Assembly (NCBI GenBank): GCA_000004985.1 | Contig: GG738868.1 | DNA from: Naegleria gruberi | Lineage: Eukaryota | Strand: one strand, 5' to 3' | Length of the DNA: 64,000 bases | Part shown: one piece after another, positions 1 through 64,000 of the stretch | How positions within the stretch are numbered: position 1 is the stretch's first letter | How the letters are laid out: each line of letters opens with the position of its first letter | The notes under the pieces: generated by a model | The model's database searches: none | What the model was told of the DNA's origin: nothing | The model's input: the letters and a program-made list of their open reading frames with translations, nothing else | Position numbers and translations under genes: made by a program

Positions 1-1041
1 TTTGTGGCAGGGTGAATTCTCTTCTTTTTTCTTTCATGGAATGGTGTTATTTTTTCAATTAAATTTGCCAATTCAAGGGTGGTCTCAAAAGGTTTTACAT
101 TATTTCTATAATCTACGATAGCTTTAGCAATACGATATGCCTTGTCATCCTCTCCAAATTTTGTAATCATTATTCTCAAATCGAGTTCACTCATATTATT
201 CACTACATCTCTAGCTGTTGGACATTCATCATCCAATGGGTTCATTCTCATATCTTGAATTAAGGTTTTAGTTAGAATCAACATATCAAAACATACCAAG
301 TGGACCTTCTCTAAGGAAGGAGAAACCTCGATGCCCTTGATCCAATTGCATTGAAGAAACTCCCAAATCAAACACTATTCCATCAATCACATTACTTGTA
401 TCTGATTTTAATTGTGGCACTATTTTTTCCTGAACCACTTTCTTAATTTCTCTAAAATTGACACAATGCACTTCCAATCTCTCCTTTCCAAATTCTTCAT
501 GTATCAACTTTTCATTCTCCTTAATGGTAGGATTATTGTAATAATCAGTATCAATTCCAATAACTTTACATCCTGGATAAGCTCTCAAAATCTCTCTCGT
601 GTATCCACCAGCTCCAAAAGTTGCATCAATGAATAGCTTTTTCCCTCCACTGCTACTACTACTTGCACTACGGTTAGTGATCATCTTTTTAGAATGCTTT
701 GATTTATCCAAATTCTTTCCCTCCAGAAGAGCACAACACTGCCTAACCAATACAGGCACATGGCTCTTATAATTAGAATCATCACTTTTATAATTTTCCA
801 AAATATTATTATTATTATTTGTATCATTATTAGTATTTCCATTAAATTCCAATGAGTCTTCGGAAGAATTTACTGATTTTATCTTCTTGTTCATTAACTT
901 CTTAGAATAGGAACAATAATTTACAGCAGGAGACTTTCGGATCATCATTAAAGAAAATGATGCCACCACCGAACAATAATAATTTAAAACTCCCTTCCTA
1001 GCACCCTCGCCACCAATCATCATCATCGTTGATGAAAACAT
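1..1041 (-). CDS. RsmH/MraW-family 16S rRNA (cytosine-N4) methyltransferase (mitochondrial METTL15-like); 3' part runs off the window start
   Basis: ORF 286..1041 carries HVPVL, FIDATFGAGGYT (SAM-binding glycine-rich loop), GIVFDLGVSSMQLD..RGFSF..GPL blocks typical of RsmH. The ORF stop is bypassed by a 43-nt intron (254..296 on minus; GTATGT..ctaac..AG) giving GPL|DMRMNPLDDECPTARDV.. in frame. Exons 1041..297 and 253..<1; the downstream exon reads open to nt 1. Confidence 0.75.
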
Positions 1042-1417
1042 TTTTTTAATTTGTATTATTTTCTCAAATTACTACTTATTAATTACTTGAATAATTCCAC
1101 AAATTCATTCTTTCCATTGTTCTCTTGTTTGTCTACCACAGCCATTGACAATTCTTAATAGGATATTTGAAGAAGTACTTCTTAGACAAAGAAAGACCTT
1201 TTGTTTATATGAAAGCAAAAACATCCAACCAGCTCCGTGAAGTTGTTGGCCTTCAACAATCTCATTTGGTACCCATCCAAATGTAAAATGGTTTCTGTTT
1301 CTACTTTGACACAACCACCTTCATGTGCTCAAAAGACCTTTCAACTGTCAGCAAAGAAGAAAAAAATTAACGACACATCTTATTACCTCGGACAACAACA
1401 ATAGCACATCAATAAGA

Positions 1418-3284
1418 ATGCCAACATTTGTTCGTCGTCTGGTCAGTAAAAACAAGAAGAGACTCCAGGAGGATAATTTTGATCTCGATCTTAGTGAGTA
1501 TTATTATTCATATATTCGAATAATGGATTATTTTAACTGTTTTTGTTGTTATTGATGAATAATATTAATATTCAGCCTATATTACCGATAATGTTATTGC
1601 TATGGTATGTGATCAATTGGTTCTTTTTCTAATTTTCATTTCTTTTCGATTGTTCTAAACCTTTCGAATGTGTTGTCAATCAATCGTTAATATTTTTGAA
1701 CTTTGAATTATAATCATCTCTTTACTGCTTGCTAATAACAATTATTCATCATGATGTTTGATTTTACTTTCTCAACATTATTCTCATCACAAAATAATAC
1801 ATCATATTCGAAACCTTTCAAATAGGGTTTTCCAAGTGAAGGAGTAGAATCAATCTATAGAAATCCACGTGATGAAGTTGTTGATTTTCTCTCTACAAAA
1901 CACGGAAACAAATATAAGGTTTATAATTTGTGTTCCGAAAGAGATTACAATGATGAAATATTCGAAGGGAGAGTGGGTATGTATAATATTGTGAAATTCA
2001 ATGTTTTTTGATCTTTTTTAGCTCGTTTCCCATTTGATGATCACCAATCTCCATTATTTGATTCGGTTTTGGAATTTTGTGTCGATGTTCATGAATTTTT
2101 GAAGGATGGAAAGAATAATGCTGCTGTTGTTCACTGTAAGGCAGGAAAGGGAAGGTATGTAACTGTTTCTATTATATCTTGGAGAGTTCTAAATAACTTG
2201 TGTGTTCGTGATTACTATGTGGACTTGGTATCTGATACATATTTGTGGTGTGGTGGAATATTAATCTGAATTTTTTGATATCATGAACAATAGAACTGGA
2301 GTAATGATTTGTTGTTATTTATTATTCAGTCAAACTTGTAAGACAGCTCTTGATTCTTTGCATTTCTATGGTGATAAGAGAACTAAGGATGCAAAAGGTG
2401 TGACTATTCCATCTCAGAGAAGATATTGCTACTATTTTGAACAATATTTGAGAAATCAATTTGCATTGAGAGGATCTGTTAAATTACATCGTGTTACATT
2501 GAGAGAATACACAAAATCCAAGTATTACATTACAATTAAGAATTTAAAGAGAGAGGAAGTTTTCAGTTCAAAACAAGATCAAAATGTAACTTCAAGTGAT
2601 GATAGAGTTGTTATTGATCTTAAGGAACCAATTGAATTAACTGGTGATTTCAAGGTTGTTTGTGTAAAGAATGGAGTGAATGTATTGAAATCTAATAATT
2701 TGTTACACTGTTGGTTGAATACAAGATTTATTACAAACTTGGTCAAGAATACAAGTCCTGGAAATGGTATGGGTGTAAATGCTTATCATAATTCCCTCGA
2801 TGAAAAGATTCCACTCGTGAAAGCTATCAGTTTGGGATTACATGCCAAGGCAGAAGAAAAAATTGCACCAGAAAATGATGAACGACTTAAGAATGGTAAA
2901 TTTGTAACAGTTTCATTGACAAAGGATGAATTGGATGGACCACATTCTGACAAAAACCACAAAACATTCTCTGAAGATTTCCAAGTTGACTTGACTTTTG
3001 AAATTTGTAACACTGATAAGGTTGAAGATGATTCCTACTTGCTAGGATTAATACCAAAAGAGTTCTTAACAGACCAATCAAAGAGACTTTCAGTTGGTGC
3101 CTCAACAAGAAGACAATCAGCAGTAACCAGAGGTTTAATCATTGACAGTCATGATGATGATTCTGTCGATATTATTGATGAAACTGCAACTACACCTCCA
3201 AGCACTTCATCCTCAGTGGTTGTGTCTAATGAGCAACAAACTCAAAATGAATCACAACAGCAACAGGGCACACTTTTCCAATAA
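1418..3284 (+). CDS. PTEN: PTEN-like phosphatidylinositol-3,4,5-trisphosphate 3-phosphatase (phosphatase + C2 domain), 5 exons
   Basis: Hand-spliced exons 1418..1493, 1576..1604, 1826..1976, 2022..2154, 2294..3284 with GT..AG boundaries and consistent phases. They give MPTFVRRLVSKNKKRLQEDNFDLDLTYITDNVIAMGFPSEGVESIYRNPRDEVVDFLSTKHGNKYKVYNLCSERDYNDEIFEGRVARFPFDDHQSPLFDSVLEFCVDVHEFLKDGKNNAAVVHCKAGKGRTGVMICCYLL..IPSQRRYCYYF. This is colinear with human PTEN, including the catalytic HCKAGKGRTG P-loop. ORF-track pieces 1325..1555, 2069..2269 and 2283..3284 are exons of this gene. Confidence 0.85.
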
Positions 3285-3466
3285 TCATCTTCCTCCTCTT
3301 CTGTTTATCAAACAACACACTTATTTTTTGTAAAGTACTTGAAATTTTGTTTGCCAATGTCTGGTAGAACAAAATGGCGCCATTTTGACCAACAATTTAA
3401 AATATTTTCGTTTTAAAAAAATAAAAAAAAAACGAACGGCTTTGCTCGTCTCATCCACACAACAAA

Positions 3467-5283
3467 ATGCCCAAAGAACCATCACATAGTCTAGTAGTAT
3501 CGGATGCCAAGTTAAACGAGCTATTAAACGATACGGTGTTTGTGGGTTCTGATCGTGAAGCTCAAAAGAATAGAATCAAGAATGGAGGTAGGTTCTTTCT
3601 ATTAGTATTTTCGGAAAATATAATCAACTTGTTTTAAAAGATTTTAATTACTTTAAAGTGGACCAACTTAAAGCAATGATCAAGTTTTTGAGAACAGAAT
3701 GTAATCGTTACGATTTATCACTTCAAGGAAAAAAAGCCAACCTTGTAGATAAACTAAAGGATGCCTTCTTCAATTCTTCACCTTCGGGGGGTAGTGGTAG
3801 CAGTGGCTCTGGATCATCATCTGGATCTTCTAAACAAACAGCCAAAAGGACGTCATTCACCACAATATCCAATGCTATCAAATTACAATCAGCCACTGAT
3901 GAAGAACAGAGACTTTTAAGAGAATTTAATTTGGACAAAACATTGAAAGGAAGAATAGATCCGCACCAACAGGTAGAGCAATACTTGTATGTCAAAGTTT
4001 TCCATCAGGGGTTAGCATCATTCTCATTTGATTTGGATTTATCTGAAGAGGAATTTCAAAAGTTGACGTCACAAAATTATCAAATTAATATCCACTATTT
4101 TACTCACGATATGGTACCTAGAAACTGGAATAATGAACACCCAATTTTCTTTAATGGACACAAGTTGGATAACCCTGCCTTGAACAGAAAAATAGCTAAA
4201 GGAATGAAAAAGGAAGTACTGATTGTGTCTACTCCTTTTGTTATTAAAGGAGAGTACGCAAAAGTAGGTGTAAATCGAGTAGACATCAAGGCTGGCCCTT
4301 ATAGTACTATGGATGGAAGACTAGTTGTAAATTTTTTGAAAATGCAAAAGAGTGAGGAGTTGGTTCAATCAATAGTATCTAAATCAACTGTAAAACATAA
4401 CCTAGATTTGGACAATGAAAAAGTCTTGGATATTCTATTGGAAAACAAGATAAAGTATGTACCAGTAACATCAACAAATGAGTCAATAATAACCTTTGAT
4501 GACACCAGTTCAAAGACAATAACACCAATAACAGAGCAAGAGAAAAAGAGTATTGAGACACTGTTAAAAATTGTGGGAACAGAGACACCAATAAGCAAGC
4601 ACGACGATATGATTGATGAATTGGAAGGATGTGATGAAATAGTACCACTCAAAGACCCTCTTTCACTTTGCAGAATAGAGCTTCCAGCAAAAGGAAAATT
4701 TTGTGTGCACAAATCTTGTTTTGATTTGGTTGGATATTTGGATTTTGGAGCGAGTTCGAAAACTTATAATTGCCCAAGATGTGATAAGCCTCTTCCTTTC
4801 GATCAGCTTATTATTGATCCTTTAATGCAAAAAATATTGTCGAGTGTCAGTCAAGATGTGGACAAAGTTCTTGTGAGGCATGATGGTAGTTTTACAGTTT
4901 GTGACGATGCTCCAAAGAAGAAAATTGCAACACCAGCTAAACCACCAATAATAGCTGACATTATTGATGATGATGATGAAGATGATGTCATTCCTCATAG
5001 CGCTTCTCCACCATTCATGATTAGTACTCCTCCACCTCCAAATTCTATATTGGCAACAAATACAGCCTCAACTCCTCAAACTCTTTATCCACCTGTTTCT
5101 CTTGCTGATCTTTCCAGGTTTTTCTCTCCTTCCCTTACCCCTACAAGCAACTCACGTCCAAGTTTAACACCAAGTACACCAACACTCCAAAAAGGTACTC
5201 CTACTACTACTAGCAACCCATCTTCAAACACGAATGTCAATAGTTATGGTCTATCTGTTGATGATGCTATAGAGATTGATTAG
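3467..5283 (+). CDS. PIAS/Siz-type SUMO E3 ligase (SAP + PINIT-like + SP-RING/MIZ zinc finger)
   Basis: Exon 2 ORF (3658..5283) has an N-terminal SAP-like helix-loop-helix (LKAMIKFLRTECNRYDLSLQGKKANLVDKL) and an SP-RING (LSLCRIELPAKGKFCVHKSCFDLVGYLDFGASSKTYNCPRCDKPLPFDQLIIDPLMQKIL). It ends in an S/T/P-rich acidic tail. A probable 40-codon first exon 3467..3587 (MPKEPSHSLVVSDAKLNELLND..KNRIKNG) joins through a GTAGGT..AAAG intron (3588..3658) in phase. The first exon is less certain than the rest. Confidence 0.7.
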
Positions 5284-5972
5284 AGGAATTTTATCATTAT
5301 TGAACTGTTTAAATATTGGTAGTGATAATAGTAATTCCAAAATATGATTCCCTTAAACGAAGGATTGGATCCTTATTAATGGTACCATTACTAGTCGATT
5401 AAAAAAACTTCACAGGTTTGAATAATAATATGGATTATCCATCTTATTTCCTTATTCAATAACGTAATCCACTTGTCAAAATAGTTGTACAGCTTTCATA
5501 AAGTTTTTTGCCCGCTAAATGTGCTCACCCAATGAAAAGCTTTGATGAACAGTCATGGACAACCAATTCTTTCCAACGATTAATAATCCCTCAATCTTTC
5601 AATTTGATCGAACCAATATTCAACTAATAATAACATTGTACACGTAAGCAATATTATCAGAAAGTGAGCGTATTAATCATAATTGTCCTCATCCTCTTAC
5701 AGGGTCAAAAGTCAATAATCAACAACCAACACATTCCACTACCATTAAATGTAAAACAAAGTTATTATGAAATTAAACTATCAATGAATTACCAAACCAC
5801 CAAATTCTGTTGAGATTTTGCTCCACGCTCTCCTTTGTTGGGTGCCTCCCAGGTTTGCAAGATCAATTTCATCACCCAAACAAATAACACCAACGAAAAA
5901 AATACAACACGATTATTGTGTAAATTTTTGATTACCACCCATTCTATCATCACACACAAACCGAAAAATTCA

Positions 5973-7148
5973 ATGTCCTCTCCAGCCGAATACACTCCAA
6001 CTGAATCTGAAAAGAAGTTCTTGGAGGATCAAACCGATGTTGAAACATACAAAACACAAGAAGGAACTTATAGCGATGATCCAGAGGATGAATACTTGAA
6101 AGTTAAGGACAGGGATGATTCCTACAATTTGATTTATGAATTTTTAAAACAATTAACTCCTCAAACTGAGTTGTGGAGAATTTCCGTTCCAACCTACATT
6201 TTGCAACCACTCTCTCTTCTTGAGAAAATTTCTCACTACTCTTCTCCTAATAATACTATTGAAAAGATTAATGAAGAAGAATCAGCTGAAAAGAGATTTA
6301 TTTCTATTTTGGCTTGGGTTATCAGTAATTGGAGAACCATCCCAAGAGCCGGTATGCAACAAAGTAAGCCATTCAATCCAGTTTTGGGTGAAATTTTCAA
6401 GTGTGAATGGAATCACGGTGCTGCAGATGATAATACCAAGTTCTTGGGAGAACAAGTTTCTCACCATCCACCTGTTTCTGCATTCTGTTGTCACAATGAA
6501 AAGCGTCAATTCACATATACTGGTTATGTTTTCCCAGTTACTTCATTCTCATGGAACTCTGTAACAACCTTGATGGACGGTGAATTCAAGATTGATCTTG
6601 GTAAATTCAATGAAGAATATATTGTTAACCATCCTCCAGTCAGTGTTAGTAACGTTTTGTGGGGAAATACTGTTATTGAAATTTATGATTATCTCAAAAT
6701 TAAATGTCCACAAAGCGGATTCTATGCTGATATCTACTTTGATTACGGAAAGGATAACTACTTGAGTGGATACATTTATGATGCTGAAGGATACAAGAAG
6801 CATTGGATTGAAGGAAAGGTTAATCAATCTGTTCAAATTCAAAATTACTCAACAAGTGAAAAGTCAACCTTGTATGATGTTGCTACATTGACTCGTCCAA
6901 CTAAGATTATTAAGCCTGTTGCTGAACAAGAACCAAGAGAATCAAGAAGAAATTGGCACAAGGCAGTTCATGCTTTGAAGAATGAAAAATTCGAAGATGC
7001 TCAACTTGAAAAGCACATTGTTGAAGAAAGAGAAAGAGCTTTCAGAAAGGAAAGAGCTGAAGCTGGTTTAACTTGGACACCAAAATATTTCAAATTGGAA
7101 GGTGAAAAGAAATGGGTTATCAAGGATAAGAATGTATTGACACAATAA
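5973..7148 (+). CDS. Oxysterol-binding protein (OSBP/ORP, short Osh4-like form)
   Basis: OSBP fingerprint EQVSHHPPVSAF plus surrounding conserved blocks (PFNPVLGEIFKC, HPPVS..LWG). First ATG at 5973 (MSSPAEYTPTE). The ORF-track start at 5835 is an upstream alternative start codon in the same frame. Confidence 0.8.
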   Translation: MSSPAEYTPTESEKKFLEDQTDVETYKTQEGTYSDDPEDEYLKVKDRDDSYNLIYEFLKQLTPQTELWRISVPTYILQPLSLLEKISHYSSPNNTIEKINEEESAEKRFISILAWVISNWRTIPRAGMQQSKPFNPVLGEIFKCEWNHGAADDNTKFLGEQVSHHPPVSAFCCHNEKRQFTYTGYVFPVTSFSWNSVTTLMDGEFKIDLGKFNEEYIVNHPPVSVSNVLWGNTVIEIYDYLKIKCPQSGFYADIYFDYGKDNYLSGYIYDAEGYKKHWIEGKVNQSVQIQNYSTSEKSTLYDVATLTRPTKIIKPVAEQEPRESRRNWHKAVHALKNEKFEDAQLEKHIVEERERAFRKERAEAGLTWTPKYFKLEGEKKWVIKDKNVLTQ

Positions 7149-7244
7149 TTTTATCAATGCAAATTGTACAAATAATTTGTATCACATTTTCAAAATGTAA
7201 AATAGTAATTATAATTTACAGAAATAAATATAATTCGTTGTGAA

Positions 7245-7883
7245 TTATTTAATAGAAGCAAGTTGATCTCTAATCTTTGATAGACCTTTAAGCATTGTAG
7301 ATAAAGTTTCCTTATCCATTTCAAAATTAACTTGTTCAGTCTTTGGCATGACACCAACAACTTTGGATGGATTTTGTACATTCAATTGGATAACAACACT
7401 TGGAGCAGACATTTTTTGGATTACATTTGATGCAGTGCTCAGATCTACTCTCCATTTCATATCTACTAATTTTGGTAAACCAATTTGTGTATTAATTGCT
7501 TGTTCCTTCCAAACATCATAAAATTTGAGAATTGTTCCTGCAACTAATTTCTTTAAATTATCGTGTGATGTGAATGAAGTATCATTATCTGTAAATAATT
7601 CTGATGTCAAAATTGCTTCAGGAGTATTTAATTGATGATATACACAATATTGAATAACATGAAGAACTGTGGATAATAATTCCTCAATCACATCATGATA
7701 ATTAACTTGTTGATTTTGCTGTAATTGTTCCGCAACCGATTCCACAAAATCAGAATTAAATCCGTCAAATCTAGTTTGATAAACTCTAACAAAAACCTGT
7801 TCCACAAAAACCTTTGATGGAGCTTGCAATAATAATAACAATGGTGTGAGTTTGATGGTTCTTGTATTGTTGAAATGTCTCAT
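7245..7883 (-). CDS. COMM domain-containing protein
   Basis: C-terminal ~70 aa (LVDMKWRVDLSTASNVIQKMSAPSVVIQLNVQ..EQVNFEMDKETLSTMLKGLSKIRDQL) fits the COMM domain pattern (WRVD..S..then hydrophobic beta strands and a leucine-rich tail). The N-terminal helical part is unassigned. Confidence 0.5.
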   Translation of the reverse strand: MRHFNNTRTIKLTPLLLLLQAPSKVFVEQVFVRVYQTRFDGFNSDFVESVAEQLQQNQQVNYHDVIEELLSTVLHVIQYCVYHQLNTPEAILTSELFTDNDTSFTSHDNLKKLVAGTILKFYDVWKEQAINTQIGLPKLVDMKWRVDLSTASNVIQKMSAPSVVIQLNVQNPSKVVGVMPKTEQVNFEMDKETLSTMLKGLSKIRDQLASIK

Positions 7884-8192
7884 TTTTTTAATAAAGATTT
7901 TTTCGGATCAAGAAATATTTATTTATTAATTAATTTCTAGTAGAAATTGAGTTAATCTTTTTAATATTGGCCAATTGAATTAGTCAAATATTTTCAAACA
8001 TTTATTACAAACATAATTGAGAATTATCAATTTGATAATAAATTAATATTTGATAATCAATTATGTAAAAGTATTCTTAATAAATTAATTTATTTTCTAA
8101 TCACAATTTACATTTCTCTTTTGATAACATCTTCTTCAAAATCTATCAAAAATACAGTATAATCCTTGTTTTCAGTCATGGCAACTCTTACT

Positions 8193-8960
8193 TCAGCTCT
8201 CTAATTGATCCACACCACAATTGATAAGAATTGAAATATTGAAATGAGTACTTACAAAATCAGCTGCATTCAAAGCCCCTTTAATGATACCTGCACTGAA
8301 ATAGGCACATTGCACATTCATATCTCTTGGTGGAGAAATGAATTTAGTTTCTAATGGTTCCTTCTCATAGATCATGTCTGTAATTATTAAATAATATTAA
8401 ACTATTAAAATAATCCAAAATATTCAACACCTACATCTTGTAATAATCTTATTTTCTCCTGGAATAGCAGCAGCTTTTTCAATTGTTGTAACAATTCTTC
8501 CAAAAAGACATTTCCACATTGTATTTCCAATAAATCCCAACATGTTTGGTACTTTAATTTCTCTCTTTGAATTTTTATCTCTCAAAACACATAATTCAAG
8601 TAATCTTTGTCCGATCGGCATTCCTAATTGTAATAATCTTCATCAATACACAAAATCATTAAATTTTTAAATTCCAATCATCCCCTCACTATCAACCTAC
8701 TTTTCATGCAATTCATTTACATCATTTACTCTTGATTGGCAATATTGTACAACTTCCGCAAACAGGAAAGAAAAGGCAGGCTCGCTCACCTCCTTTTTCT
8801 GTCTAATTAAATTTTGATCAAGAATATTTGGAGCATAATCTTTCTGTGGATAGGTTGGTGAATTTACAGTTGGTGAATTAACGATCGGGCTATTGGCAGG
8901 AAATGATTGTGTTGCCGTCCCGAAATTTGTTGTTGGTGTTTGACTATTCGATGGTAACAT
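8193..8960 (-). CDS. TRAPPC5: TRAPP complex subunit 5 (Trs31/TRAPPC5), 3 exons
   Basis: Exons 8960..8701, 8637..8435, 8377..8193. The two introns (8638..8700 and 8378..8434, both GTAGGT..AG) restore colinearity with human TRAPPC5: EVSEPAFSFLFAEVVQYCQSRVNDVNELHEK|LLQLGMPIGQRLLELCVL..REIKVPNMLGFIGNTMWKCLFGR..|YMIYEKEPLETKFIS..CAYFSAGIIKGAL. ORF-track pieces 8697..8960, 8424..8621 and 8193..8375 are the exons. Confidence 0.75.
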
Positions 8961-9371
8961 TTTTTTTTAAAATTAAAAAAAAATTTGAAAAATTAGAAAT
9001 TTTGAAATATAATATAATAAATAATTATTGTAGAGACATCTATTTTGAGAATGGAATTTGATTCAGTGCAAGATAATGCATCTATGGAGCTGCATTCTTA
9101 TTAACAGAGATACAAATTGGACAATATTCAAAGAGAAATGGCTTTTCGAAAAGAATGCTACTAAGGACTGGCAACTCTTTCCTTATGAAATCTTTTTTTC
9201 TCATTCTCAACCACCTAATATCAACCCAAACCATCAAACGTTACGAATCATCCATTCAAAAAAACAAATTTATCCACACACACAAATTCAAATCAAAAAA
9301 AACCGCTACATTTTTACGCTTTCTTTTGATGCATTTTTGTGTTCGACTTGTTGCTCCGTAAATCAACCAAC

Positions 9372-9392
9372 ACACACACACATATACACAGG
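9372..9392. repeat. (CA)n-rich microsatellite in the 5' region of the PX-SH3 gene
   Basis: The repeat cacacacacacatatacaca lies immediately upstream of the ATG at 9393. Confidence 0.6.
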
Positions 9393-10606
9393 ATGAAGAT
9401 TACCATCACCCGATATTCAATCTCAAAGAAGGAGAATGAGAATGATAAGCAATATGTGGTAGGTTTTTATATTTTTCCAATGGAATCCGATGATGATGAC
9501 GATTTGTTGTGGTATTTGTTGATTTTTTAGTTGTATCATATTACTGTAAATTATGATGGAGTTATTTGGGAAATTGCGAGAAGGTATTCCGAATTTGAAA
9601 AGTTATATATTGCCTTGTCGAAAGTGATTAATACTAAAAAGTTTGGCAAATTTCCAAAGAAGGTGAGTTGCAGAGGAGTTTAATTGGAATTTCTGATAAT
9701 TGTCATGTTTAGTATTTGACTGGAAATATGAAACAGGATAAGATTTTGGAACGTCAGAATGATTTGCAAAATTATTTGGATAATTTATTGAGTGAACCTC
9801 TTGTTCCTAATTTGCAGGAAGTTTTGGAATTCTTTGAGGTCAATAAGCATTGGGAAGAAATTAAGAATTTTGCAGCTCTTGCCTCTACTTCTAGTAGTTC
9901 AAATATTGCCCCACCTGTGGTTTATAACATTGATAATAATAATAATTTGAAAATCACAATTGACCATAATTTAGAACATTTAGTTTATAATGTTATTGAT
10001 TCACCAACTGTTGCTTATCAAGAAACCGATTTTGATGAAGCTCCTCCAGTTGTTGTTGGTCAACCATCGAGACAGAGTGTTGAATCGAGACCATCTACTG
10101 AAAAATCAGAATCATCCCTTCAGGAATTTAACACACAATCTCTATTTGTAGCCATTCGTGATCACAATCCAAAAGATGAAACTGAATTGTCTTTCAAAGC
10201 GGGAGATGTCATTGAAGTGATTCAGAGAGGATCTTGTTCTTGTTCGGAACAAGATTGTTACTGGTATGGAAGAAATACAAGTGAAACAGGTTCACAACAA
10301 GGGTTCTTTGATGCCAGATGTTTGGATTTGGGCACTTTTAAACCAAAAGCATTCTCTGTTTTAATGACTGATGCTTACAATTCTGATGAGTCGATACAAA
10401 TTGATGGAACAATCAAGGTTATTGAAATTGACTATGAAGCTGAACGTGAGGATGAAATTAGTGTAAGAAGAGGACAAACTGTTAAAATCCTTCCAACTTC
10501 AAGACAAACTAGAAAGGGATGGAAATTAGTTGAGATTCTCTCTGAATCATGTCAAAGAGTTTCTGAAACTGGCTTCATTCCAACAGAATATTTAATGATT
10601 CTTTAA
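9393..10606 (+). CDS. PX domain + two SH3 domains protein (Bem1/p40phox-like architecture), 3 exons
   Basis: Exons 9393..9458, 9531..9662, 9713..10606 (donors GTAGGT and GTGAGT, both phase 0). The PX domain is split over exons 1-3 (YHITVNYDGVIWEIARRYSEFEKLYIALSK..KFPKK|YLTGNMKQDKILERQNDLQNYLDNLL). Two SH3 domains follow (LFVAIRDHNPKDETELSFKAGDVIEVI..GFF and IKVIEIDYEAEREDEISVRRGQTVKIL..GFIPTEYL). Confidence 0.75.
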
Positions 10607-11361
10607 TTTATTTCGAGTTAAAAAGACAACAATTTTGAAAATGTAGTTATAAAAATCCTTAACAATTTAATTTAATATTAAAAGTGAGACAAGTAATCTG
10701 AACTACTCAAATATATTGTCTTGTAAGTCAACTTAGAACTTTAACATCAAAATTACAGAAATTAATAATTGTCAACAATATACTGTTAAGGTATAGGTAT
10801 TAATTGCTAATATTTTTTAATGGCAATTTGTTATTCTACACTACAGTAAACTATTATTGTCAACTGTACATGCAAATATGCAAGTATTATATTTGATTAC
10901 ATTCAATCTCAAGATTCTCCATGCAATATTACTGAAAAAGTAACTTCATCAACTATTTTACATACTTACTCTTTTAGAAAAGTTACGCTTGCATCTACCA
11001 TATGTTATCCCTCACTTCCATTTTACTTTTTTATGTTTCATTTTGAAAGTTACCGAAACTTGTTGCATGACCCAACACAATACCGAATGGTAAATCCAAA
11101 TCTCATTCAAACACTCTCCAGTCATTAACACAATCCTCTTCTTACGGGGGTGGTCATTTTCCATTATTCGAAGCTTGACCACAAACAGTGTTTAACTTCA
11201 ATAATTAGTCAATCCACCCGCCCTCAACTACCGTCATTACAACAGCATTGACTTTCCTTAAATAAAAATATTTGACCATGTCAAGACACATCAATATTTT
11301 GTAACTCTTTAAAAACCCACTCAACCGAACACTAAACATTTTCACATCAAGAAAAAAAAAC

Positions 11362-12624
11362 ATGAAAAGCATTGCTGTACTTTTATTTGCATTCCTTCTT
11401 GGTTGCGTTATTGCCCAAGCTAAGAAGAATACCCAACCAGTCAACCCAAATGGTTCTCTCGTTCAAGTTCAAATTATTTCTAGACATTGTGATAGACTTC
11501 CAAGTGCTTCATCAAAGATTCCAGCCGACCCAATTGATTGGCAATTGGTTTCTGGTTTGGCACTTGGTGATTTGACTGGTTTAGGTCAACAACAATGTAG
11601 AGAATTGGGTGAACATTTACGTGAAAGATATTTGAGCGAAGATGCTTCTAGTAGAATTTCTGGAATTACTGCCAATTACAATGCTTCAATGTTCTCATTC
11701 AGATCTACTAATTTTGATCGTGCTTTGAATTCCATGCAAACTATTGCTTTAGGTTTGTTCCCTGATAAGACAGGTGACAGAGCTACTGTTAATTATCTTG
11801 CTAAGAATGATAAGGGAAAGAAAAAGTGGGCTCTTCCACATGGTCAACAAGCTGTTCCAATTCACACTGTTGCTGATGATTATGAAAATTTATTGTTGGG
11901 TTTCACTTATTGTAACACTGTTCAAAAGAGATATAACACTGCTTTTGGTACTAAGGCTTTGGCTTATTTGAATGCTAATAGAACTTTTGTTAATCAATTG
12001 TACACTGCTACTGGTTGGACAACTGGTGATTTGACTATTTCCACTTTGATTGATTTGTTGATTGTTCAAAAGGCTCACAATATGTTGAATATCAAGTGGG
12101 TTAATGATAACTGGACTCAAGTTCTTAAAATGAGAGATGACGTCTTGTCATTGTTATATAGTTATGATGTTATGGGTAAGGAAGGATCAAGTGTTTTGAT
12201 TCAAACTTTGATTGAAAACATGAACTCATTGAATAAGAAGTATATTCACTACTCTGCTCACGATTCTACTCTTCAAGCTCTTACTGGTTCATTGAAATTG
12301 AATCAAGATTCTGATTATGCCTTCTTGGGTGGTCAACCAAATTATGGAGCTCACATTGTTGCTGAATTGTATCAAACTGCTGCTGGTAACAAGACTGTTC
12401 GTTTCATGCATGGTAATCAATTCGATTCTACTTCATTGACTCCTTTGATTTTGAAGAATTTGGGTTGTCAAACTGAATATTGTCCATTGGAAACTTTCAC
12501 TCAATTGACTTCTCAATACTCCACCACAACCAATTGGTGTGTTGATTGTGCCAATAAGGGTAAGGTTGTTTGTGCTCCATACTTTTTGAGTGTTGTTACT
12601 CCATGTACAACTTCAACCAACTAA
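11362..12624 (+). CDS. Secreted histidine acid phosphatase (branch 2; lysosomal/prostatic acid phosphatase or phytase-like)
   Basis: N-terminal signal peptide (MKSIAVLLFAFLLGCVIAQA). The RHGxRxP catalytic signature is present as ISRHCDRLP (Gly replaced by Cys). A C-terminal HD motif is present (YSAHDSTLQAL). Many Cys near the C-terminus are consistent with a secreted enzyme. Single exon. Confidence 0.75.
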   Translation: MKSIAVLLFAFLLGCVIAQAKKNTQPVNPNGSLVQVQIISRHCDRLPSASSKIPADPIDWQLVSGLALGDLTGLGQQQCRELGEHLRERYLSEDASSRISGITANYNASMFSFRSTNFDRALNSMQTIALGLFPDKTGDRATVNYLAKNDKGKKKWALPHGQQAVPIHTVADDYENLLLGFTYCNTVQKRYNTAFGTKALAYLNANRTFVNQLYTATGWTTGDLTISTLIDLLIVQKAHNMLNIKWVNDNWTQVLKMRDDVLSLLYSYDVMGKEGSSVLIQTLIENMNSLNKKYIHYSAHDSTLQALTGSLKLNQDSDYAFLGGQPNYGAHIVAELYQTAAGNKTVRFMHGNQFDSTSLTPLILKNLGCQTEYCPLETFTQLTSQYSTTTNWCVDCANKGKVVCAPYFLSVVTPCTTSTN

Positions 12625-12995
12625 ATAAACATCTCCTTCCATTTTGGTAAAAATGCAATTGCTTACATTCTTTAATAATTATTCGATTACAAAGTTTCAT
12701 CATCATGCAACAAATCTATTTGGCTGGATCTTCTTGTGATCACAAACTCTCCAAAACAAGCTTTTTCAGCGAACATTACCAAATTAAGAACTTGCTCACG
12801 CTACGGGAGCGAAAATGAAAAAATTATTTATTTAAAAAAATAGAGTTTCATCTTTATTACACTCTTTACAACTCTCTTGATTTTATTGGAGAGTATTAAA
12901 AAACGTTGTGGTGGTGGATTTTGTGTGATTTTTGGAAAGAATTTGTGTGATCGGAACGATTTTGATCAAAGGAAGTTCATTTAATCATCATCACA

Positions 12996-15890
12996 ATGAA
13001 GAATTTCTTTAGAAAGAGTACTCGTTTGTCGAGTAATGAACAATCAAATAATAATAATAATCAGAATACTTCTCCAGTTTCCTTGTCGAAAGGAGATTCG
13101 AGTAAGGATCTCACAGCAATAGCCTCAACCTTGAGTTTACCAAGAGAGGCTACAACATCAAATACGAGTGGTGTATTGTCACCATCTTCTAATTCATCAT
13201 CATCGGCAGCATCCTCCTCATACTCCTTCTTGCTTCCTACTGCAGAAAATTTAACTAGAGAACCTCCTTGTGGACTTGAATTATTTGAATATAATAATGG
13301 TGATATTTATGATGGTGAAGTTAATCAGAAGGGATTACGTCACGGATCGGGAACATGTAAATTTTCAGACAGTGCAGAAAGAGAGTTTCCTCCATCGTTA
13401 AGTTTTATTTCGCAACCTGGTCTTTCATCATTCACAGGAAAGTGGTTTTGTGGACAACCTTGTATTGGTATGTGTTGTTATTGTGATTTTATGTGAAAAT
13501 AACATTGATCAATTTGTGAAGATATTCAAGCCGTAATTCAATACGTAAATGGTGATAGATATTGTGGTGCTGTTATGGGATTTACGGAAGAACTTTTAGA
13601 AGAAGCATCAATTTTGTCAGAATATTATTATTCAAATTATACACCGTCTTCATCATCTAACAGTAGCTCTCTCAAAACCCCAAGATCATCAGTTTCATCT
13701 ACTTCTCCTTCCAACAATTCTCCAAGTGCTCCACCAAAGAAGAAAAAGAATCCATTCTCATTCTCCAGTTCAAGTGAAAATAATAATGATTCCCTCTTTG
13801 GAAAACCAGCTTCTTCATCTGATGAGGGTCTTCCTTATATTATGAAACATGGTGAAGGTGAATTGCACTACCTAGATGGCTCAAAATATAATGGAAGTTT
13901 CAGAAGAGATGTTCGTGAAGGATTTGGAGTAATGATCGACACTAAAAATGGAACTGAATATTATGGAAATTGGAAAGATAATGAAAAGGAAGGATTTGGT
14001 ACCATGATTTTCAATGATGGTACTATCTATGAAGGTGATTGGAGAGGAGGAAAGCAAGGACCAAAAGGAGTTCTCAGATTACCAAACGGTGACAGAATTG
14101 TTGGAGAATGGGATGGAAACAATATTAAGAAAGCCATTTTTGAAAAGGGGTCTATTCAAAATGTAAAGAGCAAGTGTCCAACTATGCTCCTTAGAGAAGA
14201 AGTCAAGAAATCTGAAAAGAATGACAGAACTACCTCATTTTCACACGTCACTACTCCAATCCTTGCCAAAGAAGACCTCGTTACTCCAAGGAAATGGGAC
14301 GGTCTCTTCTCTATATTTGCCAATAGTATTGAAATAGAGAAGGAAAAATATGCAAATGGTGTCACTGCTAAATGCATTGAAGAAAAGAAAACTCAAGATG
14401 GAAGCATTTCACCAATTTCCAGAAAATCAATCCAAGATGCCCTTCAGAATTATCTGGACGATTCTATGGCTCGCAAATTATCGAAAATTACAATTGATAA
14501 TGTGACTCAAATTTCACATGGAGATGAGGCCCCTATTTTTGGCGTTCTCTCTACAGCCACCAACGATCACGTTCTCTCAAGAATTATCGCCAAGTTTGTT
14601 AACCTTTTCAATTGGAAATATCACCAAAGTGATATCAAATCGACAGCTGCTGCCAAACATCACATTCCTCATGCATTGGATGACTTCGTAAGTAATTTAT
14701 TAATACTATTTTCCTGAACTAACCATTGTAGCATTCATTTGTTATCTATATTTTTGAAAAAACCTGTCACATCATTGGTAACGACTCTGTGGCTGTATTT
14801 GGTCACAAGAAACTTCTATACCATCTTAAAGATCACATACTGAGCAGAATTTACAGTACTCTTTTTACAATTTACAAATTCTGTGTAAGTTTTTAATTTC
14901 ATTTTGCTTATTACAATACTGTATCAGTATCACGAACAAGATAACATGTATAAATTCAAAATGCTTGCCCTTTCATCCATCTCAATGAGAGAACTTGGTG
15001 TAAAGGATGGATTTATTCCAACTGATGAAATGGGACTTTTTGAACCATACCAAGATTGTATCAAAAAGTTGAGAACTCTATCAACCAAATTCACAACAGC
15101 CCATGAAAAGTTTGAAATTCTCGTTGAGGTTGGTAAAGAACTCGTGACAGCTATTGATTTCATTGAGGAAAAGAAGAGAGGTAAAATATCTGATAGAGGT
15201 GCTGATGACATGTTACCAGCTTATTTGTACATTTTCATTCAAGCTCAAATACCGAATGTATATAGTACCTTCAAATTCCTTTTAGATTTTATGGATGAAA
15301 AAGTTCAAACTACTGAACAGGGTTATAGATTTTCTGTCTTTGAAAATGCAATTCAATACATTCCAATGATTGACTCATCTATTAGAGATACAAATGGAAT
15401 ACTTGTACCAACATTCGTTTTGGAAGACAGATTAGAAAGTTGTCTCAATAAGATTAAGAAGGAAGCCAGAGAACACGGAGAAGCACCAAGGTTATTGTGG
15501 ATTAGCTCAATTTTCATAGTTGTAGGAAGCACCTTGTCTGAAATTTCTCAAAGCTCAACAACATATCAATCCAATAATCCAACTCCAGTTATTCCTGTCC
15601 TTCATACACAACACCGCGACTTGTTGAGAAGATATTCCAAGTATGCTGAAAAGATACTCAAATGTGTCTCATTAAGCTTGGAAAGTACTGATATTGATAG
15701 TAGTGAAATCAAACAACAATACTCACCAAAAGAAGAATTTGAGGAAGATTGGACGCCACTTCAAAAGAAGAAGGCTGAAGAGCCTGTAATAGTGACAAAG
15801 AACTTTAATATTACTGTAGATCAAATTTATCCAAGCTACATTTATTTCAAGATGGCCAGAAAACTGGAAGAACTGATAGAAGAGCACTAA
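12996..15890 (+). CDS. ALS2/alsin-like Rab5 GEF: S/N-rich N-terminus, MORN repeats, VPS9 domain; 4 exons
   Basis: Exons 12996..13467, 13522..14687, 14732..14884, 14928..15890 (donors GTATGT, GTAAGT, GTAAGT; tgaactaacc branch box in intron 2). Several MORN repeats are present (YDGEVNQKGLRHGSG.., GEGELHYLDGSKYNGSFRRDVREGFGVMID..YYGNWKDNEKEGFGTMIFNDGTIYEGDWRGG.. and others). The VPS9 catalytic core is present (GADDMLPAYLYIFIQAQIPNVYSTFKFLLDF..GYRFSVFENAIQYI). ORF-track pieces 12996..13496, 13575..14717 and 14904..15890 are joined in frame. Confidence 0.75.
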
Positions 15891-15935
15891 TTGTACCATA
15901 AAAAATATTCAATGATTTAATGTAAAATAATTAAA

Positions 15936-17006
15936 TTACAAGGTTGTCTCCAATTTTGGATTGGTTTGCACTTTCCAAATTCCAAGAGTATAGAACATTC
16001 GTACCAAGAACAAATCTCTGGCCATACCAATAATTCCTGAAATATTGACCTTACTACCTTCAATTTCAGACCAGTTGACAGCATGTTCATGAATAGGAAT
16101 ATTCAAAGAATTGCAAATATGAATGAGATCAATATCGAAACACCATCTATCAATTTTCATATTTGGTAATACTTGTCTAACAGATTCTCTATCCATCAAT
16201 TTGAATCCACACTGTGTATCAGCAACATTTCTAATATTGGCAACGAAATTAACAAGAAAGTGGAATCCATACATTGTAATATTTCTGTACCACTTTCTTT
16301 CACGTTTAACTCCTTCCAAAAGGTGATTTCTACTTCCAACAACCATGTATCCATATTTCGATTTTCCTTGTTGTTTCATTTCTTCCATCTTGGTCAGTAA
16401 TTTATCCAAATCTCTAATATCAGTAGCATTGTCACTGTCAGCGAAAAGAATTAATTTTCCTCTACTTCTAATCATTCCTTGTTTAACAGCAAATCCCTTT
16501 CCTTTGTTTTTGATCAATCTCAAAAGTTGAATGTCAATATTATTATTTCTATTAATATATTCCTTCATAAAATCAACAGTTACACCAATTGTATTATCAG
16601 TACTTCCATCATCAACAATAATCATCTCACATTTAAAGTTTGGATTCTTTTCAATTTTTCCTTCAAGATATTGATAAGTATCCTTCAAGGTAACATTAAT
16701 TCTAGTCTCTTCTTTATATGCTGGAAATACAATACTTAAATCTAAATCAGATTCATTCAAAACAGAATATTGTTCTGCTTGTGTTTCATGTCTTTTTAAA
16801 AAGATCGGATTTGTTACAGTCATCTTGTCTCTATTCTTGATGGCAAATCGATCAGAGTCCTCCAAATCTTGTTTAGAAATAAATGCAAAATCGTTCATCT
16901 TCCAAATGGTTGTTTGTGCTCGGGCCAATCGAACAAAGAAATAATAAATTCCTCCCAAGATTGCCACAAGAGTGAGCAACAAACATGCTATCGTTGTTGT
17001 TTCCAT
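15936..17006 (-). CDS. ALG5: Dolichyl-phosphate beta-glucosyltransferase (ALG5, GT2 family)
   Basis: N-terminal TM anchor, then the GT2 motifs SIVFPAYKEE, IIVDDGSTDNT, GKGFAVKQG, VVGSRNHL and DTQCGFKL, colinear with ALG5/Dpg1. Single exon. Confidence 0.8.
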   Translation of the reverse strand: METTTIACLLLTLVAILGGIYYFFVRLARAQTTIWKMNDFAFISKQDLEDSDRFAIKNRDKMTVTNPIFLKRHETQAEQYSVLNESDLDLSIVFPAYKEETRINVTLKDTYQYLEGKIEKNPNFKCEMIIVDDGSTDNTIGVTVDFMKEYINRNNNIDIQLLRLIKNKGKGFAVKQGMIRSRGKLILFADSDNATDIRDLDKLLTKMEEMKQQGKSKYGYMVVGSRNHLLEGVKRERKWYRNITMYGFHFLVNFVANIRNVADTQCGFKLMDRESVRQVLPNMKIDRWCFDIDLIHICNSLNIPIHEHAVNWSEIEGSKVNISGIIGMARDLFLVRMFYTLGIWKVQTNPKLETTL

Positions 17007-17326
17007 TTTTTTCTTTTAAAGATTCTCTCTAATCGACAGAAGTTTGATCAACAATTGATGAGAGTAAGAAGAAGAATAAGGGACACGTGTTTTTTAAGTT
17101 CCTTGTTGGTCCATGAGTGAGTTGGACTCTTTGAAATGCAATGATGATTTAACAAAAGGTTATTGTTGTGTGTTTTTAATGATGTTAAAAGATTCAAATC
17201 TCCTCATGATGATAAAAGTGGTGCAGGAGAGAAAAGGTGCATTAATTGTACTACTACTTTACATGATGACTCTCCGAAAGTCAAAAAGTGTTGTTCAAAT
17301 GTGTTTTATGAGAGTGTGATGAATGG

Positions 17327-18089
17327 AAATTATTCTTCCTCTTCATCATCATCGTCTTGCCATGAAGTTTCAACCATTTCCTTCACTCTTCTCTCATAGA
17401 GTTTTCTATTTTCAGTGTAAAGTCTGGCTGCTTCACTGTTGGCTGGTGAATTTGGATTCGGATCAGTGAGCAAACTTTGAATGGAGGTTAAAATTGCAGC
17501 CACATCATAAATTGGACTCCATTGATTTTGAAGAATATCCAAGCAAATTTGTCCATCATTATAAACTACAATTGTATGATATGAATATTATTTAAATAAT
17601 ATTAAATATTAATATATATTCATGAATATAATAATAATTATTTAACGAAGGAAAATGTTATTACTAATACCAATCAAGTGATAAATACATACTATTTGGA
17701 TGGAACATTTTGGTGAGGAATTTTACTTTTGGTGGTTTGTTAGGATAGTCTTCATTGAAGGAAATGCTGAGTTTGAAAGTTCCACCTTCCCATGGTGTAT
17801 CTTCAGGTCTATCCGATCAAAATATTCATATTAATCACCATCAATAAATTCATCAAATAATAATAATTAACGACGTTCGTAAAATTTAGAACAATAAATT
17901 GTGATTTAAAAACCAAGAGCGAAAAAGAAGAACATGAACACAAAAAATTGTAAAAACCACCTACCCGAAAATTACAGCATTCCATTCCATAATATTGGAA
18001 TCAAGAGGTGTAGCGCTGATCCCTTGTGGTGGATCGGTTGACATCTTCTTAAAATCCTTGATTAATCTTCTCTTCACTGGTGTAGACAT
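17327..18089 (-). CDS. UBC2: Ubiquitin-conjugating enzyme E2 of the RAD6/UBC2 (UBE2A/B) type, 3 exons, acidic C-terminal tail
   Basis: Exons 18089..17965, 17808..17693, 17565..17327 (donors GTAGGT and GTATGT). The spliced product [42 protein letters not shown]|[38 protein letters not shown]|[58 protein letters not shown] is near-identical in layout to yeast Rad6, including the HPN and active-site Cys. Only the last exon appears in the ORF track (17330..17542). Confidence 0.85.
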
Positions 18090-18194
18090 TTTTTTTAATT
18101 TATTTTTATTAATAGATTGAATGCAAGAAGTAACTGGAAAATTCCTTTACAAAATATCAAACTTTAATTGCAATTATTAATATTATTAAACAAT

Positions 18195-18605
18195 TTATTT
18201 AAATGGAAGAAGTTTGAATAATAAACTTGCCATGTGAGCTCCAGTAGCAATGCATACCTTAATAAAACCAAACACAATACGAAAAGCTCCTGGGAAAAAG
18301 TACCACAACACAAAGGAACCAATTACAAAACCAACAATTACCAATTTGACGATGAGAGAAATTGGTTCTTTTGATTTCTTCACTAAACTGTTTCGTTTTC
18401 TAGTACTTGTTGTTTTTGAAGAATTACTATTTTTGGTGAATTCATTTTCCGAAGAGGAAGGTTTTGTAAAATGTGAATCAATTTTTTTCTCATTGTTGAC
18501 ATACTTGTGGAGGTCATTCTCAAGTTTATCTGCTTGGTCTTTTAATTCTTTGGAAAGTTTATCTGAAATTTGATTGGCACGAATTGACTTCATCATTTTT
18601 TTCAA
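18195..18605 (-). CDS. Small hypothetical protein with one C-terminal transmembrane segment (possible tail-anchored)
   Basis: 136-aa ORF with a charged coiled region followed by the hydrophobic stretch LIVKLVIVGFVIGSFVLWYFF. No recognisable domain. Confidence 0.35.
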   Translation of the reverse strand: MKKMMKSIRANQISDKLSKELKDQADKLENDLHKYVNNEKKIDSHFTKPSSSENEFTKNSNSSKTTSTRKRNSLVKKSKEPISLIVKLVIVGFVIGSFVLWYFFPGAFRIVFGFIKVCIATGAHMASLLFKLLPFK

Positions 18606-18736
18606 TCACTTTTCGAATTCAATCAGTTTCAAAAAGTGTTCCAATTGAGTTTATGCCTAGCTTTGTGTGTCTCAAAAAACCGAGCTAACATGCAATAATT
18701 TGTATTTTGTTTTACTAATATACACATTTTAAAGAG

Positions 18737-19997
18737 TTATACGGTGGCTGATTCATGATCCTTAGCAACTTCCATGAAAATAGATCTAGATTCAGAAGCT
18801 ACAGTAACTAACAAGATGGTATTGCTCTTGAATTGCGATTTCATCTTTCTATATTCGCTCTTTAAACTATTTGCAATTTCCATTGAAGGAACGAAACAGT
18901 GCAAGAATTGCTTTTCCCAACCATCTTCTTCGTAAACATTTTCAGTACTAGAAATAATACCAGAGAGCTTCTTATTTAAGAGCATACGTAATACCTTTGG
19001 TGACATGGTGGTATTTACTTCAGGACCAGATTGACTCTTGTAGGACAAAAAGTTAAAAGCTCTAGTTACAGAGACACCATACTTCTTTTGTCCAATTCTG
19101 ACACTATAGTCAGTCTTCTTAGAACCTGCACAATAGCCTATTTCCATTTCAGTCTTGAGGAGTTCAGCAGAGAAGAGTCTCTTTACAATTTCAAAGGAGA
19201 GACTTTCAGAAAAGACAGAATTACCTCCAGCATTTTCTTCTTGACTAATTCTTTGGGCACCTTGCGATGAACCTTGCATGAGCAATTCAAATTCGAGTTG
19301 ATTCTTGGTCTTTCCCAATTCACTTTCTGACTTTTCATTAATCAAATTCAATTCTCTCTTTTGCTTTTCCTTCAAGATCATTTCGTTGACAACACAAGTT
19401 GGCTTTTGACGAGTTTCAAAGGCGTTGAATATCTTCAATTCTTCCTTAAGCTCAGTTCTCAGATAGAATGAAGTCTTTTCATTACCAATATTGAGTGAAT
19501 AATTTCTAGAGGAAGAATTAGACGATAATGATGACCGGTTCTGCGATAATGATCGGCATGAGCGTGCCACACATTGAGCCTTTGGTGCCTTTTTCTCTTC
19601 CTGTGAATATACCTGCTGCCACATTGGCCCCACGACGTTTACTTCTTGCATTGGTAGGACATTGTCTAAGGCAGTTGACCGGAAGGTATTGTTGTTCATA
19701 GACAACCTCTTCTGATTCTGACTTGTACTTTCGATCCTCATAGAACCAGTAATGGTTCTTGGAGCAGTGATCAAAGCAAAGCTTGTTGGAGTAGGAGTTG
19801 TTGTTGAGGTTGTTATTTGAGTTATTGGACAAGTTTGAGGAATTAAAAAGACTCAATCGACTGCTGCTTCGAAGGCTGGATAAATTAGACGAGCTTAAAG
19901 CACTTGAAGTACTGGAGTTGCTGCTGTTTAAGGGACTGCTACTCAAAGAAGAGAGGCTACTGCTTGAGGAGGAGAATGAGTTGTTAGAGCTGTTCAT
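18737..19997 (-). CDS. Hypothetical protein with an S-rich low-complexity N-terminal region; two overlapping reading frames, N-terminus unresolved
   Basis: ORF 18737..19774 (345 aa) has a structured C-terminal half (EIGYCAGSKKTDYSVRIGQKKYGVSVTRAFNF..GWEKQFLHCFVP..) that I cannot assign to a family. ORF 19518..19997 (poly-Ser N-terminus) overlaps it in another frame. Both frames are open across the overlap, and I found no convincing intron to join them. Confidence 0.4.
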
Positions 19998-20513
19998 TTC
20001 TAATAGATTTTGTTGAGTGGTTGGTGATGAATTTGAGTCGAGTGGTATAGTGGTTTGATGTTTTTAAATTGATTCAAATATAGTGTAATCTTTTTAAAGT
20101 GGTTTTGTGGTTGAGCTTGTTTTTTTGGGTGATAGTGCGCTTGGATATTGAGTCACGTTTGTTGTGTGGTCAAAAATAGCTTGTTGTAGTTAATACAGAA
20201 GAGAATGAAAACGAGTTGTTTTTTTTTTCTTGTTCGATGGTTTTTTGTCGCTTGAGTTCTTATGCAACACTGAATTTGCAGTTCTAAAAATAATTTTGGG
20301 TGATTTTGTAAAGTGCAGGTCAATACGTGATTGGTCAACCAGTATTAGGAATGAACTTGGTAGTGTACTTAGTATTGAATTACATTGGTTTGACAAATGA
20401 ATACACTTTGACAAATTAGAACTCCCCAATGAAGAAGGATAAGTCAAAGTAACATCAGACTTCTCCTAAAGAAACTTCCAAATTTTACTTGCTTTAAATT
20501 TCTATAATACTTG

Positions 20514-23228
20514 TTACTTGAAATATTTAGCAATTCTGTTGGACATTTTGTATCTTAATGATGGTGGAGATTTATCCAAATTATTAATATAATAATCTTC
20601 CATTGGAGTTGGTGGATAATAGAGTGGAATGTGACATCTACTTCCAGAGTACTTTGAAAAACATCGACATGAATCAATTCCAATACAGAAACCATTTCCA
20701 GAACATACATCCACACTTGTTGCATTCTTTCCAAAACACTGCCATTCATCTACAGTAATAATAACATTAAATGCCTCACCTGAATCCAGTGTAAGAGGTA
20801 TCTTTCCATTTGGTTTTGCAAGTGCCAGAACAGGTTCATCATTATATAGACTCGTAGAGGTGGGAGCTGCTTGAAGATATTCGTTTAAACCTCTTGCATA
20901 AATATTGCCCCTATTGGTAACGTAAAGTGTAGCCATAGAACTGTCATCTCCAGCAGATACATCAACTACTAGCTCAGAGTTTGGAATTAGTTTGACAAGA
21001 GATGTTCCTGAATAATAGTACATTGCAATACCATCATCTGAAAGAAAAGCTGGAAGATTTCCACATATAATTTTGATTATTTTCTTTGAGCCAATTAAGC
21101 CGTTTTCCAATCTGGTCCAATTTGTAACTGTTGTAACAGTAGCACTATAGATTATTCTATAGTTTGAATTTTCACCAATAGCAAAGACCTTTCCTGACTT
21201 GGTCAAGATATAAAATGTGTTGGTGCAAATTGCAAAATCTTGAAGGGTTTCACCTATGGCACTAGTTGCATTGGAAATATCTAGCTCAGTCCATGAAGTT
21301 GCTATGGATGGCATGTTAGGAGCTCCAAAATTTCCAACAGCTCCTCTAACCACTATACTTCCATTATTCAATTGTATACCAAGGAAATTATATCCAGTAG
21401 CTATCTTTTTTGCAGTCCAATTTGGTGTCTCAGAAAATACATCAATTGGAGTGAAAAGAAATGAAGATATATAATCAATACCATACTGATAAGCATGGCC
21501 ACTTCCCCAACCATATACTTTTCCTGAACTTGTCAAAATTAATCCATTGGTTGCTGAAATTCGAATGTCAATAATTTCACTATTGTTATATTGTGTTGCA
21601 TTGACTTGTTGAGGAGGGGTTGAAGAGACAATTTCATTGCTGTTTAATGAGGTACCACTAGCACAAACACCCCAATTGTGGAGAGTTGAATTTCCTCCTT
21701 CATAATTGATATTAATATAGGAGCAACCATTAGTTGATCTCACTAAAACATTTCTCACATTATTTGCAAATGGATTGTAACCATTGAGTGTTAGAGGAGA
21801 AGGAAGAACTTGTTTGTAATCCCCATAACCCATTTGGCCTCTGTAATTATCACCAAATGCATAAAACTTTCCAGAGTTTCCACTTATTAAGGAATAACCA
21901 TTAAGAGTTAAAAATCCTTCAGAAGGAATTGTATCACCTCCAATATCTATATCATACATATCGTATGGTGATGTTCTTCCTCTATCAGGATCCTTTCCCC
22001 ATGATAACAAACTAGCAGCTCCCATAATACCAAACAAGCAAAAACCTGCATTACTACTTCTGTCAATGTCAAGTATTTCACCGCTTAAACCTCTTGTAGT
22101 GGCAGCACTATTAATTACAGATGTCAAATTATAGGGTGTATAAATAGGGGAACCTCCAAAAGCAGGATTAGAGCTTGCTTGTCCTTCATTATTTGCACCA
22201 AACACATAAACATGTTTTGACTCTGTTAATATTGTTCCAGTACGATCTCCAAGAGTAATCTTTATCGGTTTCTCAGTGGAATAATCTAATGGAAGGAGTT
22301 GTGGTTCTGAAAAGACACTTGTTCCAGTATTTCCAATTCCTAATGCTCCATCTACATTCGAACCCCAAACCAATACATGATAGGTAGAATTAATGACAGC
22401 TGCACTATAACTATAAAGACTCATCGACAGAACATTACGTAATTTGGGTAAAAGTGTTGGTGTGGAGTCAGTTCCAGTGTTTTCAGGAGTGTGACCTCTT
22501 AATCCATCACCCCAACCACCCCATGAAAAGATATGACCACTATCCATCAAGACTAAATAAGTTGGTTCGCCAAATACTCCACCAACATAAACCTGAGCTA
22601 TGTTTGCAGTGATAGATACTTGCAAATCTGGATCGACGAAAGTTGTTGGAACATCATATTTAGCTAAACCTAATCCAAATAATTGATGGACATAGACTTG
22701 ATTATCTGTGGTGGCCAGAATACATGTAAACCAACACTTGATTTTGTGAACTTCCTTATCTTTCAATGGATTGGTGGCTATTTTATCCTGACGATAGTAA
22801 CCTAAAGTTACATAATTTGGAATATTATAAGGAACTTCAGCAAATGCAAAATATGAATTACTATTATCTCCTGCCATGAGAATAGTTTGTCCAATCAATG
22901 AATTATCAGTACCATTTCTAAATGACAGTAAAACTGTCGTAAATGTCAAACCTCCTGTTATAACTGTTGGAGTGGTAATAACATTGCTCATTCCATAGGC
23001 AACATTCCATGTGTAATTATTAGAAAACATTTCTCCAAAGTGTTGCAATTCAACAGGTGTCTTGGCAGCATTCAGAATAGGATATGCCAAATTTCCGATC
23101 ATGTTACTTCCCCACACTGTTATTGAAGGATTCGAATAGGTTGCACATTGTGTTGATGTGGTGAAATAGAAGAGCAAGAAAGTGCAATAAACTAGTGCTG
23201 CAACAGATACCGTATATTTAGAAATCAT
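20514..23228 (-). CDS. Secreted RCC1-like repeat (beta-propeller) protein with C-terminal EGF-like Cys-rich module
   Basis: Signal peptide MISKYTVSVAALVYCTFLLFYFTTSTQC. There are multiple RCC1-type blades (VWGSN..GALGIGN, VYVFGANNEGQ, YAFGDNYRGQMGYGD, VYGWGSGHAYQYG). The C-terminus is DVCSGNGFCIGIDSCRCFSKYSGSRCH (EGF-like). 904 aa, single exon. Confidence 0.6.
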   Translation of the reverse strand: MISKYTVSVAALVYCTFLLFYFTTSTQCATYSNPSITVWGSNMIGNLAYPILNAAKTPVELQHFGEMFSNNYTWNVAYGMSNVITTPTVITGGLTFTTVLLSFRNGTDNSLIGQTILMAGDNSNSYFAFAEVPYNIPNYVTLGYYRQDKIATNPLKDKEVHKIKCWFTCILATTDNQVYVHQLFGLGLAKYDVPTTFVDPDLQVSITANIAQVYVGGVFGEPTYLVLMDSGHIFSWGGWGDGLRGHTPENTGTDSTPTLLPKLRNVLSMSLYSYSAAVINSTYHVLVWGSNVDGALGIGNTGTSVFSEPQLLPLDYSTEKPIKITLGDRTGTILTESKHVYVFGANNEGQASSNPAFGGSPIYTPYNLTSVINSAATTRGLSGEILDIDRSSNAGFCLFGIMGAASLLSWGKDPDRGRTSPYDMYDIDIGGDTIPSEGFLTLNGYSLISGNSGKFYAFGDNYRGQMGYGDYKQVLPSPLTLNGYNPFANNVRNVLVRSTNGCSYININYEGGNSTLHNWGVCASGTSLNSNEIVSSTPPQQVNATQYNNSEIIDIRISATNGLILTSSGKVYGWGSGHAYQYGIDYISSFLFTPIDVFSETPNWTAKKIATGYNFLGIQLNNGSIVVRGAVGNFGAPNMPSIATSWTELDISNATSAIGETLQDFAICTNTFYILTKSGKVFAIGENSNYRIIYSATVTTVTNWTRLENGLIGSKKIIKIICGNLPAFLSDDGIAMYYYSGTSLVKLIPNSELVVDVSAGDDSSMATLYVTNRGNIYARGLNEYLQAAPTSTSLYNDEPVLALAKPNGKIPLTLDSGEAFNVIITVDEWQCFGKNATSVDVCSGNGFCIGIDSCRCFSKYSGSRCHIPLYYPPTPMEDYYINNLDKSPPSLRYKMSNRIAKYFK

Positions 23229-23601
23229 TTTTTTGTGTGATTTGAAATGTCCCTTTTTGACAGGCGTATTTCACGATTTCACTGACAGCAACTAAGCTTG
23301 GATTTCACCGATAAGAGTATCGAATATTCTTCATTTTTCAAAGAACACAATAAGGAAGGTTTCTACTATTCTGTATTGCACACCCTTCAAACTTTATTTT
23401 TTTAAAATTAACTTTTAATTATCATATTTTGAAATAATTCAGTTTTGTTTTTAAAAACTCAAAATAATAAAATATATAAATTAAGACAAATAAATTAAAA
23501 GCTCAAAGATTGAGACACCATTTGGTGAATCAACTTTGTAACCTGCCTTAAAGGATATAAATCTTTATTAAACACAACAATCTGTATCATCTCTATTTAG
23601 A

Positions 23602-24621
23602 TCAATAAACAATGGCATGTTTAGAAACAGTTTTGATTGTTTGTATTATTTGTTGGACCATAAAATTATGAAACGGTTCGGTGAGGCCATTCTGGTGCTC
23701 TTCTAGTAGTTCCAAATATTTTGTTCTGCATTTCTTTTGTACAGTAATATCAAATAGTCCATATCTATTAAGAATCATATTCATCAATAATCGAGCAGTT
23801 CTTCCATTCCCATCCAGAAATGGGTGAATATGAAGAAATTTACAATGTGCTAGAATGGAAAAGAGTGCAGGATGTAATATTCCATTATCAACTCTTTCTC
23901 TATTCAAATGGAACCACTCAAAGTATTGTTTCATGATTTGAGGTACCTCCTGAGGGTAGGGTCTAACAGTTTCAGAACCCTTGACACGAATTGGGATGAG
24001 TCTATAATTCGATTCCATAAAACCTTCAACATTGCAATAACATTTACTCTTCCCAAAAAGTTCGGTGTGAATATTAAGCAACTGATTTTCGTTAAAATGG
24101 CTTAGTGGTTGTTCCTCTAATTTAGAAATATATTGGAAAGCATGGTGGTGGAACAGTACTTCTAGACATTCTCTTGTGGTTGCTTCTTTTTGCAAAATCT
24201 GACTGAAATCTTGTTGTGATACACCCATTAGTTGTTCAGAAGAGTAAGTGCCGAATGAGTCAAAGAGGATTTCGCAGTCTTTTTGCGATAAAGTATTTCC
24301 CTCAATGCTTGTGCTGTGGTGAGTATTTGAAAGACGATAATTTGCCCAGATGGCATGGTTTTTAGAAAGCTGTGGTACAATACTTGTGGATAAAGAATCT
24401 AAGTAACCTAAATGATAGATATTTGCCAATGGTTGCTCATCTTTGAAGATATTAGTGGCTCCCAACCACATTTCTCCAGAAAATGCCTTTTTAACTTTTT
24501 CTTCTGGTGAGAGGGAGTTATAGATAGAGTAAATCTCCAGCAAACGTTCCTTTCGGCGTGCTTCTTTGCTCTCTATTATAGTATTAAAGGTTGCATTTAA
24601 AAGAAGTCGTGAGGTACGCAT
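23602..24621 (-). CDS. Fic-domain protein (Fido/AMPylase family), compact single-domain form
   Basis: Canonical Fic motif HPFLDGNGRTARLLMNMIL (HxFx[DE]GNGRxxR) at nt 23800..23826. An upstream inhibitory-helix-like motif STSIEG matching (S/T)xxxE(G/N) lies at about 24298..24315. 339 aa, no TM/TPR region, intronless. Confidence 0.8.
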   Translation of the reverse strand: MRTSRLLLNATFNTIIESKEARRKERLLEIYSIYNSLSPEEKVKKAFSGEMWLGATNIFKDEQPLANIYHLGYLDSLSTSIVPQLSKNHAIWANYRLSNTHHSTSIEGNTLSQKDCEILFDSFGTYSSEQLMGVSQQDFSQILQKEATTRECLEVLFHHHAFQYISKLEEQPLSHFNENQLLNIHTELFGKSKCYCNVEGFMESNYRLIPIRVKGSETVRPYPQEVPQIMKQYFEWFHLNRERVDNGILHPALFSILAHCKFLHIHPFLDGNGRTARLLMNMILNRYGLFDITVQKKCRTKYLELLEEHQNGLTEPFHNFMVQQIIQTIKTVSKHAIVY

Positions 24622-25003
24622 TTTGAATTTTTTATTGTTTTTTAATATATTAAGGATTATTTGAATTATATAAATGTTGTTTTTCTAATAATAACATGAT
24701 GCGGCAAGTAAACTCAACTTCTTTTGAAAAGAATTTGAAAATGCTAATTGCAGCATTCTCAAAAATATAGAAATGAGTAAGAACGAGTATTAATAGCAAC
24801 ATCGTATTATTCGAAATCTGTGTATTATTAATAGTGTTGCATCCCTTACAACTCTAAATCACGTTTGGGGTTTATTTAGATCAACAAGATTTGGTGCAAT
24901 GGAAATTAATGATCCTTCAAATTCCAAATCATGGTTTCATCAACGCGAGCGATTAAAATCACGTTAAATAGCTTAAAAAACAAACTTAAAAAAAAACAAG
25001 AAA

Positions 25004-26977
25004 ATGGTTTCAGCATCAACAACGAGAGCAAAAAATCGATTGTTAAGAGACTTGAAGGAGATTGAGAATAATCCATTAGAAACTGTGTATGCCCAACCTT
25101 TGCCAAACGATATATTTCATTGGTATGCAACAGTGTTGGCTCCAAAGGAATCTCGTTACCATGGAATTATATTGAATTTGAGTATTGTTTTCCCAGAAAC
25201 GTATCCGAAAGATCCACCCAAGGTTGTTTGCTCGACTCGTATTCACCACCATCATGTCTTTCCAACTTGGATCTGTTTGGACATGTTGAGAACTCACTTT
25301 TCATCAGAGCCTTACAGTGGATGGAGTTCCAGTTATTCTTGTTTGTCCATCTTGTTGCAGTTGCAATCCTTCTTATTGGAGGAGGAAGAACAGCAAAAAG
25401 ATTACATTAAGGAAGATATTGCATCATCAAGAGACTATTCTAATCTCAAAATAGGACATAATCCGAGTAAGGGAAATATTTGGCCACGAGCACCACATTG
25501 GAATGTGGATGAAATTATCAAATCAGAATATGATCCCTCTTTACAAACTAAAAAAAAGGATGAAACTCAATATGAGAAGGGTGTTGTTGACATGGATTTG
25601 GAAGAATTTATTGAGAAGGAGACGAAGCAAGCGAGCTCTGTAATGTCAAAGAAGAAGAGAAAAAAGATGAACCGATTACAAAGATCCAAAAAGGAGGAAA
25701 ATGATGAGAATGTCCCTTCAAGCAGTACATCTACTATTACTCACCAAGCACCTGTTCAATTAAACAAGATTGAAAAGATGAAGGACCTTCCAAATGAAAC
25801 ATTGATTCATATTTTGAGTTATCTATCTCTCATTGACTTGAAGAGAGTGAGCAACTCTTCCAATTTTATGAAACTCTTGTGTGAAAACAAGAGTTTGACA
25901 ACTGAAAGAGAATTGATTTGTTTCCACTCCAAAGTAACCTACAAAGAAGATATTCTTGGAGTTGGATTAACATTTGAAACAAAGGATGGTGGGGTGGTTG
26001 CCTCCATTTCTACTCCATTAGATTTGGTATCAAAAAGTGCATTCTTTGATGAAAGTGTCAGAAAGAGTGTTTGGGGTGTTTTGACTCAACAATGGATTCC
26101 AATATATATTAATAAGGAACATGGAAACTTTGAGGCTCTAAAACAAGCCGTCAAGAGTATTGCCAAGTCATATCCATCACTATCTCAATCCAATAAGTTT
26201 GACAGTCCAGAAATCTATATTGATCTATTGTGTAAATTGATGAATACCATGGTGGTTGAGATTATGAAAGGTCAAACCCATGCCTCAATCAAGGCCCTGT
26301 ATGGATATATGTACTTTCACCGATGGCTGATTTACTTGGTTCAAAAGTTCCCATCTGCTCTCAAAGATATTGAGGAACAAGTCAAATCCTTTGTTACCAA
26401 TGAGAATTCACGTAAAAAGTCAAATTGTCCAAACATTGGCGAATTCCTTCCAAAACTTTCAGTTTTGGGTCCATCTGGTTTAACTTGGGATTATGTTAAA
26501 TCATCTGTTGTTGAGGAAACCTCTATTAGAAATCAACTTTGGGTCATCAAGCAGTTCCCTTCTCTATCTTCCACTAATGATAGTTCAGATGATTTCAGAT
26601 GCACCAATTCGTGGGTGGCAAACAATGTCTCTTGTAAGCTAATTATGTTCCATGTATTCTTCTTGAGAAATGTTGTAGAATCTTATACTGACCTTTCTCT
26701 TGAAGAATTTGGAAGATTGTACGATAATAACTTTGGTTGCCCACCAAAGACAAAGAATGGTGATTTTTTGGAAGATGTTCTTCAAAGGGAGGTATTCACA
26801 ATTCAAAATGTGTCATGTTTCCAACAATATTTCGAATACGTCGGTTTACCAAATATGAAAACAAGAACATCTGTTGCTCAATATTTGAGAAATTGTGTTA
26901 CCATTAGTGAAAAGAGAAGATATCATAATAATTTCAAAAATGGAAACAAGAACAACTTTTACAAAAATAAAAAGTAG
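25004..26977 (+). CDS. UBC (E2) core domain + F-box fusion protein with long uncharacterised C-terminal region
   Basis: The N-terminal ~120 aa is a UBC fold (RLLRDLKEIENNP..HWYATVL..Y..G.I.L.I.FP..YP..PPKV.C.T.I.HHHV....WICLDML..W.P..S..SILLQLQSFL) with the catalytic Cys at 25274..25276. The usual HPN is replaced by HHHH (25244..25255). An F-box-like motif LPNETLIHILSYLSLIDLKRVS lies at about 25796. The remaining ~390 aa is unassigned. Confidence 0.7.
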   Translation: MVSASTTRAKNRLLRDLKEIENNPLETVYAQPLPNDIFHWYATVLAPKESRYHGIILNLSIVFPETYPKDPPKVVCSTRIHHHHVFPTWICLDMLRTHFSSEPYSGWSSSYSCLSILLQLQSFLLEEEEQQKDYIKEDIASSRDYSNLKIGHNPSKGNIWPRAPHWNVDEIIKSEYDPSLQTKKKDETQYEKGVVDMDLEEFIEKETKQASSVMSKKKRKKMNRLQRSKKEENDENVPSSSTSTITHQAPVQLNKIEKMKDLPNETLIHILSYLSLIDLKRVSNSSNFMKLLCENKSLTTERELICFHSKVTYKEDILGVGLTFETKDGGVVASISTPLDLVSKSAFFDESVRKSVWGVLTQQWIPIYINKEHGNFEALKQAVKSIAKSYPSLSQSNKFDSPEIYIDLLCKLMNTMVVEIMKGQTHASIKALYGYMYFHRWLIYLVQKFPSALKDIEEQVKSFVTNENSRKKSNCPNIGEFLPKLSVLGPSGLTWDYVKSSVVEETSIRNQLWVIKQFPSLSSTNDSSDDFRCTNSWVANNVSCKLIMFHVFFLRNVVESYTDLSLEEFGRLYDNNFGCPPKTKNGDFLEDVLQREVFTIQNVSCFQQYFEYVGLPNMKTRTSVAQYLRNCVTISEKRRYHNNFKNGNKNNFYKNKK

Positions 26978-27178
26978 TTTTCCTCAATCAACTTAATCAG
27001 CTCTAAAGATTATACTGTTTAAGACTAGAGGAGCAAAGTTATGAAAATGGTGAGGGACAAAACCAAGTTGAAAGTCTTTGAAACAAGAGGAAATTTGACC
27101 TTAAACAAGAAAAGGAACCTCACTTTGTGTTGATGTTCTTTAAGCAAGCTTCCCAGTGTATATTATATTCGGAATTCT

Positions 27179-27712
27179 GTGAAGAAAAGAATAATTGAAT
27201 GGGAGGAAGGCGAGTTATTGTGTTATTTGAGAAAAAGAAAATTAATATTTAATTTTAATAGAGTCACACATTTACATGGTTTGAATGAAAAAGCTAACAG
27301 ATTCAGAAAAATAATGAATGAAAATGGCAAATCATACAAATTCATTTCTGGGTCTAGTGATTACGATAGATATGAAGAAGTAGAGAAAATGAGAGAAGAC
27401 ATCTATCGTAAAATCATCAATGCAGGGTTTGAGCCAGACACAAGATGGGTCACTAATTCGAAACTAATGACAGAAGAAGAAAAAATAGCTTCTCTACACA
27501 AGCATGCAGAAAAAACAGCCATAGCTCATGCCTTTGTTTTAAATCCAAACAGAAAGAAAATATTACTAACCATAAATCTACGAGTTTGCAATGATTGTCA
27601 TAACGCTGCTACGTATATTTCCAAAGAGATGAATGTTGAAATTATTGTAAGAGATGCAAATAGATACCATCATTTTGTTAATGGTAAATGTAGTTGTGGA
27701 AATTATTGGTAA
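27179..27712 (+). CDS. Stand-alone DYW-type cytidine deaminase domain protein (no PPR repeats detectable)
   Basis: The C-terminal 95 aa match the plant/protist DYW domain almost position for position: HAEKTAIAHAF.., NLRVCNDCHNAATYISKEMNVEIIVRDANRYHHFVNGKCSCGNYW. The zinc/catalytic residues HxE (27503..27511) and CxDCH (27587..27601) are present, and the protein ends in NYW instead of DYW. The upstream part (..GFEPDTRWVTNSKLMTEEEKIASL) resembles the E2/DYW-N region. The first in-frame ATG is at 27314, and the track start 27179 is GTG. There is no room for a PPR array between this gene and the upstream gene end (26977). Confidence 0.8.
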   Translation: MKKRIIEWEEGELLCYLRKRKLIFNFNRVTHLHGLNEKANRFRKIMNENGKSYKFISGSSDYDRYEEVEKMREDIYRKIINAGFEPDTRWVTNSKLMTEEEKIASLHKHAEKTAIAHAFVLNPNRKKILLTINLRVCNDCHNAATYISKEMNVEIIVRDANRYHHFVNGKCSCGNYW

Positions 27713-27813
27713 CACAACCCCCATGATACCTCAGCATGATATTACTCCTTGAACATCTAATAATACTAATATTTCTAATAATTACAAATTTTATTAAGGT
27801 TTATTTGGGAAAA

Positions 27814-28752
27814 TTACAAACTACCAATAAGTGTTCCTAAAGCAAAACAAACCGCTGCACATACAGAAGTAATTGCCAATTCATGATTGATATCATCGTA
27901 TAATCGCCTTTCATTTGGTGAAATCAATGTTTCACATTTGAAAACTCTTCTTTCTGGATCAACCTTTCCAATAAGTATAACCTGATCATCCTTATTCAAA
28001 ACTTTTTGAATAATTTGTGCATCAAACAATGCAAACAGCTTTATAATGGGTTGGAATTTAATATTGCTGTCTCGATTCATTCTCATTACTGTTTCAATAT
28101 GACCGTTATAGTCTCTAATATTTTCAGAGTATTCTTTGGTTGGTCCCATGACTATTTTGCAATTGGGTAAGAGTTCAACCTTTAAACTTTCAGTTAAATC
28201 ATTATTAGAATCGAACCATTCTTTAGATGGAATGCCAAAAGCAAATTTCACCTCCAGATCACTACTATAACATCTCAATCGCTCTCTTCTCCTGCTTTTA
28301 ACAAACAAGATCTTTCCACTATCTTTTGAGATTTCATAAATCAAAACTGGTTCTTGACTTTCGATTGAATCATCCAATTTCAGCACCTTGTTTGAATTAA
28401 TCTTTCCAACATTTTTACACAATTTACCATCTGTTAAATTTCCTTCCTCAATAATGTTCGAATGTTCAAGTTGATCATATTGAGTATAATACAATGATCC
28501 GTCAAGTACACACAGAGCCAATCCCATTAATATTAAAATAATTCTAGCTTGTGAAGATGAGGATTTTCTTTTTTCCTCATCATTTTGATTGTTATTTGGA
28601 TTATTATTTACAATTGTTGAATAATGTAGCAATTGTTGTTGATGTGTGAAAATTGTCTTGTTTAATCTATTACGAATGCAGTATGAATCCAATAACCATG
28701 GTTGTCTATTGCTCATCATTATGGAGGGTGATAAATTCTTACTGGTTTGCAA
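27814..28752 (-). CDS. Hypothetical membrane protein (N-terminal region TM + C-terminal TM)
   Basis: 312 aa. Hydrophobic segments ARIILILMGLALCVL and AITSVCAAVCFALGTLIGSL. No family assignment. Confidence 0.35.
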   Translation of the reverse strand: MQTSKNLSPSIMMSNRQPWLLDSYCIRNRLNKTIFTHQQQLLHYSTIVNNNPNNNQNDEEKRKSSSSQARIILILMGLALCVLDGSLYYTQYDQLEHSNIIEEGNLTDGKLCKNVGKINSNKVLKLDDSIESQEPVLIYEISKDSGKILFVKSRRRERLRCYSSDLEVKFAFGIPSKEWFDSNNDLTESLKVELLPNCKIVMGPTKEYSENIRDYNGHIETVMRMNRDSNIKFQPIIKLFALFDAQIIQKVLNKDDQVILIGKVDPERRVFKCETLISPNERRLYDDINHELAITSVCAAVCFALGTLIGSL

Positions 28753-29203
28753 CCATCATGAAATAATTTGTTGAGATAACTCTTCCTACATGGACACGGA
28801 GATGTCGTTTCATTTTTTTTAGTTTTACAACATGATGAACTGTTACGTGTCTTGTGTGATTGGTTGGTTAAAAGGGGTGGTTGTGAGTCAGTGATGATGG
28901 ACACATCATACATGCTTTTTGATTTGCTTCATGTTGCAACTACTATTGTTTTTGTGTACATAATTAAGATTTTTGATAGGAATAGTTATTCTAAACAAGT
29001 ACAACAAAAATCCACAAAGTTTCTAAAATAGTATTTGTTTCATTCGTAAATTTCAATTGATGTTGTAATTGCAATTAATAATTGACCACTTTTCCAATCA
29101 ATACATATTCCACTTGGTTTTTCCAATCTTTTTCTCCTTGTAAATAACATTGAATCCTTCCCTGATATCGTATTCACATTTGGGTTGCAGCACTAGCAAA
29201 GTA

Positions 29204-30076
29204 TTATGTTCCAAATGGTATTGTAGCAAATATATTCCCTGAATTTCTCTCATAAATCATTGCAAACATGTTATAAGAGGTGTAATTTCCAACATAATCC
29301 GAAAGAGTCATATAGTGTAAAGAAGTCCATTCCTGTTTCTCGCTCTGTTGAAAAACCTCCAACTTATTGGAACAATGACAGCAAATGAATTGATTTTTGG
29401 AAGTAACCTCAAAAGCAGAACTGTTTCGAAGTATTAGGGGAGTTTCAACTTTCACTATTTGACCATCTCTACATCTGATCTGTCTCAGTGTTTCAACATC
29501 AATTTTCTTGGAGGTCAGCAAGACCAGTTCTCCATTCAAATCACATGTGGCCATTCCATACGTTGCACAATCTAATTCTGTTTTCCATAATGAATTAGAT
29601 AATTTACCTCCCATTAACAATGAGTGCAAATTAAACTTCATCAACATTCCCTTAGCATCTTCCTCATCTATCCAAACCATCAAGAAGAACGCATCCTCTC
29701 GATCATTCACAACTGAATTCATATATTCAAATTCTAATTCTACTCTATTAATTAATTGCTTTGTTTTCCGATCCAAAACATAAATCAATCTCTCTGTACA
29801 AGCCAATATACAATCTAATCGGTACGATATTTTCAAATCACAGGAAACATCCATATCATTCACATTCCATGTTTTGTATTCAATAATTTGAATAGGCTTT
29901 CTGAGGCCATTATTCAGAGAAAAACTCTTAATTTTTCTTAAAGTTAATTTATTCTTCAACCAAGTCATCAACAATTGTTCATTCCCTCGTTGATTCATCG
30001 GAACATCTTCATCGCGCTGATTTATTGTCATATTAAAATCAATAAGGGTAACTGTAACAATCTCCTCATCACACAT
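29204..30076 (-). CDS. Hypothetical protein
   Basis: 290-aa uninterrupted ORF with normal amino-acid composition. No recognisable motif. Confidence 0.35.
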   Translation of the reverse strand: MCDEEIVTVTLIDFNMTINQRDEDVPMNQRGNEQLLMTWLKNKLTLRKIKSFSLNNGLRKPIQIIEYKTWNVNDMDVSCDLKISYRLDCILACTERLIYVLDRKTKQLINRVELEFEYMNSVVNDREDAFFLMVWIDEEDAKGMLMKFNLHSLLMGGKLSNSLWKTELDCATYGMATCDLNGELVLLTSKKIDVETLRQIRCRDGQIVKVETPLILRNSSAFEVTSKNQFICCHCSNKLEVFQQSEKQEWTSLHYMTLSDYVGNYTSYNMFAMIYERNSGNIFATIPFGT

Positions 30077-30700
30077 TTTTATTTTTTAAAACTTTGACTG
30101 CATGAACGGTGAGAAATAAAAATCGAAGTAGACCCAAATCAATTGGGTCCGCTCAATTTTTTTGTGCTGGTTATAGCACAGAAGAGTTGGTGATCCATAT
30201 GCTACAAATCGACAGCCATATTTACTGGCCTTTAAAGTGATCATGAATCCTCAAAATGTTGTGGTTTTCGAATTTAAAAAGGAAAATTGATAAAGTTCAC
30301 CTAATACAAACCTTGAACATTCAAGTTCAATGAATTATATTCAAGTTCAAGGTTTAATGTTTTAAAATTTTTTAATTTCATATTCAAAAAAATGTCTCGT
30401 GTGGTTTATACAAAAACCACCAAAGCTTCCAATACTCAGCAACAACAAAAAAATAATCAAACCAAAACGGAAGATAAGAAAGATAAGAAGAAGGATAATA
30501 AGAGTGAACCAGAGAAGAAGCCTTTTCCGGGACAAGGTAGAAAACTTGGAGATTAATGATGGTTCGGAAAATTTGTGATTGTTGCAATAATTAATTTTAA
30601 AATTATTATTATCATCAAATATTCTTTTAATGTCGTATGTATGGAAGAAGAGGCGAAATTAATTCTAGAAGATTTGCCGATTAAAATTAAATTTTAGGAA

Positions 30701-31954
30701 TTATTTACTTTTATTCTTTGGTGGAGATTTTCTGGAGTGGATACTAAAGAAGAAGACACCTTGGAAACTCAAAATTATTCCTATCCATCCGAAGAGACTG
30801 AATGAGACTCCGAAAAAAGCAAAGCTAATGAGCAGGGTTAATAATTTGTAGGTGGTATTTGCAATGGATATGGAAGTGTTAGATGTCAATCGAAGAAGGA
30901 AAAAATAAGATAATCCAATGAAGAAACCAAAAGCAGAGGTCATTAAAAGTGAAAACCAAATGAATGGAGAGTTCAATAGTTGAAAAGAGTTTGTTATGGA
31001 CAACATGTCATCTTTAACCATGAGAATTATCATCAGCAATGGAATTGACAAGAGATTTCTTGTGAAATTCATTCCAGCAGGAGTTTGACCTTGAAGATAA
31101 TTGTACAACAACCGTTTTTCAATCATTGGAATAGCCACAGAGCAACAAGTATTGAGAATAATCCAATGAAATCCTTGCCAATCAAGACTAAAGTCATAAA
31201 TACTGTAAAATACTCCTCCAAGGAATATTGATATTAGAGAACTAACAACTTGGAAATCTATGGAATATCCAAAAACTGTCATATCCAGAATGGCAGTTAT
31301 CATGGGCACTAAATTTCTAATAATTGTGAACAAACTCACACTTGTCAACCTTAAACCTTCCAGAGATGTCCATGTCAACAAAACAAAGAACATGCTAGAG
31401 GGTAACTGATAGGCGAAATCTCTCCACATTGGATATTTGAATGGGAAAACCCCAACATGATTGAATATCACAAAGAATAAGAGTGAAACTACATTCTGAA
31501 TCATAATGACAAGTAGAGGTGATGAAAAGTTCATTGACAAGTACTTGTTAGCAAGTGTTAGTGTGATTGAGCAAGTTCCTTGAACAACCATCCAGAACCA
31601 TGCCTTTGAGAAGAGCGAATCATTTTTCACAAGCATTAAGGGTATAATATTTGATGAGTGTTCCTCTCGTTTTGAAGTATAATCTTTAACAAAATCTGTA
31701 TCCGATATGTAATGACCATTTTCATTCACTAAAGAATAATCAGATGCGTCATGTGATGATTGAATATTTAATTGTATCATGGCCATTCTTTTCACACTTT
31801 CAAAATCACTAATTCCAATCTCGGAATCGATCACAATACATTCTCCGTACAGTGTTTTAATTTCAAATTGAAAATAATCTAATAAATTATTTCGATGATC
31901 CAAATCTATTAAGGTTGATGATCTGATCTCTTTTGACCCTTGGTGTGGAATCAT
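30701..31954 (-). CDS. Multi-pass membrane protein, DMT superfamily (nucleotide-sugar/triose-phosphate transporter-like)
   Basis: A ~110-aa hydrophilic N-terminus is followed by ~10 hydrophobic helices in two halves (..FFVIFNHVGVFPF..LVPMITAILDMTVFG..ISIANTTYKLLTLLISFAFFG..). The pattern is typical of NST/TPT carriers. The assignment rests on topology and weak motif resemblance only. Confidence 0.45.
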   Translation of the reverse strand: MIPHQGSKEIRSSTLIDLDHRNNLLDYFQFEIKTLYGECIVIDSEIGISDFESVKRMAMIQLNIQSSHDASDYSLVNENGHYISDTDFVKDYTSKREEHSSNIIPLMLVKNDSLFSKAWFWMVVQGTCSITLTLANKYLSMNFSSPLLVIMIQNVVSLLFFVIFNHVGVFPFKYPMWRDFAYQLPSSMFFVLLTWTSLEGLRLTSVSLFTIIRNLVPMITAILDMTVFGYSIDFQVVSSLISIFLGGVFYSIYDFSLDWQGFHWIILNTCCSVAIPMIEKRLLYNYLQGQTPAGMNFTRNLLSIPLLMIILMVKDDMLSITNSFQLLNSPFIWFSLLMTSAFGFFIGLSYFFLLRLTSNTSISIANTTYKLLTLLISFAFFGVSFSLFGWIGIILSFQGVFFFSIHSRKSPPKNKSK

Positions 31955-32271
31955 TTTTTAGGTGTGAAGATATCATCTAATAGAACAGATATCGCCAAAG
32001 AACAGAACTATTATACTGAGAAAAAAGCTCCTTTATTTGGATTGTTCTGCACTGCTACTAGAGGAGGAAGGGTTAGTAGTTGAGTTTTCAGAATTAATGG
32101 ATTGTTTATAATATTTGGCATCAATGTATTGTTTATCTTGATATTGAATAAGCATATTCTTAATATTGCGTGGAACGTCAATACTTCTCTGAACATTTGA
32201 TTCGGTATCATTAGCAAATGGATGAACTACATCAATGATCTATTTAATTCAATGAGTAAATTTCACATTTC

Positions 32272-32946
32272 TTAAAGACTTACCTCATCTGTCGTTTTCC
32301 AATTTTTGTACACTGAATTATACCACATTGTCAATTTCACACTCCAAAGTAATGTAATTCCTCCAAGTAATAGTACAACCAATTTCCAAGGACTCTTCTT
32401 CTGTTTCTTCAAATCAACAAACATGTGTTCATGATTTCTCTTCATATGCTCAAAGTTTTCCACCTTTTTCTTCTTCATCATTTCCATAAATCGTTGTTTA
32501 TCCTCCTCACTCAAATTTACAGTCCTCACTCGTTGTCTCTTATTACCAAATAATTTAGAATAGTCATCTTGTTTGAATTGTTCTTCCAATCGGAAGGCTT
32601 CCTCATCTTGTTGAATTTCAAAATCATATTCTGCTCTTTTAGCTGGATCGGAAAGAACCTTATAGGCTTCGTTTAATTGTCTGAATAATTCCTGATCACC
32701 TCCATTCCTATTATCTGGATGATATTGTTTTGCTAAGCCAACAAAGGCTGTTTTAATTTCTTTCAGTGAAGCCTTTCGGGAAAGTTTTAATATTTGATAT
32801 AAATTATTGGGAACTCTTCCAAAGGTATCTCTTGGAAGTGATGATCCGGATTGGGTATTTAATAATATTCTGTTCAATTTAAATAATAACATTTTGCAAG
32901 TATAGTATATGTTTACAATTATTTGAATTGATAATATATTCTTCAA
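32272..32946 (-). CDS. DnaJ (J-domain) protein with C-terminal transmembrane segment
   Basis: J domain [58 protein letters not shown] with the HPD motif. C-terminal hydrophobic helix [17 protein letters not shown]. The start may be the internal Met at about 32892. Confidence 0.75.
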
Positions 32947-33206
32947 TATTTAATATCGGTTTGGATTAATGATTTTGAGGAGTATTTAAAACAGTTTAAA
33001 ACATCTGTGTGATGATTTCGCTTTTTTTGTGATTGAATTATCTGCTGCTAATTGCATTCAATTTCGGCCCGACTTGATTTTCAGTTAATTTGAAGGTTTT
33101 ACAATGGAGAGATTTGAGCTCCATGGAAAACAATAAAACATTAAAACATATCCAATTTCAATTATAGTGCACTTGAGTTTTTCATGATAATCTTTATATT
33201 TGAAAA

Positions 33207-34331
33207 TTAGATCATCATTGAAGTCTTTTTCAATTTGATTTCGACCCACTTGAGAAGAGGATGTGAATTGACACCAGTTTCTTCCATTAATTTCTGAATG
33301 AGTTCGAGGGCAGTTTGATATTGCTTGTGTGCCTCGGCAGCTCTATTATTTACAAGATGTAAATCTCCAATTTTGGCATTGGCAATAATGGAGCTCTCTA
33401 AATTATTTGAGTGTTCAGTAAGAATTCTTTGATAAATTTCCATGGCAGTATCATAATTCTTTAGTTTGTACAAGTGAACATCTCCCAATTTGATTATCGT
33501 CACTGCTAGCGCATCCATAATTTCCCTGTCAAATGTTTGATATTTGGCAACATCCTCCATCATGGATACAGTTTCTTTAAGCATATTCTTCACTTTTTCC
33601 AAGTCCACTGAATGATTTTGGTAAATATCACTTAATTTTCCAGAAATTCCACAAAACATAACAGCCAGTCCAGCAGAAATATTCGATTCGGATAAACTCT
33701 TGAAGCAAATTTCCTTCAATGCAATTTCTCTTGCCTTCTCCATCCAATTCATATCACAATACTTGTTCAATAAATATTCCTGTTGAGCTAAATTAATATA
33801 GTGTTCAATCTTTTTAATTTTAAACTCTTCCTCCGAATAGGTTGAAATATTTGGATCATTTCTCTCAAATAATATTTCAACGTAACTATCAGTCAAGTGT
33901 TGTTTGAACGAATCACTCTCATATCCATCCTTTTCCTCAACAAACATTTTAAAACAGAATTTACACACTGACTCATTCTTTGAAGACATACAGCCAACCA
34001 AATAGGCATTGCATCGAGAACATTTAAAATCGGAAGCCTTCAAACTTCTATCATTATTATTTGAAGTAGCTTGATAAGGACATTTCAAAGCAGAAGATGA
34101 AGAACCCTCTTCAGATGATGAGCCTTCCTCTCCTTTCATCACTGGACATTGACCAATAGTTGGAATTAAATCCTGATGATGAGAAGGAAGCTTTGATGGA
34201 GTGGCCATCATTTCCTTCACTAATTTCTCCTGTTCTTCCGGATCTAAATGAGCAATGTGAGGACATTTCTTGATCAATTCCGATAATTCAACATTGTGAG
34301 TGGCGATTGGGTTCTCTGGTTCTGAGTACAT
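33207..34331 (-). CDS. Hypothetical protein with Cys-rich middle region and TPR-like C-terminal helices
   Basis: The ORF-track start (34406) is upstream of the likely ATG (MYSEPENPIATHN, 34331). The C-terminal third shows TPR-like periodicity (AMEIYQRILTEHSNNLESSIIANAKIGDLHLVNNRAAEAHKQYQTALEL). Confidence 0.4.
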   Translation of the reverse strand: MYSEPENPIATHNVELSELIKKCPHIAHLDPEEQEKLVKEMMATPSKLPSHHQDLIPTIGQCPVMKGEEGSSSEEGSSSSALKCPYQATSNNNDRSLKASDFKCSRCNAYLVGCMSSKNESVCKFCFKMFVEEKDGYESDSFKQHLTDSYVEILFERNDPNISTYSEEEFKIKKIEHYINLAQQEYLLNKYCDMNWMEKAREIALKEICFKSLSESNISAGLAVMFCGISGKLSDIYQNHSVDLEKVKNMLKETVSMMEDVAKYQTFDREIMDALAVTIIKLGDVHLYKLKNYDTAMEIYQRILTEHSNNLESSIIANAKIGDLHLVNNRAAEAHKQYQTALELIQKLMEETGVNSHPLLKWVEIKLKKTSMMI

Positions 34332-34395
34332 TTTTTTTACTTTAAATTCCGATAATATCTTTACAACATGATGATTCACAAGAATGATTAATATT

Positions 34396-35734
34396 TTACA
34401 CTCCAATATTTACATTTATTAAATCTTTTAAGGCAGCAATAGATTGATCATTATAAGATTGTCTTGATAATGAATTAACTGTTGGTAGGGAGCCACTGCT
34501 CTTTGGTCTCATTTCTTGATTCGAATTGGTATTTACATTAGATTTCATCATTCTTGCACATTGTCCAATCATGCTCAAACTCGATTGACTATTATTTACA
34601 GAACTAAGTGAATTAGCACCAAATCTATTCGAAGAGGATGAATAATTCGAAGGTGTTAAACTAGTTGGTGCACTTGGCATATCATCATCTTCATACATTC
34701 CACAACCATTCGAATAGTAGCTACTCATTCCACCACCAACAACAGCTCCACCACCATTCACAGTAAACGATGAATAATAATGACTCTGATTATACATCAT
34801 TGAATCAAACATGATATCATCATCACACGTTCCCATCAAACTTAATCTTCTAAAACTACTCGATTGTTCCTCAAAATCTGCAGAATTAGTACTATTATTA
34901 TCATTTTCATTATTTGGCATTGATGCTTCATCATCAAAATGTCCAATCACTTCAGAACAACAATCATCAGAACATTCACTCGTTCCCATCTCCTCATGAA
35001 ATGTACAACTAGCAGCAGATGTGGCCGTATTAAAAGTAGTTGCTGCCGATGATGAATGATTATTATTCACATCACGATTATGATTATAATAGGTTGGTGT
35101 AGCAGAGACTGCTCTTCCTCTCTCCATCGCCATCTGATCATTTTTCTTCTTACGTGGACTCTTTCCTCTCTGTTCCATAGTTGTTGTACTCATCACATGC
35201 TGCTGATGATTTGTCGTTGTTGGTTGTTGCAATGATTGTCTTGTTGGTTGTTGTTGCGTATTTTCCTTGTTCTTATTCCCGCGCTTTTTTAAAATATTCG
35301 TAATTTTGACCTTCTTCTTATGATGATGCGAATGATTGGTGATGATGAGAATGATGATGAGGAATCATCTTTGATTGACTCGATATATGTGTATTGTTAT
35401 TGTTGGTGTTATGTTTGGTATTGTTGTTATTGTTGTGTGATGGTGTTGTTGGTGCAGAAACGACAACGAACATTTCATTGACAGGTAGAATGATATCCCT
35501 ACCATTGATATTGTTGGAGTGATGATTATTATGACCAAATAAAAGACCAGTTGATATTGATTTGTGTTGTTTGTGTTGTTTGGAAGGAGAAGTGAGGTTT
35601 TTGGCATCTGACAGGTTGCTGCTGTTGAGAGGTTGTTGGAAGAGAGAGTATTCTGGTGAGCCGGCTATGGATTCTGGTCGAGAGTTACCAGCTGCTGACC
35701 TATGGTTCTTTCTTGCTGAATTAGTGTTACCCAT
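34396..35734 (-). CDS. S/N/H-rich low-complexity protein with N-myristoylation consensus (MGNTNSA); frame discontinuity near 35320-35345
   Basis: ORF 35318..35734 starts MGNTNSARK (Gly2, Ser6) and ends HHHSHHHQSFASS*. ORF 34396..35232 is open upstream to a TGA just inside the first ORF. The two frames can only be joined by a 1-nt shift inside the CAT/CAC repeat. No intron-sized gap exists. Single gene with a frameshift, either real or an assembly error. Confidence 0.45.
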
Positions 35735-36573
35735 TTCGAAAGTAGACGAAAGTAATAGAAAGGCAGTTAATTGGTTAATCAGTTGAATTCAATCAACCTG
35801 GGTATATTTGAAAATGTTGGTATGCAGATATTAATAACCTGTGCTTAGAATCTGGTAGTTGCCAGTTGTCAGAACTTGATTTTAATCTTTTTTTTTGTGA
35901 GGATTAAATGTGATGGGAGATTCTCCCATTCTCCAAATTTCGAGTAGAGTGCACATGTGTGGATGCTGGGGCCCTAGTGTAAAGGATAGATGACGGTAAC
36001 GAAAATAAACAAACCATTTTAAACCAACATTAGTCAGATTCTGCAAATACACATTAGGATAACGTTTCGAATAATATATCTTTTGAATGGACTCTTCATC
36101 CTATTGGTTGGTTGTGACTTTTGTTACAATGAGAATACACTGCCAGATGTTGTCTATTGTGTTCAATTCGAATAATTGTAATTTATAAGATGATGTAATA
36201 TTAGAATGGATGAACAACATTTTTTAAAAAGGCAGCTGCTGGATAAATAGGATGTTCCTGTATTGGTGTTGAGTTGCTTCCTATTCCATACAAACAGTTA
36301 TCACTATGTACAGAACTAGTTCTCCATTCTAAAACCCAAAGAAGAAGTTAACTAACAACTGTGTGAAGATTCTCACTGACTAGTCACGATTCCATAGTTT
36401 CATCTCCTTTCAACATCGTATTGTGTTATTCCTCATCAAAATATTTGAATTATCTCTTGCTTAAAAATCATGTTTGTAATCAAATTCGATTCTCTCTGTT
36501 GATTCCTCCCTCACTCAGTTGACATCAAAGAGTCATTTTATTGGAATAATGAGAATCAATGATATGTTTTTAT

Positions 36574-37587
36574 TTACAGAGCTGATCTAATAAATCTATG
36601 AAATTGAGGTGTATCTAAACCATCTTCATCTTTACAAGGGAGAATATGTTTATCATTGTGGGTTAATATAAGTGATGTTTCTCTGCAAAAACAATCTTCA
36701 GCAAAATTCTGAGAGTCAACTGGTTTTACAATGTCATCTTGTAAACCAATGAGGTGAATATTTACAAAACATGGAGCAATTTTGAGACCTCTCATGAGTA
36801 ATACATTCAAAAGTTCTGAGACTTGTATCGATGAAGGTCTGAAAGCTCCAATCAAAATTATAAACTTTAAATTACACTTCTTATTTCCATTCTCATCAAG
36901 ATTAAAGAAAACTTTTCTAATTCCCTCGATAATATCATCAAAGTTGGTTTCGTCTGGATCCTCCCCTGACTTTTCAAATAATGAAGGTGGTAAATTATCT
37001 CTATTCAATAATCCATAAAATTCGAGGGATATTAAGGTTGACAGAATTGAGGTGATCATTCCTCCCTGTGAGAATCCTAATAGACCTTCAATGATATGTC
37101 CTTCTCTCCTTCGTTTTCCAATGAATCTAATCAAATAATTCATACATTGTCTCCATCCGTGATGAACTTTCCCTCCATCTCGTCCTAATCCCCAACTTCT
37201 GAAACATTCTTTTGGTTTCTTATTGACCTCCGAAGATGTTCCCATGACAATACTTGCTACCTTAGTATTGGGTGGAATGTCAGCTACAAAAGGTGCATTT
37301 GGATAAACAAAGTTTTGAATTGGTAAATTTCCTCTCTCAAAATGATACTTTCTAAATTCCAAAGTCTTTCTCTCAAATACTTGTGCATTTTGAAGCCAAC
37401 CATGAATCATGACAAGTGTTCTCTTCTCCTCAAAGGTTGATGTTGAAGAGGATGATGTGGCTAATAATTTTGAGGGATGTAATCCATGTTGTTTCATTTC
37501 CGATTCATTCAAATTACTAGTGTGAAAGAGCATCGGCGAGGATGTTCCAACCATTTGCTGTACATTGTGGTGTTGATGTTTCGACAT
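36574..37587 (-). CDS. FSH1/OVCA2-family serine hydrolase (alpha/beta hydrolase)
   Basis: Family-typical blocks: LVMIHGWLQNAQVF, nucleophile elbow GLLGFSQGG, C-terminal ..HLIGLQDDIV..H. Single exon. Confidence 0.65.
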   Translation of the reverse strand: MSKHQHHNVQQMVGTSSPMLFHTSNLNESEMKQHGLHPSKLLATSSSSTSTFEEKRTLVMIHGWLQNAQVFERKTLEFRKYHFERGNLPIQNFVYPNAPFVADIPPNTKVASIVMGTSSEVNKKPKECFRSWGLGRDGGKVHHGWRQCMNYLIRFIGKRRREGHIIEGLLGFSQGGMITSILSTLISLEFYGLLNRDNLPPSLFEKSGEDPDETNFDDIIEGIRKVFFNLDENGNKKCNLKFIILIGAFRPSSIQVSELLNVLLMRGLKIAPCFVNIHLIGLQDDIVKPVDSQNFAEDCFCRETSLILTHNDKHILPCKDEDGLDTPQFHRFIRSAL

Positions 37588-37866
37588 TTTTTTGTCCTTG
37601 AAAAAAACGAACCATTTGTGTGCGAAATTCTATTAATGTACCAAGTTTGAGGAAATGAGCGAGGAAAAAAAATGATGGCGCTCAATAAATTTTTCAGGTG
37701 ATTTTCAAGTTTTTTCCTGTTTTCATCACAATAGATTTAGGAAGAATTGGATATTATTTTAGTGGTAAGGTGGATAAAGCGCGAATTTTCATAGAACTGA
37801 GAAGAATTGGATTGAAATTCAATAAATTGGTTTTAATAAGGTTGTAAAAAATCTAATGGAGTTCCT

Positions 37867-40380
37867 TTATTTAAAGAGTTTGCTGGAAATATTGTTCAAT
37901 TCTTGAATTTGAGAGTTGAGCTGTTGTATCAGAGATGGATCCTTGTCTTTTTGTTGGAGGAGATCATTCATACTCTTGTTTACTTCTGCCAATTGATCAA
38001 CAATGCTAACAGTCTGAATAGATTTGATATTAGATTTAAGTTTTTGCACTTCAGATTGAAAGGAAACAACTGCAATCTTCTTATTCTTTGAAATTTCAAA
38101 TTTAGAATTTTGTAAATCGACCATACTATTGTCTGTTAATTTTGAAAAAGCTCTCACTTTGCCCTCCTCATCTTTTCCAGAAAGTAGGTGTTCTACAAAT
38201 TCAATAAATTCAGCACCAAGTATATTCGAAGCCATTTCACTGTGTTCCGACCTTTGCAAGTAGATGGACAATAGTGATTTGGAAACAATTGTTTGAACTG
38301 AGAGATTGTCGCTTTCAATTGCTAATTTGAAAAATTGTTGCAATGTTTGTGTGAATTCATCAGACAACTTATTTCTTGTAATTGACTCTACCAGGCTACA
38401 AATGCAAACTTTGATTCTATCTGATCTAGCCCAGCAAATCTGTTTCAAATTATTCAAAATATCATTTAAAAAGTTGAAATCTGAGCCAATTTCTGGCATT
38501 GAAACTTGGTCCCTTAAACAAAGAATGGCCTCTTCTAAATATTTATCCGAAACTGTTGATTGGAGCTTATTGGTAAGAATAATGGTTATCATCTTTTTAC
38601 AGGATTCTGCAGGTAATTTCCCTTGTTGAGTAACATTTTTCAGCAATATAACAAGTGCTATAGAGAATGGATCATCATTTCTATCTTTCAACTTGTTGAT
38701 TATTGAGGTGATGCATTTCCTCAGCTCAACTACACGAATGGAACAAGGAAGAATTGCAAGTTGAGATATACCTTCTTCTGATAAAATGTCTGTAAAGTTA
38801 GTGACCTGTTTGTGATCCTTGATATCCATTTTACCTAGTAGTGGCCTTAATATTTTTTCAACAACCATCCACTCGACATTTTCACCCTGTTGTGAATTGG
38901 ATAGTCTCAACTCTTGTGGTGCCAAAAACAAATTATGAGAGATGACACCAATCAATTCCTTCAAATAGTCTAAATAAGGTTGTTGGGATCCAGAGTTGTT
39001 GTTAAACAGTGTAGCAATAATATCTATACAAAATTCTCTGGCAATATCATTATTCGAAACATCAAAAAGTTCTTTCCATAATGTTACTTGAATATCTGAC
39101 AATAATTGAGAATCCTTATTCTTTACAATAGCAGAAAGAGTGTTTTGAAGAATGGTTTGATACAAGGAAATTGAATCTGAAATATCCAGCATTAATATAC
39201 TATCACAATATCGGATTTGCTTAATTACATTTTCTATATATTTTCCATATTTCTTGTCAGAATTAATTAGGAATGAAAACAAGTATGTCTTGGCAGCAGC
39301 ATTCAAATAATCTGGAGATGCAGGCTTGATTGATAAATAGGCTTCAAGAGAAGTATTTTGAAATGGTATTAAGAGGAATAGTTCTACTGTTTTGTTCAAC
39401 ATTTGTTGAACTACTTCGCTTCTTCTTGGCATTAAGAGCATTCTTGTAACTGAGTTTGAAAGGGATTCCAAAATCAATTCTTTTTGCCCTGATAAATAGT
39501 CTATATATGCAGTGGCTACGGCAGATAGTAGAGTAATTCCTTTTCTTACATTTGATTTCTTCTTTAGACTTTCACAAATTTCAACAATTACAAATTTCAA
39601 AACATCCATAATTGTTTCGGATTGCTTTCTTTTAGATTCGGTATAGTGTTGAATTGCCATAACACAAGAGGGAATACCTGTAAATAAGTGAATAAACACA
39701 TTTTGAATATTGTCATTGCTGAAAGAGTGATTGAACAATCCTCTACACATTAAAAGATATTGCATCATGAAATTGTCATCAATATTCTCAAAACTACTAT
39801 CAGAAAATAATGTACATAATGAATCCATATATAAAGTAAAGCATGCTTCTACTTCTGCTTGAATGTCTTCCGATGATGATGATTCGTTTTTTATCAATCC
39901 CATTCCTTCAAAAAAATCAATCATCATTTGATGAATTTCATAAGCGTGTACAATTGAACGAAAGTGTTTACCTTCTTTTGCAATTCTAGTAAAGACAGCC
40001 AAGAAGGATCGGAGTACTCGGAAAGCCTTTACACTTTTTTCAGCTTTGCAAAATTCAACACAAATTGCCAAGCCTTTAGTAACTTCCATAAAGTCAAATA
40101 TATCATCAATACTTGAACAATTAGAAAAAGATTTGTACATTGATGTAAAACAAATCAGAGAAATTAATGAAAATCCATAAGAAAGTGATGTTTTGGCTTC
40201 ATCATCACAAACCTGTTCCGATCTACTATAATATTGGTCCAATGCATACATGTAGGCTTGTTTAATTTGTTCCAAACCATTCTCTGGATGAGCCAGCCTT
40301 TTTCTATTTTCCACATCAGAAGGATCACTCAGTACGCTATCCACAATTTGATACAATTCTTGTTCTGTGAGTGCACTCAT
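37867..40380 (-). CDS. Large all-helical (ARM/HEAT-like) hypothetical protein, 837 aa
   Basis: The ORF-track start 40452 is GTG. The first ATG (MSALTEQELYQIVD) is at 40380. No family motif recognised. Start codon lies 87 bp from the divergent POC1 start. Confidence 0.5.
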   Translation of the reverse strand: MSALTEQELYQIVDSVLSDPSDVENRKRLAHPENGLEQIKQAYMYALDQYYSRSEQVCDDEAKTSLSYGFSLISLICFTSMYKSFSNCSSIDDIFDFMEVTKGLAICVEFCKAEKSVKAFRVLRSFLAVFTRIAKEGKHFRSIVHAYEIHQMMIDFFEGMGLIKNESSSSEDIQAEVEACFTLYMDSLCTLFSDSSFENIDDNFMMQYLLMCRGLFNHSFSNDNIQNVFIHLFTGIPSCVMAIQHYTESKRKQSETIMDVLKFVIVEICESLKKKSNVRKGITLLSAVATAYIDYLSGQKELILESLSNSVTRMLLMPRRSEVVQQMLNKTVELFLLIPFQNTSLEAYLSIKPASPDYLNAAAKTYLFSFLINSDKKYGKYIENVIKQIRYCDSILMLDISDSISLYQTILQNTLSAIVKNKDSQLLSDIQVTLWKELFDVSNNDIAREFCIDIIATLFNNNSGSQQPYLDYLKELIGVISHNLFLAPQELRLSNSQQGENVEWMVVEKILRPLLGKMDIKDHKQVTNFTDILSEEGISQLAILPCSIRVVELRKCITSIINKLKDRNDDPFSIALVILLKNVTQQGKLPAESCKKMITIILTNKLQSTVSDKYLEEAILCLRDQVSMPEIGSDFNFLNDILNNLKQICWARSDRIKVCICSLVESITRNKLSDEFTQTLQQFFKLAIESDNLSVQTIVSKSLLSIYLQRSEHSEMASNILGAEFIEFVEHLLSGKDEEGKVRAFSKLTDNSMVDLQNSKFEISKNKKIAVVSFQSEVQKLKSNIKSIQTVSIVDQLAEVNKSMNDLLQQKDKDPSLIQQLNSQIQELNNISSKLFK

Positions 40381-40467
40381 TTTTTTTCCTTGTTTTTTAA
40401 GAACTTCTTGTTGGTGTTGTAACTTGTTTTTGGCGCCATATTTTTGCGCCACTCCAATACAAAAAAA

Positions 40468-42122
40468 ATGAGTGCATTTACATCACAAACTGCAGACGAT
40501 CCAACTCTTGAGAGAACCTACAGAGGTCATCATGGTACAATAACAGCACTTAGTTTCTGTCCAAGTATGAAGCGTATGGCTTCGGTGTCAATGGATTCAA
40601 CATTGTATATTTGGAATTTTAAACCAAACCTTAGATCATACAAATACCAACAACATGAGAAGGGAGGTGTGATGTGTGTCGAATTTTCTCCTCTTACAGG
40701 TAAATTAGTGGCAACTGGTGGTAAAGATAAGACTATTAGACTTTGGCAACCAACTATTGAAGGAAAATCAACCATCATCAGAGGACATACAAACACTGTG
40801 AGAAGTGTACACTTTTCAATGGATGGAAAACGTTTATTGTCTTCATCCGATGATAAGACAATCAAGGTATGTTATTCAATTATTAATTGAGGCAACTAAG
40901 TGTCACTTTTTTATCAGCTGTGGTCCATTTCAAATCAACAATTTATTCAGGTCTTTTCCGGTCACTCTAACTGGGTAAGAGCAACAGATTTCTCACCTGA
41001 TGAAAGATTGATTGTCAGTGGAAGTGACGATAAAACTGTGAGATTGTGGGATATCAAATCAAACAAATGTATAATGTCTCTTGTGGAACATACTGATAAT
41101 GTTAATGATGTTCATTTTTCTCCTGATGGAAATTGTCTAGTTTCTTGCAGTGTTGATAAAACTGTTAAGGTGTGGGATGTAAGACTTGCAAAGAAACTCC
41201 TCCAACATTTTACAGGACACGAAGATATTGTAAATCAAGTTAGCTATCATCCGAGTGGAAATTATATTATCAGTTGTAGTACAGATCAAACTATGAAGAT
41301 TTGGGATACTAGAGAAGGAAGACTCTTTTATACAATTAGTGGACATGCTGCACCAACTACAGCTGTCACGTTCTCTCCTCTAGGGTAGGTTTCAAACCTT
41401 TCATCTATTATTAATTATTACTATTTTAAAGTGATTACTTTGCAAGTGGTGGCGCTGACAACTTGGCCATGGTTTGGAAGACAAATTTTGATAAATCGCT
41501 TCCAAATTATCTATTTGAGAACAATCTTGCTCCTCCTCAATCTAACATTAATACCTATGCTGGTATTGAAGAGGACCAAATGGCTGATAGATTATTCAGA
41601 AATGTTCAAGAAAGACCTCAAACTGCCCCAACTGCTTCTCAACCAATTCCTTCAAACCTTAGAAGTCCAATCATGAGACAACAACCACAACATGTGCAAC
41701 AACCAATGGAACAATCTTTCAATCAACAATCCATCCTTCACACTCCAAAACAACAACCAAGCACCCCACTAAACACTCATCACAACCATCCACAACCAAC
41801 TCAACATCAACAACAACCTAGGCCACAACCGCAACTCAACAGTCAAAGTACTAACTTCCAATCTGTATACCTCCCTCCTCCAATACAAACTGATAACCTT
41901 CCTCCAACTCTTTCTAATACATTGGAACATATTCTAAGACAATTGGATATCATTACACAAACTGTTAAAGTTATGGAGGATCGTTTAACACTGACGGAAC
42001 ACAAGCTCTCTAAAATTGAAATCAATCAAAAGAAAATTATACAGATGGAATTGGCCAACCAGCTGGCTCATATGAATATTCATACTCCACAATTATCAGA
42101 AATTGATGAAACTAATTTATAA
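40468..42122 (+). CDS. POC1: Centriolar WD40 protein POC1 (7 WD repeats + C-terminal coiled coil), 3 exons
   Basis: Exons 40468..40866, 40918..41384, 41432..42122 (donors GTATGT, GTAGGT). The WD region is colinear with human POC1A/B: DDPTLERTYRGHHGTITALSF.., GKDKTIRLWQP..GKSTIIRGHTNTVRSVHFS..SSSDDKTIK|LWSISNQQF..GHSNWVRATDFSPDERLIVSGSDDKTVRLWD..VSCSVDKTVKVWDVR..YHPSGNYIISCSTDQTMKIWD..GHAAPTTAVTFSPLG|DYFASGGADNLAMVWKTNFD. The C-terminus is Q/P-rich followed by a coiled coil. ORF-track pieces 40444..40890, 40900..41388 and 41463..42122. Confidence 0.8.
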
Positions 42123-42221
42123 AGAAGAGGTGAGAGTCTCTAAGTTTTGTACATATCTCTAAGAATTACTTGCTGTTAACAAAATAAACGTTATAAAATA
42201 CAAATTCCTTAATCTTAAAAA

Positions 42222-42812
42222 ATGTCTTCCACACCAACATCATCAAGCAGTAAAAATATTGGTGTCAGCTCTAATATGATTGGTACAGGTTCTCCCTTGA
42301 GAAATCTTGAATATCCACAATTTTCTACACAAAGTCCTCTAAAGAGAGGGTTATTGGAAGGTAATTCAACAAGACCCGAGAGTTCAACTCTGAGAAATTC
42401 ATATAATAGTACATTAAGAAGTGATCTTTCCTTCCAGATAGGTTCCTCACTCTCAATAGACATGATCACTCAACACGATTTGATCTTTAAACAAATGGAT
42501 AGACAAAGAGCAGAACTCTACCAACGAATGCAAGATAGAATTCAAAGAGCCAAACAATTAGGACATATTTGTAAAGATCAAATTAATTATCTTAAATCTA
42601 AAATCATGGACTTGGAAGAGAGAATTAACGAAGCAAATAACGAACATTTCAACAAGCATGTTCTTCAAATAGATCCAAAAACAGCCATCGATTCTCTCTC
42701 TGCTATTCTTTCCGATGATGAAGATATCACCGAATTAAATAGAAGTAAAATCTCTGATAAGAGTCTTAACAGTAGTTTATTCAGCGACTCGAAACACAAC
42801 CTTGATGAATGA
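42222..42812 (+). CDS. Hypothetical coiled-coil protein
   Basis: 196-aa ORF. S-rich N-terminus, then heptad-like region (AELYQRMQDRIQRAKQL..LKSKIMDLEERINEANNEH). Confidence 0.35.
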   Translation: MSSTPTSSSSKNIGVSSNMIGTGSPLRNLEYPQFSTQSPLKRGLLEGNSTRPESSTLRNSYNSTLRSDLSFQIGSSLSIDMITQHDLIFKQMDRQRAELYQRMQDRIQRAKQLGHICKDQINYLKSKIMDLEERINEANNEHFNKHVLQIDPKTAIDSLSAILSDDEDITELNRSKISDKSLNSSLFSDSKHNLDE

Positions 42813-43258
42813 AGCGATGACCTTGACAATCTTTGAAGATTATCAAACCTATCTTAAACATTCAATTTCTGTAAATACCATTATCAAGTGTTTCATCTGA
42901 AATCGAAACCTTTCGCTTCCAACTCCTTCTCGAGAGAATCCACTTCATTAATAAATGGATGATGAATAACAATTTCAGAACGCACATAGACGTTCTTCCT
43001 TCATAATTGAATGAAAAATTCATCTAGCGCACCAATGTAAGTCCGTCATTTCTTCGACCAATGACACCGCTCGACTGAAACAGCTGGTACATGGAAATTC
43101 TAATGTTGCTCATCAAAACATATTCAAAAATCAACACCAAAAAAAAGCTAACAAATCTCAACAAGCAACATACAGCTTTGTTGAACAATACCCTCCGAGT
43201 ACATTATTATACTTTATTCTAATACTACTAGTACTTAGCTATAATTTTTTTGATCATC

Positions 43259-46200
43259 ATGCAGCAGCAGCAACAGCAAACTACTGTAACAATAGAAGAA
43301 AAGAAAAATGTGCAATTTGCATCTAATACAACTCCAGAACAACAACAACAGGGAACAACACCTCATAAAAATGCTACCGAGAGAAGTGATTTATTGATGA
43401 AGACTACCCTCGCTAAGGACTTTAATCAAATTAGAGGGCTCTTTTTGAAATCTTTCTTTTTGCAATTGAAGCAGTACAAGTAGGTTTAGTTTTTAATTTT
43501 GACAATTTTTAAAACCGAAAATTATAGAACTAATCTTTGTCAATTACTCTTCCCAGTCATGTGTCTAGTTTTTATATTTATTTTGCAAGCAGTTTTGAAT
43601 ACCATTGTTGCAGGATTTTTGAATAGTGCAGGTAGTGATGGTGTAGTAAGAATTAATTCTACTTCTGTAGAACTTTCTCAGTTAATGTTACAAGCAAAAT
43701 CATTACAATCTGGAAAGAATATTTCATTTTCACCACCGGAAGCCATCTATGTCACAAGTGACAAGCTTGGTTATCTTGATAGTATTGGATTTGGAAAATT
43801 GTCACCTAATCTCACACTTTCTAATGGATTTTTAAGAAATATTGGACCGATTAGTAGACTTTCAGCAAGTACGGCTGTAAATGGTACTTTCAATTACACT
43901 GGTTGGGTATCAATTCCATACTCTGTATCCTCACCATTCACTGATGAAACTTCTATGGATGAAATCATTTATGATCATATGGGTGCCGTTTCTAAACCTG
44001 AAAATTTGGATGCCGTAGGTGGATACATTATTAGAGACTTATCCATCTCTGATAAGGTTTCTACCAAAACCACGTTTAATTATACTGTAGAATATGATTA
44101 TGATGAAAAGACTCAATTCTGTAAGAATTACATCAAAAAAACACCATACTCGTATGCAATTAAGAGTTGCAAAGATGCTATTGGTGTAGGTCTTCAGAAT
44201 TGGATGAATGATGCTTTTTTGAGAAATATTACAGGTTCATTCAGAATTAGAACTTATACTGCTCAAATGGCATATGATACCGAAGTTGCAACTTTCCAAA
44301 TTGCTGACTTGTTGGGATTCTTCTTCTTCCCTATGATTTTATGTTTATTGCTCCCATCATTCTCATTCACAATTGTCTTGGAAAAACAATTCAAGTTGAG
44401 AGAAATGATGAAACTCATGGGTATGAAGATGAGATACTACTTTTTAGTGACCTATGTATTCTTTTATCTTCTCTATTGTATCTCTGCCGCATTGTTTATT
44501 ATTTTCTCATTGATTTTCAGATTTAGATTCATTACCCAAACCAATCCGTTTATGCTTTTCCTCTTCTTTATTGCCTGGGGTAATACTTTGGTTAGTTTTG
44601 CTTTCCTTTTGTCATCATTTATTGGTAAAACCATTGTTGCTACCATTATTTCCTACCTCATTGTCCTTATTATGCCTATGGTAGGAATCATTTTGGAAAC
44701 TGCAGTCTATACTAATGTTCCAGAAGCAAGATTTGGTTTGTTGACAATTTTCCCGTTACAGATAACTCATTTTGTCTATGCTGCCTCAAGTTCTTGCAAT
44801 TCATTTGAATGTTTGAAGAAGGTTTCTGATATCTATGATAACCAATCTGTGTTTTATTCCTTAATTTATATGGTTGGTATGTCATTTGTGTACTTTATCC
44901 TTGGTTTGTACTTTGATGCTGTTGTTCCTCAACCATTCGGTGTCTCTAGACATCCTCTCTTCTTTTTGGAATGGATTTGGAAACCATTCACAAGAAATAG
45001 AGTGAAGAGTAAGAATGGAACTGCCAAGAATAGAGTCAGTCCATGCTCTAAACAAGAAAATCAAGATGAAGAAATAGTTGTAGATGCTGTTAAGGGAGAA
45101 ACTATGGACTCTGATGTCGCTGAGGAATATTTCAAGGTTAATCCACCTGGATATGACAATAAGCAAATGCAAGAACATGTGAAAAAGTTGAGAGAAGATA
45201 ATGGTGTTGTTCTCTTTAATTTAGAAAAGACCTATGGTTTGAATAGAGCTGTAAAGGGTACTTGTTTGACCATTGGTAAATCTGAATGTTTCGGGTTATT
45301 GGGAATGAACGGTGCAGGTAAATCTACTACCATTTCCATGTTATCTGGTATGTTTGGTCCAAGTAATGGTACAGCATACATATATAATAAGGACATTAGA
45401 TATGATATGGAAAGCATTCACAAAATGATGGGTTTGACAGCTCAATTTGACATTTTATATCCTGACCTTACTTGTGAAGAACATTTATTATTCTACAGTA
45501 GACTGAAAGGTATTCAATTGAAACATGAAAAGGAACATGTTCAATCCTTGTTAAGACAAGTTGGTTTGGATAATGATACACTGAAAACTAAATGGTCACC
45601 AAACTCTAGCTCACTTTCAGGAGGTATGAAGAGAAGATTATCTATTGCTATTTCACTGGTTGGTGACCCTAATGTCATTCTTCTTGATGAACCTACCACT
45701 GGTTTGGATCCTCTCTCAAAGAGACACTTGTGGGATATTATTCTCGCTCAAAAGAAAAATCGTACAATTATTTTGACTACTCACTCTATGGAAGAAGCCG
45801 ATGTCTTGTGTGATAGAATTACAATCATGAATAAGGGTTCTTTCAAGTGTCTTGGATCTGGTGTCAGATTGAAGAGTAAATTTGGTGATGGTTTCTTATT
45901 GACTGTCAGTTATGGAGTTTCAAGTCAAGAAGCTGCTGAAAAGTACGTCTACGATTATGTTCCAGAAGCTCAAAAAGATTTAACACTCACTGGTACCACT
46001 ACTTTCAAGATTCCATTCTTCAATACCAAGCAAATTGGGGAAACTGTTGCAGATAATAGATCTATTGCAGGTCTCTTCCAACATATGGAATCTGGTAAAA
46101 TCAATCATGGTATTAAGGAATGGGCTCTTAATCAAGTATCCCTCGAACAAGTATTCTTGAATATTGTTTCTAAGGACTCTGAGAAGAGATCTCAAGCTGA

Positions 46201-46261
46201 AAAGGATGTCAAATGTGCTCACAAGAGATCTTCTGTTCTAATTAGACAATGTCTCTGTTAA
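43259..46261 (+). CDS. ABC transporter, ABCA subfamily, half-size (TMD-NBD), 2 exons
   Basis: Exon 1 43259..43479 (..FLKSFFLQLKQYK) joins exon 2 43528..46261 through a GTAGGT..TATAG intron. There is a large extracellular-loop region after TM1, then 6 TM helices. The NBD has Walker A GMNGAGKST, ABC signature LSGGMKRRLSIAISL and Walker B ILLDEPTTGLD. An ABCA-typical N-terminus is present (LWKN-like block, TNLCQLLFPVMCLVFIFIL). Confidence 0.8.
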
Positions 46262-46392
46262 TTGTTGAAAATTAAACATTTCTAATTGTAACTCTTTTTA
46301 ACATCAAAATATCTTCCAATAAACAACAAGCAATCCGATTCCAATAATTGTGTTCCATTAACTTCAAAACAAGAATCAAAAAAACACCCAAA

Positions 46393-47246
46393 AATGTCTG
46401 ACTTGTATTTTAATATGAAATTTGCTTCCAAGCAATTCGAACGTCAAAGGTTTGTTGTTTGGAGCGATCACAAGAATAACCGACGACATAATGAATATAT
46501 ACACTTTGATTATTGTTTTTTCGGAATGAATATTATTATTTAAATATATAATGTGATGATGGAAATATTTAATTTACTTGACAATTTTTTGATAATTTAT
46601 TTGAAATATTAATAGTAAAAAGAGTGAAAAGGAACAAGTAAAGGAACGTACAAAAATCAAACAAGCTTTGGAGAAGGGAAATGTTGAAGCTGCCCGAATT
46701 CACTCCTCCAATGTAATTCGATTGAAGAATGAGGCTAATAATTTCCTGAGATTATCGGCACGTTTGGAAGCTTGTGCTAGTAGGTAGAGTATCAAATTTT
46801 ACAGAGTTTTATTCAATGAATTTTGAAAGAGTGAAAACTGCTGAAATGATGGGAAATGTTGTCAAGACTATGGGAACTGTTGTGAAAGGAATGGACAAGG
46901 CATTGGAAGCATTGGATACAGAAAAGATTGGAATGATTATGGATAAATTTGAAGAACAAGTTCAAGGATTGGATGTGACAACTTCATATATGGAATCAAG
47001 TATGAATACTGTGACAGCAACAAATACCCCTGAGGATGAAGTTAATTGTACGTTTATTTGGAAATTATTGCATTATTAATAATTGTAGCATTGATGGCAC
47101 AAGTTGTGGATGAGAATAATTTGAATTTGGATCAAACTATTTCACTTGCCAAAGTTGGAAAGGATCAAATTTCTGAAATTCAAGCTGAAGCTCTCATGAA
47201 AGAAGTACAAAAACAAAGAGAGAAGAAGAAGGCACTCATGATGTAA
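46393..47246 (+). CDS. CHMP1: ESCRT-III subunit CHMP1/Did2 (Snf7 family), 4 exons
   Basis: Exons 46393..46448, 46616..46783, 46830..47047, 47089..47246 (introns of 167, 46 and 41 nt; donors GTTTGT, GTAGAG, GTACGT). They give a 199-aa product, MSDLYFNMKFASKQFERQ|SKKSEKEQVKERTKIKQALEKGNVEAARIHSSNVIRLKNEANNFLRLSARLEACAS|RVKTAEMMGNVVKTMGTVVKGMDKALEALDTEKIGMIMDKFEEQVQGLDVTTSYMESSMNTVTATNTPEDEVN|SLMAQVVDENNLNLDQ.., colinear with human CHMP1A/B over the full length. Confidence 0.8.
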
Positions 47247-47337
47247 ATTATGTAAATAATCAAATGATAAAATTAAAAAATTCTTAAATAGTACAGAAAT
47301 TGGATTCAAATTTTTTAAGTTTTGTAAAGACAAAATA

Positions 47338-47359
47338 CTACAGCACCACAGGTTCCCAA
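47338..47359 (-). repeat. Duplicated 22-nt copy of the 5S rRNA 3' end, 33 bp downstream of the 5S gene
   Basis: ctacagcaccacaggttcccaa (47338..47359) is identical to 47395..47416, the last 22 nt of the 5S gene. It is followed by a T-rich tract. Confidence 0.7.
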
Positions 47360-47391
47360 CAAAATATTTAAAGTTAAGCGAAGAGAAAAAA

Positions 47392-47509
47392 GACTACAGC
47401 ACCACAGGTTCCCAAGTTGTCTCCAACCTCAGTACTGATGTGGCTCGACGATGCTTAACTTCTCAAATCGGACGGGATGAGGTGCATTCATCGTGATATG
47501 GCCGTAGCC
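47392..47509 (-). rRNA. 5S: 5S ribosomal RNA gene
   Basis: The minus-strand sequence GGCTACGGCCATATCACGATGAATGCACCTCATCCCGTCCGATTTGAGAAGTTAAGCATCGTCGAGCCACATCAGTACTGAGGTTGGAGACAACTTGGGAACCTGTGGTGCTGTAGTC aligns along its length with eukaryotic 5S rRNA. Helix I ends pair (GGCTACGGCC / GCTGTAGTC). The loop C and loop E regions are conserved (CCGATCTCGTCTGATCTCGGAAGCTAAGCAGGGTCGGGCC analogue). A T6 Pol III terminator follows (47386..47391). Confidence 0.85.
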
Positions 47510-48019
47510 ATTCATTATGTAAAAATATGAATCATGAACATTTAATCTCCCTCTTCGCTGTAAACTATTTATCATTTTGAAAAGGCATGGGATTTGGTAT
47601 TAACTTTCGAACATTGCCATTGGATCATTCTGGCAATTTGGAAATGAAACAAGATATTGATTTGAATTTTATCCATCGTTAGGAGGAACAAACTCCGTGA
47701 TTTGGTCAAATAAGAGAAATGAATCCAATGTGTGTTGATCAACGTTTCACTCCTTGTGGTCGAATGTAAGTTCATGAATTTGTCAATTATGAAGTAGCTG
47801 AAAAGGGAAACCAATCACAAAATACTGACATATTACTTCTCCAGCACAAATTACTTGCTTTCCAAACCAGGAGTTGTAAGTCCAGTAATTAGTTTAACCA
47901 ATGTTCAAGCATTGGAAATTCAATTGACTAAAGAGGAGAAGAAGAGTTTGGAAGGCGCCTATTCTACAAAGGAAATTCAAGGAATGTTCAAGTGTGATTA
48001 AATAGAGATTGATTAAAAT

Positions 48020-49515
48020 TTATTCTTCCAAATAATTTAATTTCTGATTTTCAGTAATATCAAGAAATGTCAAGTTTTTCAATTCCTGTATGTATTCAAT
48101 CCCTTCTCTACCAATATTATTATTATGAATATCAAGATATGTTAATTGTTCCATTCCACTAATATATTTAGCACCAATATCGGTAATACCGTTCATATAT
48201 ACATTTAGATTGGTCAATTGCTTCATTTCACTAACATATTCGGCACCTTCATCACCAATTTCATTACAACCAACATCAAGATTAGTCAATTGTTTCATTT
48301 CACTAATGTGTTTAATTCCTTCCACACCAATATTGCTGAATGAAATACTAAGATAAATCAAGTGGTTCATTCCACTTAAAAATTTAGCACCCTCATCTCC
48401 AACATTGTTCATGGCAATTTCCAGATTTGTCAGGTTTTTAGACGACCACTAGCAATATATGCAATACCCTCAACATCTATATTGTTATTTTCTATATTGA
48501 GAAATGTTAATTGTTCCAAATCTAGTATGAGCTCACATCCTTTGTTTCCAATATTATTTCCAGAAATTATAAGATGTTTCAATTGTTTCATATTAATTAT
48601 GTGTTTGACTCCTTCTACTCCAATGTTACAGCAATTCATATTAAGTTTAGTCAATTGTGTCATTTCACTTATATGTTTAGCTCCTTCCACACCAATTAAA
48701 TTGACAGCAATACTGAGAGAAGTCAATTGCTTCATTTCAGATATGTATTCAATGCCTTGTTGACGAAGTGCATTAGTAGAAACGTCGAGATTATTTAATT
48801 GCCTCATCTCTCTTAAATATTTGGCACCTTCTTCACCAATCTTGTTATTTGATATATCAAGAAAAGTTAATTTACTCAGTCCAATAATGTGTTTAACACC
48901 TTCAACACCGATCCTATTGGATCCTATATTGAGATTGGTCAAATGTTTCATTTCAGATAGATATTTTGCTCCTTCCACACCTATTTCACAATTATCAATA
49001 TGAAGAGTATTCAGTTGTTCCAATTCACTTAGATATTTCGCACCTTCATGAGTAATTGCATTTCCATTAATATTTAGATTAATTAATTTATCAAGTTGAC
49101 CAATATATTTAGTATTTTCCACATTCATATTATTGTAAGAAATAGAAAGATTAGTTAATTGTTTCATCCATTCGAATATTTTACAATCAAACACAACACT
49201 ATCACTTCTTCTCTTTTCAACTTTAAGAGTTGCAATATTTTGTAAAAATTGACCTTGCATTTTCGAATGGTCATGATTGCGTGTCAATGAAAGTTTACAT
49301 CTATCCGAAATGACATGCAACCACTGTTTAGAAACTAATGCACAACCCGTTACCATAAATTTAAAATCATGGCAAAGAAATGATAAAATTTCATAAAGTG
49401 AATCATCTGAAAAAACATTTGCTTTTGAAAAACCATTGATGGCTGACTTGTCAGAGCTGATGGCTTGGTTTTTTAGTTTGCTCATTTTTTTTGAAATGAG
49501 TTCAGCAATGTTCAA
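48020..49515 (-). CDS. F-box / leucine-rich repeat (RI-type LRR) protein; reading frame broken at a T5 run (48435..48439)
   Basis: ORF 48430..49515 carries an N-terminal F-box (DDSLYEILSFLCHDFKFMVTGCALVSKQWLHVISD), then about ten 24-aa LRR units (LTNLNIGSNRIGVEGVKHI.E.KQ). ORF 48020..48412 continues the same repeat (NNVGDEGAKFLSGMNHLIYLSIS..) in the -1 frame. One extra A in the A5 run would read ..GIAYIASGRLKNLTNLEIAMNNVGDEGAKFL.. with perfect repeat periodicity. Confidence 0.7.
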
Positions 49516-49720
49516 GCCTTCATTCTTTTAGAAGTTTGAAGAAAAGCATTTTTTTGTAACTTTAAATTTAAAAAAAAAAGATAGTAAGTGGAGGCTATTT
49601 TCCTGATGGTTTCAAGATATGAATCTGTAAAAAATGAATAACTTCTAGATAATATTGAGTTGAACATACAGTAAAAATATCTGAACTGAAACATTAGAGA
49701 TGGAAGCAAAAATTGATCTC

Positions 49721-49770
49721 GAGTGCCGGGAATTGAACCCGTCTGGAATGCTACCACTATACCACACCCG
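49721..49770 (-). pseudogene. tRNA-like sequence lacking an anticodon arm (degenerate tRNA or tRNA-derived Pol III element)
   Basis: The minus strand CGGGTGTGGTATAGTGGTAGCATTCCAGAC-GGGTTCAATTCCCGGCACTCGA has an acceptor 5' strand, a D-arm with AGTGGTAG loop, then directly a T-arm (GGGTTCAATTCCC), an acceptor 3' strand pairing with the 5' end (CGGGTGT/GCACTCG, 2 G-U), and a T5 run 10 nt downstream (49706..49710). The 5' two-thirds closely resembles tRNA-Pro/Gly, and about 17-20 nt (the anticodon stem-loop) are missing. Confidence 0.45.
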
Positions 49771-50317
49771 ATTACACAAAAAGAACATTAAATTCTTAAA
49801 TGTTTGCTTCAAAAGTTGAAAGTGGCATTTCCTAAAGCAATAAATGGTCAAACACGTGGCTGAATTTGAAAAATTGTCTCTTGTTCAATTAAAAAAAAAG
49901 TAACCTACTGCAATGAATCTTCAGTCGAGTATTTTCATAGATTCATTAAGCCCTCTTGTCCAATCACACGATATCGTTCAAGAAATTGTGCAAGAGGGCC
50001 TACTATTAATTGAGAGGGAGGAAATCCACAAGCATTAAATAAATTTTGCAGTATTGTAAATCAACAGCAGTAAAAGAGGAACTTAAATAATAGTAAACAC
50101 CAACCCAAACAATTTGGATAAGATTGAATTGACATTTTTTCAATAAAGTCTTGAATTGTGAAATTTTCAATTTATTCTTTCTGAATTTCAGTTCAATAAC
50201 ATTGCCAAAGAACAAATTCTTTATTGGAAGGCTCTAGAAACTCTGCTTCTAGTCTAAAATCATATTGTTGGTCAATGTCTAAAAGGGTCACTTATTAAGG
50301 AACATCCAATTCTGATC

Positions 50318-52156
50318 TCAAAAAAGGAAATTGGCTCCAAAATATTCATAATCTATTCTTTTTTGAAATATCTCCTTATTGAACCGAAAGCATTGTCCTG
50401 TTTGAACTGCTACCAATTCCTCAATTTCATCATAGTACTGATAGCCAATAAACCCAATTGTGTCATGCAAAGTTGACAAATTTTGGCATGCAGCCTCAAT
50501 AATAAGCTCTCTATCCATTATGTTTGAGTAAAAAATACTTCTACCGAACTGTCTGATAGCATCAAGAACTACTTCCCTATTGCTTTTCAATTCCATTGGA
50601 GCAAATTCTAATACTCCTCCAAAAACTTTAATAGCCCGTTTGAAAAATTCAATATTACTGGAAGAAATAGATAAAAATGGTAGGTAATAAAGCGCTTTTT
50701 CTTTGTATAATCTTAACCCTTCAATCATAGCCTCTTCTTTAAATGGAGCTTCACATGCATGTATTAGTGTTTCGATATCTTTTTTCAAACATTCCATACA
50801 AATAGAAAACTCAGCACCAATTTGTGAAAGTAAAATCTTCTGGAAATCTCCTCTGAAGTATGTGAACAGTGTTTTAGATCCTGTAAAGTTCATATTCTTA
50901 AGAGCTATCATCATTATATCTGTATCCTTCATTAACGAATAAGGAAGATATTGGATTAACAGCCCATTATGCCGTACAATTTGAATAGCTAGTTCTCTAT
51001 TTTCCAACAAACCAAGATCACGTGCAACCTCTACTACAAACGCATATGGATTTTTAAGGGTTTCTAGAATAATCTCCCTATCGTTATGGAGATGCTCTGC
51101 TGCATATTGAAAAGCAAATGAATTGCTCCTCACTGCCATCAATACCAATTCTCTATCGTTCTTATATTCATTGCATAGAAAATTTAATATTGATCCATTT
51201 GCGCAAAGACCCTCTCTCACTATTTCCTTATCGGTTAAGAATATCTTATTGGCATATCTCAGAGCCAATCCGTTATTCCTAATTGAGGTCAATACAATTT
51301 CCCTATCCGATTTAAATGTCTCACTTACTTGTTCCAAAGCAACTCCATGTTTTTCCACAACTTTTAACACTACATCCCTATCTTCAATCAAATTGTTAGG
51401 AATAGAGAATGAACTTCCAAAATCTGTCCTCCTATCAATGGCTTCCAAAAATACCTCCTTATAAATATAGTTGTTACACATTAAATCCAAAACTGATGGA
51501 TTTTGCTGAACTGCCTCTCTCACAATATCTCTACACGAACGATGATTTGTAAATATTTCAAGAATTAATCCATTTTGTTTCACCATGAACATAATATCAT
51601 CCGATGAAAACCCGTATTCATCTGTAAACTGTCTATATTCTTCATAATGCATTGCTAAAAACTTTAATCCAACATCTCTCCTTTCCCCATTCAATAAATC
51701 ACTCAATATTGAACCTCTATTAAACCTTGAACAATTTTTCAAGTTATAATTCGCAAAATCCAAAATTATTTCCTCATCCTTCAATAATTCCTCATCAATC
51801 ATGTCTGTTATATGCAGAATTGGTTTATATGGTGTAATTAGAACATTAGCCTTCCTCAGAAAATTTGAAACATATTTCTTGTCTTTTCTAAACTCAATCG
51901 GAATGTAATTATAACAATTTAAGGCTTCTTCTCTCCGTCTACTCCACAAAGCCTTTCCCTTCTGTTGGCATTCAAATTTCTTGATCATCAACTTTTGATA
52001 GTCGTGATGAGGAATTAAATCAATTAATTGAATCGAAACCAATTCTTCATCTTCTTCATCATCATAATGATGGAAATATTTATTTTCTTTGGCGGGAAAT
52101 TCTGAATCAAAATCTCTATCTAGCACTCGTTTCATTTTTTTTATAATTAATTGCAA
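50318..52156 (-). CDS. DUF4116-type helical repeat protein
   Basis: 612-aa ORF with at least 8 tandem ~36-aa repeats of the form DREIVLTSIRNNGLALRYANKIFLTDKEIVREGLCANGSILNFL, NDRELVLMAVRSNSFAFQYAAEHLHNDREIILE, SNREVVLDAIRQFGRS.. This is the pattern of the DUF4116 repeat family. Single exon. Confidence 0.6.
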   Translation of the reverse strand: MQLIIKKMKRVLDRDFDSEFPAKENKYFHHYDDEEDEELVSIQLIDLIPHHDYQKLMIKKFECQQKGKALWSRRREEALNCYNYIPIEFRKDKKYVSNFLRKANVLITPYKPILHITDMIDEELLKDEEIILDFANYNLKNCSRFNRGSILSDLLNGERRDVGLKFLAMHYEEYRQFTDEYGFSSDDIMFMVKQNGLILEIFTNHRSCRDIVREAVQQNPSVLDLMCNNYIYKEVFLEAIDRRTDFGSSFSIPNNLIEDRDVVLKVVEKHGVALEQVSETFKSDREIVLTSIRNNGLALRYANKIFLTDKEIVREGLCANGSILNFLCNEYKNDRELVLMAVRSNSFAFQYAAEHLHNDREIILETLKNPYAFVVEVARDLGLLENRELAIQIVRHNGLLIQYLPYSLMKDTDIMMIALKNMNFTGSKTLFTYFRGDFQKILLSQIGAEFSICMECLKKDIETLIHACEAPFKEEAMIEGLRLYKEKALYYLPFLSISSSNIEFFKRAIKVFGGVLEFAPMELKSNREVVLDAIRQFGRSIFYSNIMDRELIIEAACQNLSTLHDTIGFIGYQYYDEIEELVAVQTGQCFRFNKEIFQKRIDYEYFGANFLF

Positions 52157-52445
52157 TTACAAAGAATCATAATTGTAAAGTCTTTAAATGTGCAATAATT
52201 TGAATTGAACAACATTAAATAGAATTGAGGAGAAACAAAATATTAAACTAAAGCACTTAATAGTCTCCAATTGTAGACAAAAAATGCCAATCAATTAATA
52301 AAATGTGATCTGTCTACTCAACATGTCAATTTTCCACAATCAAAAAAAATAACAATTAACTGCACTTTCACTTTTTGAAATAATAATTCGGAGCGATCGG
52401 CTACTACTTTGCAGAAAATTTATACAAGAAACAATATTCGAAACC

Positions 52446-54152
52446 ATGTCATCAATAGGATATTCTCTAGCCGTTGATCAAAGTGGCTACAATAAGGAAT
52501 CTCTCACCGAAATTTATCAACATTCTCTTGTTTCCAATAATTCCATTCTCTATCTTTATGGTGGAGAAGATTCGAATGGATACTGGACGAATCGTCTATG
52601 TGTTATGAATGTTGCTGGTTTTGCAATCAAAGGAAAAGCTAAAGCCAAATATCTTGAATGGGAAAAACCGAAATACAATTCATTTCCTCCTAAAAAAGAT
52701 GGTCACGTAGTTTGTTTCAATTCCACACAAAAGAAAATGTTTATTTTTGGTGGAAGTGATAATCAACACATTTCTGGACAGAATAATGCTGTCTATTCTG
52801 TTTCTTTCGATAATTTTAATTGGAAAATTGAGATGAAACATGAAGAAACATCTGCTAGACCAATTGGAAGATCAAACTCTGCATTCACACAAGTTAAGAA
52901 TAGTTTATTCTTGTATGGTGGTAAAGTTAGTGATTTTAATGCAAATTTGGATTTTCCAGTAACTAATCAAGTATTGGATGATTTTTGGATGTTAGATACT
53001 GACTCAGTTTCTTGGAAGAAACTTTCAAACAAATTGGCTGCTGGTAAAAACTTGCCAAAATTGTTTGGTGCTTCATTGTGTGCTACTGCTAATGGAGAAC
53101 ATCTCTTCCTGTATGGTGGATCAATTGGTAGAGAATATAGTCCTGAATTGTACAAGTATTCCATCAAGAGTGACTCATGGGAATGTGTAACATCAAAAAC
53201 CAAAGGTGACGGTCCAAAGATTGGTAGAGAACGTCATGCTTGTGTACTTTTAACAAAGACCAATGAAATGATTGTGAGTGGTGGCTGGGTTTTTGGAGGA
53301 ATTGACTCTTCAATTTACTCTCTTAATTTGGATTCTCTCATGTGGAAGAATATTACACCAAAGAATTTAGATTCAAAATCTTTACAGAGATATGGTCATG
53401 CTTCTATTGCTGTTGAATTGTCAAATACTGAACAATATGTAGCTATTATTGGTGGTAAGGATATTTCAATGAATAATAGATCAGATTGTTTATTGATTGC
53501 ACTCACCAATAAGGAAGCTACCTTGACATCAATCTTACAAGGTATTTCACAAAAGCAAAACAGTGACAATTCATTCACAGAAGATTGGAACAAGTTTGAA
53601 AAGTTAGCTACTCCTCTTCCTGCTCCATCTTTGACAGATGATTATATGGCAAGCGTTGCAGGTGTTGGTTCAAAGGCAACCACCACCACTACTCCTACAG
53701 CTGTCAAACAACCTGAAGTGCCAAAGAAACCAACTACCAGTACTGTTACTCCAACACCTGAAAAGGTTAAGGAGTCAAAGCCAGTTGTAACCTCAAACAA
53801 TTCAGGTGATTTGATCGGTGAAAAGTTGCAAAATATTGACGATAAACCAAAGTTGGAAATTGTCAAGAAAGGAGCAAGAATGCAACAAAGAAAACCTAAA
53901 ACAATTAATGCTGATTTATCCAAGTTGGATAAGGCAGCTCAACAAGTCACTGTAGATGTACCAGATGAAAGCAAGTTCAAACAATTGGAATTGGAAGCTA
54001 AAAAGATTGTCACTCCACAACAAGAACCTGAAGCTTCTTCCAGTGACCAATCTGCCGAAAAGAAGCCAATTAGAGGAGGTGTATCCATGTTCCCTGCAAC
54101 TGGTAATCCAATGATGGGTGAATTGAGTGCAAAGCTCAAAAAGAAACAATAA
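52446..54152 (+). CDS. Kelch-repeat (galactose-oxidase type beta-propeller) protein with K/P/T-rich C-terminal tail
   Basis: Six kelch-like blades (ILYLYGGEDSNGYW, KMFIFGGSDNQ, SLFLYGGKVSDF, HLFLYGGSIGREYS, MIVSGGWVFGGID, YVAIIGGKDIS), each followed by W/Y-containing strands. The C-terminal 170 aa is low complexity. Single exon. Confidence 0.65.
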   Translation: MSSIGYSLAVDQSGYNKESLTEIYQHSLVSNNSILYLYGGEDSNGYWTNRLCVMNVAGFAIKGKAKAKYLEWEKPKYNSFPPKKDGHVVCFNSTQKKMFIFGGSDNQHISGQNNAVYSVSFDNFNWKIEMKHEETSARPIGRSNSAFTQVKNSLFLYGGKVSDFNANLDFPVTNQVLDDFWMLDTDSVSWKKLSNKLAAGKNLPKLFGASLCATANGEHLFLYGGSIGREYSPELYKYSIKSDSWECVTSKTKGDGPKIGRERHACVLLTKTNEMIVSGGWVFGGIDSSIYSLNLDSLMWKNITPKNLDSKSLQRYGHASIAVELSNTEQYVAIIGGKDISMNNRSDCLLIALTNKEATLTSILQGISQKQNSDNSFTEDWNKFEKLATPLPAPSLTDDYMASVAGVGSKATTTTTPTAVKQPEVPKKPTTSTVTPTPEKVKESKPVVTSNNSGDLIGEKLQNIDDKPKLEIVKKGARMQQRKPKTINADLSKLDKAAQQVTVDVPDESKFKQLELEAKKIVTPQQEPEASSSDQSAEKKPIRGGVSMFPATGNPMMGELSAKLKKKQ

Positions 54153-54153
54153 T

Positions 54154-56380
54154 TTATAAAAGAGCATCCTGTAAGAAAATAAGCTCTTCAATGTAGTGGC
54201 AGTACTTTCTCAATTGAGGTTCATCATCTCCAAGAATTTCTTTTCTAGGAGTAATCTTGGCTTCCTCGTTTTGGATTTGGTCATTATTATAGATGTCCTT
54301 ATACTTTGCATAGAGTTTTTGGAATCTATCCTTTCCAAAAATCTGTTCGTTCTGAGTAATTAACTTGGTCACTCTATCTTCCAATCGTCCCACAACTGGT
54401 ACGTCATCATATTCAGTCTGATCATAATACTCGTCTTCGTCATCATTTTCCTCTTCATCTTCATTATCACTGTACTCATTTTCTTCATCTTCACTTTGAG
54501 TTTCATACTCAATGTCTTCAGAATCAACTGTCTCACTGTCATCACTATCTCCAAACATTGTGTCTTGTTGCTTGTCCTTCTCAGATTCAGGAAGTAAATT
54601 CATGATGGATTCCTTCTTTTTCTGGAGTGTTTCGATTTTCTTGTGAGTTAAATTGATCATTTCAGTGTATTCCTTCTCAAGCTCTGAATCTATTTCAGCT
54701 TGTCTTTGCGTTATGGATTCAATATCGGTAGGTGATTTGACTTGGTCAACTTCCTTCTTTAAGCCCTTTTCTGAAGCCAAAATATTATTTTGGTTGTGGA
54801 ATTGGTTGTATTGTTGGTTTTTAGCGACCAATCTATTGGCATGGCTCTCAATTCTTGCCTCTTGAAGTTTTCTCTTTTCCTGTTCTTCCTCTTGGGCTCT
54901 CTTTTGTTGTCTCTCGAATAAAATTCTTTCCTTCTCATTTGAGAATTGATTTTGTTTGGACTCGAACTTTGATGGTACATTGAGGTTTTGGAATTTCTTA
55001 CTGAACTCAGAGAAATTATTCTCCTCTCTCTCTTTTTTAAGCTTTTCCTCTTTTTCCCTTCTAACTTGTTCCAACATTTTTTCAACTCTCATTTGCTCCT
55101 TGTGAAGCTTTAAAATTTCTTGATCTATCTTCTTTTCCTTCACTACTTGATTTGAAGAGGATGGTCTGGATGATGGAAGAGGTTGAACACTAGGTTGAAC
55201 CTTTAAGATTTGTGGTTTAGGAACAGATTTAAGATCCGACGGTATAGGAGTTTGATTTCTTGCTGTTTGGGGTTGAACCACTTTTCTTGCAACGATATGA
55301 TTTGGATTGGATGGAACAGGTGATTTTTCAGATACACCTGTTGATGGCACAGGAGAAGCTGGAGGAGTGCTATCAATAATTCTCGAATTCAAAATACCCA
55401 ACTCAGAAAGCTGGGCAGTAAGATTGGCCATTTCTCCTTCTGGAACAATATCTTCAACTTGATCTTGAGCTAAAACCAACTCCCCTGTTGGAGATAATGT
55501 AAGCATTTGTTGTCTAATATATTTTACAATAATTGGGGTTTGTAAAATTTCTTTAAGCGTTGGTCTCTTCGATGGTCTTGTTTGGAGACATTTAGTGATC
55601 AATCCTACGAGTTGACTATTGTAATGGTTCACATTCTTGATTGGGGAATAATAACCTTTTTGAATATTAAGGAAAAGCATTTGAATATTTTTTCCTTTGA
55701 ATGGCAAAGCACCTTGGTTAACCATTTCATAAAGAATCACTCCCAAAGCCCAAACGTCCGATTTATAACTATATTTTGATCCTCCACATTGTTCTGGACT
55801 ATTGTGAATGTCAGTAAATTCAATTTAACTCTTAATTGACTTACCTCATGTACAATGGCGTTCCAATTGTAGTTTGGGCCATTTGCTCACAAGTTCTCAT
55901 TCCTGATTCATCAAACACTTTTGCAATACCAAAATCTCCTAATTTAACATTTCCCTTCTCTGATAAGAAAATATTTTGTGATTTCAAATCTCTGTGTAAA
56001 ACCTTTTGATTGTGAATAAAATAGAGAGCCAGAGCTGATTGGACAAACAATTTCAAAACAGTCTTTTCTGGAACTCTTTGATTGAGATAATTTTTCTGAA
56101 TAAAGTTCGATAAGTCACCTCCTTTGCAAAAGCTCATAACAATACACAAGTTGCTCTCCTCATCCATAAATGAATCAATGTATCGGACAATGAAGGGATG
56201 TTGAAGTGTTTGCAAGAGCTTGACTTCTTGCTTGGCACTATTCTTTTCCTTTTGAGATTGACCCTTCAATGGAATCTTTTTCATCACATATTTCTTATCA
56301 ATATTAGTTGTTGAGTGCACTACAAAGACACTTCCATAACTTCCACTTCCCAATTTCTTTTCGACTACGTATCTATTCAT
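54154..56380 (-). CDS. NIMA-related protein kinase (NEK) with long coiled-coil/acidic C-terminal region, 2 exons
   Basis: Exon 1 56380..55845 (MNRYVVEKKLGSGSYGSVF..HRDLKSQNIFL..KLGDFGIAKVF..TTIGTPLYMS) joins exon 2 55798..54154 (PEQCGGSKYSYKSDVWALGVILYEM..) through a 46-nt GTAAGT..TACTGAC..AG intron, restoring the GTPxYMSPE activation-segment motif of NEKs. The C-terminus is E/K/Q-rich coiled coil with an acidic tract. Confidence 0.8.
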
Positions 56381-56603
56381 TGTTGTTGTTGTATAATATT
56401 AGTATAATTTTGTAAAATGATGTTGCTGTTGTATTATTATTATTCGTGCAATATAACCTTCTTCACCATATGGAACAACAAAAGATACTCTCCCTTGAAG
56501 TATTGCAATGATGATGGTTGAATATTTTTTTACTTTGAACTTTTGTAGACAATTTTGGCGCCAAACAATAAAATTGCAATTTTAAACATGTAACGTTCCA
56601 ATA

Positions 56604-57393
56604 GACATCCGGCAACGCGTTTTTAACGTTTTGGTGTTAAAAGGTTTTGAAACCTTATCACTACGTTTCATGACAGACAATCAAACTTCGTAAACTAAAC
56701 TTTAACGTGCAAAGACCACTTATTGATATGCAAATAGTCTGTGAAGTTATTTTTACAAAGACAGTCCCATGAAAAACGTTTTAAAACGTTGCAACTACAT
56801 TTTATTAAATGATTTAATATTGATACGTGGTACTGGTTGTTCTTTTTTGTGTATCTTTACTACATAGTAATCTAGTCTCTCCTCAACGTCAATTTGTTTA
56901 GTTAAATCGGTAACTTTTGGGAATGTTAGTTTCAAAGTATATGTTAAACCTTTTTCGCCAATAGGATCTTTCTTGCTAATGATTTCATCTGTGTCAAAGA
57001 TGATGTCTTCATCAAATTTACCAACACTAAATTGAAACTCCATCATATTAGGTCTCTTTTCGGATGTTTTTGGGATAATTTCTATGCCACCAAACTTTTT
57101 AAAAATCCAATAAATATTGGATTTTGTTATTACGACGCATGGTTTAAACATTATAGGAACGTCTGTATGATTTACAACTTCGACGTAGTTGTTTTTGACG
57201 ACTGCATTCACACCTCTTGTTGGTGATAACATAATAATTTCATCGTCAGATATGTTGCAAAACAACACGAAAAGTTGAAGACGAATAAAACGTAATAAAA
57301 TGTTTGTTCAACGTTGACGTTAATCATCATTCATTTTCAAACGTTCAAATCGCGATTTAAAAAATCGCGATTTTCAACGCGTTGCCGGATGTC
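56604..57393. mobile_element. Candidate non-autonomous DNA transposon: 790-bp element bounded by perfect 18-bp terminal inverted repeats with TA flanks
   Basis: Left end GACATCCGGCAACGCGTT (56604..56621) and right end AACGCGTTGCCGGATGTC (57376..57393) are perfect reverse complements, each flanked externally by TA. Subterminal regions on both sides are studded with ACGTT/AACGTT and ATCGCGAT palindromic motifs. The GC-rich ends contrast with the AT-rich surroundings. The element encloses ORF 56795..57268 on the minus strand. Confidence 0.5.
56795..57268 (-). CDS. Hypothetical 157-aa ORF inside the TIR-bounded element (not a recognisable transposase)
   Basis: Uninterrupted ORF. No DDE/RNase-H-like or HTH motif recognised by eye. 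Confidence 0.3.
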   Translation of the reverse strand: MLFCNISDDEIIMLSPTRGVNAVVKNNYVEVVNHTDVPIMFKPCVVITKSNIYWIFKKFGGIEIIPKTSEKRPNMMEFQFSVGKFDEDIIFDTDEIISKKDPIGEKGLTYTLKLTFPKVTDLTKQIDVEERLDYYVVKIHKKEQPVPRINIKSFNKM

Positions 57394-57690
57394 TAATATA
57401 CAACAACTCTAATAAGAACAACAAATATTAATGACAATAATTTTCTTCACTACTGTACTGTGTTACTGGATCATGACAGGATGAAAACCCAACTTGCTCA
57501 TTAAAACGTGAGGCACAAGAATTAGACTATTTTTAAATACAAAAAATTGAATCAAATCATCATTAGAATTTTATCAGTTGCCTTCCTCTTCTGTTTTAGT
57601 CTCATCAGAGAATTTTCAAACGTGATCGTGGTGGCCACCATCAACTCTCTCTCGGAATCTACATGAAGAAAGAAAATAGTACTACAACTT

Positions 57691-59424
57691 GTGATGGAGT
57701 ATTTTAATAATTTATTGAGCAAGACGGGCAAGTTAGCCTATGGAAGCAGAGAGAATGTTCAACTTTCGGGGAATCAATCGACACAAGCATTGAATAGACA
57801 AACTTTGGAATTGTACTCTATGGAAATGGCTGATATTGCAAAGGAGTCATATGAGTTGGATTTTAGTAAAATTCCACTCAATAAGAATGTAGTGCTTGTG
57901 TTGGGAGATCAATCTGCTGGTAAATCTTCATTCGTTAATTATTTATTCTCTGGATCTAGCATTAGAGAAACTGGTGCCAATGCCATTGATACTCAGTTTA
58001 CAATTTTGGAATGTGTTAGTGAAAAGGAATTTAGAAATATTGTTGGAATTTCAAAATATGATAATTTAATGAAAGAATTCAATAGGAAAAAAAGAGATCC
58101 AAATTTTGATATTGACGAATGGAAATCTCAACCATTAGAGAGGCAAATAACAGACGAAAGAGAAAATATTCTATATTGTGAACTTTCACAGACTGACAAG
58201 ATGAATAGATATCGTCAATTTTATGATTCTACTATGAAAACTGTGCTCATAAAACATCATGAGCTAGTTAAAGCATATGTGGTGAATGCCAGATTTATAG
58301 ATGGAACTGATATGGAGAAAATGTATCAGGGAAATGTTCAAGAGAGAAAGAAACAGAGAAAGAAAGAGAAGGAACTTTCAGAGTTTGTTGATAATATTTG
58401 CACCACGACTAAAAAGAAGGAACCTGCAGAATCTGAATGGGAACTACTAGATCCAAAAGCTATCAAGAAGAATAACTCACAGAAAAACCTGGAGGAAGAT
58501 GATGGAGAAAAATGGTTGGTGGAAAATTTGATTTTCATTGATACACCAGGATTTAATGGTTCCATGAATTTGGATGTGGAAAAATTCAAAGCAAATATTG
58601 AGGTATTGGAATTCTTTTACAAAAACTCTTCATTAGTGTTGTTCCTCTTGAGTCCAGCACATTTGTTGAGTATTGGAAATTCTCTCTACATGTTACAACT
58701 GACCATAATTGATCAAGAAACAAGAGAGAAATTGTACAAACATGTATATAGTCAATTACAAATCACTGATAACACCCTACAGAATGGCAATAATGTACAG
58801 CAGCCAACACCTTCGTCTGGTGGATTAGTGAGTTCTATTAGCAAGACAGTGTTGGATACATTGTTGAGTGGATGCTACTCTGCATTGGAATCTAATTTCA
58901 AGAGTATTACATCCTTGTATAGTGGAGGTCCAAAAAAACAAAAGGATTATTATTTTGGATCCTCAATCTATGACAAGCTTTATTTTGTCATTAACAAGAT
59001 AGATACTGTAAAGAATGTAAATTATTGCCATTTCGAACTTGGATGTTCAATAGGGAGAAACTTTAAATTTCTTCCATTGCCAACAGCATCCAGAGTTCTA
59101 TGCATCGCGTGTCCAAATGAAATAAGGAGTCAAATAGCATCCACCTCTTTTATCAAGAGGAAAGATGTCAACTTGGCAAACGTGAACTTTGGAGATTTAC
59201 ACCAATTGGAAAAGATCATTAACACCCTACGAGATGAAAAACAGATTCAGTTAACATTCATCAATCACATTCAGTACATGTTTGAAAAGATACAAGCCAA
59301 ACATCAAAATATGAACTATTACAATCAGTACATGTTAGGAACAGTCTATGAACGAGCTCAAAATATTTGTAATCTTTGTTGTGATCCTACTCCTGATGAG
59401 TTACGAGATGAGCAATCTAACTAA
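57691..59424 (+). CDS. Dynamin-superfamily GTPase with EHD-like G domain
   Basis: G1 P-loop VLVLGDQSAGKSSFVNYL, switch region ..TGANAIDTQFTILE, G3 LIFIDTPGFNGS. This is followed by the EHD-like block NSSLVLFLLSPAHLLSIGNS, which parallels EHD/sarcalumenin after DTPG. 577 aa, single exon. No EH domain recognised. Confidence 0.5.
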   Translation: MMEYFNNLLSKTGKLAYGSRENVQLSGNQSTQALNRQTLELYSMEMADIAKESYELDFSKIPLNKNVVLVLGDQSAGKSSFVNYLFSGSSIRETGANAIDTQFTILECVSEKEFRNIVGISKYDNLMKEFNRKKRDPNFDIDEWKSQPLERQITDERENILYCELSQTDKMNRYRQFYDSTMKTVLIKHHELVKAYVVNARFIDGTDMEKMYQGNVQERKKQRKKEKELSEFVDNICTTTKKKEPAESEWELLDPKAIKKNNSQKNLEEDDGEKWLVENLIFIDTPGFNGSMNLDVEKFKANIEVLEFFYKNSSLVLFLLSPAHLLSIGNSLYMLQLTIIDQETREKLYKHVYSQLQITDNTLQNGNNVQQPTPSSGGLVSSISKTVLDTLLSGCYSALESNFKSITSLYSGGPKKQKDYYFGSSIYDKLYFVINKIDTVKNVNYCHFELGCSIGRNFKFLPLPTASRVLCIACPNEIRSQIASTSFIKRKDVNLANVNFGDLHQLEKIINTLRDEKQIQLTFINHIQYMFEKIQAKHQNMNYYNQYMLGTVYERAQNICNLCCDPTPDELRDEQSN

Positions 59425-59800
59425 TGATAAATATTTAAATGAATTGTTTTCAATAGTTATTTATTACTCAATGAATTTGATAAATGTTTCATGCACTTCC
59501 CAAATCGAGTTTATTCCACCTTTGATTTATATCTTTTCTTCCTCAATGGTTATTGTTACTCTTCCTTCAAGACAACCCATGATTCGTCACAAATAAACTT
59601 GTTTTGAAATTTGGAGGGCTCAATACTCAATAACATTGCTCTGTGAACTCCTTGCTACCTAAGCATGTTTCACAACAGGTTCTTCAAATTGTGGGTTCAT
59701 TTGTTTTAGTTTATCTAACTCCATATGTTTCGAAATAAGTCAAAGAAATGGAAAACTGATGCAGTCGTATGAAAAATTTAAATTGAAAAGACAATCTGGT

Positions 59801-60572
59801 TTACAATTTTTTAATGATATCATTTTGAATAGCTTGAACAATGGAATGATCCACTTGGTAGGATAAAAAGTGATTCTTATCCTGGAAAATATATGGAATG
59901 GATCCAAGCTTTTCAAAAACAACTTTTTGTTCACTTTCAAAATCAACTAAATGATCATCCTCAGATCCAAATTGAACAATAATTGGACAATTTCTTTTCA
60001 TTAATTCCCAATTCCATTCTCTATTGTAATATCCACTCTTTCTTTCATTTTCATCACCCATATCAGTTACGCAAGCAGAAACAAGAACACAAGCATGAAG
60101 TGTATGTTTTTCAATATATCTCATACTATATCCATTTCAACAATGACCATTTCAAATAGGAGAATTTATACAATTAATAGATTGCAATTATCACAATTAA
60201 AATTTAATTAATTTCCGATTATTTTCATATTTAATTAATATGATCATTAATAGTTCAGAATATTTGAGCAAAGTAGCAAACTTACCAACATTCGGCTCCA
60301 CTACTGTGACCAATTAATATTAATTTTGCACCTTCCTCTCTATATGGTTCAATATGTTTTTCAACAAAAGGAATCCATATGGATTCTCTTGCAACATATG
60401 GATCAGGCATATCCTTGCAAATAACAGTGCATTTCCGAGAAATATCATCATCAAACAATTCTCTAATTTTATCAGTTAAATCACTATACCAATTTGAATC
60501 CAAAATATCCTCGCAACCATTTCCTGGTAGAATCATGAATACTAAGTGATCTTGTTCTTGATTGTTGGCCAT
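59801..60572 (-). CDS. RBBP9: RBBP9-like serine hydrolase (YdeN/DUF1234 alpha/beta hydrolase), 2 exons
   Basis: Exon 1 60572..60286 (MANNQEQDHLVFMILPGNG..KDMPDPYVARESIWIPFVEKHI..LILIGHSSGAEC) joins exon 2 60125..59801 (C MRYIEKHTLHACVLVSACVTDMGDENERKSGYYNREWNWELMKRNCPIIVQFGSEDDHLV..) through a 160-nt GTAAGT..ATAG intron. The ~203-aa product is colinear with human RBBP9, including the GHSSGA nucleophile elbow. Confidence 0.8.
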
Positions 60573-60651
60573 TCTTCTTGTTTCTATTTTTTTATTTAAA
60601 TTTTAAAAAAATATATTTTTTATGAAATAATGTGTTTTTTGGTTAATTTAT

Positions 60652-61206
60652 TTATTCTGACTTCTTGTTCTTTCTCTTGGTCATTCTACCTGGCTTACCA
60701 CCTTGAACTAAAGCGCTGAAAGGTGACTTGTTAATGTGCTTTTCAGAGTCAACTCTAACAGTGAATGATGGAACATTGACAGTTTGCTTACCAACTCTGA
60801 TGTGACCTTGGAAGATAAGTTGTCTAGCGTGGTGAATAGACTTGGACAAGTTGAGCTTTTGGACGATGGTTTGCAATCTTCTTTCCAACAAGTCTTCAGC
60901 CTTCAAGGACAAGATGTAATCGAGTTGTTGTCTAGATTCATCCAACAAACCTAATCTGGTCATTCTTCTCAACAAAGCAGCACCTTCGAATTGTCTCTTG
61001 ATATCATCTTCTGGCAAAGTGAGCAAATGTCTAGCAGTCTTACGAGCACGAGCAAGGTAGTATTGGACTCTCCAGATTTCGTGCTTGTTCTTCAAACCGT
61101 ACTTTCCGCACATTCTCAATTCTCTGTCCAAACGTTCCTTTTCGAATGGACGTCTAGGTGGCATGGCAACCTTGGAGTGGACTCTATAACATCTATTTTG
61201 GACCAT
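60652..61206 (-). CDS. RPS9: 40S ribosomal protein S9 (uS4)
   Basis: [123 protein letters not shown] is colinear with eukaryotic RPS9. The true ATG is at 61206, and the ORF-track start 61215 is an upstream TTG. No intron. Confidence 0.85.
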
Positions 61207-61391
61207 TCTATGCAAGTTAATAAAAATGAAGAAAGATATTCAATACTCACTTGACGTTTTTTTTTCAACAAACTTTTTAAAATAGTGGCGAGGAATGGTT
61301 AACTATTATTTTACAATCAAAATTTTTTAGAAGCATTTCTCAGCTTGAACCACCACAATAACGCTCTAAGCAGATAAAAATTACCACTTAT

Positions 61392-63350
61392 TCATCTTTG
61401 CTTCCTATCAAATATTAGCAATCGCTTCAACAATGTACTAGCATCATAGGGGAAGATTCCTTTGGAGTAGAGTTGGTAAATTTCCAAATGTAAATTATTC
61501 ATCACGGATACAACACTAGTCATCATCGTTTGTTGTTGACTATCTTCAATCTGCTCATGTCCCGTCCTCTCATCCTTCTCTTGGTTGGAAACATAGTATT
61601 GATACCATCGACACGTCTTGAATATCAACTCTAGAATGCACTCACAAGTTTCATCAGAAATTAAATAATCCATCAACACTTGAATGTTAAAGTTCAAAAT
61701 GCTCAGCAAGTGGTAAATTATTGAGAGTGGATTTAAAAGGTTATTCATGAATTGATTAATTCTCTCTGCTAGTAATTTGTCATCGGTAGTGGTTGGACAA
61801 TTTTTGGATTCTTCTTGCAGCTGATAAAACTTTAGCCAATTGGAATGTATGTGAAAGAGAGAAAGGAAAACTTTTAACAAGCTCACATCATGCATGGAAC
61901 AAATTCTCTGAATGGTTGAATAGAACATTTCTTCACTCGTTTCAAAGATGCTCTTCAAATCCAGTTGGTGCCAAATGGACTCACTAGAAAGATTGTTATA
62001 ATTACATTTTTCAACCATCTTGATAACCAAGAGGAGAAACTCTCTCTGCACCGATGATTCTACACGCTCACTGCAAAAATCAGTCTCAATACACTCATTG
62101 CTGTTGAATAGAGAAGGATAATGACCTATCGCGTTAGTAAGCTGGTTGACAAAATCATGTGAAGAAATTTCAATAACTTTTCTCATGATGGAAAATAACT
62201 TTTTTGAATTGACATCCATACGAGTACCATTACACTCTAACATGGCAATACAATAGGATAAAATTCTACTTGCAATCAATTCAGAAAGGTCAAGATTTTC
62301 TACAAGTTTGATATAATTATAAATCATGTCATTGGTTGCAAAGAGGAGAGAAAATGAATCTGAAAGATTATTATTCTTATAAGTTTCAACTAGTTGATCG
62401 GTAATCCTAATAATCAATCGAAATAAAATTTCAGAATCGAACTCTTGTTGGGATTTCCTCAAATGTTTTACAATATTTCTAATTAACATGATACATTCCT
62501 CATTTCTTAATTTTACAATTCGAACAATTTCACACAACAAGTTCAAAAAATCATTACTCTTTTTCACATCCAAAATCCACAATTTGAAGATAATCTTTTG
62601 GGAAAAGTAGCAAATGAGTGGATCATGAAACAAATCTCTTCCAGACTTTTCAGTCAAAAAAAGAATTGGCATTAATGAGCTCGAAATGTTATCTAACAAA
62701 CAAGGAGTTAATGAATTGTATTGAATAATTTCTATTGTATTTTCTTTTGAATTATCTAATTGTTGTGAAATTTTGGAAATTATTTTCCTATAATCAAAAA
62801 TTGATTTCCCTTCTTCCCAACTTTCCAAATCTTGCACAAATAAATATAGTTGATTAAAATATTCAACAATGTGACAGTATTCATCTTTACAATTTGCCTT
62901 CTTCTTCTTTGAAGGATTCTCATCTCCGAGTGATGCTATCGTATTGTTATTACATAATTGATGCATCATTGTATTATTAGAGGGATCATTTTTCATTTTT
63001 TTAATCTATTCTTCATCCCTCTTCTTTGCCATTATTAAACGATACATGTTTTCAAACTCTAGACGATCATCAAAATTTTGAATCTTTTCAATTTCCTTTC
63101 CAATGTTCATCGTAGATGATCTAATATTCAGAGTTTTAATATTCTCTACAAAGTTTTCACCTGATTGGGGAGTAATTCTTGTCTCGAATTTTTTCAGCAG
63201 GTAATGATAGGCTTCGAAATTACCTTCTTGTTCCAACTTGGTCAATGTTTCAAAAAAGAGAGAGAACATTATTTTGTATTGTCTCAATGTATCTTCTTCC
63301 ATGATTTCATCTTCTTCCTTGATTGTTATTTTCTCTGTATTTGATGACAT
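61392..63350 (-). CDS. Hypothetical helical protein; two same-frame ORFs separated by a single in-frame TAG (63006..63008)
   Basis: ORF 63006..63350 (114 aa, ..MAKKRDEE*) and ORF 61392..62996 (534 aa, MKNDPSNN..) are on the same strand and in the same frame, separated only by TAG ATT AAA AAA before the next ATG. Either there are two genes 9 bp apart, or this is one ~652-aa gene with an internal stop (pseudogene, readthrough or sequence error). No family recognised. Confidence 0.4.
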
Positions 63351-63378
63351 TTTTTGATGAAAGCAAAATTAAATAAAA

Positions 63379-64000
63379 ATGCAAAATGAAAATCATGGTG
63401 ATGGTGGCAACAACGGAAATCAACAAGTCTCAGCATCTTCATCGTCGGAACAAACAAAGAGTGAAGGTGGAAAGAAGAGAATGAAAGGAACACAAGCAGC
63501 CAATATACAACAAGCAAAGGAAAGATTACCCTTTCCAAGATTTGGAGAAAAGTTGGATCAAAGGGCAATAATATCAAAGGAGGAACTTGACTTGAGGATT
63601 AATGAAAGAAAGGAATCTCTCTATACATTATTGCAACAGGAACGATCGAAAAGAGAGTAGGTTTAATTCATTTATTCAGTGCAATTTCAAAATTGACCAT
63701 AGTAAGGATGTTTCATTTGCAGAGTTTATTCCAGAGATGAATGCAGTTAAAGTTCTGCATTTGAAAGGAAAATTAACAGCAAATATGGGATTTTCAGTGA
63801 GGAGAGAAAATTTATGCCCTCGGTTGGATCAATATCCATCAGTTTATATTGAAGGATTGGATTTAAAAATTATTTCGAGGCAAGATGGAGAAAGAGCTTT
63901 CAAATTTTTACATATTGAAGAAGCATTATATTTGATTGATGTTGGAACATTGATTTTAATTCATGAAAAGGACCCAATGGATATTAAAACAATAGAAGTG
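63379..64000 (+). CDS. SEN54: tRNA-splicing endonuclease subunit SEN54-like (N-terminal part; continues beyond window end)
   Basis: Exon 1 63379..63656 (..LPFPRFGEKLDQRA..ERSKR) joins exon 2 63703..>64000 (D KDVSFAEFIPEMNAVKVLHLKGKLTANMGFSVRRENL..FKFLHIEEALYLIDVGTLIL) through a 46-nt GTAGGT..CATAG intron. The blocks LP.RGEK.., A.VLL.KG....MGR/F and the L..EEALYL...G.L.L helix match the conserved N-terminal domain of Sen54. Confidence 0.55.

What the first reader, a model, noticed from the sequence alone, without database searches (positions are those of the whole stretch)
23602..24621. Compact, bacterial-like Fic (AMPylase) protein with intact catalytic and inhibitory motifs
The ORF has a perfect HPFLDGNGRTAR Fic motif plus an upstream S-T-S-I-E-G segment matching the class II inhibitory-helix signature (S/T)xxxE(G/N). 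It lacks the TM/TPR N-terminus of metazoan FICD and is only 339 aa. That is the size and layout of bacterial class II Fic proteins, which suggests a horizontally acquired gene. It is intronless, but its AT-rich codon usage matches the neighbouring genes, so it is integrated and not a contaminant.
Basis: partly seen in the sequence, partly recalled or inferred. Interest (0 to 1): 0.5.

Follow-up and report, generated by a model that had tools for sequence, protein, structure and literature searches.

The report
Amoeba/fungus-type Fic enzyme, not FICD
The ORF is a real, intact Fic-type protein-AMPylating enzyme of the amoeba Naegleria gruberi, and it belongs neither to animal FICD nor to ordinary bacterial Fic proteins but to a small uncharacterised family, shared with fungi and another amoeba, that carries its own N-terminal module.

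Summary
Window 23602..24621 (-) is an uninterrupted 339-aa ORF with a canonical Fic motif (HPFLDGNGRTAR, H266-R277) and an upstream inhibitory motif (S103-TSI-E107-G108). It is 100% identical to an annotated "predicted protein" of Naegleria gruberi on a 428-kb scaffold, and its GC3 matches the neighbouring genes.

The core is FICD-like: the AlphaFold model has pLDDT 94, and human FICD is the best solved match. The protein never groups with metazoan FICD in trees (0/300 and 0/200 bootstraps). Its layout also differs from the nearest bacterial Fic proteins, which are 30-35% identical and mostly carry a C-terminal HTH domain.

It belongs to a small family with three distinguishing features:
- a short basic, acid-poor leader;
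- an undescribed N-terminal module of about 70 aa (R23, Y31, G49, W52 invariant);
- an insertion after the inhibitory helix.

The N-module is homologous to that of a large fungal "fic/DOC family protein" clade (hhalign 96.6%, E 7e-10). Balamuthia mandrillaris also has a member.

The most likely function is an autoinhibited AMPylase/deAMPylase. Its target is unknown and mitochondrial targeting is only inferred. A recent bacteria-to-Naegleria transfer is not supported; an older bacterial origin of the whole family remains plausible.

The parts
23602..24621 (-). Complete 339-aa Fic protein gene (the end coordinate includes the stop codon). Identical to the annotated N. gruberi 'predicted protein'.
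24574..24621 (-). N-terminal leader, residues 1-16 (MRTSRLLLNATFNTII). It has two Arg, no acidic residue and is not hydrophobic enough for a TM helix. Possible short organelle-targeting peptide (inferred).
   Evidence: the first acidic residue is at position 17. The family median is 19, the fungal clade median 32 and the bacterial relatives' median 6; no TM segment.
24367..24585 (-). Family-specific N-terminal helical module, residues 13-85. Signature R23-x7-Y31 ... S48-G49-x2-W52 ... D75. It is absent from FICD and from the bacterial relatives.
   Evidence: hhalign of the N-terminal 98 aa against the fungal profile gives 96.6%, E 6.7e-10; against FICD 0.2%; against bacterial 0.5%; invariant residues; no PDB or Pfam match; helices H2-36, H39-48, H50-56, H68-80, pLDDT 86-97 over residues 11-100 (86 only in the 61-70 block).
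24295..24315 (-). Inhibitory-helix motif S103-T-S-I-E107-G108-N109, matching (S/T)xxxE(G/N). Glu107 is the predicted autoinhibitory and deAMPylation residue.
   Evidence: invariant E107 in alignments A1, A2 and A4; sits at the C-terminal end of helix H89-106
24172..24294 (-). Insertion after the inhibitory helix, residues 110-150 (three short helices). It lengthens the Glu107-to-His158 spacing to 50 residues, against 32 in the bacterial relatives and about 33 in FICD.
   Evidence: spacing medians are 50 for the family, 59 for the fungal clade and 32 for the others; no detectable sequence similarity between the amoebal and fungal inserts, so the feature is positional only.
23770..24096 (-). Pfam Fic/DOC domain match, residues 176-284
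23956..24006 (-). Presumed flap / target-docking segment, residues 206-222 (YRLIPIRVKGSETVRPY), including invariant R207 and P221
   Evidence: for conservation; isolated beta bridges at residues 196 and 204 and lower pLDDT in the preceding loop. The assignment rests on the alignment to FICD and is inferred.
23791..23826 (-). Catalytic Fic motif H266-P-F-L-D270-G-N272-G-R274-T-A-R277
   Evidence: all motif residues invariant in every group compared

Best explanation
The gene encodes a catalytically competent class II-type Fic enzyme with an FICD-like catalytic core. It belongs to a distinct, uncharacterised Fic family found in amoebae and fungi.

Shown here: the Fic motif and the inhibitory motif are intact. 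The fold is confidently predicted and is closest to human FICD. The protein groups with other ~340-aa proteins that have the same layout: a short basic leader, a novel N-terminal helical module, the inhibitory helix, an insertion, and then the Fic core. The N-module is homologous to that of a large fungal clade.

Inferred from established Fic/FICD biochemistry (Engel et al. 2012; FICD work by Preissler, Perera and colleagues; recalled, not tested here):
- His266 acts as the general base that activates a target Ser/Thr/Tyr hydroxyl for attack on the alpha-phosphate of ATP.
- Asp270 and Asn272 hold Mg2+ and the phosphates.
- Arg274 and Arg277 bind the beta/gamma phosphates.
- Glu107 of the inhibitory helix pairs with Arg277 and forces ATP into a non-productive pose. 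The resting enzyme would therefore be a poor AMPylase and, as in FICD, may act as a deAMPylase using the same Glu.
- Relief of inhibition would switch it to AMPylation.

The N-module and the insertion sit where FICD has its TPR/linker and its dimer-relay region. They are therefore the likely determinants of target choice and regulation (inference).

The basic, acid-poor, poorly conserved leader suggests import into an organelle, most likely the mitochondrion. This is clear in the fungal members and marginal in Naegleria. The target is unknown; an organellar Hsp70, by analogy with FICD and BiP, is a guess.

Evolutionarily it is an old resident of eukaryote genomes with a patchy distribution (Heterolobosea, Amoebozoa, Fungi), not a recent bacterial import into Naegleria.
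For: - Domain and motifs.
- Identity to the N. gruberi protein on a 428-kb scaffold.
- Structure: AlphaFold2 gives mean pLDDT 94.0 and pTM 0.91, a single compact all-helical body. By Foldseek the best solved matches are human FICD (TM 0.62-0.65, rmsd ~3.0 A over ~268 columns, 28-30% identity), then BT_2513 and C. elegans FIC-1. phmmer against PDB puts FICD on top at 90 bits.
- Family: the exhaustive phmmer search found full-length relatives that cover residues ~5-330, namely P0121 (39% identity, 231 bits) and P0122-P0140. A profile search gives 12 members at 334-444 bits, then a gap to 220 and 181 bits.
- Key residues: S103 is S in 23 of 25 members; E107, H266, D270, N272, R274 and R277 are conserved in 25/25 family members, and all of these but R277 (65/66) in 66/66 fungal members.
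- N-module homology to the fungal clade: hhalign 96.6%, E 6.7e-10, with invariant R23, Y31, G49 and W52.
- Trees: the family's sister group is the fungal-type group in ~91% of bootstraps. With the fungal set added, family+fungal is recovered in 57%, fungal alone in 84%, and family+FICD in 0%.
- Named members: Fusarium, Neonectria, Trichoderma, Colletotrichum, Verticillium, Chaetomium, Microdochium and Mycena, and Balamuthia mandrillaris KAL6056783.1 / KAL6053843.1.
- The contig of the 62%-identical relative carries a SHIPPO-repeat flagellar protein and an F-box/LRR protein, so it comes from a flagellated eukaryote.
- Leader statistics.
Against: - No enzymatic, localisation or target data exist for any member.
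- The Naegleria leader is only ~16 residues. AlphaFold places residues 2-36 in one helix that is part of the folded body from about residue 11, so any cleavable presequence must be very short. No validated targeting predictor was available.
- Support from the Fic core alone for the link to fungi is moderate (57%) and could be inflated by long-branch attraction. The core HH score to the bacterial profile (365 over 233 columns) is as high as that to the fungal profile (374 over 312 columns, of which ~64 comes from the N-module).
- The shared insertion is positional only.
- Trees were NJ with Kimura distances, not maximum likelihood.
- Most family members come from unidentified metagenomic contigs. 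One of them (L166) looks as much like a giant virus as a protist.
Confidence: 0.72

Rival explanations
1. One reading: a recent horizontal acquisition by Naegleria of an ordinary bacterial class II Fic gene, for example from prey or an endosymbiont, since ameliorated to host composition.
For: - After the family itself, the most similar proteins are bacterial, at 30-35% identity and 100-118 bits. They include lineages associated with amoebae: Babeliales, Chlamydiae, a Rickettsia-labelled MAG and Patescibacteria.
- Fic proteins are overwhelmingly bacterial, and published work infers several independent bacteria-to-eukaryote transfers (PMC4454073; PMC2686095).
- No N. fowleri or other EukProt homologue appeared among the strong hits.
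- The gene is intronless, and its codon-adaptation value is the lowest in the window (z -1.9).
Against: - The bacterial relatives align only to residues ~95-330. They lack the N-module and the insertions, and most carry a C-terminal HTH.
- The N-module is shared with fungal proteins, and the clade contains Balamuthia.
- No bacterial or archaeal genome, and no viral contig, yielded a full-length relative.
- No bacterial hit stands out as a donor; all are about 30% identical.
- GC3 is indistinguishable from the neighbours.
Confidence: 0.1
2. A divergent, vertically inherited orthologue of metazoan FICD/HYPE that lost its TM and TPR region. On this view it is an ER enzyme that acts on BiP.
For: - Human FICD is the best solved match by both sequence and structure.
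- Both are class II, with an xxIEGN inhibitory motif and an HPFxDGNGRTxRLLMN motif.
Against: - The family groups with FICD in 0/300 and 0/200 bootstraps. FICD's own neighbours are other sequences.
- The mean distance from the family to FICD (1.88) exceeds that to the other, mostly bacterial, sequences (1.72).
- The profile score to FICD (275) is lower than to the bacterial profile (365).
- The N-module has no similarity to the FICD N-terminus (0.2%).
- There is no signal anchor or TM segment.
- The ~18-residue insertion falls in the segment that corresponds to FICD's dimer-relay region.
Confidence: 0.05
3. The family moves between amoebae, and perhaps fungi, on giant viruses. The Naegleria gene would then be a domesticated viral gene, or the reverse: the viruses captured it from their hosts.
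For: - The closest relative outside the Naegleria-like trio is P0121 (39% identity, same 339-aa layout). It lies in an 87%-coding, ORFan-rich 14-kb contig next to thymidine kinase and the ribonucleotide reductase large subunit.
- The best PDB match of that thymidine kinase is entry 2j87, recalled to be the vaccinia enzyme. It scores only marginally above 5fuv, recalled to be Trypanosoma brucei TK.
- The contigs L003 and L004 are also compact and ORFan-rich.
- The phyletic distribution is patchy.
Against: - No full-length member is present in IMG/VR.
- There is no close structural relative in BFVD.
- The reductase of L166 is only 40-49% identical to its best matches in IMG/VR, which include giant-virus MAG contigs.
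- No NCLDV hallmark gene lies on these contigs, and the mimivirus early-promoter motif is not enriched.
- The Naegleria window around the gene shows ordinary eukaryotic genes.
Confidence: 0.13

Closest known systems
Metazoan FICD/HYPE (human FICD, PDB 4u04, 6i7g-l; C. elegans FIC-1; Drosophila CG9523)
   Same: Both have a class II layout, with the inhibitory motif TVAIEGN in FICD and STSIEGN here. The Fic motifs are alike: HPFIDGNGRTSRLLMN in FICD and HPFLDGNGRTARLLMN here. FICD is the best solved structural match (TM ~0.63, rmsd ~3 A, 28-30% identity). It is therefore the best mechanistic model: Glu-dependent autoinhibition and deAMPylation.
   Different: - This protein has no TM anchor and no TPR repeats. 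It has a different N-terminal module with no detectable homology to FICD's.
- It has an ~18-residue insertion after the inhibitory helix and 7 more residues before the flap.
- It never groups with FICD in trees.
- A likely different compartment and target are inferred.
Bacterial class II Fic proteins with a C-terminal MerR-type or excisionase-type HTH (e.g. P0011 Patescibacteria, P0017 Alphaproteobacteria, P0098, P0274 Levyibacteriota) and short 250-aa versions; solved relative BT_2513 (3cuc)
   Same: These are the most similar sequences outside the family (30-35% identity over the core, 100-118 bits). They share the inhibitory motif (T/S)SNAIEGN and the Fic motif HPFxDGNGRTARLLMN, and the core is collinear.
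   Different: - In the bacterial proteins the inhibitory Glu lies about 46 residues from the N-terminus, against 106 here.
- They have no N-module and no insertions.
- Most carry a C-terminal DNA-binding HTH, which is absent here.
Fungal 'fic/DOC family protein' / 'Fido domain-containing protein' clade (e.g. Fusarium falciforme XP_053008514.1, Neonectria, Trichoderma, Colletotrichum, Verticillium, Mycena), uncharacterised
   Same: They share a homologous N-terminal module, (R)xxxLxxxYxxFxxL...SGxVW. They have an insertion at the same site after the inhibitory helix, an intact Glu and Fic motif, and a basic acid-free leader. This clade is the sister group in NJ trees.
   Different: - Identity is only 23-27%.
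- The fungal inhibitory motif often reads E-D or E-N instead of E-G.
- The fungal leaders are longer and are textbook mitochondrial-type.
- The insert sequences are not detectably similar.
- Fungi also have a ~267-aa version without the N-module.

Membership tests
Fic/Fido superfamily (Pfam PF02661) | Significant match to the Fic/DOC profile | tested here: met
   60.2 bits against a gathering cut-off of 24, E 3.6e-16, residues 176-284
Fic/Fido superfamily (Pfam PF02661) | Canonical AMPylation-type motif HxFx(D/E)GN(G/K)RxxR | tested here: met
   HPFLDGNGRTAR at residues 266-277; every position is invariant across the groups compared
Fic/Fido superfamily (Pfam PF02661) | All-helical Fic fold | tested here: met
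   AF2 model with pLDDT 94 and pTM 0.91; Foldseek probability 1.00 to FICD, BT_2513, SoFic, CdFic and others
Fic/Fido superfamily (Pfam PF02661) | AMP-transferase (or deAMPylase) activity dependent on the motif His | not testable with these tools
   Needs recombinant wild-type, H266A and E107G protein with labelled ATP
Class II Fic (Engel et al. 2012 classification; recalled from knowledge) | Inhibitory motif (S/T)xxxE(G/N) in the same polypeptide, N-terminal to the Fic core | tested here: met
   S103-T-S-I-E107-G108 lies 159 residues upstream of His266, at the end of helix H89-106. It aligns with the inhibitory motif of the bacterial relatives and matches the AIEGN motif in the retrieved FICD sequences.
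Class II Fic (Engel et al. 2012 classification; recalled from knowledge) | The inhibitory Glu contacts the second Arg of the Fic motif and obstructs productive ATP binding | not tested
   Model coordinates could not be inspected with the tools. Inferred from the alignment of E107 and R277 with FICD E234 and R374.
Metazoan FICD/HYPE orthologue group | N-terminal TM anchor followed by two TPR repeats | tested here: not met
   No TM segment (max hydropathy 1.27), no TPR in Pfam, and the N-terminus has no similarity to the FICD profile (0.2%)
Metazoan FICD/HYPE orthologue group | Phylogenetic grouping with FICD sequences | tested here: not met
   0/300 and 0/200 NJ bootstraps
Bacterial HTH-Fic group (Fic + MerR/HTH_17) | Short N-terminus (inhibitory Glu ~46 residues from the start) and a C-terminal HTH domain | tested here: not met
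   106 residues precede the Glu here, against a median of 46. There is no HTH in Pfam, and the protein ends 8 residues after the last core helix.
Amoebal/fungal N-module Fic family (defined here) | N-terminal module with R23, Y31, S48-G49, W52 and D75 | tested here: met
   Invariant in 16 amoebal-type and fungal sequences; hhalign 96.6%, E 6.7e-10
Amoebal/fungal N-module Fic family (defined here) | Extra residues between the inhibitory Glu and the conserved (N)H of the next core helix | tested here: met
   50 residues here; family median 50, fungal median 59, others 32. No sequence similarity between the inserts.
Amoebal/fungal N-module Fic family (defined here) | Organelle (mitochondrial) localisation | tested here: inconclusive
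   Composition statistics only. In the fungal clade the first 25 residues hold on average 4.6 R/K and 0.4 D/E. In Naegleria there are 2 Arg and no acidic residue in the first 16 residues. No validated predictor and no experiment.

The most novel reading that the evidence does not exclude
The gene is the Naegleria representative of an unrecognised non-metazoan eukaryotic Fic family (amoebae, fungi, possibly their giant viruses). In this reading, its members are imported into mitochondria and reversibly AMPylate a mitochondrial client such as mtHsp70. That would be an organellar counterpart of the FICD-BiP switch, using a new N-terminal targeting and regulatory module in place of TPR repeats. 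It would contradict the statement in a current review that eukaryotic Fic proteins exist only in metazoans and are absent from fungi (PMC12409994).
Probability: 0.25. Interest if true: 0.65.

Novelty: new variant of a known kind. Interest (0 to 1): 0.4.

Why it matters
Eukaryotic AMPylation is currently discussed in terms of two enzymes: ER-resident FICD, said to be metazoan-only, and mitochondrial SelO. A 2025 review states that Fic proteins are absent from fungi (PMC12409994).

This gene, with its fungal and Balamuthia relatives, shows there is a second Fic lineage encoded in eukaryote genomes. It has an intact catalytic and autoinhibitory apparatus, its own conserved N-terminal module and leaders that look like organelle-import signals.

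If these enzymes are active, they offer genetically tractable systems (filamentous fungi, Naegleria) for studying how Fic autoinhibition is relieved without TPR repeats or FICD-type dimerisation, and for finding new AMPylation targets. They also refine the horizontal-transfer story. The Naegleria gene is not a fresh bacterial import. It is part of a patchily distributed family whose spread (vertical with losses, eukaryote-to-eukaryote, or virus-mediated) is open.

The finding itself is an annotated, uncharacterised protein of a known enzyme class, so the interest is moderate.

Tried and rejected
- Synteny: the contigs of the 62%-identical relative (L001, L002) share nothing with the window besides the Fic gene and generic LRR similarity.
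- NCBIfam: only sub-threshold hits (XopAC 38.7 bits against a cut-off of 450, SoFic, NmFic). No named bacterial equivalog applies.
- IMG/VR scan with the family profile: only phage or prophage class II Fic cores, 25-33% identical, most starting near residue 85-100 and none aligning before residue 35. No family member.
- GTDB species-genome scan: the same result. The best hits are 31-32% identical and start near residue 97-100.
- BFVD fold search: only distant Fic folds (WSSV Wsv406, a Fusobacterium phage).
- The AFDB50 library was unavailable, so no organism-labelled structural neighbours could be obtained.
- Deciding whether L166 is a giant virus was inconclusive. The tests were the mimivirus promoter motif, IMG/VR scans with its reductase and an ORFan, and PDB comparison of its reductase and thymidine kinase.
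- Homology of the post-inhibitory-helix insertion between the amoebal and fungal groups: not detectable.
- N-module against PDB sequences and Pfam: nothing.
- Literature: no paper combines Naegleria with 'Fic domain', and the ten that mention both Naegleria and AMPylation showed nothing on this protein (one read, the rest judged from title and abstract). No characterisation of the fungal 'Fido domain-containing' proteins was found.
- Contamination was considered and rejected, because the gene lies on a 428-kb N. gruberi scaffold with host composition.
- A pseudogene or chance ORF was considered and rejected, because all catalytic residues are intact and relatives are conserved.
Full report
**1. 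The observation**

The minus strand of the window carries an uninterrupted ATG-to-stop ORF at 23602..24621, coding for 339 aa.
- An in-frame stop lies 24 codons upstream of the ATG, so the start is not ambiguous.
- The Fic motif HPFLDGNGRTAR occupies residues 266-277 (nt 23791-23826).
- Pfam Fic/DOC matches at 60.2 bits against a cut-off of 24, E 3.6e-16.
- There is no hydrophobic segment of TM quality. The maximum 19-residue Kyte-Doolittle value is 1.27, on the core helix before the motif. Pfam reports no TPR.

**2. Source and integration**

The protein is 100% identical over its whole length to 'predicted protein [Naegleria gruberi]' (NCBI, UniRef, EukProt), carried on a 427,589-bp contig.
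- The window is ~33% GC throughout.
- The flanking genes are eukaryotic in type: an RCC1-repeat/EGF protein, a UBC E2 + F-box protein, a MORN-repeat protein, a TPT-family transporter, an FSH1 hydrolase and a histidine acid phosphatase.
- GC3 of the Fic ORF is 0.310, against 0.288 +/- 0.044 for 26 other ORFs (z 0.5).
- A leave-one-out codon-adaptation index is the lowest of the set (z -1.9), which is a weak signal.

**3. What the protein resembles**

Against solved structures by sequence, human FICD is the best hit (90 bits, query 147-331). BT_2513 and C. elegans FIC-1 follow.

An AlphaFold2 model built on a 72-sequence alignment is very confident: mean pLDDT 94.0 and pTM 0.91. It is all-helical, with a long N-terminal helix over residues 2-36. 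Foldseek against the PDB again puts FICD first (TM 0.62-0.65, rmsd ~3.0 A over ~268 columns, 28-30% identity).

The catalytic core is therefore FICD-like and class II in layout. All residues needed for catalysis and autoinhibition are present, and they are invariant in the alignments: S103, E107, H266, D270, G271, N272, G273, R274, R277.

**4. Bacterial relatives**

In the 5.8-billion-protein search, two relatives are 60-62% identical. The next hits are bacterial Fic proteins at 30-35% identity and 100-118 bits, and they cover only about 63-79% of the query.
- They are 245-335 aa long.
- The inhibitory motif (TYTSNAIEGN) lies near residue 50.
- Most end in a MerR-type or excisionase-type HTH.
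- The Naegleria protein has about 50 extra N-terminal residues, an insertion after the inhibitory helix, two smaller insertions, and no HTH.

The statement 'the size and layout of bacterial class II Fic proteins' is therefore only superficially true.

**5. A distinct family**

The exhaustive phmmer search of 1.84 billion cluster representatives found proteins that match over almost the whole length, including the N-terminal 100 residues. They are P0121 (39% identity, also 339 aa, 231 bits) and P0122-P0126, P0128-P0130, P0136 and P0140 (92-175 bits).

Aligned, they share one plan:
- a short, variable, basic leader;
- a conserved block R-x3-L-x3-Y...L...SG-x-x-W;
- the motif THHSTAIEGN;
- an insertion;
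- the Fic core.

A profile of this set retrieves 12 members at 334-444 bits. The scores then drop to 220 bits (a tandem double-Fic protein) and 181 bits (bacterial HTH-Fic proteins). N. gruberi was the only named source at that stage.

**6. Relation to FICD and to fungi**

I built NJ trees on 206-208 core columns (query residues 95-332, so the N-module is excluded), using Kimura distances.
- With 181 sequences, the family (26 sequences including fragments) is monophyletic in 62% of 300 bootstraps. It is never sister to the metazoan FICD clade (0/300). That clade was recognised by TM+TPR-bearing sequences such as P0151. In ~91% of replicates the family's sister is a group of four proteins: P0208, P0221, P0183 and P0195.
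- P0208 is a Fusarium falciforme 'Fido domain-containing protein' (XP_053008514.1).
- A profile search seeded with both groups returned a large fungal clade annotated 'fic/DOC family protein'. It includes Fusarium, Neonectria, Trichoderma, Thelonectria, Hirsutella, Colletotrichum, Verticillium, Chaetomium, Microdochium and a Phaeosphaeriaceae species, plus the basidiomycete Mycena more distantly.
- With these added (293 sequences), bootstrap support is 84% for the fungal clade, 54% for the amoebal-type family, 57% for the two together and 0% for family+FICD.

Independent evidence comes from the N-terminal 98 residues alone, which were not used in the trees.
- They align to the fungal profile with hhalign probability 96.6% and E 6.7e-10.
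- They align to FICD at 0.2% and to the bacterial profile at 0.5%.
- R23, Y31, G49 and W52 are invariant in 16 amoebal-type and fungal sequences.
- This module has no Pfam match and no PDB sequence match.

Both groups also have extra residues at the same site after the inhibitory helix. The Glu-to-His158 spacing has a median of 50 in the family, 59 in the fungal clade and 32 in the others. FICD is about 33 by my count. The inserts themselves show no detectable similarity.

Caveat: the core of the Naegleria family scores as well against the bacterial profile as against the fungal one. The tree grouping may therefore be helped by long-branch attraction. The N-module is the strong link.

**7. Who else has it**

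- One member of the amoebal-type clade is annotated 'Cell filamentation protein Fic [Balamuthia mandrillaris]' (KAL6056783.1 and KAL6053843.1; the gene models are partial).
- The contig of the 62%-identical relative (L001, GC 0.415) carries a SHIPPO-repeat (flagellar) protein at 54.7 bits, an F-box/LRR_6 protein and Q/S/P-rich ORFs. It therefore comes from a flagellated eukaryote, plausibly another heterolobosean.
- Other members lie on unidentified contigs. L167 is sparse in genes and carries a protein kinase. L003 and L004 are compact and ORFan-rich. L166 carries the closest relative, P0121, in an 87%-coding stretch next to thymidine kinase and the ribonucleotide reductase large subunit. That stretch looks like a giant virus, but no hallmark gene, promoter motif or close IMG/VR relative supports this.
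- No full-length member was found in IMG/VR, in BFVD or in one genome for each of 185,579 bacterial/archaeal species.
- No N. fowleri or other EukProt protein appeared among the strong hits. This suggests a patchy distribution, but it was not tested on genomes.

**8. How it most likely works**

Shown: intact motifs, a confident FICD-like fold and conservation across the family.

Inferred from established Fic/FICD biochemistry (recalled, not tested):
- His266 deprotonates a target hydroxyl for attack on the ATP alpha-phosphate.
- Asp270 and Asn272 bind the metal and the phosphates.
- Arg274 and Arg277 bind the beta/gamma phosphates.
- Glu107 pairs with Arg277, so ATP binds non-productively.
- The resting enzyme is therefore autoinhibited for AMPylation and may, like FICD, use the same Glu for deAMPylation.

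The canonical motif argues for AMP transfer rather than phosphocholination or phosphorylation. The N-module and the insertion replace what in FICD are the TPR/linker and the dimer-relay segment, so target recognition and the activating switch must differ.

**9. Localisation (inferred only)**

The residues before the conserved module vary in length and sequence. They are rich in Arg/Lys and Ser/Thr and poor in acidic residues.
- Fungal members: on average 4.6 R/K and 0.4 D/E in the first 25 residues, with the first acidic residue at a median position of 32. This is typical of mitochondrial presequences.
- Amoebal-type family: the first acidic residue is at a median position of 19.
- Bacterial relatives: median position 6.
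- Other ATG-started ORFs of the window: mean net charge +0.2.

The Naegleria leader (MRTSRLLLNATFNTII) is short, and from about residue 11 it is part of a confidently modelled helix. For this protein the inference is therefore weak, about 0.4 in my estimate. An organellar Hsp70 as target is only an analogy.

**10. Literature**

Kinch et al. 2009 (PMC2686095) noted eukaryotic Fic in metazoa 'and a few fungi'. Khater & Mohanty 2015 (PMC4454073, supplement) described four eukaryotic groups: Basidiomycota; Dictyostelium, plant and fungal proteins; metazoa; and fungal Doc-like proteins. They inferred separate transfers from bacteria, and Naegleria is not mentioned. A 2025 review states that eukaryotes have one FIC protein, present in metazoans and absent in plants and fungi (PMC12409994). 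I found no paper on the Naegleria, Balamuthia or fungal N-module proteins.

**11. Verdict**

The ORF is a genuine, already annotated but uncharacterised N. gruberi Fic enzyme.

The gene is not an FICD orthologue, and it is also not a plain bacterial-layout gene freshly acquired by Naegleria. It belongs to a eukaryote-associated family with its own N-terminal module, shared with fungi and Balamuthia.

I rate it as a new variant of a known kind, of moderate interest (0.4). The most novel surviving reading, an organelle-targeted counterpart of the FICD switch, has a probability of about 0.25.

Noticed in passing
window 25004..26977 (+): A 657-aa ORF, divergently transcribed from the Fic gene, fuses a ubiquitin-conjugating E2 domain to an F-box. 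The E2 domain (UQ_con, 74 bits, residues 12-140) keeps the catalytic 'ICLD' Cys, but the usual HPN reads HHH. The F-box covers residues 260-298. This is an unusual E2 + substrate-adaptor fusion.
   Followed up: no
window 20514..23228 (-): A 904-aa protein with a hydrophobic N-terminus, RCC1-like repeats (WD40_RLD 164 bits, RCC1, RCC1_2) and a C-terminal EGF-like module. It looks like a secreted or membrane RCC1-repeat protein.
   Followed up: no
L166 1..11186 (JGI 3300055138 contig, Fic gene at 8001-9020): The closest relative outside the Naegleria-like trio is P0121 (39% identity, same 339-aa architecture). It lies in an 87%-coding, ORFan-rich stretch with thymidine kinase, the ribonucleotide reductase large subunit and an LRR_6 protein. 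The stretch could be a giant virus or a compact protist; this was not resolved. The reductase is 40-49% identical to its best IMG/VR matches, which include giant-virus MAG contigs. No hallmark genes are present.
   Followed up: partly
P0420, P0411, P0413, P0395, P0381, P0386, P0422 (Pestalotiopsis fici): A second version of the fungal-type Fic protein, about 267 aa long. It is 45-59% identical to the Fusarium protein and starts at a conserved Met just before the inhibitory helix, so it lacks the leader and the N-module. Some copies lie on Mb-size contigs.
   Followed up: partly
fungal clade, alignment column of query residue 108: In the fungal clade the residue after the inhibitory Glu is Asp in 27, Asn in 18 and Gly in 13 of 66 sequences. 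Many members therefore read S-x3-E-D, outside the published (S/T)xxxE(G/N) signature, while the Glu itself is invariant.
   Followed up: no
P0004 (531 aa, Logan contig): A protein with two complete tandem class II Fic units, each with its own inhibitory motif and HPFxDGNGR motif. It scores between the family and the ordinary bacterial relatives.
   Followed up: no
L001 1223-2278 (P0002) and P0003: The gene calls for the two 60-62%-identical relatives look disturbed. P0002 diverges after residue ~316 into an unrelated tail. P0003 lacks ~25 residues in the middle of the core. Unrecognised introns in those organisms are the likely cause, whereas the N. gruberi gene is intronless.
   Followed up: no
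L004 1555-3546, 8804-9835: The contig that carries family member P0140 has a gene starting 6 nt after the Fic stop codon, with a weak GmrSD_N-like match. It also has a ResIII/DEAD helicase, an AAA ATPase and a DUF285 (BspA-like) repeat protein at 388 bits. The source organism is unknown.
   Followed up: partly

What the first reader, a model, noticed from the sequence alone, without database searches (positions are those of the whole stretch)
25004..26977. UBC E2 core fused to an F-box, with HPN replaced by HHHH
An E2-fold N-terminus (with the active-site Cys in the WICLDML context) is followed about 150 aa later by an F-box-like motif, then about 390 aa of unassigned sequence. F-box proteins normally recruit substrates to SCF E3s that work with separate E2s, so fusing an E2 domain to an F-box is unusual. 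The invariant HPN tripeptide (whose Asn stabilises the oxyanion) is replaced by a His run. This suggests either a divergent catalytic mechanism or a UEV-like non-catalytic scaffold that nevertheless retains the Cys.
Basis: seen in the sequence. Interest (0 to 1): 0.55.

Follow-up and report, generated by a model that had tools for sequence, protein, structure and literature searches.

The report
E2, F-box and UBR4-like ligase fusion
This amoeba (Naegleria-like) gene joins a ubiquitin-carrying E2 enzyme, an F-box, and a tail whose predicted fold matches the recently defined ligase module of the giant human protein UBR4, so it looks like a one-chain E2-E3 ubiquitin ligase from a large, unstudied protist and fungal family.

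Summary
ORF 25004..26977 (+), 657 aa, has a UBC/E2 domain (Pfam 74 bits, Cys91 in WICLDML) and an F-box at aa 260-298 that scores above both Pfam cut-offs. H82-H83-H84 sit where HPN normally is.

Two points change the reading.
- **HPN replacement.** Asn-to-His is a clade variant of one family. Among 78 homologues with the Cys motif, 33 have HPN and about 31 end in His, and the Cys is never lost there. The active UBE2W family carries HPH. A UEV-like dead scaffold is therefore unlikely.

The tail domain defines over 1,300 protein clusters. Of 143 sampled proteins with room upstream, 91% carry this E2 and 61% the F-box.

Best reading: a single-chain E2-E3 hybrid that docks to Skp1 through its F-box. 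Catalysis, Skp1 binding and zinc binding are all inferred. The family's CxxC pair is lost in the Naegleria clade. I found no literature on this architecture.

The parts
25004..26977 (+). Complete intron-less ORF of 657 aa plus stop: E2, F-box and a hemiRING/UZI-like module
   Evidence: It aligns from Met1 to the end with Naegleria, Willaertia and Acrasis homologues.
25004..25435 (+). UBC (E2) domain, aa 1-144. It has helix 1, a four-stranded sheet, the YPxxPP loop (F63, Y67, P68, P71, P72), the HxH loop, Cys91, W107 and the crossover helix. One further helix replaces the canonical alpha3/alpha4 and the loop-8 'CES/D' gate.
25244..25255 (+). His81-His84 run. H82-H83-H84 occupy the HPN positions, so Asn is replaced by His.
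   Evidence: Alignment to UBE2D. Family census: HPN 33, HSH 9, HPH 8, RSH 5, HHH 2 and others. Codons.
25274..25276 (+). Cys91, the predicted thioester-forming catalytic Cys (WICLDML)
   Evidence: Invariant in 32 of 32 aligned sequences. Present in 78 of 84 homologues, and the rest lack the domain.
25436..25501 (+). Post-UBC 'knuckle', aa 145-166 (YSNLKIGHNPSKGNIWP...). The family consensus is F-x-C-x2-C-x-H-x(5-9)-[WYF]-P. Here both Cys are lost (N147, I150) and the invariant His152 is kept.
   Evidence: pLDDT is 93-95 in the full-length model.
25562..25762 (+). Disordered, variable linker, aa 187-253, with a basic NLS-like stretch KKKRKKMNRLQRSKK
   Evidence: pLDDT below 50. Length and sequence vary between homologues. 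The NLS reading is inference only.
25781..25897 (+). F-box, aa 260-298 (LPNETLIHILSYLSLIDLKRV...)
   Evidence: PF12937 27.4 bits and PF00646 24.0 bits, both above the gathering cut-offs. pLDDT 86-90. Conserved at the same position in 87 of 143 family members.
25904..26203 (+). Beta-rich hemiRING-like subdomain, aa 301-400. It starts with the invariant C306 in 'CFHSK' (nt 25919-25933) and includes H308 and H373.
26204..26923 (+). UZI-like helical bundle, aa 401-640, about 11-13 helices. Invariant W495, E505, R509, N510 and W513.
26936..26974 (+). Low-complexity Lys/Asn tail, aa 645-657, disordered
   Evidence: pLDDT below 50.

Best explanation
The gene encodes a single-chain E2-E3 hybrid ubiquitin ligase with an F-box docking element.

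**Shown here**
- An N-terminal UBC domain keeps the catalytic Cys91, the E1/RING-contacting helix 1, the L4 Phe63 with YPxxPP, and the W107 region.
- It carries His in place of the HPN Asn, as the UBE2W family does. It also lacks the canonical loop-8 gate and the last helices.
- A family-specific Cys/His knuckle follows, then a disordered linker, then a bona fide F-box.
- The last 350 aa have a predicted fold that matches, and essentially only matches, the hemiRING-UZI E3 module of human UBR4.

**Inferred mechanism**
1. E1 loads ubiquitin on Cys91.
2. The C-terminal hemiRING/UZI-like module binds the RING-binding face of its own UBC domain in cis and promotes discharge. This mirrors how UBR4's module recruits and modestly activates UBE2A~Ub. 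Covalent fusion would replace the extra 'affinity factor' that UBR4 needs.
3. His84 substitutes for Asn in stabilising the oxyanion.
4. The F-box binds Skp1. This tethers the self-contained E2-E3 unit to Skp1, or to an SCF scaffold, which would define its targets or location.

In relatives, the F-box position or the C-terminus instead carries S1, RRM, CCCH, SPRY, LRR, VWA or TerD domains. That pattern fits a constant catalytic core with exchangeable targeting domains.

In the Naegleria clade the family's probable C2HC zinc site (C147, C150, H152, C306) has lost its CxxC pair. Here the RING-like element is therefore probably zinc-free, as a U-box is.
For: - **Domains.** Pfam UQ_con 74 bits, and the F-box above both cut-offs.
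- **Fold.** The AF2 models are confident: full length pLDDT 83.7 and pTM 0.79, C-terminal domain pLDDT 89.4 and pTM 0.88.
  - Foldseek, an independent method, gives one significant hit: 8b5w 'E3 module from UBR4', E=5.7e-5, probability 1.0, TM 0.62/0.64.
- **Published function of the match.** The UBR4 paper defines that module as an E2-binding, E2~Ub-activating unit with a C2HC zinc site and a novel UZI fold shared only with UBR1-3 (PMC10873205).
- **Docking in cis.** The full-length model aligns 187 of 211 residues at 2.6 A to the UbcH5B-ccRING3 (MIB1) fusion, which mimics an E2-RING complex. E2-only chains align about 125-135 residues. So about 50 extra residues sit where a RING sits on an E2.
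- **Co-occurrence.** Of 143 sampled family proteins with at least 220 aa upstream of the C-domain, 130 have this E2 and 87 the F-box. Pfam on 62 members finds UQ_con in 30, S1 in 9, F-box-like in 8, LRR, TerD and RRM in 7 each, plus VWA, CCCH and SPRY.
- **Conservation.** Cys91 is invariant and the HxN and HxH states are interchangeable. HPH E2s are active (PMC4630614, PMC11649903).
Against: - The link to UBR4 rests on predicted structure only. There is no Pfam hit, no PDB hit with a family profile at E<=10, and no UBR4 among the profile-search hits.
- UBR4's own zinc ligand pattern (CxxC...HxxC) is not reproduced. The window protein lacks the family's CxxC altogether.
- I could not obtain model coordinates. 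Which residues contact the E2, and whether H152, C306, H308 and H373 cluster together, is unknown.
- The UBC domain lacks both the Asn and the loop-8 CES/D gate, so its reactivity could be unusual or low.
- The role of the F-box is pure inference. An F-box protein with its own E2 and RING-like module has no obvious need for Cul1-Rbx1.
- No experimental data exist for any member.
Confidence: 0.55

Rival explanations
1. Conventional SCF substrate receptor with a built-in E2. The F-box is the primary function: the protein sits on Skp1-Cul1-Rbx1, the C-terminal helical domain binds substrates, and the fused UBC domain replaces or supplements a diffusible Cdc34/UbcH5-type E2.
For: The F-box scores above the Pfam cut-offs and is the commonest middle domain, present in 87 of 143 members. 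In F-box proteins the domains C-terminal to the F-box are normally substrate binders. Relatives carry typical substrate or ligand-binding domains.
Against: The C-terminal domain pairs with the E2 in 91% of proteins, against 61% for the F-box, and 66 of 221 sampled proteins are E2 plus C-domain without an F-box. Its only structural relatives are E2-binding E3 modules, UBR4 and Ubr1. The full-length model places RING-like residues on the E2.
Confidence: 0.2
2. Two-cysteine relay. Ubiquitin passes from the E2 Cys91 to the invariant Cys306 (CFHSK) of the C-terminal module and from there to substrate, as in RBR, RCR and HECT ligases.
For: Cys306 is invariant in 32 of 32 aligned sequences. It stays invariant in the Naegleria/Willaertia clade, where its presumed zinc partners C147 and C150 are gone and H308 is sometimes Tyr. 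Zinc binding alone therefore does not explain its conservation. It is followed by a near-invariant Lys or Arg.
Against: The UBR4 hemiRING-UZI module works allosterically, without a catalytic Cys (PMC10873205). C306 could be structural, or a remnant zinc ligand together with H152, H308 and H373. No coordinates were available to judge its exposure or its distance to Cys91.
Confidence: 0.08
3. Non-catalytic, UEV-like or auto-inhibited pseudo-E2 scaffold. The UBC fold only serves as a binding surface.
For: The HPN Asn is absent and the loop-8 gate and last helices are missing: Pfam covers only positions 1-122 of 140. The closest E2 structure is the atypical UBE2J2.
Against: The catalytic Cys is kept in all 78 homologues that have the active-site motif; the six without it lack the domain or the motif. 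Many close relatives have a perfect HPN. HPH E2s (UBE2W) and HPN-less E2s (UBE2J2/Ubc6) are active enzymes. UEVs are defined by loss of the Cys.
Confidence: 0.07
4. Artefact: two adjacent genes (an E2 gene and an F-box gene) read as one ORF, or a chance F-box match.
For: None beyond the modest F-box bit scores of 24-27.
Against: The ORF is a single uninterrupted reading frame in genomic DNA. The same co-linear architecture occurs in Naegleria gruberi, N. lovaniensis, N. fowleri, Willaertia, Acrasis, Arcella, Physarum, chytrids and Peziza. F-box E-values reach 5.8e-14 in homologues.
Confidence: 0.01

Closest known systems
Human UBR4 C-terminal E3 module (hemiRING + UZI; PDB 8B5W, and 8BTL with UBE2A; Barnsby-Greer et al. 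2024, PMC10873205)
   Different: No detectable sequence similarity: 11% identity and no HMM hits. The ligand order differs: CxxCxH...C here against CxxC...HxxC in UBR4. In the window protein the CxxC is lost. The E2 is fused to the same chain instead of being recruited (UBE2A/B). There is no UBR box and no giant scaffold. An F-box lies between the knuckle and the module.
Yeast/human UBR1-3 RING plus cap-helical/'UZI' region (PDB 7MEY)
   Different: A much weaker match. UBR1-3 have a canonical two-zinc RING.
E2/E3 hybrid enzymes UBE2O and BIRC6
   Different: Those proteins have no RING-like or UZI module and no F-box. Their accessory domains are unrelated.
UBE2W family E2s (HPH motif)
   Same: The Asn of HPN is replaced by His in an E2 that keeps its catalytic Cys. 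The C-terminal part of the UBC fold is non-canonical (PMC4630614, PMC11649903).
Uncharacterised database homologues: N. gruberi XP_002678018.1 (UniProt D2VD59) and XP_002671639.1 (D2VWH1), N. lovaniensis C9374_004141, Willaertia magna KAL9648630.1, A. castellanii XP_004338855.1 (L8GV71), Chytriomyces confervae TPX77443.1, Peziza echinospora KAI5810103.1
   Same: The same co-linear family, at 65% to 25% identity. All are annotated only as 'ubiquitin-conjugating enzyme family protein', 'UBC core domain-containing protein' or 'hypothetical'.
   Different: The window protein is not identical to any deposited sequence. Chytrid members add a C-terminal TerD domain. Amoebozoan members have SPRY or longer inserts. 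Most non-heterolobosean members keep HPN and the CxxC knuckle.

Membership tests
UBC / E2 superfamily (PF00179) | UBC fold recognised by the family HMM and by structure | tested here: met
UBC / E2 superfamily (PF00179) | Catalytic cysteine in the active-site loop | tested here: met
   Cys91 in WICLDML aligns with the UBE2D active-site Cys. It is invariant in the family.
UBC / E2 superfamily (PF00179) | HPN tripeptide upstream of the Cys | tested here: not met
   H82-H83-H84 align with H-P-N. The His is kept, Pro becomes His and Asn becomes His. The same Asn-to-His change is found in active UBE2W enzymes.
UBC / E2 superfamily (PF00179) | Complete C-terminal half: loop 8 with the CES/D gate and helices alpha3-alpha4 | tested here: not met
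   The Pfam match stops at profile position 122 of 140. Only two helices follow the active site in the model. No DPNPDDPL-like loop appears in the alignment.
UBC / E2 superfamily (PF00179) | E1-dependent thioester formation with ubiquitin or a ubiquitin-like protein | not testable with these tools
   Needs biochemistry.
F-box (PF00646 / PF12937) | Match to the F-box HMMs above the curated thresholds, with the LP motif and hydrophobic pattern | tested here: met
   PF12937 scores 27.4 bits (GA 24.3) and PF00646 scores 24.0 bits (GA 20.5) at aa 260-298. Scanned alone, the segment scores 29.4 and 25.2 bits. The sequence is LPNETLIHILSYLSLIDLKRV.
F-box (PF00646 / PF12937) | Binding to Skp1 | not testable with these tools
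   Needs a pull-down or a complex prediction with Naegleria Skp1.
UBR4-type hemiRING-UZI E3 module | Fold: a RING-related beta subdomain packed on an 11-helix UZI bundle | tested here: met
UBR4-type hemiRING-UZI E3 module | C2HC zinc site (Cys4838, Cys4841, His4887, Cys4890 in UBR4) | tested here: not met
   The window protein has no CxxC. The family has C147-x2-C150-x-H152...C306, but here positions 147 and 150 are Asn and Ile. Whether H152, C306, H308 and H373 bind metal could not be checked without coordinates.
UBR4-type hemiRING-UZI E3 module | Sequence-level homology to UBR4/BIG C-termini (for example Pfam E3_UbLigase_R4) | tested here: not met
   No Pfam hit at E<=10. No PDB hit with profile A2 at E<=10. 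No UBR4 among the profile hits. HHsearch against a UBR4 profile was not possible.
UBR4-type hemiRING-UZI E3 module | Binds the canonical RING-binding face of an E2 and stimulates E2~Ub discharge | tested here: inconclusive
   Indirect only. The full model aligns 187 of 211 residues at 2.6 A to the UbcH5B-ccRING3 fusion 8v0d_A. The overall pTM of 0.79 implies confident inter-domain packing.
UBR4 orthologue (N-recognin) | UBR box and the giant UBR4 scaffold | tested here: not met
   A 657-aa protein with only UQ_con and F-box Pfam hits.
UEV (inactive E2 variants) | UBC fold lacking the catalytic Cys | tested here: not met
   Cys91 is present and invariant.
UBE2W subfamily | HPH motif as a family-wide signature, plus closest similarity to UBE2W | tested here: not met

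The most novel reading that the evidence does not exclude
This family would be a previously unrecognised class of autonomous ubiquitin ligases. The hemiRING-UZI module has so far been recognised only in the UBR1-4 N-recognins (as hemiRING-UZI in UBR4, as a proposed RING-UZI in UBR1-3). Here it would be permanently fused to a dedicated, atypical E2 and plugged into Skp1/SCF through an F-box inserted inside the RING-like element. That would give a cullin-RING ligase arm carrying its own E2-E3 engine, for example for chain extension, as in the E4 activity of UBR4. Alternatively, it could run a Cys91-to-Cys306 relay.
Probability: 0.15. Interest if true: 0.85.

Novelty: new variant of a known kind. 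Interest (0 to 1): 0.62.

Why it matters
UBR4's catalytic module was defined only in 2024. It was described as a new fold, with distant relatives only in UBR1-3.

If the prediction holds, the same module exists as a compact unit of about 350 aa in over a thousand protein clusters from Heterolobosea, Amoebozoa, chytrids and other microbial eukaryotes, and it is nearly always fused to its own E2. That would give three things.
- **A tractable model system.** A natural single-chain, 650-aa protein for studying how a hemiRING/UZI module activates E2~Ub. UBR4 itself is 574 kDa.
- **Modularity.** Evidence that this E3 module is an ancient, portable unit combined with exchangeable targeting domains: F-box, S1, RRM, CCCH, SPRY, LRR, TerD.
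- **An unexplored link to SCF.** A connection between Skp1/SCF and a built-in E2.

It also adds a second E2 lineage, besides UBE2W, in which the HPN Asn is repeatedly replaced by His. This is useful for testing what that residue really does. Members occur in Naegleria fowleri and Acanthamoeba, which are pathogens. None appeared among the named hits from animals, plants or yeasts.

Tried and rejected
**Searches that found nothing**
- Pfam on the C-terminal 358 aa gave only a sub-threshold DUF1351 hit.
- A family profile against PDB sequences gave 0 hits at E<=10.
- A second large-database search with the C-domain profile gave only 12 hits and no UBR4 or BIG. There is therefore no sequence-level bridge to UBR4.
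- Exact look-ups of the window protein and of N. gruberi P0001 in the contig index found nothing on record. Synteny could not be checked.
- Literature searches for any description of E2 plus F-box, E2 plus TerD or E2 plus hemiRING fusions found nothing relevant.

**Resources not available**
- The AFDB Foldseek library was not on the machine.
- Burroughs et al. 2008 on the E2 fold (PMC2701696) is not held. I could not check whether that paper lists this family.

**Readings rejected**
- Membership of UBE2W, because relatives have HPN and the structural rank is low.
- UEV, because the Cys is invariant.
- A UBR4 orthologue, because there is no UBR box and the size is wrong.
- A gene-fusion artefact, because the architecture is conserved across phyla.
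- Functional linkage to the RAD6-like E2 gene 7 kb upstream. This is probably coincidence.
Full report
**1. Observation**

The window is AT-rich at about 33% G+C. It carries long intron-poor ORFs. The best homologues of the target are from Naegleria gruberi (65% identity), N. lovaniensis, N. fowleri, Willaertia and Acrasis. An intron-split RAD6 gene lies nearby. The window is therefore nuclear DNA of a Naegleria-like heterolobosean amoeba. The exact protein is not in the public index.

The ORF at 25004..26977 (+) is complete: ATG to TAG, 657 aa.
- Pfam finds UQ_con at aa 12-140 (E=9.4e-21, 74 bits, cut-off 27).
- Two F-box models match at aa 260-298, both above their gathering scores: PF12937 at 27.4 against 24.3, and PF00646 at 24.0 against 20.5.
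- HMMER alignments to UBE2D and UBC8 structures (E about 1e-18) place Cys91 (WICLDML) on the catalytic Cys and H82-H83-H84 on H-P-N.

**2. The HHHH run**

Among 84 homologues, 78 carry the [ILV]C[LM]D[ML]L active-site motif. At the HPN position:
- 33 have HPN, and about 45 have H-x-N overall;
- about 31 end in His: HSH 9, HPH 8, RSH 5, HHH 2, plus seven other tripeptides seen once each.

The N. gruberi orthologue reads HHSH. The run of four His is therefore incidental, and the conserved change is Asn to His. The catalytic Cys, W107, and the F63/YPxxPP loop are invariant or nearly so.

HPH is the signature of the UBE2W family. Those enzymes are active, and the second His occupies the Asn position and is proposed to stabilise the oxyanion (PMC4630614; PMC11649903). 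A UEV-like dead scaffold is therefore unlikely.

**3. The 'unassigned' C-terminus**

Pfam finds nothing in aa 300-657. AlphaFold2 with family alignments gives confident models:
- full length: pLDDT 83.7, pTM 0.79, with only the linker at aa 187-253 disordered;
- C-terminal 358 aa: pLDDT 89.4, pTM 0.88.

The source paper (PMC10873205) describes this module as follows:
- residues 4831-5183 of human UBR4;
- a 'hemiRING', a RING-related cross-brace with one C2HC zinc, packed on a novel 11-helix 'UZI' bundle;
- it binds UBE2A/B on the canonical RING-binding face and modestly activates E2~Ub;

The window protein's tail is thus far closer to UBR4's module than UBR1-3 are. No sequence method sees the relation, so it rests on predicted structure.

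**4. Anatomy between the domains**

After the UBC domain comes a conserved knuckle with the consensus F-x-C-x2-C-x-H-x(5-9)-[WYF]-P. Next come a variable, disordered linker and the F-box. The C-terminal module then opens with an invariant Cys in C-[FY]-[HYF]-[ST]-[KR].

Conserved Cys and His positions in the 32-sequence alignment:

| Position | Conserved in | Window residue |
|---|---|---|
| C147 | 24 of 32 | Asn |
| C150 | 22 of 32 | Ile |
| H152 | 32 of 32 | His |
| C306 | 32 of 32 | Cys |
| H308 | 29 of 32 (otherwise Tyr) | His |
| H373 | 30 of 32 (otherwise Tyr) | His |

C147, C150, H152 and C306 would make a C2HC site. That is the same composition as the UBR4 hemiRING, but in a different order. 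If so, the F-box-bearing insert lies inside the RING-like element.

The window protein and all Naegleria and Willaertia paralogues have lost both Cys of the CxxC. I infer that the element is zinc-free in this clade, like a U-box. Why C306 stays invariant there is unexplained.

**5. Is the E2 engaged in cis?**

Coordinates are not returned by the tools, so I could not inspect contacts. Two indirect indications exist.
- The pTM of 0.79 for a protein with 80 disordered residues implies confident relative placement of the domains.

**6. The family**

A phmmer scan of 1.84 billion cluster representatives with the C-terminal domain alone finds 1,351 proteins at E<=1e-3 and 810 at E<=1e-10.

I built family HMMs in the sandbox and scanned 221 sampled sequences.

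| Architecture | Number |
|---|---|
| E2-Fbox-Cdom | 83 |
| E2-Cdom | 66 |
| Cdom only (mostly fragments) | 39 |
| Fbox-Cdom | 26 |

Of 143 proteins with at least 220 aa upstream of the C-domain, 130 (91%) have the family E2 and 87 (61%) the F-box.

Pfam on 62 members adds S1, RRM, CCCH, SPRY, LRR, VWA, TerD and 2',5'-RNA-ligase domains. In the precomputed annotations, 35 of the 84 hits carry an F-box.

Named members come from Heterolobosea, Amoebozoa (Acanthamoeba, Arcella, Physarum), chytrids, Peziza and marine protist transcriptomes. All carry generic annotation only.

The invariant core is therefore E2 plus the hemiRING/UZI-like module. The middle and C-terminal extras look like exchangeable targeting domains.

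**7. Mechanism**

The best-supported reading (confidence about 0.55) is a one-chain E2-E3 hybrid.
1. E1 charges Cys91.
2. The hemiRING/UZI-like module binds the fused UBC domain in cis and promotes discharge. Fusion replaces the separate E2-affinity element that UBR4 needs.
3. His84 plays the Asn role.
4. The F-box docks the unit on Skp1, possibly within an SCF.

Only the domain identities, the conservation and the fold match are shown. Every functional step is inferred.

Rival readings, with confidence:
- a conventional SCF receptor with a built-in E2 (0.2);
- a Cys91-to-Cys306 relay (0.08);
- a non-catalytic scaffold (0.07);
- an artefact (0.01).

**8. Known or new?**

The E2-plus-F-box architecture is visible in database annotations of N. 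gruberi and other proteins. The gene is thus a new member of an existing but uncharacterised family.

I found no paper that describes the family or that links its C-terminus to UBR4. The library is incomplete, and Burroughs et al. 2008 could not be read.

I rate it a new variant of a known kind. It combines E2/E3 hybrid logic, as in UBE2O and BIRC6, with a UBR4-type E3 module and an F-box. My interest score is 0.62.

Noticed in passing
window 17330..18089 (- strand): An intron-split RAD6/UBE2A-type E2 gene. The first exon reads [42 protein letters not shown]. The last exon reads ...[42 protein letters not shown]...[10 protein letters not shown], with an acidic tail. RAD6/UBE2A is the cognate E2 of UBR1 and UBR4. 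It lies only about 7 kb from the gene with the UBR4-like module, which is probably coincidence.
   Followed up: partly
window 23602..24621 (- strand): The upstream neighbour is a 339-aa Fic/DOC-domain protein (Pfam Fic E=3.6e-16, with an HPFLDGNGR motif). This is a eukaryotic Fic protein in an amoeba genome.
   Followed up: no
window 27179..27712 (+ strand): The downstream neighbour is a short (177 aa) stand-alone DYW-type nucleic-acid deaminase (PF14432 E=1.2e-33, ending CSCGNYW). No PPR repeats are visible in the ORF. DYW deaminases are known from Naegleria organelle RNA editing (from memory).
   Followed up: no
window 25436..25501 (aa 145-166), and homologues P0001-P0007: The family-wide CxxC of the post-UBC knuckle is lost in all Naegleria and Willaertia paralogues. 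H152 and C306 stay invariant, and H308 is Tyr in three of these sequences. The invariance of C306 without its presumed zinc partners is unexplained.
   Followed up: partly
window 25562..25762 (aa 187-253): The disordered linker contains a strongly basic stretch, KKKRKKMNRLQRSKK, that resembles a nuclear localisation signal. The linker varies greatly in length between homologues, and in some it hosts SPRY or other inserts.
   Followed up: no
homologues P0032, P0038, P0054, P0061-P0066, P0069 (chytrids, Physarum, metagenomes): Many members carry a C-terminal TerD domain (PF02342, a bacterial tellurite-resistance/Ca-binding fold) after the UZI-like module. Others carry S1, RRM, CCCH or 2',5'-RNA-ligase domains. 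This suggests RNA-linked or stress-linked targeting in some branches.
   Followed up: partly
homologues P0010 (N. fowleri FDP41_009268, 474 aa) and P0085 (N. gruberi NAEGRDRAFT_76881, 233 aa): These deposited gene models lack the UBC domain, or most of the protein. They look like truncated predictions of the same family rather than true E2-less members.
   Followed up: no

What the first reader, a model, noticed from the sequence alone, without database searches (positions are those of the whole stretch)
27179..27712. Stand-alone DYW-type cytidine deaminase domain gene with no PPR array
The C-terminal 95 residues are an almost textbook DYW domain: HAE (the HxE catalytic glutamate), NLRVCNDCH (CxDCH zinc site) and a terminal CSCGNYW. 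DYW domains normally sit at the end of long PPR arrays in plant organelle C-to-U editing factors. Outside land plants they are known from only a few protist lineages (established knowledge). Here the gene is compact, at most 177 codons, and starts about 200 bp after the stop of the upstream same-strand gene, so there is no space for PPR repeats. This would make it a trans-acting deaminase module like Arabidopsis DYW1. The terminal Asp to Asn change (NYW) is also uncommon. Its position right after an E2+F-box fusion gene on the same strand could be coincidence or could reflect co-transcription.
Basis: partly seen in the sequence, partly recalled or inferred. Interest (0 to 1): 0.7.

Follow-up and report, generated by a model that had tools for sequence, protein, structure and literature searches.

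The report
Truncated DYW deaminase gene in Naegleria
The amoeba Naegleria gruberi carries a cut-down copy of one of its own plant-type RNA-editing genes that keeps only the catalytic deaminase part, much like Arabidopsis DYW1, but whether it still works is untested.

Summary
The window is Naegleria gruberi nuclear DNA, and 27314..27712 is the public gene model XP_002677116.1 (132 aa). Its C-terminal 95 residues match Pfam DYW_deaminase over the whole model (E=1.2e-33), with both zinc sites intact. No PPR sequence exists upstream or anywhere else in the 64 kb.

New here:
- The gene is a truncated paralogue of N. gruberi's own PPR-E-DYW family. Its sister is XP_002678365, followed by XP_002682650, each at 62% identity.
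- Homology starts inside the E2 motif, upstream of the annotated Met.
- A 14-15-residue in-frame deletion removes the PG box (strand beta1). The AlphaFold model therefore has a three-stranded sheet and fits the DYW1 crystal structure best.
- The catalytic core evolves no faster than in the full-length sisters.

This is the anatomy that defines plant DYW1-like trans-acting deaminases, and it arose independently. Expression, localisation and a PPR partner could not be tested, and a recently truncated relic remains a serious rival. DYW proteins in Naegleria have been known since 2010, so the novelty is modest: a new member of a known kind.

The parts
27314..27712 (+). Publicly annotated CDS (132 aa plus TAA): XP_002677116.1 / EFC44372.1 / NAEGRDRAFT_33704 / UniProt D2VFJ2
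   Evidence: 100% identical 132-aa N. gruberi protein. The start Met aligns with the conserved Met of the ancestral E2 motif.
27134..27313 (+). In-frame open extension upstream of the annotated Met: 60 codons, no stop and no ATG
   Evidence: Translation. P(no stop in 60 codons) is about 0.005. Codon-usage score is 0.04 in frame against -0.70 and -0.92 in the other two frames.
27239..27322 (+). Remnant of the E2 motif. The second helix HGLNEKAN is 8/8 identical to paralogue XP_002682650. The first helix is degenerate or replaced.
   Evidence: tblastn with P0004 residues 645-822 aligns from 27239. Alignments. No Pfam E_motif hit. The model shows low-confidence helices at residues 25-32 and 36-49.
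27320..27331 (+). Site of the in-frame 14-15-codon deletion that removed the PG box (K-K-x-P-G-x-x-x-x-E, strand beta1)
   Evidence: Family alignments. The control model of sister P0171 has beta1 at 252-257 and beta2 at 260-265. The window model has neither.
27425..27709 (+). DYW_deaminase core (Pfam PF14432, residues 83-177 of the 177-aa ORF)
   Evidence: E=1.2e-33, model positions 1-93 of 93. pLDDT above 93. PDB sequence hits 9kfx, 7o4e and 7w86.
27503..27511 (+). HAE: catalytic His (zinc 1) and Glu of the HxE motif
   Evidence: Aligned with HSE of the family.
27587..27601 (+). CNDCH: the two Cys of zinc site 1 and a His of zinc site 2
   Evidence: Residue roles as described for OTP86 in PMC7611903.
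27665..27709 (+). YHHF...CSCGNYW: remainder of the second zinc site and the terminal N-Y-W
   Evidence: In 5 of the 6 NYW proteins among the 150 nearest relatives, including this one, the Lys four residues after CxxCH is also absent. P0171 keeps Asp while lacking that Lys.
27041..27049 (+). Candidate first exon ATGAAAATG, in frame with the DYW ORF (hypothetical)
   Evidence: Sequence. Enumeration of in-frame ATG, donor and acceptor combinations. No transcript evidence.
27050..27148 (+). Candidate 99-nt intron, GTGAGG...TTCTTTAAGCAAG. It contains the only in-frame stop (TGA 27131-27133) between ATG 27041 and the DYW ORF (hypothetical).
   Evidence: There is one stop in 91 codons where 7.7 are expected (P about 0.004).

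Best explanation
This is a nuclear gene of Naegleria gruberi, derived from one of the amoeba's own PPR-E-DYW mitochondrial editing-factor genes by loss of everything upstream of the E2 motif.

What remains is half an E2 motif and the catalytic two-thirds of the DYW cytidine deaminase. Both zinc sites are intact. The PPR tract, the E1 motif and the PG box (strand beta1, plus the Lys-rich linker that contacts RNA) are gone.

The protein has no RNA-recognition tract and an incomplete beta-sheet and substrate pocket, so it most likely cannot edit on its own. The best-supported mechanism is the one known for Arabidopsis DYW1. In that model a PPR protein recruits the deaminase subunit in trans. The partner binds the target RNA and supplies the missing E2/PG-box elements, and together they carry out C-to-U editing in the mitochondrion.

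Shown: the domain, the truncated anatomy, the origin within the Naegleria family, and conservation of the catalytic core.

Inferred: expression, the true 5' end (probably upstream of the annotated Met), mitochondrial targeting, the partner and the activity.
For: - Identity and domain.
- No PPR in 64 kb.
- Origin: an NJ tree places it sister to the full-length N. gruberi paralogue P0171, with P0004 next.
- Constraint on branch length: terminal branch lengths over the DYW region are 0.181 for this gene against 0.156 and 0.149 for P0171 and P0004.
- Constraint on rate: a Tajima test of this gene against P0171, with P0004 as outgroup, gives 16 vs 16 unique changes.
- Constraint on conserved columns: lineage-specific changes hit 1 of 32 family-conserved columns here (a Y>F change), against 4 of 35 in P0171 and 3 of 34 in P0004.
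- Pfam scores are 115 bits here against 118 and 128 for the two sisters.
- All zinc ligands, the catalytic Glu and the terminal Trp are kept.
- The one deletion is in frame and removes exactly the PG box.
- The AlphaFold model (pLDDT above 93 in the core) has three strands where the control model of P0171 has five. Its best fit is the DYW1 crystal 7w86, TM 0.88 and rmsd 1.4 A, against 0.72-0.75 and 3.5-4.9 A for OTP86.
- Published definition of DYW1-like proteins: few or no PPR motifs, no PG box, poorly conserved E2. The E2 motif and PG box of CRR4 complete the DYW1 pocket.
- The frame is open 60 codons upstream of the annotated Met (P about 0.005). It has only one stop back to an ATG whose peptide is presequence-like, with 9 K/R against 2 D/E.
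Against: - There is no transcript evidence of any kind (searches found nothing).
- No orthologue was found in any other organism or metagenome. The best non-paralogue hits are 50-55% identical and are ordinary PPR-E-DYW genes.
- No PPR-E/E+ partner could be sought in N. gruberi with these tools.
- All PPR-DYW paralogues inspected keep their own intact HxE/CxxC motifs, so a need for a trans deaminase is not evident.
- Only two editing sites are reported for N. gruberi against 10-11 DYW proteins (PMC4202320).
- If the truncation is recent, the conserved core says nothing about function of the truncated form.
- No upstream in-frame ATG exists without invoking an unverified intron, and the 132-aa product has an acidic, non-presequence N-terminus.
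Confidence: 0.45

Rival explanations
1. It is a non-functional relic. A PPR-E-DYW paralogue recently lost its 5' two kilobases through deletion or rearrangement. What remains is an unexpressed or useless fragment that an automatic gene caller annotated from the first available ATG.
For: - The annotated Met is simply the conserved internal Met of the ancestral E2 motif.
- There is an in-frame TGA at 27131-27133 between the only upstream ATG and the ORF.
- The PG box, which forms the first two strands of the deaminase fold (PMC7611903), is deleted.
- No Pfam E-motif signal remains.
- The gene is a singleton with no orthologue found.
- Over the whole alignment including E2, the branch is 1.5- to 4-fold accelerated relative to P0004.
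Against: - Within the DYW region the gene has fewer lineage-specific changes than either full-length sister, and only one conservative change at a conserved column.
- Its terminal branch is only 16% longer than the sister's.
- 192 codons are free of stops and frameshifts in 33% GC DNA despite 38% amino-acid divergence, and the only indel is in frame.
- Codon usage is still gene-like, 0.20 against 0.33 +/- 0.15 for real ORFs.
- The relic reading is tenable only if the truncation is very recent.
Confidence: 0.35
2. It is functional but not a DYW1-style editing subunit. It could be a regulator or competitor that binds the PPR/E surfaces of full-length factors. It could also be a deaminase, or the ribonuclease activity reported for DYW domains, acting on other substrates, possibly outside mitochondria.
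For: - The core is conserved.
- The annotated 132-aa product has no presequence-like N-terminus.
- The excess of DYW proteins over editing sites in Naegleria has led authors to suggest other roles (PMC4202320).
- A ribonuclease activity has been linked to DYW1 in vitro (PMC10318007, title and abstract).
Against: No specific evidence supports this. Every catalytic and zinc residue needed for deamination is kept, which a purely structural competitor would not require.
Confidence: 0.12
3. It is the last exon of a normal full-length PPR-DYW gene whose PPR exons lie elsewhere, or the scaffold is mis-assembled at about 27240.
For: Homology to PPR-E-DYW proteins breaks off abruptly near 27240-27270. 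The public model is clearly 5'-incomplete relative to the open frame.
Against: - A complete 657-codon same-strand gene ends 64 nt before the only upstream ATG.
- There is no PPR similarity on either strand in 64 kb.
- The sequence has no gap in the region.
- The PG-box deletion is internal to the exon and independent of any junction.
Confidence: 0.03
4. The DYW ORF is co-transcribed with, or alternatively spliced onto, the upstream E2 + F-box gene.
For: The two lie on the same strand, and 64-336 nt separate the E2/F-box stop from the candidate DYW starts.
Against: - The upstream ORF ends in a normal low-complexity tail with a TAG stop, and two further in-frame stops precede ATG 27041.
- Tight spacing is the norm across this window.
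- No evidence of polycistrons or of such a fusion appeared in any homologue.
Confidence: 0.02

Closest known systems
Arabidopsis DYW1 and the DYW1-like (atypical DYW) proteins of land plants (structure 7w86)
   Same: - It has no PPR tract, no PG box, only a poorly conserved partial E2 region, and an intact HxE...CxxC deaminase core with the second zinc site.
- The predicted fold superposes on 7w86 with TM 0.88 and rmsd 1.4 A.
   Different: - It is not a member of that clade. It nests inside the N. gruberi PPR-E-DYW paralogues and scores lower against DYW1 (81.6 bits) than against canonical DYW domains (97-103 bits).
- It ends in NYW.
- No interacting E+ protein is known, and no functional data exist.
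Naegleria gruberi PPR-E-DYW family (Knoop and Rudinger 2010), e.g. XP_002678365.1 (P0171) and XP_002682650.1 (P0004)
   Same: - It comes from the same genome and the same subclade, at 62% identity over 165 aligned residues to each.
- It shares the subclade traits HAEK, CNDCH and loss of the Lys four residues after CxxCH.
   Different: - Those proteins carry PPR arrays, a Pfam E motif (E=1e-14 to 1e-16) and a PG box.
- This gene has none of the three.
Canonical plant DYW domain (OTP86, 7o4e/7o4f; synthetic PPR-DYW, 9kfx)
   Same: It has the same catalytic signature and the same two zinc sites. Sequence E-values are 1e-26 to 1e-28.
   Different: - Canonical domains have five beta-strands, and the PG box forms the first two (PMC7611903; PMC13324415).
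- Here beta1 is deleted and beta2 is not formed in the model.

Membership tests
DYW deaminase domain (Pfam PF14432) | Profile match above the curated cut-off over the whole model | tested here: met
   115.2 bits against a cut-off of 24, E=1.2e-33, model positions 1-93 of 93.
DYW deaminase domain (Pfam PF14432) | HxE(x)nCxxC catalytic zinc signature | tested here: met
   H109-A-E111 and C137-N-D-C140, with n=25.
DYW deaminase domain (Pfam PF14432) | Second zinc site (two His plus a C-terminal CxC) and the terminal Trp | tested here: met
   H141, H164/H165, C171-S-C173 and W177 are present. The terminal tripeptide is NYW rather than DYW.
DYW deaminase domain (full ~136-aa definition, Cheng 2016 / Takenaka 2021) | N-terminal PG box forming strands beta1-beta2 of a five-stranded deaminase sheet | tested here: not met
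   A 14-15-residue deletion covers K-K-x-P-G-x-x-x-x-E. The model has three strands against five in the control model of P0171.
PLS-class PPR-E-DYW RNA editing factor | Tract of PPR (P-L-S) motifs | tested here: not met
   No Pfam PPR hit at E<=10. No tblastn match to the PPR parts of seven family members anywhere in the window.
PLS-class PPR-E-DYW RNA editing factor | E1 and E2 motifs (Pfam PF20431) | tested here: not met
   No PF20431 hit. Only the second E2 helix is recognisable, by alignment to paralogues.
DYW1-like atypical DYW proteins (architecture) | Very few or no PPR motifs, no PG box, non-conserved E2, intact deaminase core | tested here: met
   See the rows above. The definition is taken from PMC7076377 and PMC11897456.
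DYW1-like atypical DYW proteins (clade membership) | Descent from the land-plant DYW1/DYW2/MEF8 clade | tested here: not met
   The NJ tree nests it within N. gruberi paralogues. Plant DYW1-like hits with the motif REAYEK..ELH..I..AGYVPDTRFVLHDID rank far lower.
DYW1-like atypical DYW proteins (function) | Physical interaction with a PPR-E/E+ protein that supplies RNA recognition and the PG box, and a requirement for editing at a defined site | not testable with these tools
   The N. gruberi genome and proteome could not be searched as such. Two profile or sequence searches for E+-type proteins returned plant sequences or nothing.

The most novel reading that the evidence does not exclude
A split, trans-acting DYW editosome evolved independently outside land plants. 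This PG-box-less, PPR-less deaminase would be imported into Naegleria mitochondria and completed by the E2/PG-box region of a PPR protein that has no active deaminase of its own. That would mirror CRR4-DYW1 by convergence.
Probability: 0.3. Interest if true: 0.6.

Novelty: new member of a known kind. Interest (0 to 1): 0.38.

Why it matters
Plant organelle editing often splits RNA recognition (PPR-E+) from catalysis (DYW1-like proteins). It is not known whether the DYW systems of protists, which may have been acquired by ancient horizontal transfer, ever did the same.

A Naegleria DYW module that has lost exactly the parts DYW1 lacks, yet keeps a conserved catalytic core, gives a concrete and easily cloned candidate for testing two questions. 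One is whether 'active-site complementation' is a general property of DYW deaminases. The other is why Naegleria has far more DYW genes than known editing sites.

If the gene is a relic, it only documents birth-and-death turnover in a known gene family.

Tried and rejected
- Transcript or other-assembly evidence: exact look-ups of the 132-aa and 177-aa products and of paralogue P0004 found nothing on record.
- Partner search: a profile of the PPR-E1-E2-PG-box region returned almost only plant proteins and one ordinary N. gruberi PPR-E-DYW. A single-sequence query returned two unrelated hits.
- Orthologue search in JGI metagenomes: only relatives at 37-50% identity were found.
- Selenocysteine or read-through reading of TGA 27131: no SECIS or any significant RNA family lies in 26800-28200.
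- Literature: no held paper cites the accession, locus tag or UniProt id. Knoop and Rudinger 2010 and Schallenberg-Rudinger 2013 are not held. I could not establish whether this truncated member is among the '10-11' published Naegleria DYW genes.
- NYW as a sign of decay: rejected, because it is a subfamily trait that co-varies with loss of the partner Lys.
- K-to-I in 'KNLRVC' as a lesion: rejected, because the position also varies in full-length Naegleria paralogues (S, N, T).
- Splice-site enumeration gave many formally possible in-frame introns. Only GTGAGG(27050)...AG(27148) has a consensus-like donor and a pyrimidine-rich acceptor, and it remains a hypothesis.

Full report
**What is in the sequence.** The window is AT-rich (about 33% GC), densely packed eukaryotic DNA. 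The ORF 27179..27712 (+) exists as described. Pfam PF14432 (DYW_deaminase) matches residues 83-177 across the whole 93-position model, at E=1.2e-33 and 115 bits against a cut-off of 24. HAE, CNDCH, HH, CSC and the terminal NYW are all present. The upstream same-strand ORF 25004..26977 is indeed a UQ_con plus F-box protein.

The product from the first ATG (27314) is 100% identical to a 132-aa 'predicted protein' of Naegleria gruberi. Its identifiers are XP_002677116.1, EFC44372.1, NAEGRDRAFT_33704 and D2VFJ2. So the source is the organism in which non-plant DYW proteins were first reported (PMC4202320).

**Boundaries.** The GTG 'start' at 27179 is only an artefact of the bacterial ORF rule. The frame is open from 27134, giving 192 codons, and the first ATG is at 27314. 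That Met aligns with the conserved Met in the second helix of the ancestral E2 motif. It therefore looks like the first ATG a gene caller could use, rather than a proven start.

Upstream of it the frame stays open for 60 codons (P about 0.005 from the local off-frame stop frequency). From an in-frame ATG at 27041 there is a single stop (TGA 27131-33) in 91 codons, where 7.7 are expected (P about 0.004). The other two frames carry 12 and 8 stops.

A consensus-like donor follows ATGAAAATG (GTGAGG at 27050). A pyrimidine-rich acceptor ends at 27148. Together they would remove the TGA in a 99-nt intron and give a 190-aa product. This is a hypothesis only, because no transcript data could be retrieved.

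**No PPR tract.**
- Pfam finds neither PPR nor E motif in the upstream translations, even at E<=10.
- tblastn with seven PPR-DYW proteins matches only 27239..27709 in the whole 64 kb.
- The neighbouring ORFs encode unrelated proteins.

**Where it came from.** An exhaustive HMMER search gave as nearest relative the 822-aa N. gruberi PPR-E-DYW protein XP_002682650.1 (P0004, E=2e-57). The match starts 17 residues upstream of the annotated Met. A second paralogue, XP_002678365.1 (P0171, 386 aa, PPR plus E motif plus DYW), is equally close. Each is 62% identical over 165 aligned residues. An NJ tree of the DYW region gives ((window, P0171), P0004), with two metagenomic sequences as the next clade. 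Those metagenomic relatives are ordinary long PPR-E-DYW genes.

The window gene is thus a truncated member of Naegleria's own family. It is not a relative of the plant DYW1 clade.

**What is missing.** Family alignments show that homology begins inside E2. The second helix HGLNEKAN is 8/8 identical to P0004, while the first helix is degenerate or replaced. An in-frame deletion of 14-15 residues then removes the PG-box core, RGIKKLPGIVYHE in P0004.

[quoted passage not shown] The Lys in the E2-DYW linker contacts the RNA backbone (PMC13324415).

The AlphaFold2 model of the 177-aa ORF has mean pLDDT 84, and above 93 from residue 60 onward. It shows three long strands and no beta1 or beta2. A control model of the full-length sister P0171 (pLDDT 93) shows beta1 at 252-257 and beta2 at 260-265, followed by the same elements. 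Foldseek ranks the DYW1 crystal structure 7w86 as the closest domain-level fit (TM 0.88, rmsd 1.4 A). It fits better than OTP86 (TM 0.72-0.75, rmsd 3.5-4.9 A). Part of that preference simply reflects the shorter DYW1 construct.

**Is it decaying?** Within the 130 columns after the annotated Met, I counted lineage-specific changes at columns where the other two paralogues agree.

| Gene | Changes at family-conserved columns | Changes at variable columns |
|---|---|---|
| Window gene | 1 of 32 (a Y>F change) | 5 of 51 |
| P0171 | 4 of 35 | 8 of 54 |
| P0004 | 3 of 34 | 13 of 59 |

Other measures agree:
- Terminal branch lengths are 0.181, 0.156 and 0.149.
- Tajima's test against the sister gives 16 vs 16 unique changes.
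- Pfam bit scores are 115, 118 and 128.
- In-frame codon usage is 0.20, within one standard deviation of real ORFs in the window (0.33 +/- 0.15) and far from off-frame values (-0.78).

The acceleration seen when E2 is included lies upstream of the deletion. So the catalytic core has been under purifying selection for most of the time since duplication. What cannot be dated is the truncation itself. If it is recent, this conservation was earned while the gene was still full length.

**NYW.** Among the 150 nearest relatives the terminal tripeptide is DYW in 96, DFW in 14, NYW in 6 and GYW in 4. In 5 of the 6 NYW proteins that could be scored, the Lys four residues after CxxCH is also absent (A, C or T). 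In OTP86 that Lys hydrogen-bonds to the Asp (PMC7611903). The paralogue P0171 keeps Asp while lacking the Lys, so the co-variation is not perfect. The change is a co-varying subfamily trait, also seen in P0002 and P0003, and not a lesion.

**Mechanism.** The gene matches, point for point, the published definition of DYW1-like proteins: very few or no PPR motifs, no PG box, poorly conserved E2 and an intact deaminase (PMC7076377; PMC11897456). In plants such proteins are recruited in trans by PPR-E+ proteins. The E2 motif and PG box of CRR4 complete the DYW1 substrate pocket.

I therefore favour a DYW1-style trans-acting deaminase subunit for mitochondrial C-to-U editing, arisen by convergence (confidence 0.45). 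The main rival is a recently truncated, non-functional relic (0.35). Lesser rivals are a non-editing function (0.12), a mis-assembled or mis-annotated piece of a full-length gene (0.03), and coupling to the E2/F-box gene (0.02).

**Limits.**
- No transcript, orthologue or partner could be found or sought properly.
- The two key primary papers on Naegleria DYW proteins are not in the library. No held paper cites this accession. I cannot say whether this member has been discussed before.

**Verdict.** The DYW family in Naegleria and the stand-alone DYW architecture in plants are both known. I rate it a new member of a known kind, with interest 0.38.

Noticed in passing
window 25004..26977 (+): A single 657-codon ORF fuses a ubiquitin-conjugating (UQ_con, E=9.4e-21, catalytic Cys context ICLDML kept) domain to an F-box (E=2.8e-6), followed by about 350 residues with no Pfam match. 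An E2 enzyme carrying an SCF-adaptor motif is an unusual architecture.
   Followed up: partly
window 23602..24621 (-): A 339-aa ORF carries a Fic/DOC (AMPylation-type) domain, E=3.6e-16, in a eukaryotic nuclear genome.
   Followed up: no
window 47391..47509 (-): A complete 5S rRNA gene (Rfam RF00001, 105 bits, E=4e-22) sits among protein-coding genes.
   Followed up: no
window 27041..27313 (+): The DYW reading frame has one stop (TGA 27131-33) in 91 codons where about 7.7 are expected. The peptide from ATG 27041 (MKMVRDKTKLKVFETRGNLTLNKKRNLTLC) is presequence-like, with 9 K/R against 2 D/E. This could be an intron, a recent nonsense mutation, a sequencing error or chance.
   Followed up: partly
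L003 1770..3820 and L004 1142..3819 (metagenome contigs ERZ27315067 / JGI 3300002220): The nearest non-Naegleria relative is a long PPR array followed by E2-DYW, split by a one-base frameshift in an A-run (TTTGAAAATTAAGATC). Its DYW domain (P0003) has YPE in place of HxE, so it may be catalytically dead, which is the sort of protein that would need a trans deaminase.
   Followed up: partly
P0001, P0002, P0003, P0004 and 150 nearest homologues: The terminal Asp of DYW and the Lys four residues after CxxCH co-vary: K with D in 122 cases, and non-K with N in 8. This matches the D958-K928 hydrogen bond described for OTP86.
   Followed up: partly
window 50318..52156 (-): A 612-aa ORF consists largely of DUF4116 repeats (E=9e-69, six stretches).
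   Followed up: no

Follow-up and report, generated by a model that had tools for sequence, protein, structure and literature searches.

A 790-bp inverted-repeat block carrying an orphan gene between a kinase and a dynamin-like gene of Naegleria gruberi: a probable non-autonomous DNA transposon

The kinase-dynamin locus

The window, by which we mean the whole 64-kb stretch of DNA analysed here, encodes a dynamin-family GTPase (57694-59424, plus strand) whose sequence agrees at 100% identity with a predicted N. gruberi protein in NCBI; the window is therefore N. gruberi nuclear DNA. The N. lovaniensis ortholog of this dynamin-like protein shares 61% identity with it, and that of Willaertia magna 54%. 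Its gene starts at ATG 57694 on the plus strand, and a gene for a NEK-type protein kinase (Pkinase, E 8e-43) starts at ATG 56380 on the minus strand. The kinase gene is listed as two ORFs because a 46-nt GTAAGT...AG intron at 55799-55844 (minus strand) splits the kinase domain, which it interrupts between YMS and PEQ. The two genes are divergent, and the spacer of 1313 bp between them holds a block of 790 bp (56604-57393) that is bounded by inverted repeats and contains a single long ORF. At 56554-56565, within the promoter common to the NEK kinase and dynamin-like genes, is a perfect E2F-type palindrome, TTTGGCGCCAAA. It stands 37 bp to the left of the putative insertion, and the block cuts it off from the dynamin-like gene. 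In N. lovaniensis the sequence TTTTTGGCGG stands at about L002 9893-9903.

We compared the locus with that of the sister species N. lovaniensis, where the order and orientation of the Kelch, kinase and dynamin-like genes are conserved. The distance between the start codons of the kinase and dynamin genes is 269 bp in N. lovaniensis vs 1313 bp in N. gruberi. No homolog of the ORF was found by tblastn in the 22-kb N. lovaniensis locus, nor did anything there resemble the ends of the element. The presence or absence of the block at the conserved kinase-dynamin locus thus holds as a difference between the two species. A base-exact empty site was not found in N. lovaniensis, whose intergenic DNA aligns equally poorly to the flanks and to the element itself. 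In Willaertia the kinase does not adjoin the dynamin gene, and there is therefore no outgroup with which to separate an insertion from a loss. From the repeats and the composition of the block we infer an insertion in N. gruberi rather than a loss in N. lovaniensis.

Ends, composition and motifs of the block

The 18-mer GACATCCGGCAACGCGTT stands at 56604-56621 (the left terminal repeat, plus strand) and its exact reverse complement at 57376-57393, which confirms the perfect 18-bp terminal inverted repeats of the sequence-only reading. With up to 3 mismatches allowed, these two remain the only matches to GACATCCGGCAACGCGTT in the 64-kb window, vs 0.01 expected from shuffles. TA lies on either side of the 18-nt repeats (56602-03 and 57394-95), and since TA is self-complementary, it extends the inverted repeat to perfect arms of 20 nt, TAGACATCCGGCAACGCGTT at 56602-56621 and its reverse complement at 57376-57395. 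In the whole 64 kb, no other perfect inverted repeat reaches 17 nt with arms lying no more than 6 kb apart.

The flanking TA had been taken as the target duplication of a Tc1/mariner or Stowaway-type element. It is indeed present on both sides, but as a clear duplication it does not stand, because it is part of the 20-nt repeat and because a second reading fits the flanks equally well. The left flank is AATA (56600-56603) and the right flank TAAT (57394-57397), and together they also allow a 19-nt repeat with a 3-bp duplication AAT (56600-02 and 57395-97). TA is therefore not unambiguous as the target duplication. The 8-nt flanks agree at just 4 of 8 positions.

The block is set apart from its surroundings by CpG dinucleotides at an equal G+C content (0.327 in the block vs 0.336 in the host). 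Its CpG observed/expected ratio (o/e) is 1.62, whereas other 790-bp windows have a mean of 0.44 (sd 0.17, maximum 1.02), and it contains 34 CpG vs 9.5 expected (Poisson P about 7e-10). The shift coincides exactly with the inverted repeats: the adjoining promoter flanks of 223 bp and 300 bp have about 13 CpG/kb vs 43/kb inside the block. The ORF by itself has a CpG o/e of 1.03, vs 0.25-0.36 in four neighbouring coding regions. The claim that CpG-rich ends stand out against the background therefore holds for the richness, but the excess is spread over the whole block and not confined to the ends. A CpG island of the shared promoter was considered as the source of this richness and ruled out, the promoter DNA outside the repeats being at background level. 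The context of the CpG also differs. The tetramer ACGT accounts for 38% of CpG tetramers inside the block and 9% outside, and TCGA, the host's commonest CpG context, is yet found only once in the block.

The host DNA itself is heavily depleted of CpG, with an o/e of 0.44 in the window and of 0.25-0.36 in coding regions. A loss driven by methylation is a misfit with the N. gruberi methylomes, in which 5mC amounts to 0.28% without CpG preference (PMC12344493); present-day methylation therefore does not account for the depletion. The contrast between block and host in CpG is best read as reflecting a differing sequence history.

Short palindromes containing CG are concentrated in the block. ACGT occurs at 16.5/kb within it vs 1.06/kb elsewhere in the window, all window occurrences of TCGCGA and ACGCGT fall inside it, and 6 of the 15 AACGTT sites of the window lie in 56592-57345. 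Read along the minus strand, on which the ORF is encoded, the non-coding stretch 5' of the ORF (57269-57338) has AACGTCAACGTT at 57310 and a short upstream ATG...TAA, and the non-coding stretch on the 3' side (56622-56794) has AACGTT at 56625, 56775 and 56785 together with several ACGT variants. The right end is of a long form (57339-57393, minus strand) and consists of AACGTT at 57340, two AAATCGCGATTT boxes at 57347-58 and 57362-73, and the 18-nt terminal repeat at 57376-93. Subterminal palindromic repeats had been described inside both ends, and the enrichment of ACGTT-type motifs bears this out. The symmetry does not hold, since the ATCGCGAT boxes occur only at the right end (57349 and 57364) and the AACGTT at 56592 lies just beyond the left boundary of the block. 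The CG palindromes and AACGTT-type repeats near the ends are probably transposase-binding sites.

The orphan reading frame, its relatives and a second copy

The ORF (56795-57268, minus strand) has 157 codons with a GTG start; from the ATG at 57232 the product would be 145 aa. As estimated from base composition alone, a frame of this length is expected about 0.05 times per whole window. Scored by codons against host genes, the ORF reaches 0.178 bits/codon, and its other five frames score -0.33 to -1.1; for reference, host coding chunks score 0.308 ± 0.103 and host off-frame chunks -0.54. The GC3 is 0.293 in the ORF and 0.291 in the host. Because the codon score and the GC3 are host-like, and in a single frame only, we regard the ORF as real coding sequence: by these measures it is, or very recently was, a genuine coding frame adapted to an AT-rich genome.

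The product is an orphan. It had been described as a 157-aa protein without recognisable transposase features, and this was borne out in HMM-type searches, where no Pfam family matched even at E up to 10. A sequence search of the PDB was empty, no paralog was present among annotated Naegleria proteins, no relative was encoded on viral contigs, and a word-indexed homolog search gave no matches. The exhaustive homolog search gave three proteins only: a self-like fragment (P0010), P0011, which we rejected as a low-complexity false match, and P0012. A profile built from the ORF and P0012 found no additional homologs. The predicted fold is a plain all-beta sandwich (low-confidence model), and the product shows no signature of a nuclease, a recombinase or DNA binding. 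For the product alone, the nearest known comparison is with the beta-sandwich domains of the small heat-shock alpha-crystallin and CS (p23/SGT1) kinds, whose HSP20 and CS profiles were unmatched. We rejected an identity as a small heat-shock protein, which had no sequence support (hhalign probability 0.2%).

P0012 (287 aa) is the sole relative of the ORF, at E 2e-4 in a search of 1.84 billion proteins. The BLASTP alignment shows 33% identity over 49 aa, including VP[IL]MFKP and YW[IV]F. The protein comes from a protist and from three metagenome or read-archive samples, in which three identical contigs (L004, L005 and L006) represent one locus. A divergently oriented transposase gene of the DDE_Tnp_4 (PIF/Harbinger) type (E 6e-28) stands 60 bp away from that of P0012, and the locus adjoins a eukaryotic peptidase S28 gene. 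On L004 (374-2801) the DDE_Tnp_4 gene stands between two genes whose products have no known domain, one of 184 aa and that of P0012. The CpG o/e of the pair formed by the P0012 and transposase genes is 0.6-0.8, vs 0.27 in the neighbouring gene. No convincing inverted repeats were seen around the pair, P0012 gave no match to a Myb/SANT domain, and the locus has no end sequences in common with the window element. The transposase beside P0012 may be domesticated or degenerate, since terminal repeats are not visible at the L004 locus.

The self-like fragment P0010 (59 aa) is a gene call on a metagenome contig of 527 bp from ENA (L007), not an N. gruberi annotation. Nucleotides 113-479 of L007 match the last third of the ORF and its 3' flank. 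The match to the window copy has 5 substitutions in about 365 nt (about 98.6% identity), together with a 14-nt frame-breaking deletion and a 9-nt insertion, the latter in the non-coding stretch on the 3' side of the ORF. Nucleotides 1-112 have no match in the window and contain 1 CpG, and the remainder of the contig contains 18 CpG at an o/e of 1.62. As the first 112 nt are unrelated and CpG-poor, the L007 copy is joined to different DNA. Judged from this alignment, L007 is a truncated, decaying copy of the block fused to different, CpG-poor DNA. Its source could be another strain and not a second locus in one genome.

L007 breaks off at nt 527, with ...GCCGGATGT, 1 nt before the terminus of the element. 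A break at this point fits an assembly-graph break caused by several copies with different flanks, for which it is suggestive only. The L007 end, ...AAAAACGTTCAAATCGCGATTTGAAAATCGCGATTTGCGTCGCGCTGCCGGATGT, matches the window copy's right end (88.9% identity over 54 nt) and not its left end. Because L007 carries the long-form end on the side that corresponds to the left end of the window copy, we propose that the ends of the family were originally about 52 nt with two AAATCGCGATTT boxes each. Such an ancestral end of about 52 nt would have comprised a terminal GACATCCGGCA(A/G)CGCG, two AAATCGCGATTT palindromes and one AACGTT. The left end of the window copy is a shortened one, without the 34 nt that bear two ATCGCGAT boxes; these 34 nt, which lie between two CGTT motifs, were probably lost by a deletion between the CGTT microhomologies. 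The perfect 18/20-nt repeat would then be the remainder.

A search for other copies through their ends had been suggested. The protein search yielded the truncated L007 copy with its long-form end, but the scans of viral, prokaryotic and metagenome DNA by end sequence gave only chance matches. Within the 64-kb window there is no second copy of the repeat or of the block. The 18-mer scan of viral contigs gave one match, a chance occurrence in GC-rich DNA. A pattern of box plus terminus had zero matches in viral or prokaryotic genomes and 72 in metagenomes, all of them arising by chance in bacterial DNA rich in GC; about 55 of the 72 fall in one gut-bacterium gene. An internal 30-mer of the element had no match in prokaryotic genomes. 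The scan with the double ATCGCGAT box returned two phage operator-like sites only, both unrelated. On these two phage contigs (L008 3841-3865; L009 2355-2379) tandem AAATCGCGATTT palindromes lie just 5' of genes, and we rejected them as relatives of the element, the resemblance of these operator-like sites being one of chance in otherwise unrelated DNA. A matching autonomous element with a DDE transposase, which the sequence-only reading had advised looking for, did not appear as a partner in these end-scans of viral, prokaryotic and metagenome DNA.

Transposon family and competing explanations

We consider that the block is probably one copy of a non-autonomous DNA transposon that is bounded by terminal inverted repeats and has an intact orphan gene inside. 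The evidence thus favours the part of the sequence-only reading that called it a non-autonomous element with a novel ORF, and does not carry the part that placed it in Tc1/mariner or Stowaway. It would be a Naegleria class II element, of the cut-and-paste type, that inserted into the short divergent promoter between the NEK-type kinase and dynamin-family genes. No transposase gene is present in the element or in the 64-kb window, and the block would therefore have been moved by a transposase encoded elsewhere. The ORF would be either a passenger or what is left of an accessory gene, and its product not the mobilising enzyme. That the block arose by transposition and moves in trans, what the CG palindromes do and which superfamily it belongs to are all, in our reading, inferences.

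The flanks fit TA with 18-nt repeats (Tc1/mariner or IS3EU-like) and AAT with 19-nt repeats equally. The assignment to Tc1/mariner or Stowaway from TA is thus not established, AAT fitting as well and a transposase partner not having been found. The ends of Tc1/mariner elements usually start with CAGT or TTAGG-type motifs, and those of the window element do not. Some Tc1-like elements have an IR/DR layout, which the two boxes per long end resemble here. The window element is like Stowaway-type or 'submariner' MITEs in being shorter than 1 kb, with short perfect terminal repeats and TA on both sides, in its AT-rich insertion site and in having no transposase. It is unlike these Tc1/mariner-derived MITEs in that they have no coding capacity and the block has an intact frame of 157 codons; with this coding-like ORF, the label MITE fits poorly and we did not adopt it. 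'Submariner' MITEs of Pandoravirus and Acanthamoeba are mentioned in PMC4495683.

Among the other superfamilies, autonomous Harbingers have two genes, for a DDE_Tnp_4 transposase and for an accessory protein. The window element is like PIF/Harbinger in that a 3-bp duplication is possible and in that P0012, the ORF homolog, is encoded beside a DDE_Tnp_4 gene. It is unlike them in that P0012 is without a Myb/SANT match and without nearby inverted repeats, and in that the two proteins are homologous over a short stretch only (33% over 49 aa). The canonical PIF/Harbinger duplication is TAA/TTA, vs AAT here; a 3-bp TWA duplication is not seen, AAT being the only 3-bp duplication possible. P0012 is thus a weak lead to PIF/Harbinger and not a classification. 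With Ac/Ds-type (hAT) elements the block shares many short CG-containing repeats within about 200 bp of each end, and the subterminal AAACGG hexamers of Ac are comparable to the AACGTT repeats found here. However, hAT duplications are of 8 bp, and since the 8-nt flanks match at 4 of 8 positions only, the window element is no hAT member. Inspection of the flanks by eye likewise gave no fit to duplications of the hAT, Mutator, P, Transib or piggyBac type (4-9 bp or TTAA).

Three other explanations of the block were weighed against a transposon copy. The block might be a young lineage-specific host gene, in which case the repeats and CG palindromes would serve the gene itself in regulation or insulation. 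The ORF is intact and coding-like with a codon usage and GC3 like the host's, it sits in a divergent, promoter-rich intergenic position, and there is only one copy in the 64-kb window, all as this explanation expects. It is nonetheless unlikely in our view, because the composition switches exactly at the repeats and the CpG level of the ORF is 2-4 times that of host genes, because a frameshifted, truncated copy with the same end lies next to unrelated DNA on L007, and because both ends have a 52-nt structure in common, one of them in decayed form, as is typical of transposon termini. The sequence-only reading had itself named what would favour a host gene, namely a single copy conserved in related species; we found a second copy on L007 and no copy at the N. 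lovaniensis locus. Decidedly unlikely is that the block is recently acquired foreign DNA, from a giant virus, virophage, polinton-like element or AT-rich endosymbiont, bounded by repeats through chance. Its CpG and ACGT signature is far from that of the host at equal G+C, and no homolog of the ORF turned up in those cellular proteomes that were searched. In N. gruberi, insertions of viral origin and young transposons are reported as distinct, methylated regions (PMC12344493), and the report of viral insertions there agrees with a foreign source. Yet no viral contig has a relative of the ORF or the ends of the element, the block is just 790 bp with a single gene, and the ORF homolog stands beside eukaryotic-type Harbinger transposase and peptidase S28 genes.

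It is highly improbable that the block is a minimal autonomous element, in which a protein of 145-157 aa binds the CG palindromes and moves the element or recruits a host enzyme. The ORF has been kept intact between the ends, and the sole homologous domain is encoded beside a transposase gene, as would be expected if the protein had such a role. Against it stand the lack of any nuclease, recombinase or DNA-binding signature in the product and its predicted plain beta-sandwich; to our knowledge there is no transposase this small and all-beta.

For the non-autonomous transposon copy that we prefer, one extension can be put forward, although we hold it to be unlikely. The ORF and P0012 may belong to an undescribed transposon-borne accessory family, a small beta-sandwich protein that travels with PIF/Harbinger transposases of protists. 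The N. gruberi element would then be a stripped derivative that kept the gene for its function, for example in binding the ends or in assembling the transposase, and the CpG-rich signature would mark a recent horizontal arrival in Naegleria. If this is true, the ORF family would be a new component of Harbinger-type systems; otherwise the result is one of routine repeat annotation.

The find itself is of a fairly ordinary kind, most probably a small transposon without a transposase. In N. gruberi, repeats are reported to occupy about 5% of the genome, most of them unclassified (PMC6125883; PMC12344493). There is little detailed literature on Naegleria DNA transposons, and we found nothing specific in it on MITE, Harbinger or mariner families of Naegleria. 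As a young element with clear ends, the block offers a handle for finding the autonomous partner, and it is a marker that may vary between strains. It would also offer a natural example of a divergent promoter divided by a transposon, 37 bp from an E2F-like site that stands upstream of the NEK kinase gene.

Two further features of the window were noted away from the block. A lone 5S rRNA gene lies amid protein-coding genes at 47391-47509 on the minus strand (Rfam RF00001, 105 bits). The motif TGAGTGCACTCATTTTTTTT has three inverted-orientation occurrences within 3 kb, at 40360-40387 / 40461-40488 and 37662-37684, close to the ends of an ORF of 861 aa, and could be either a small repeat or a common motif of promoters or terminators.
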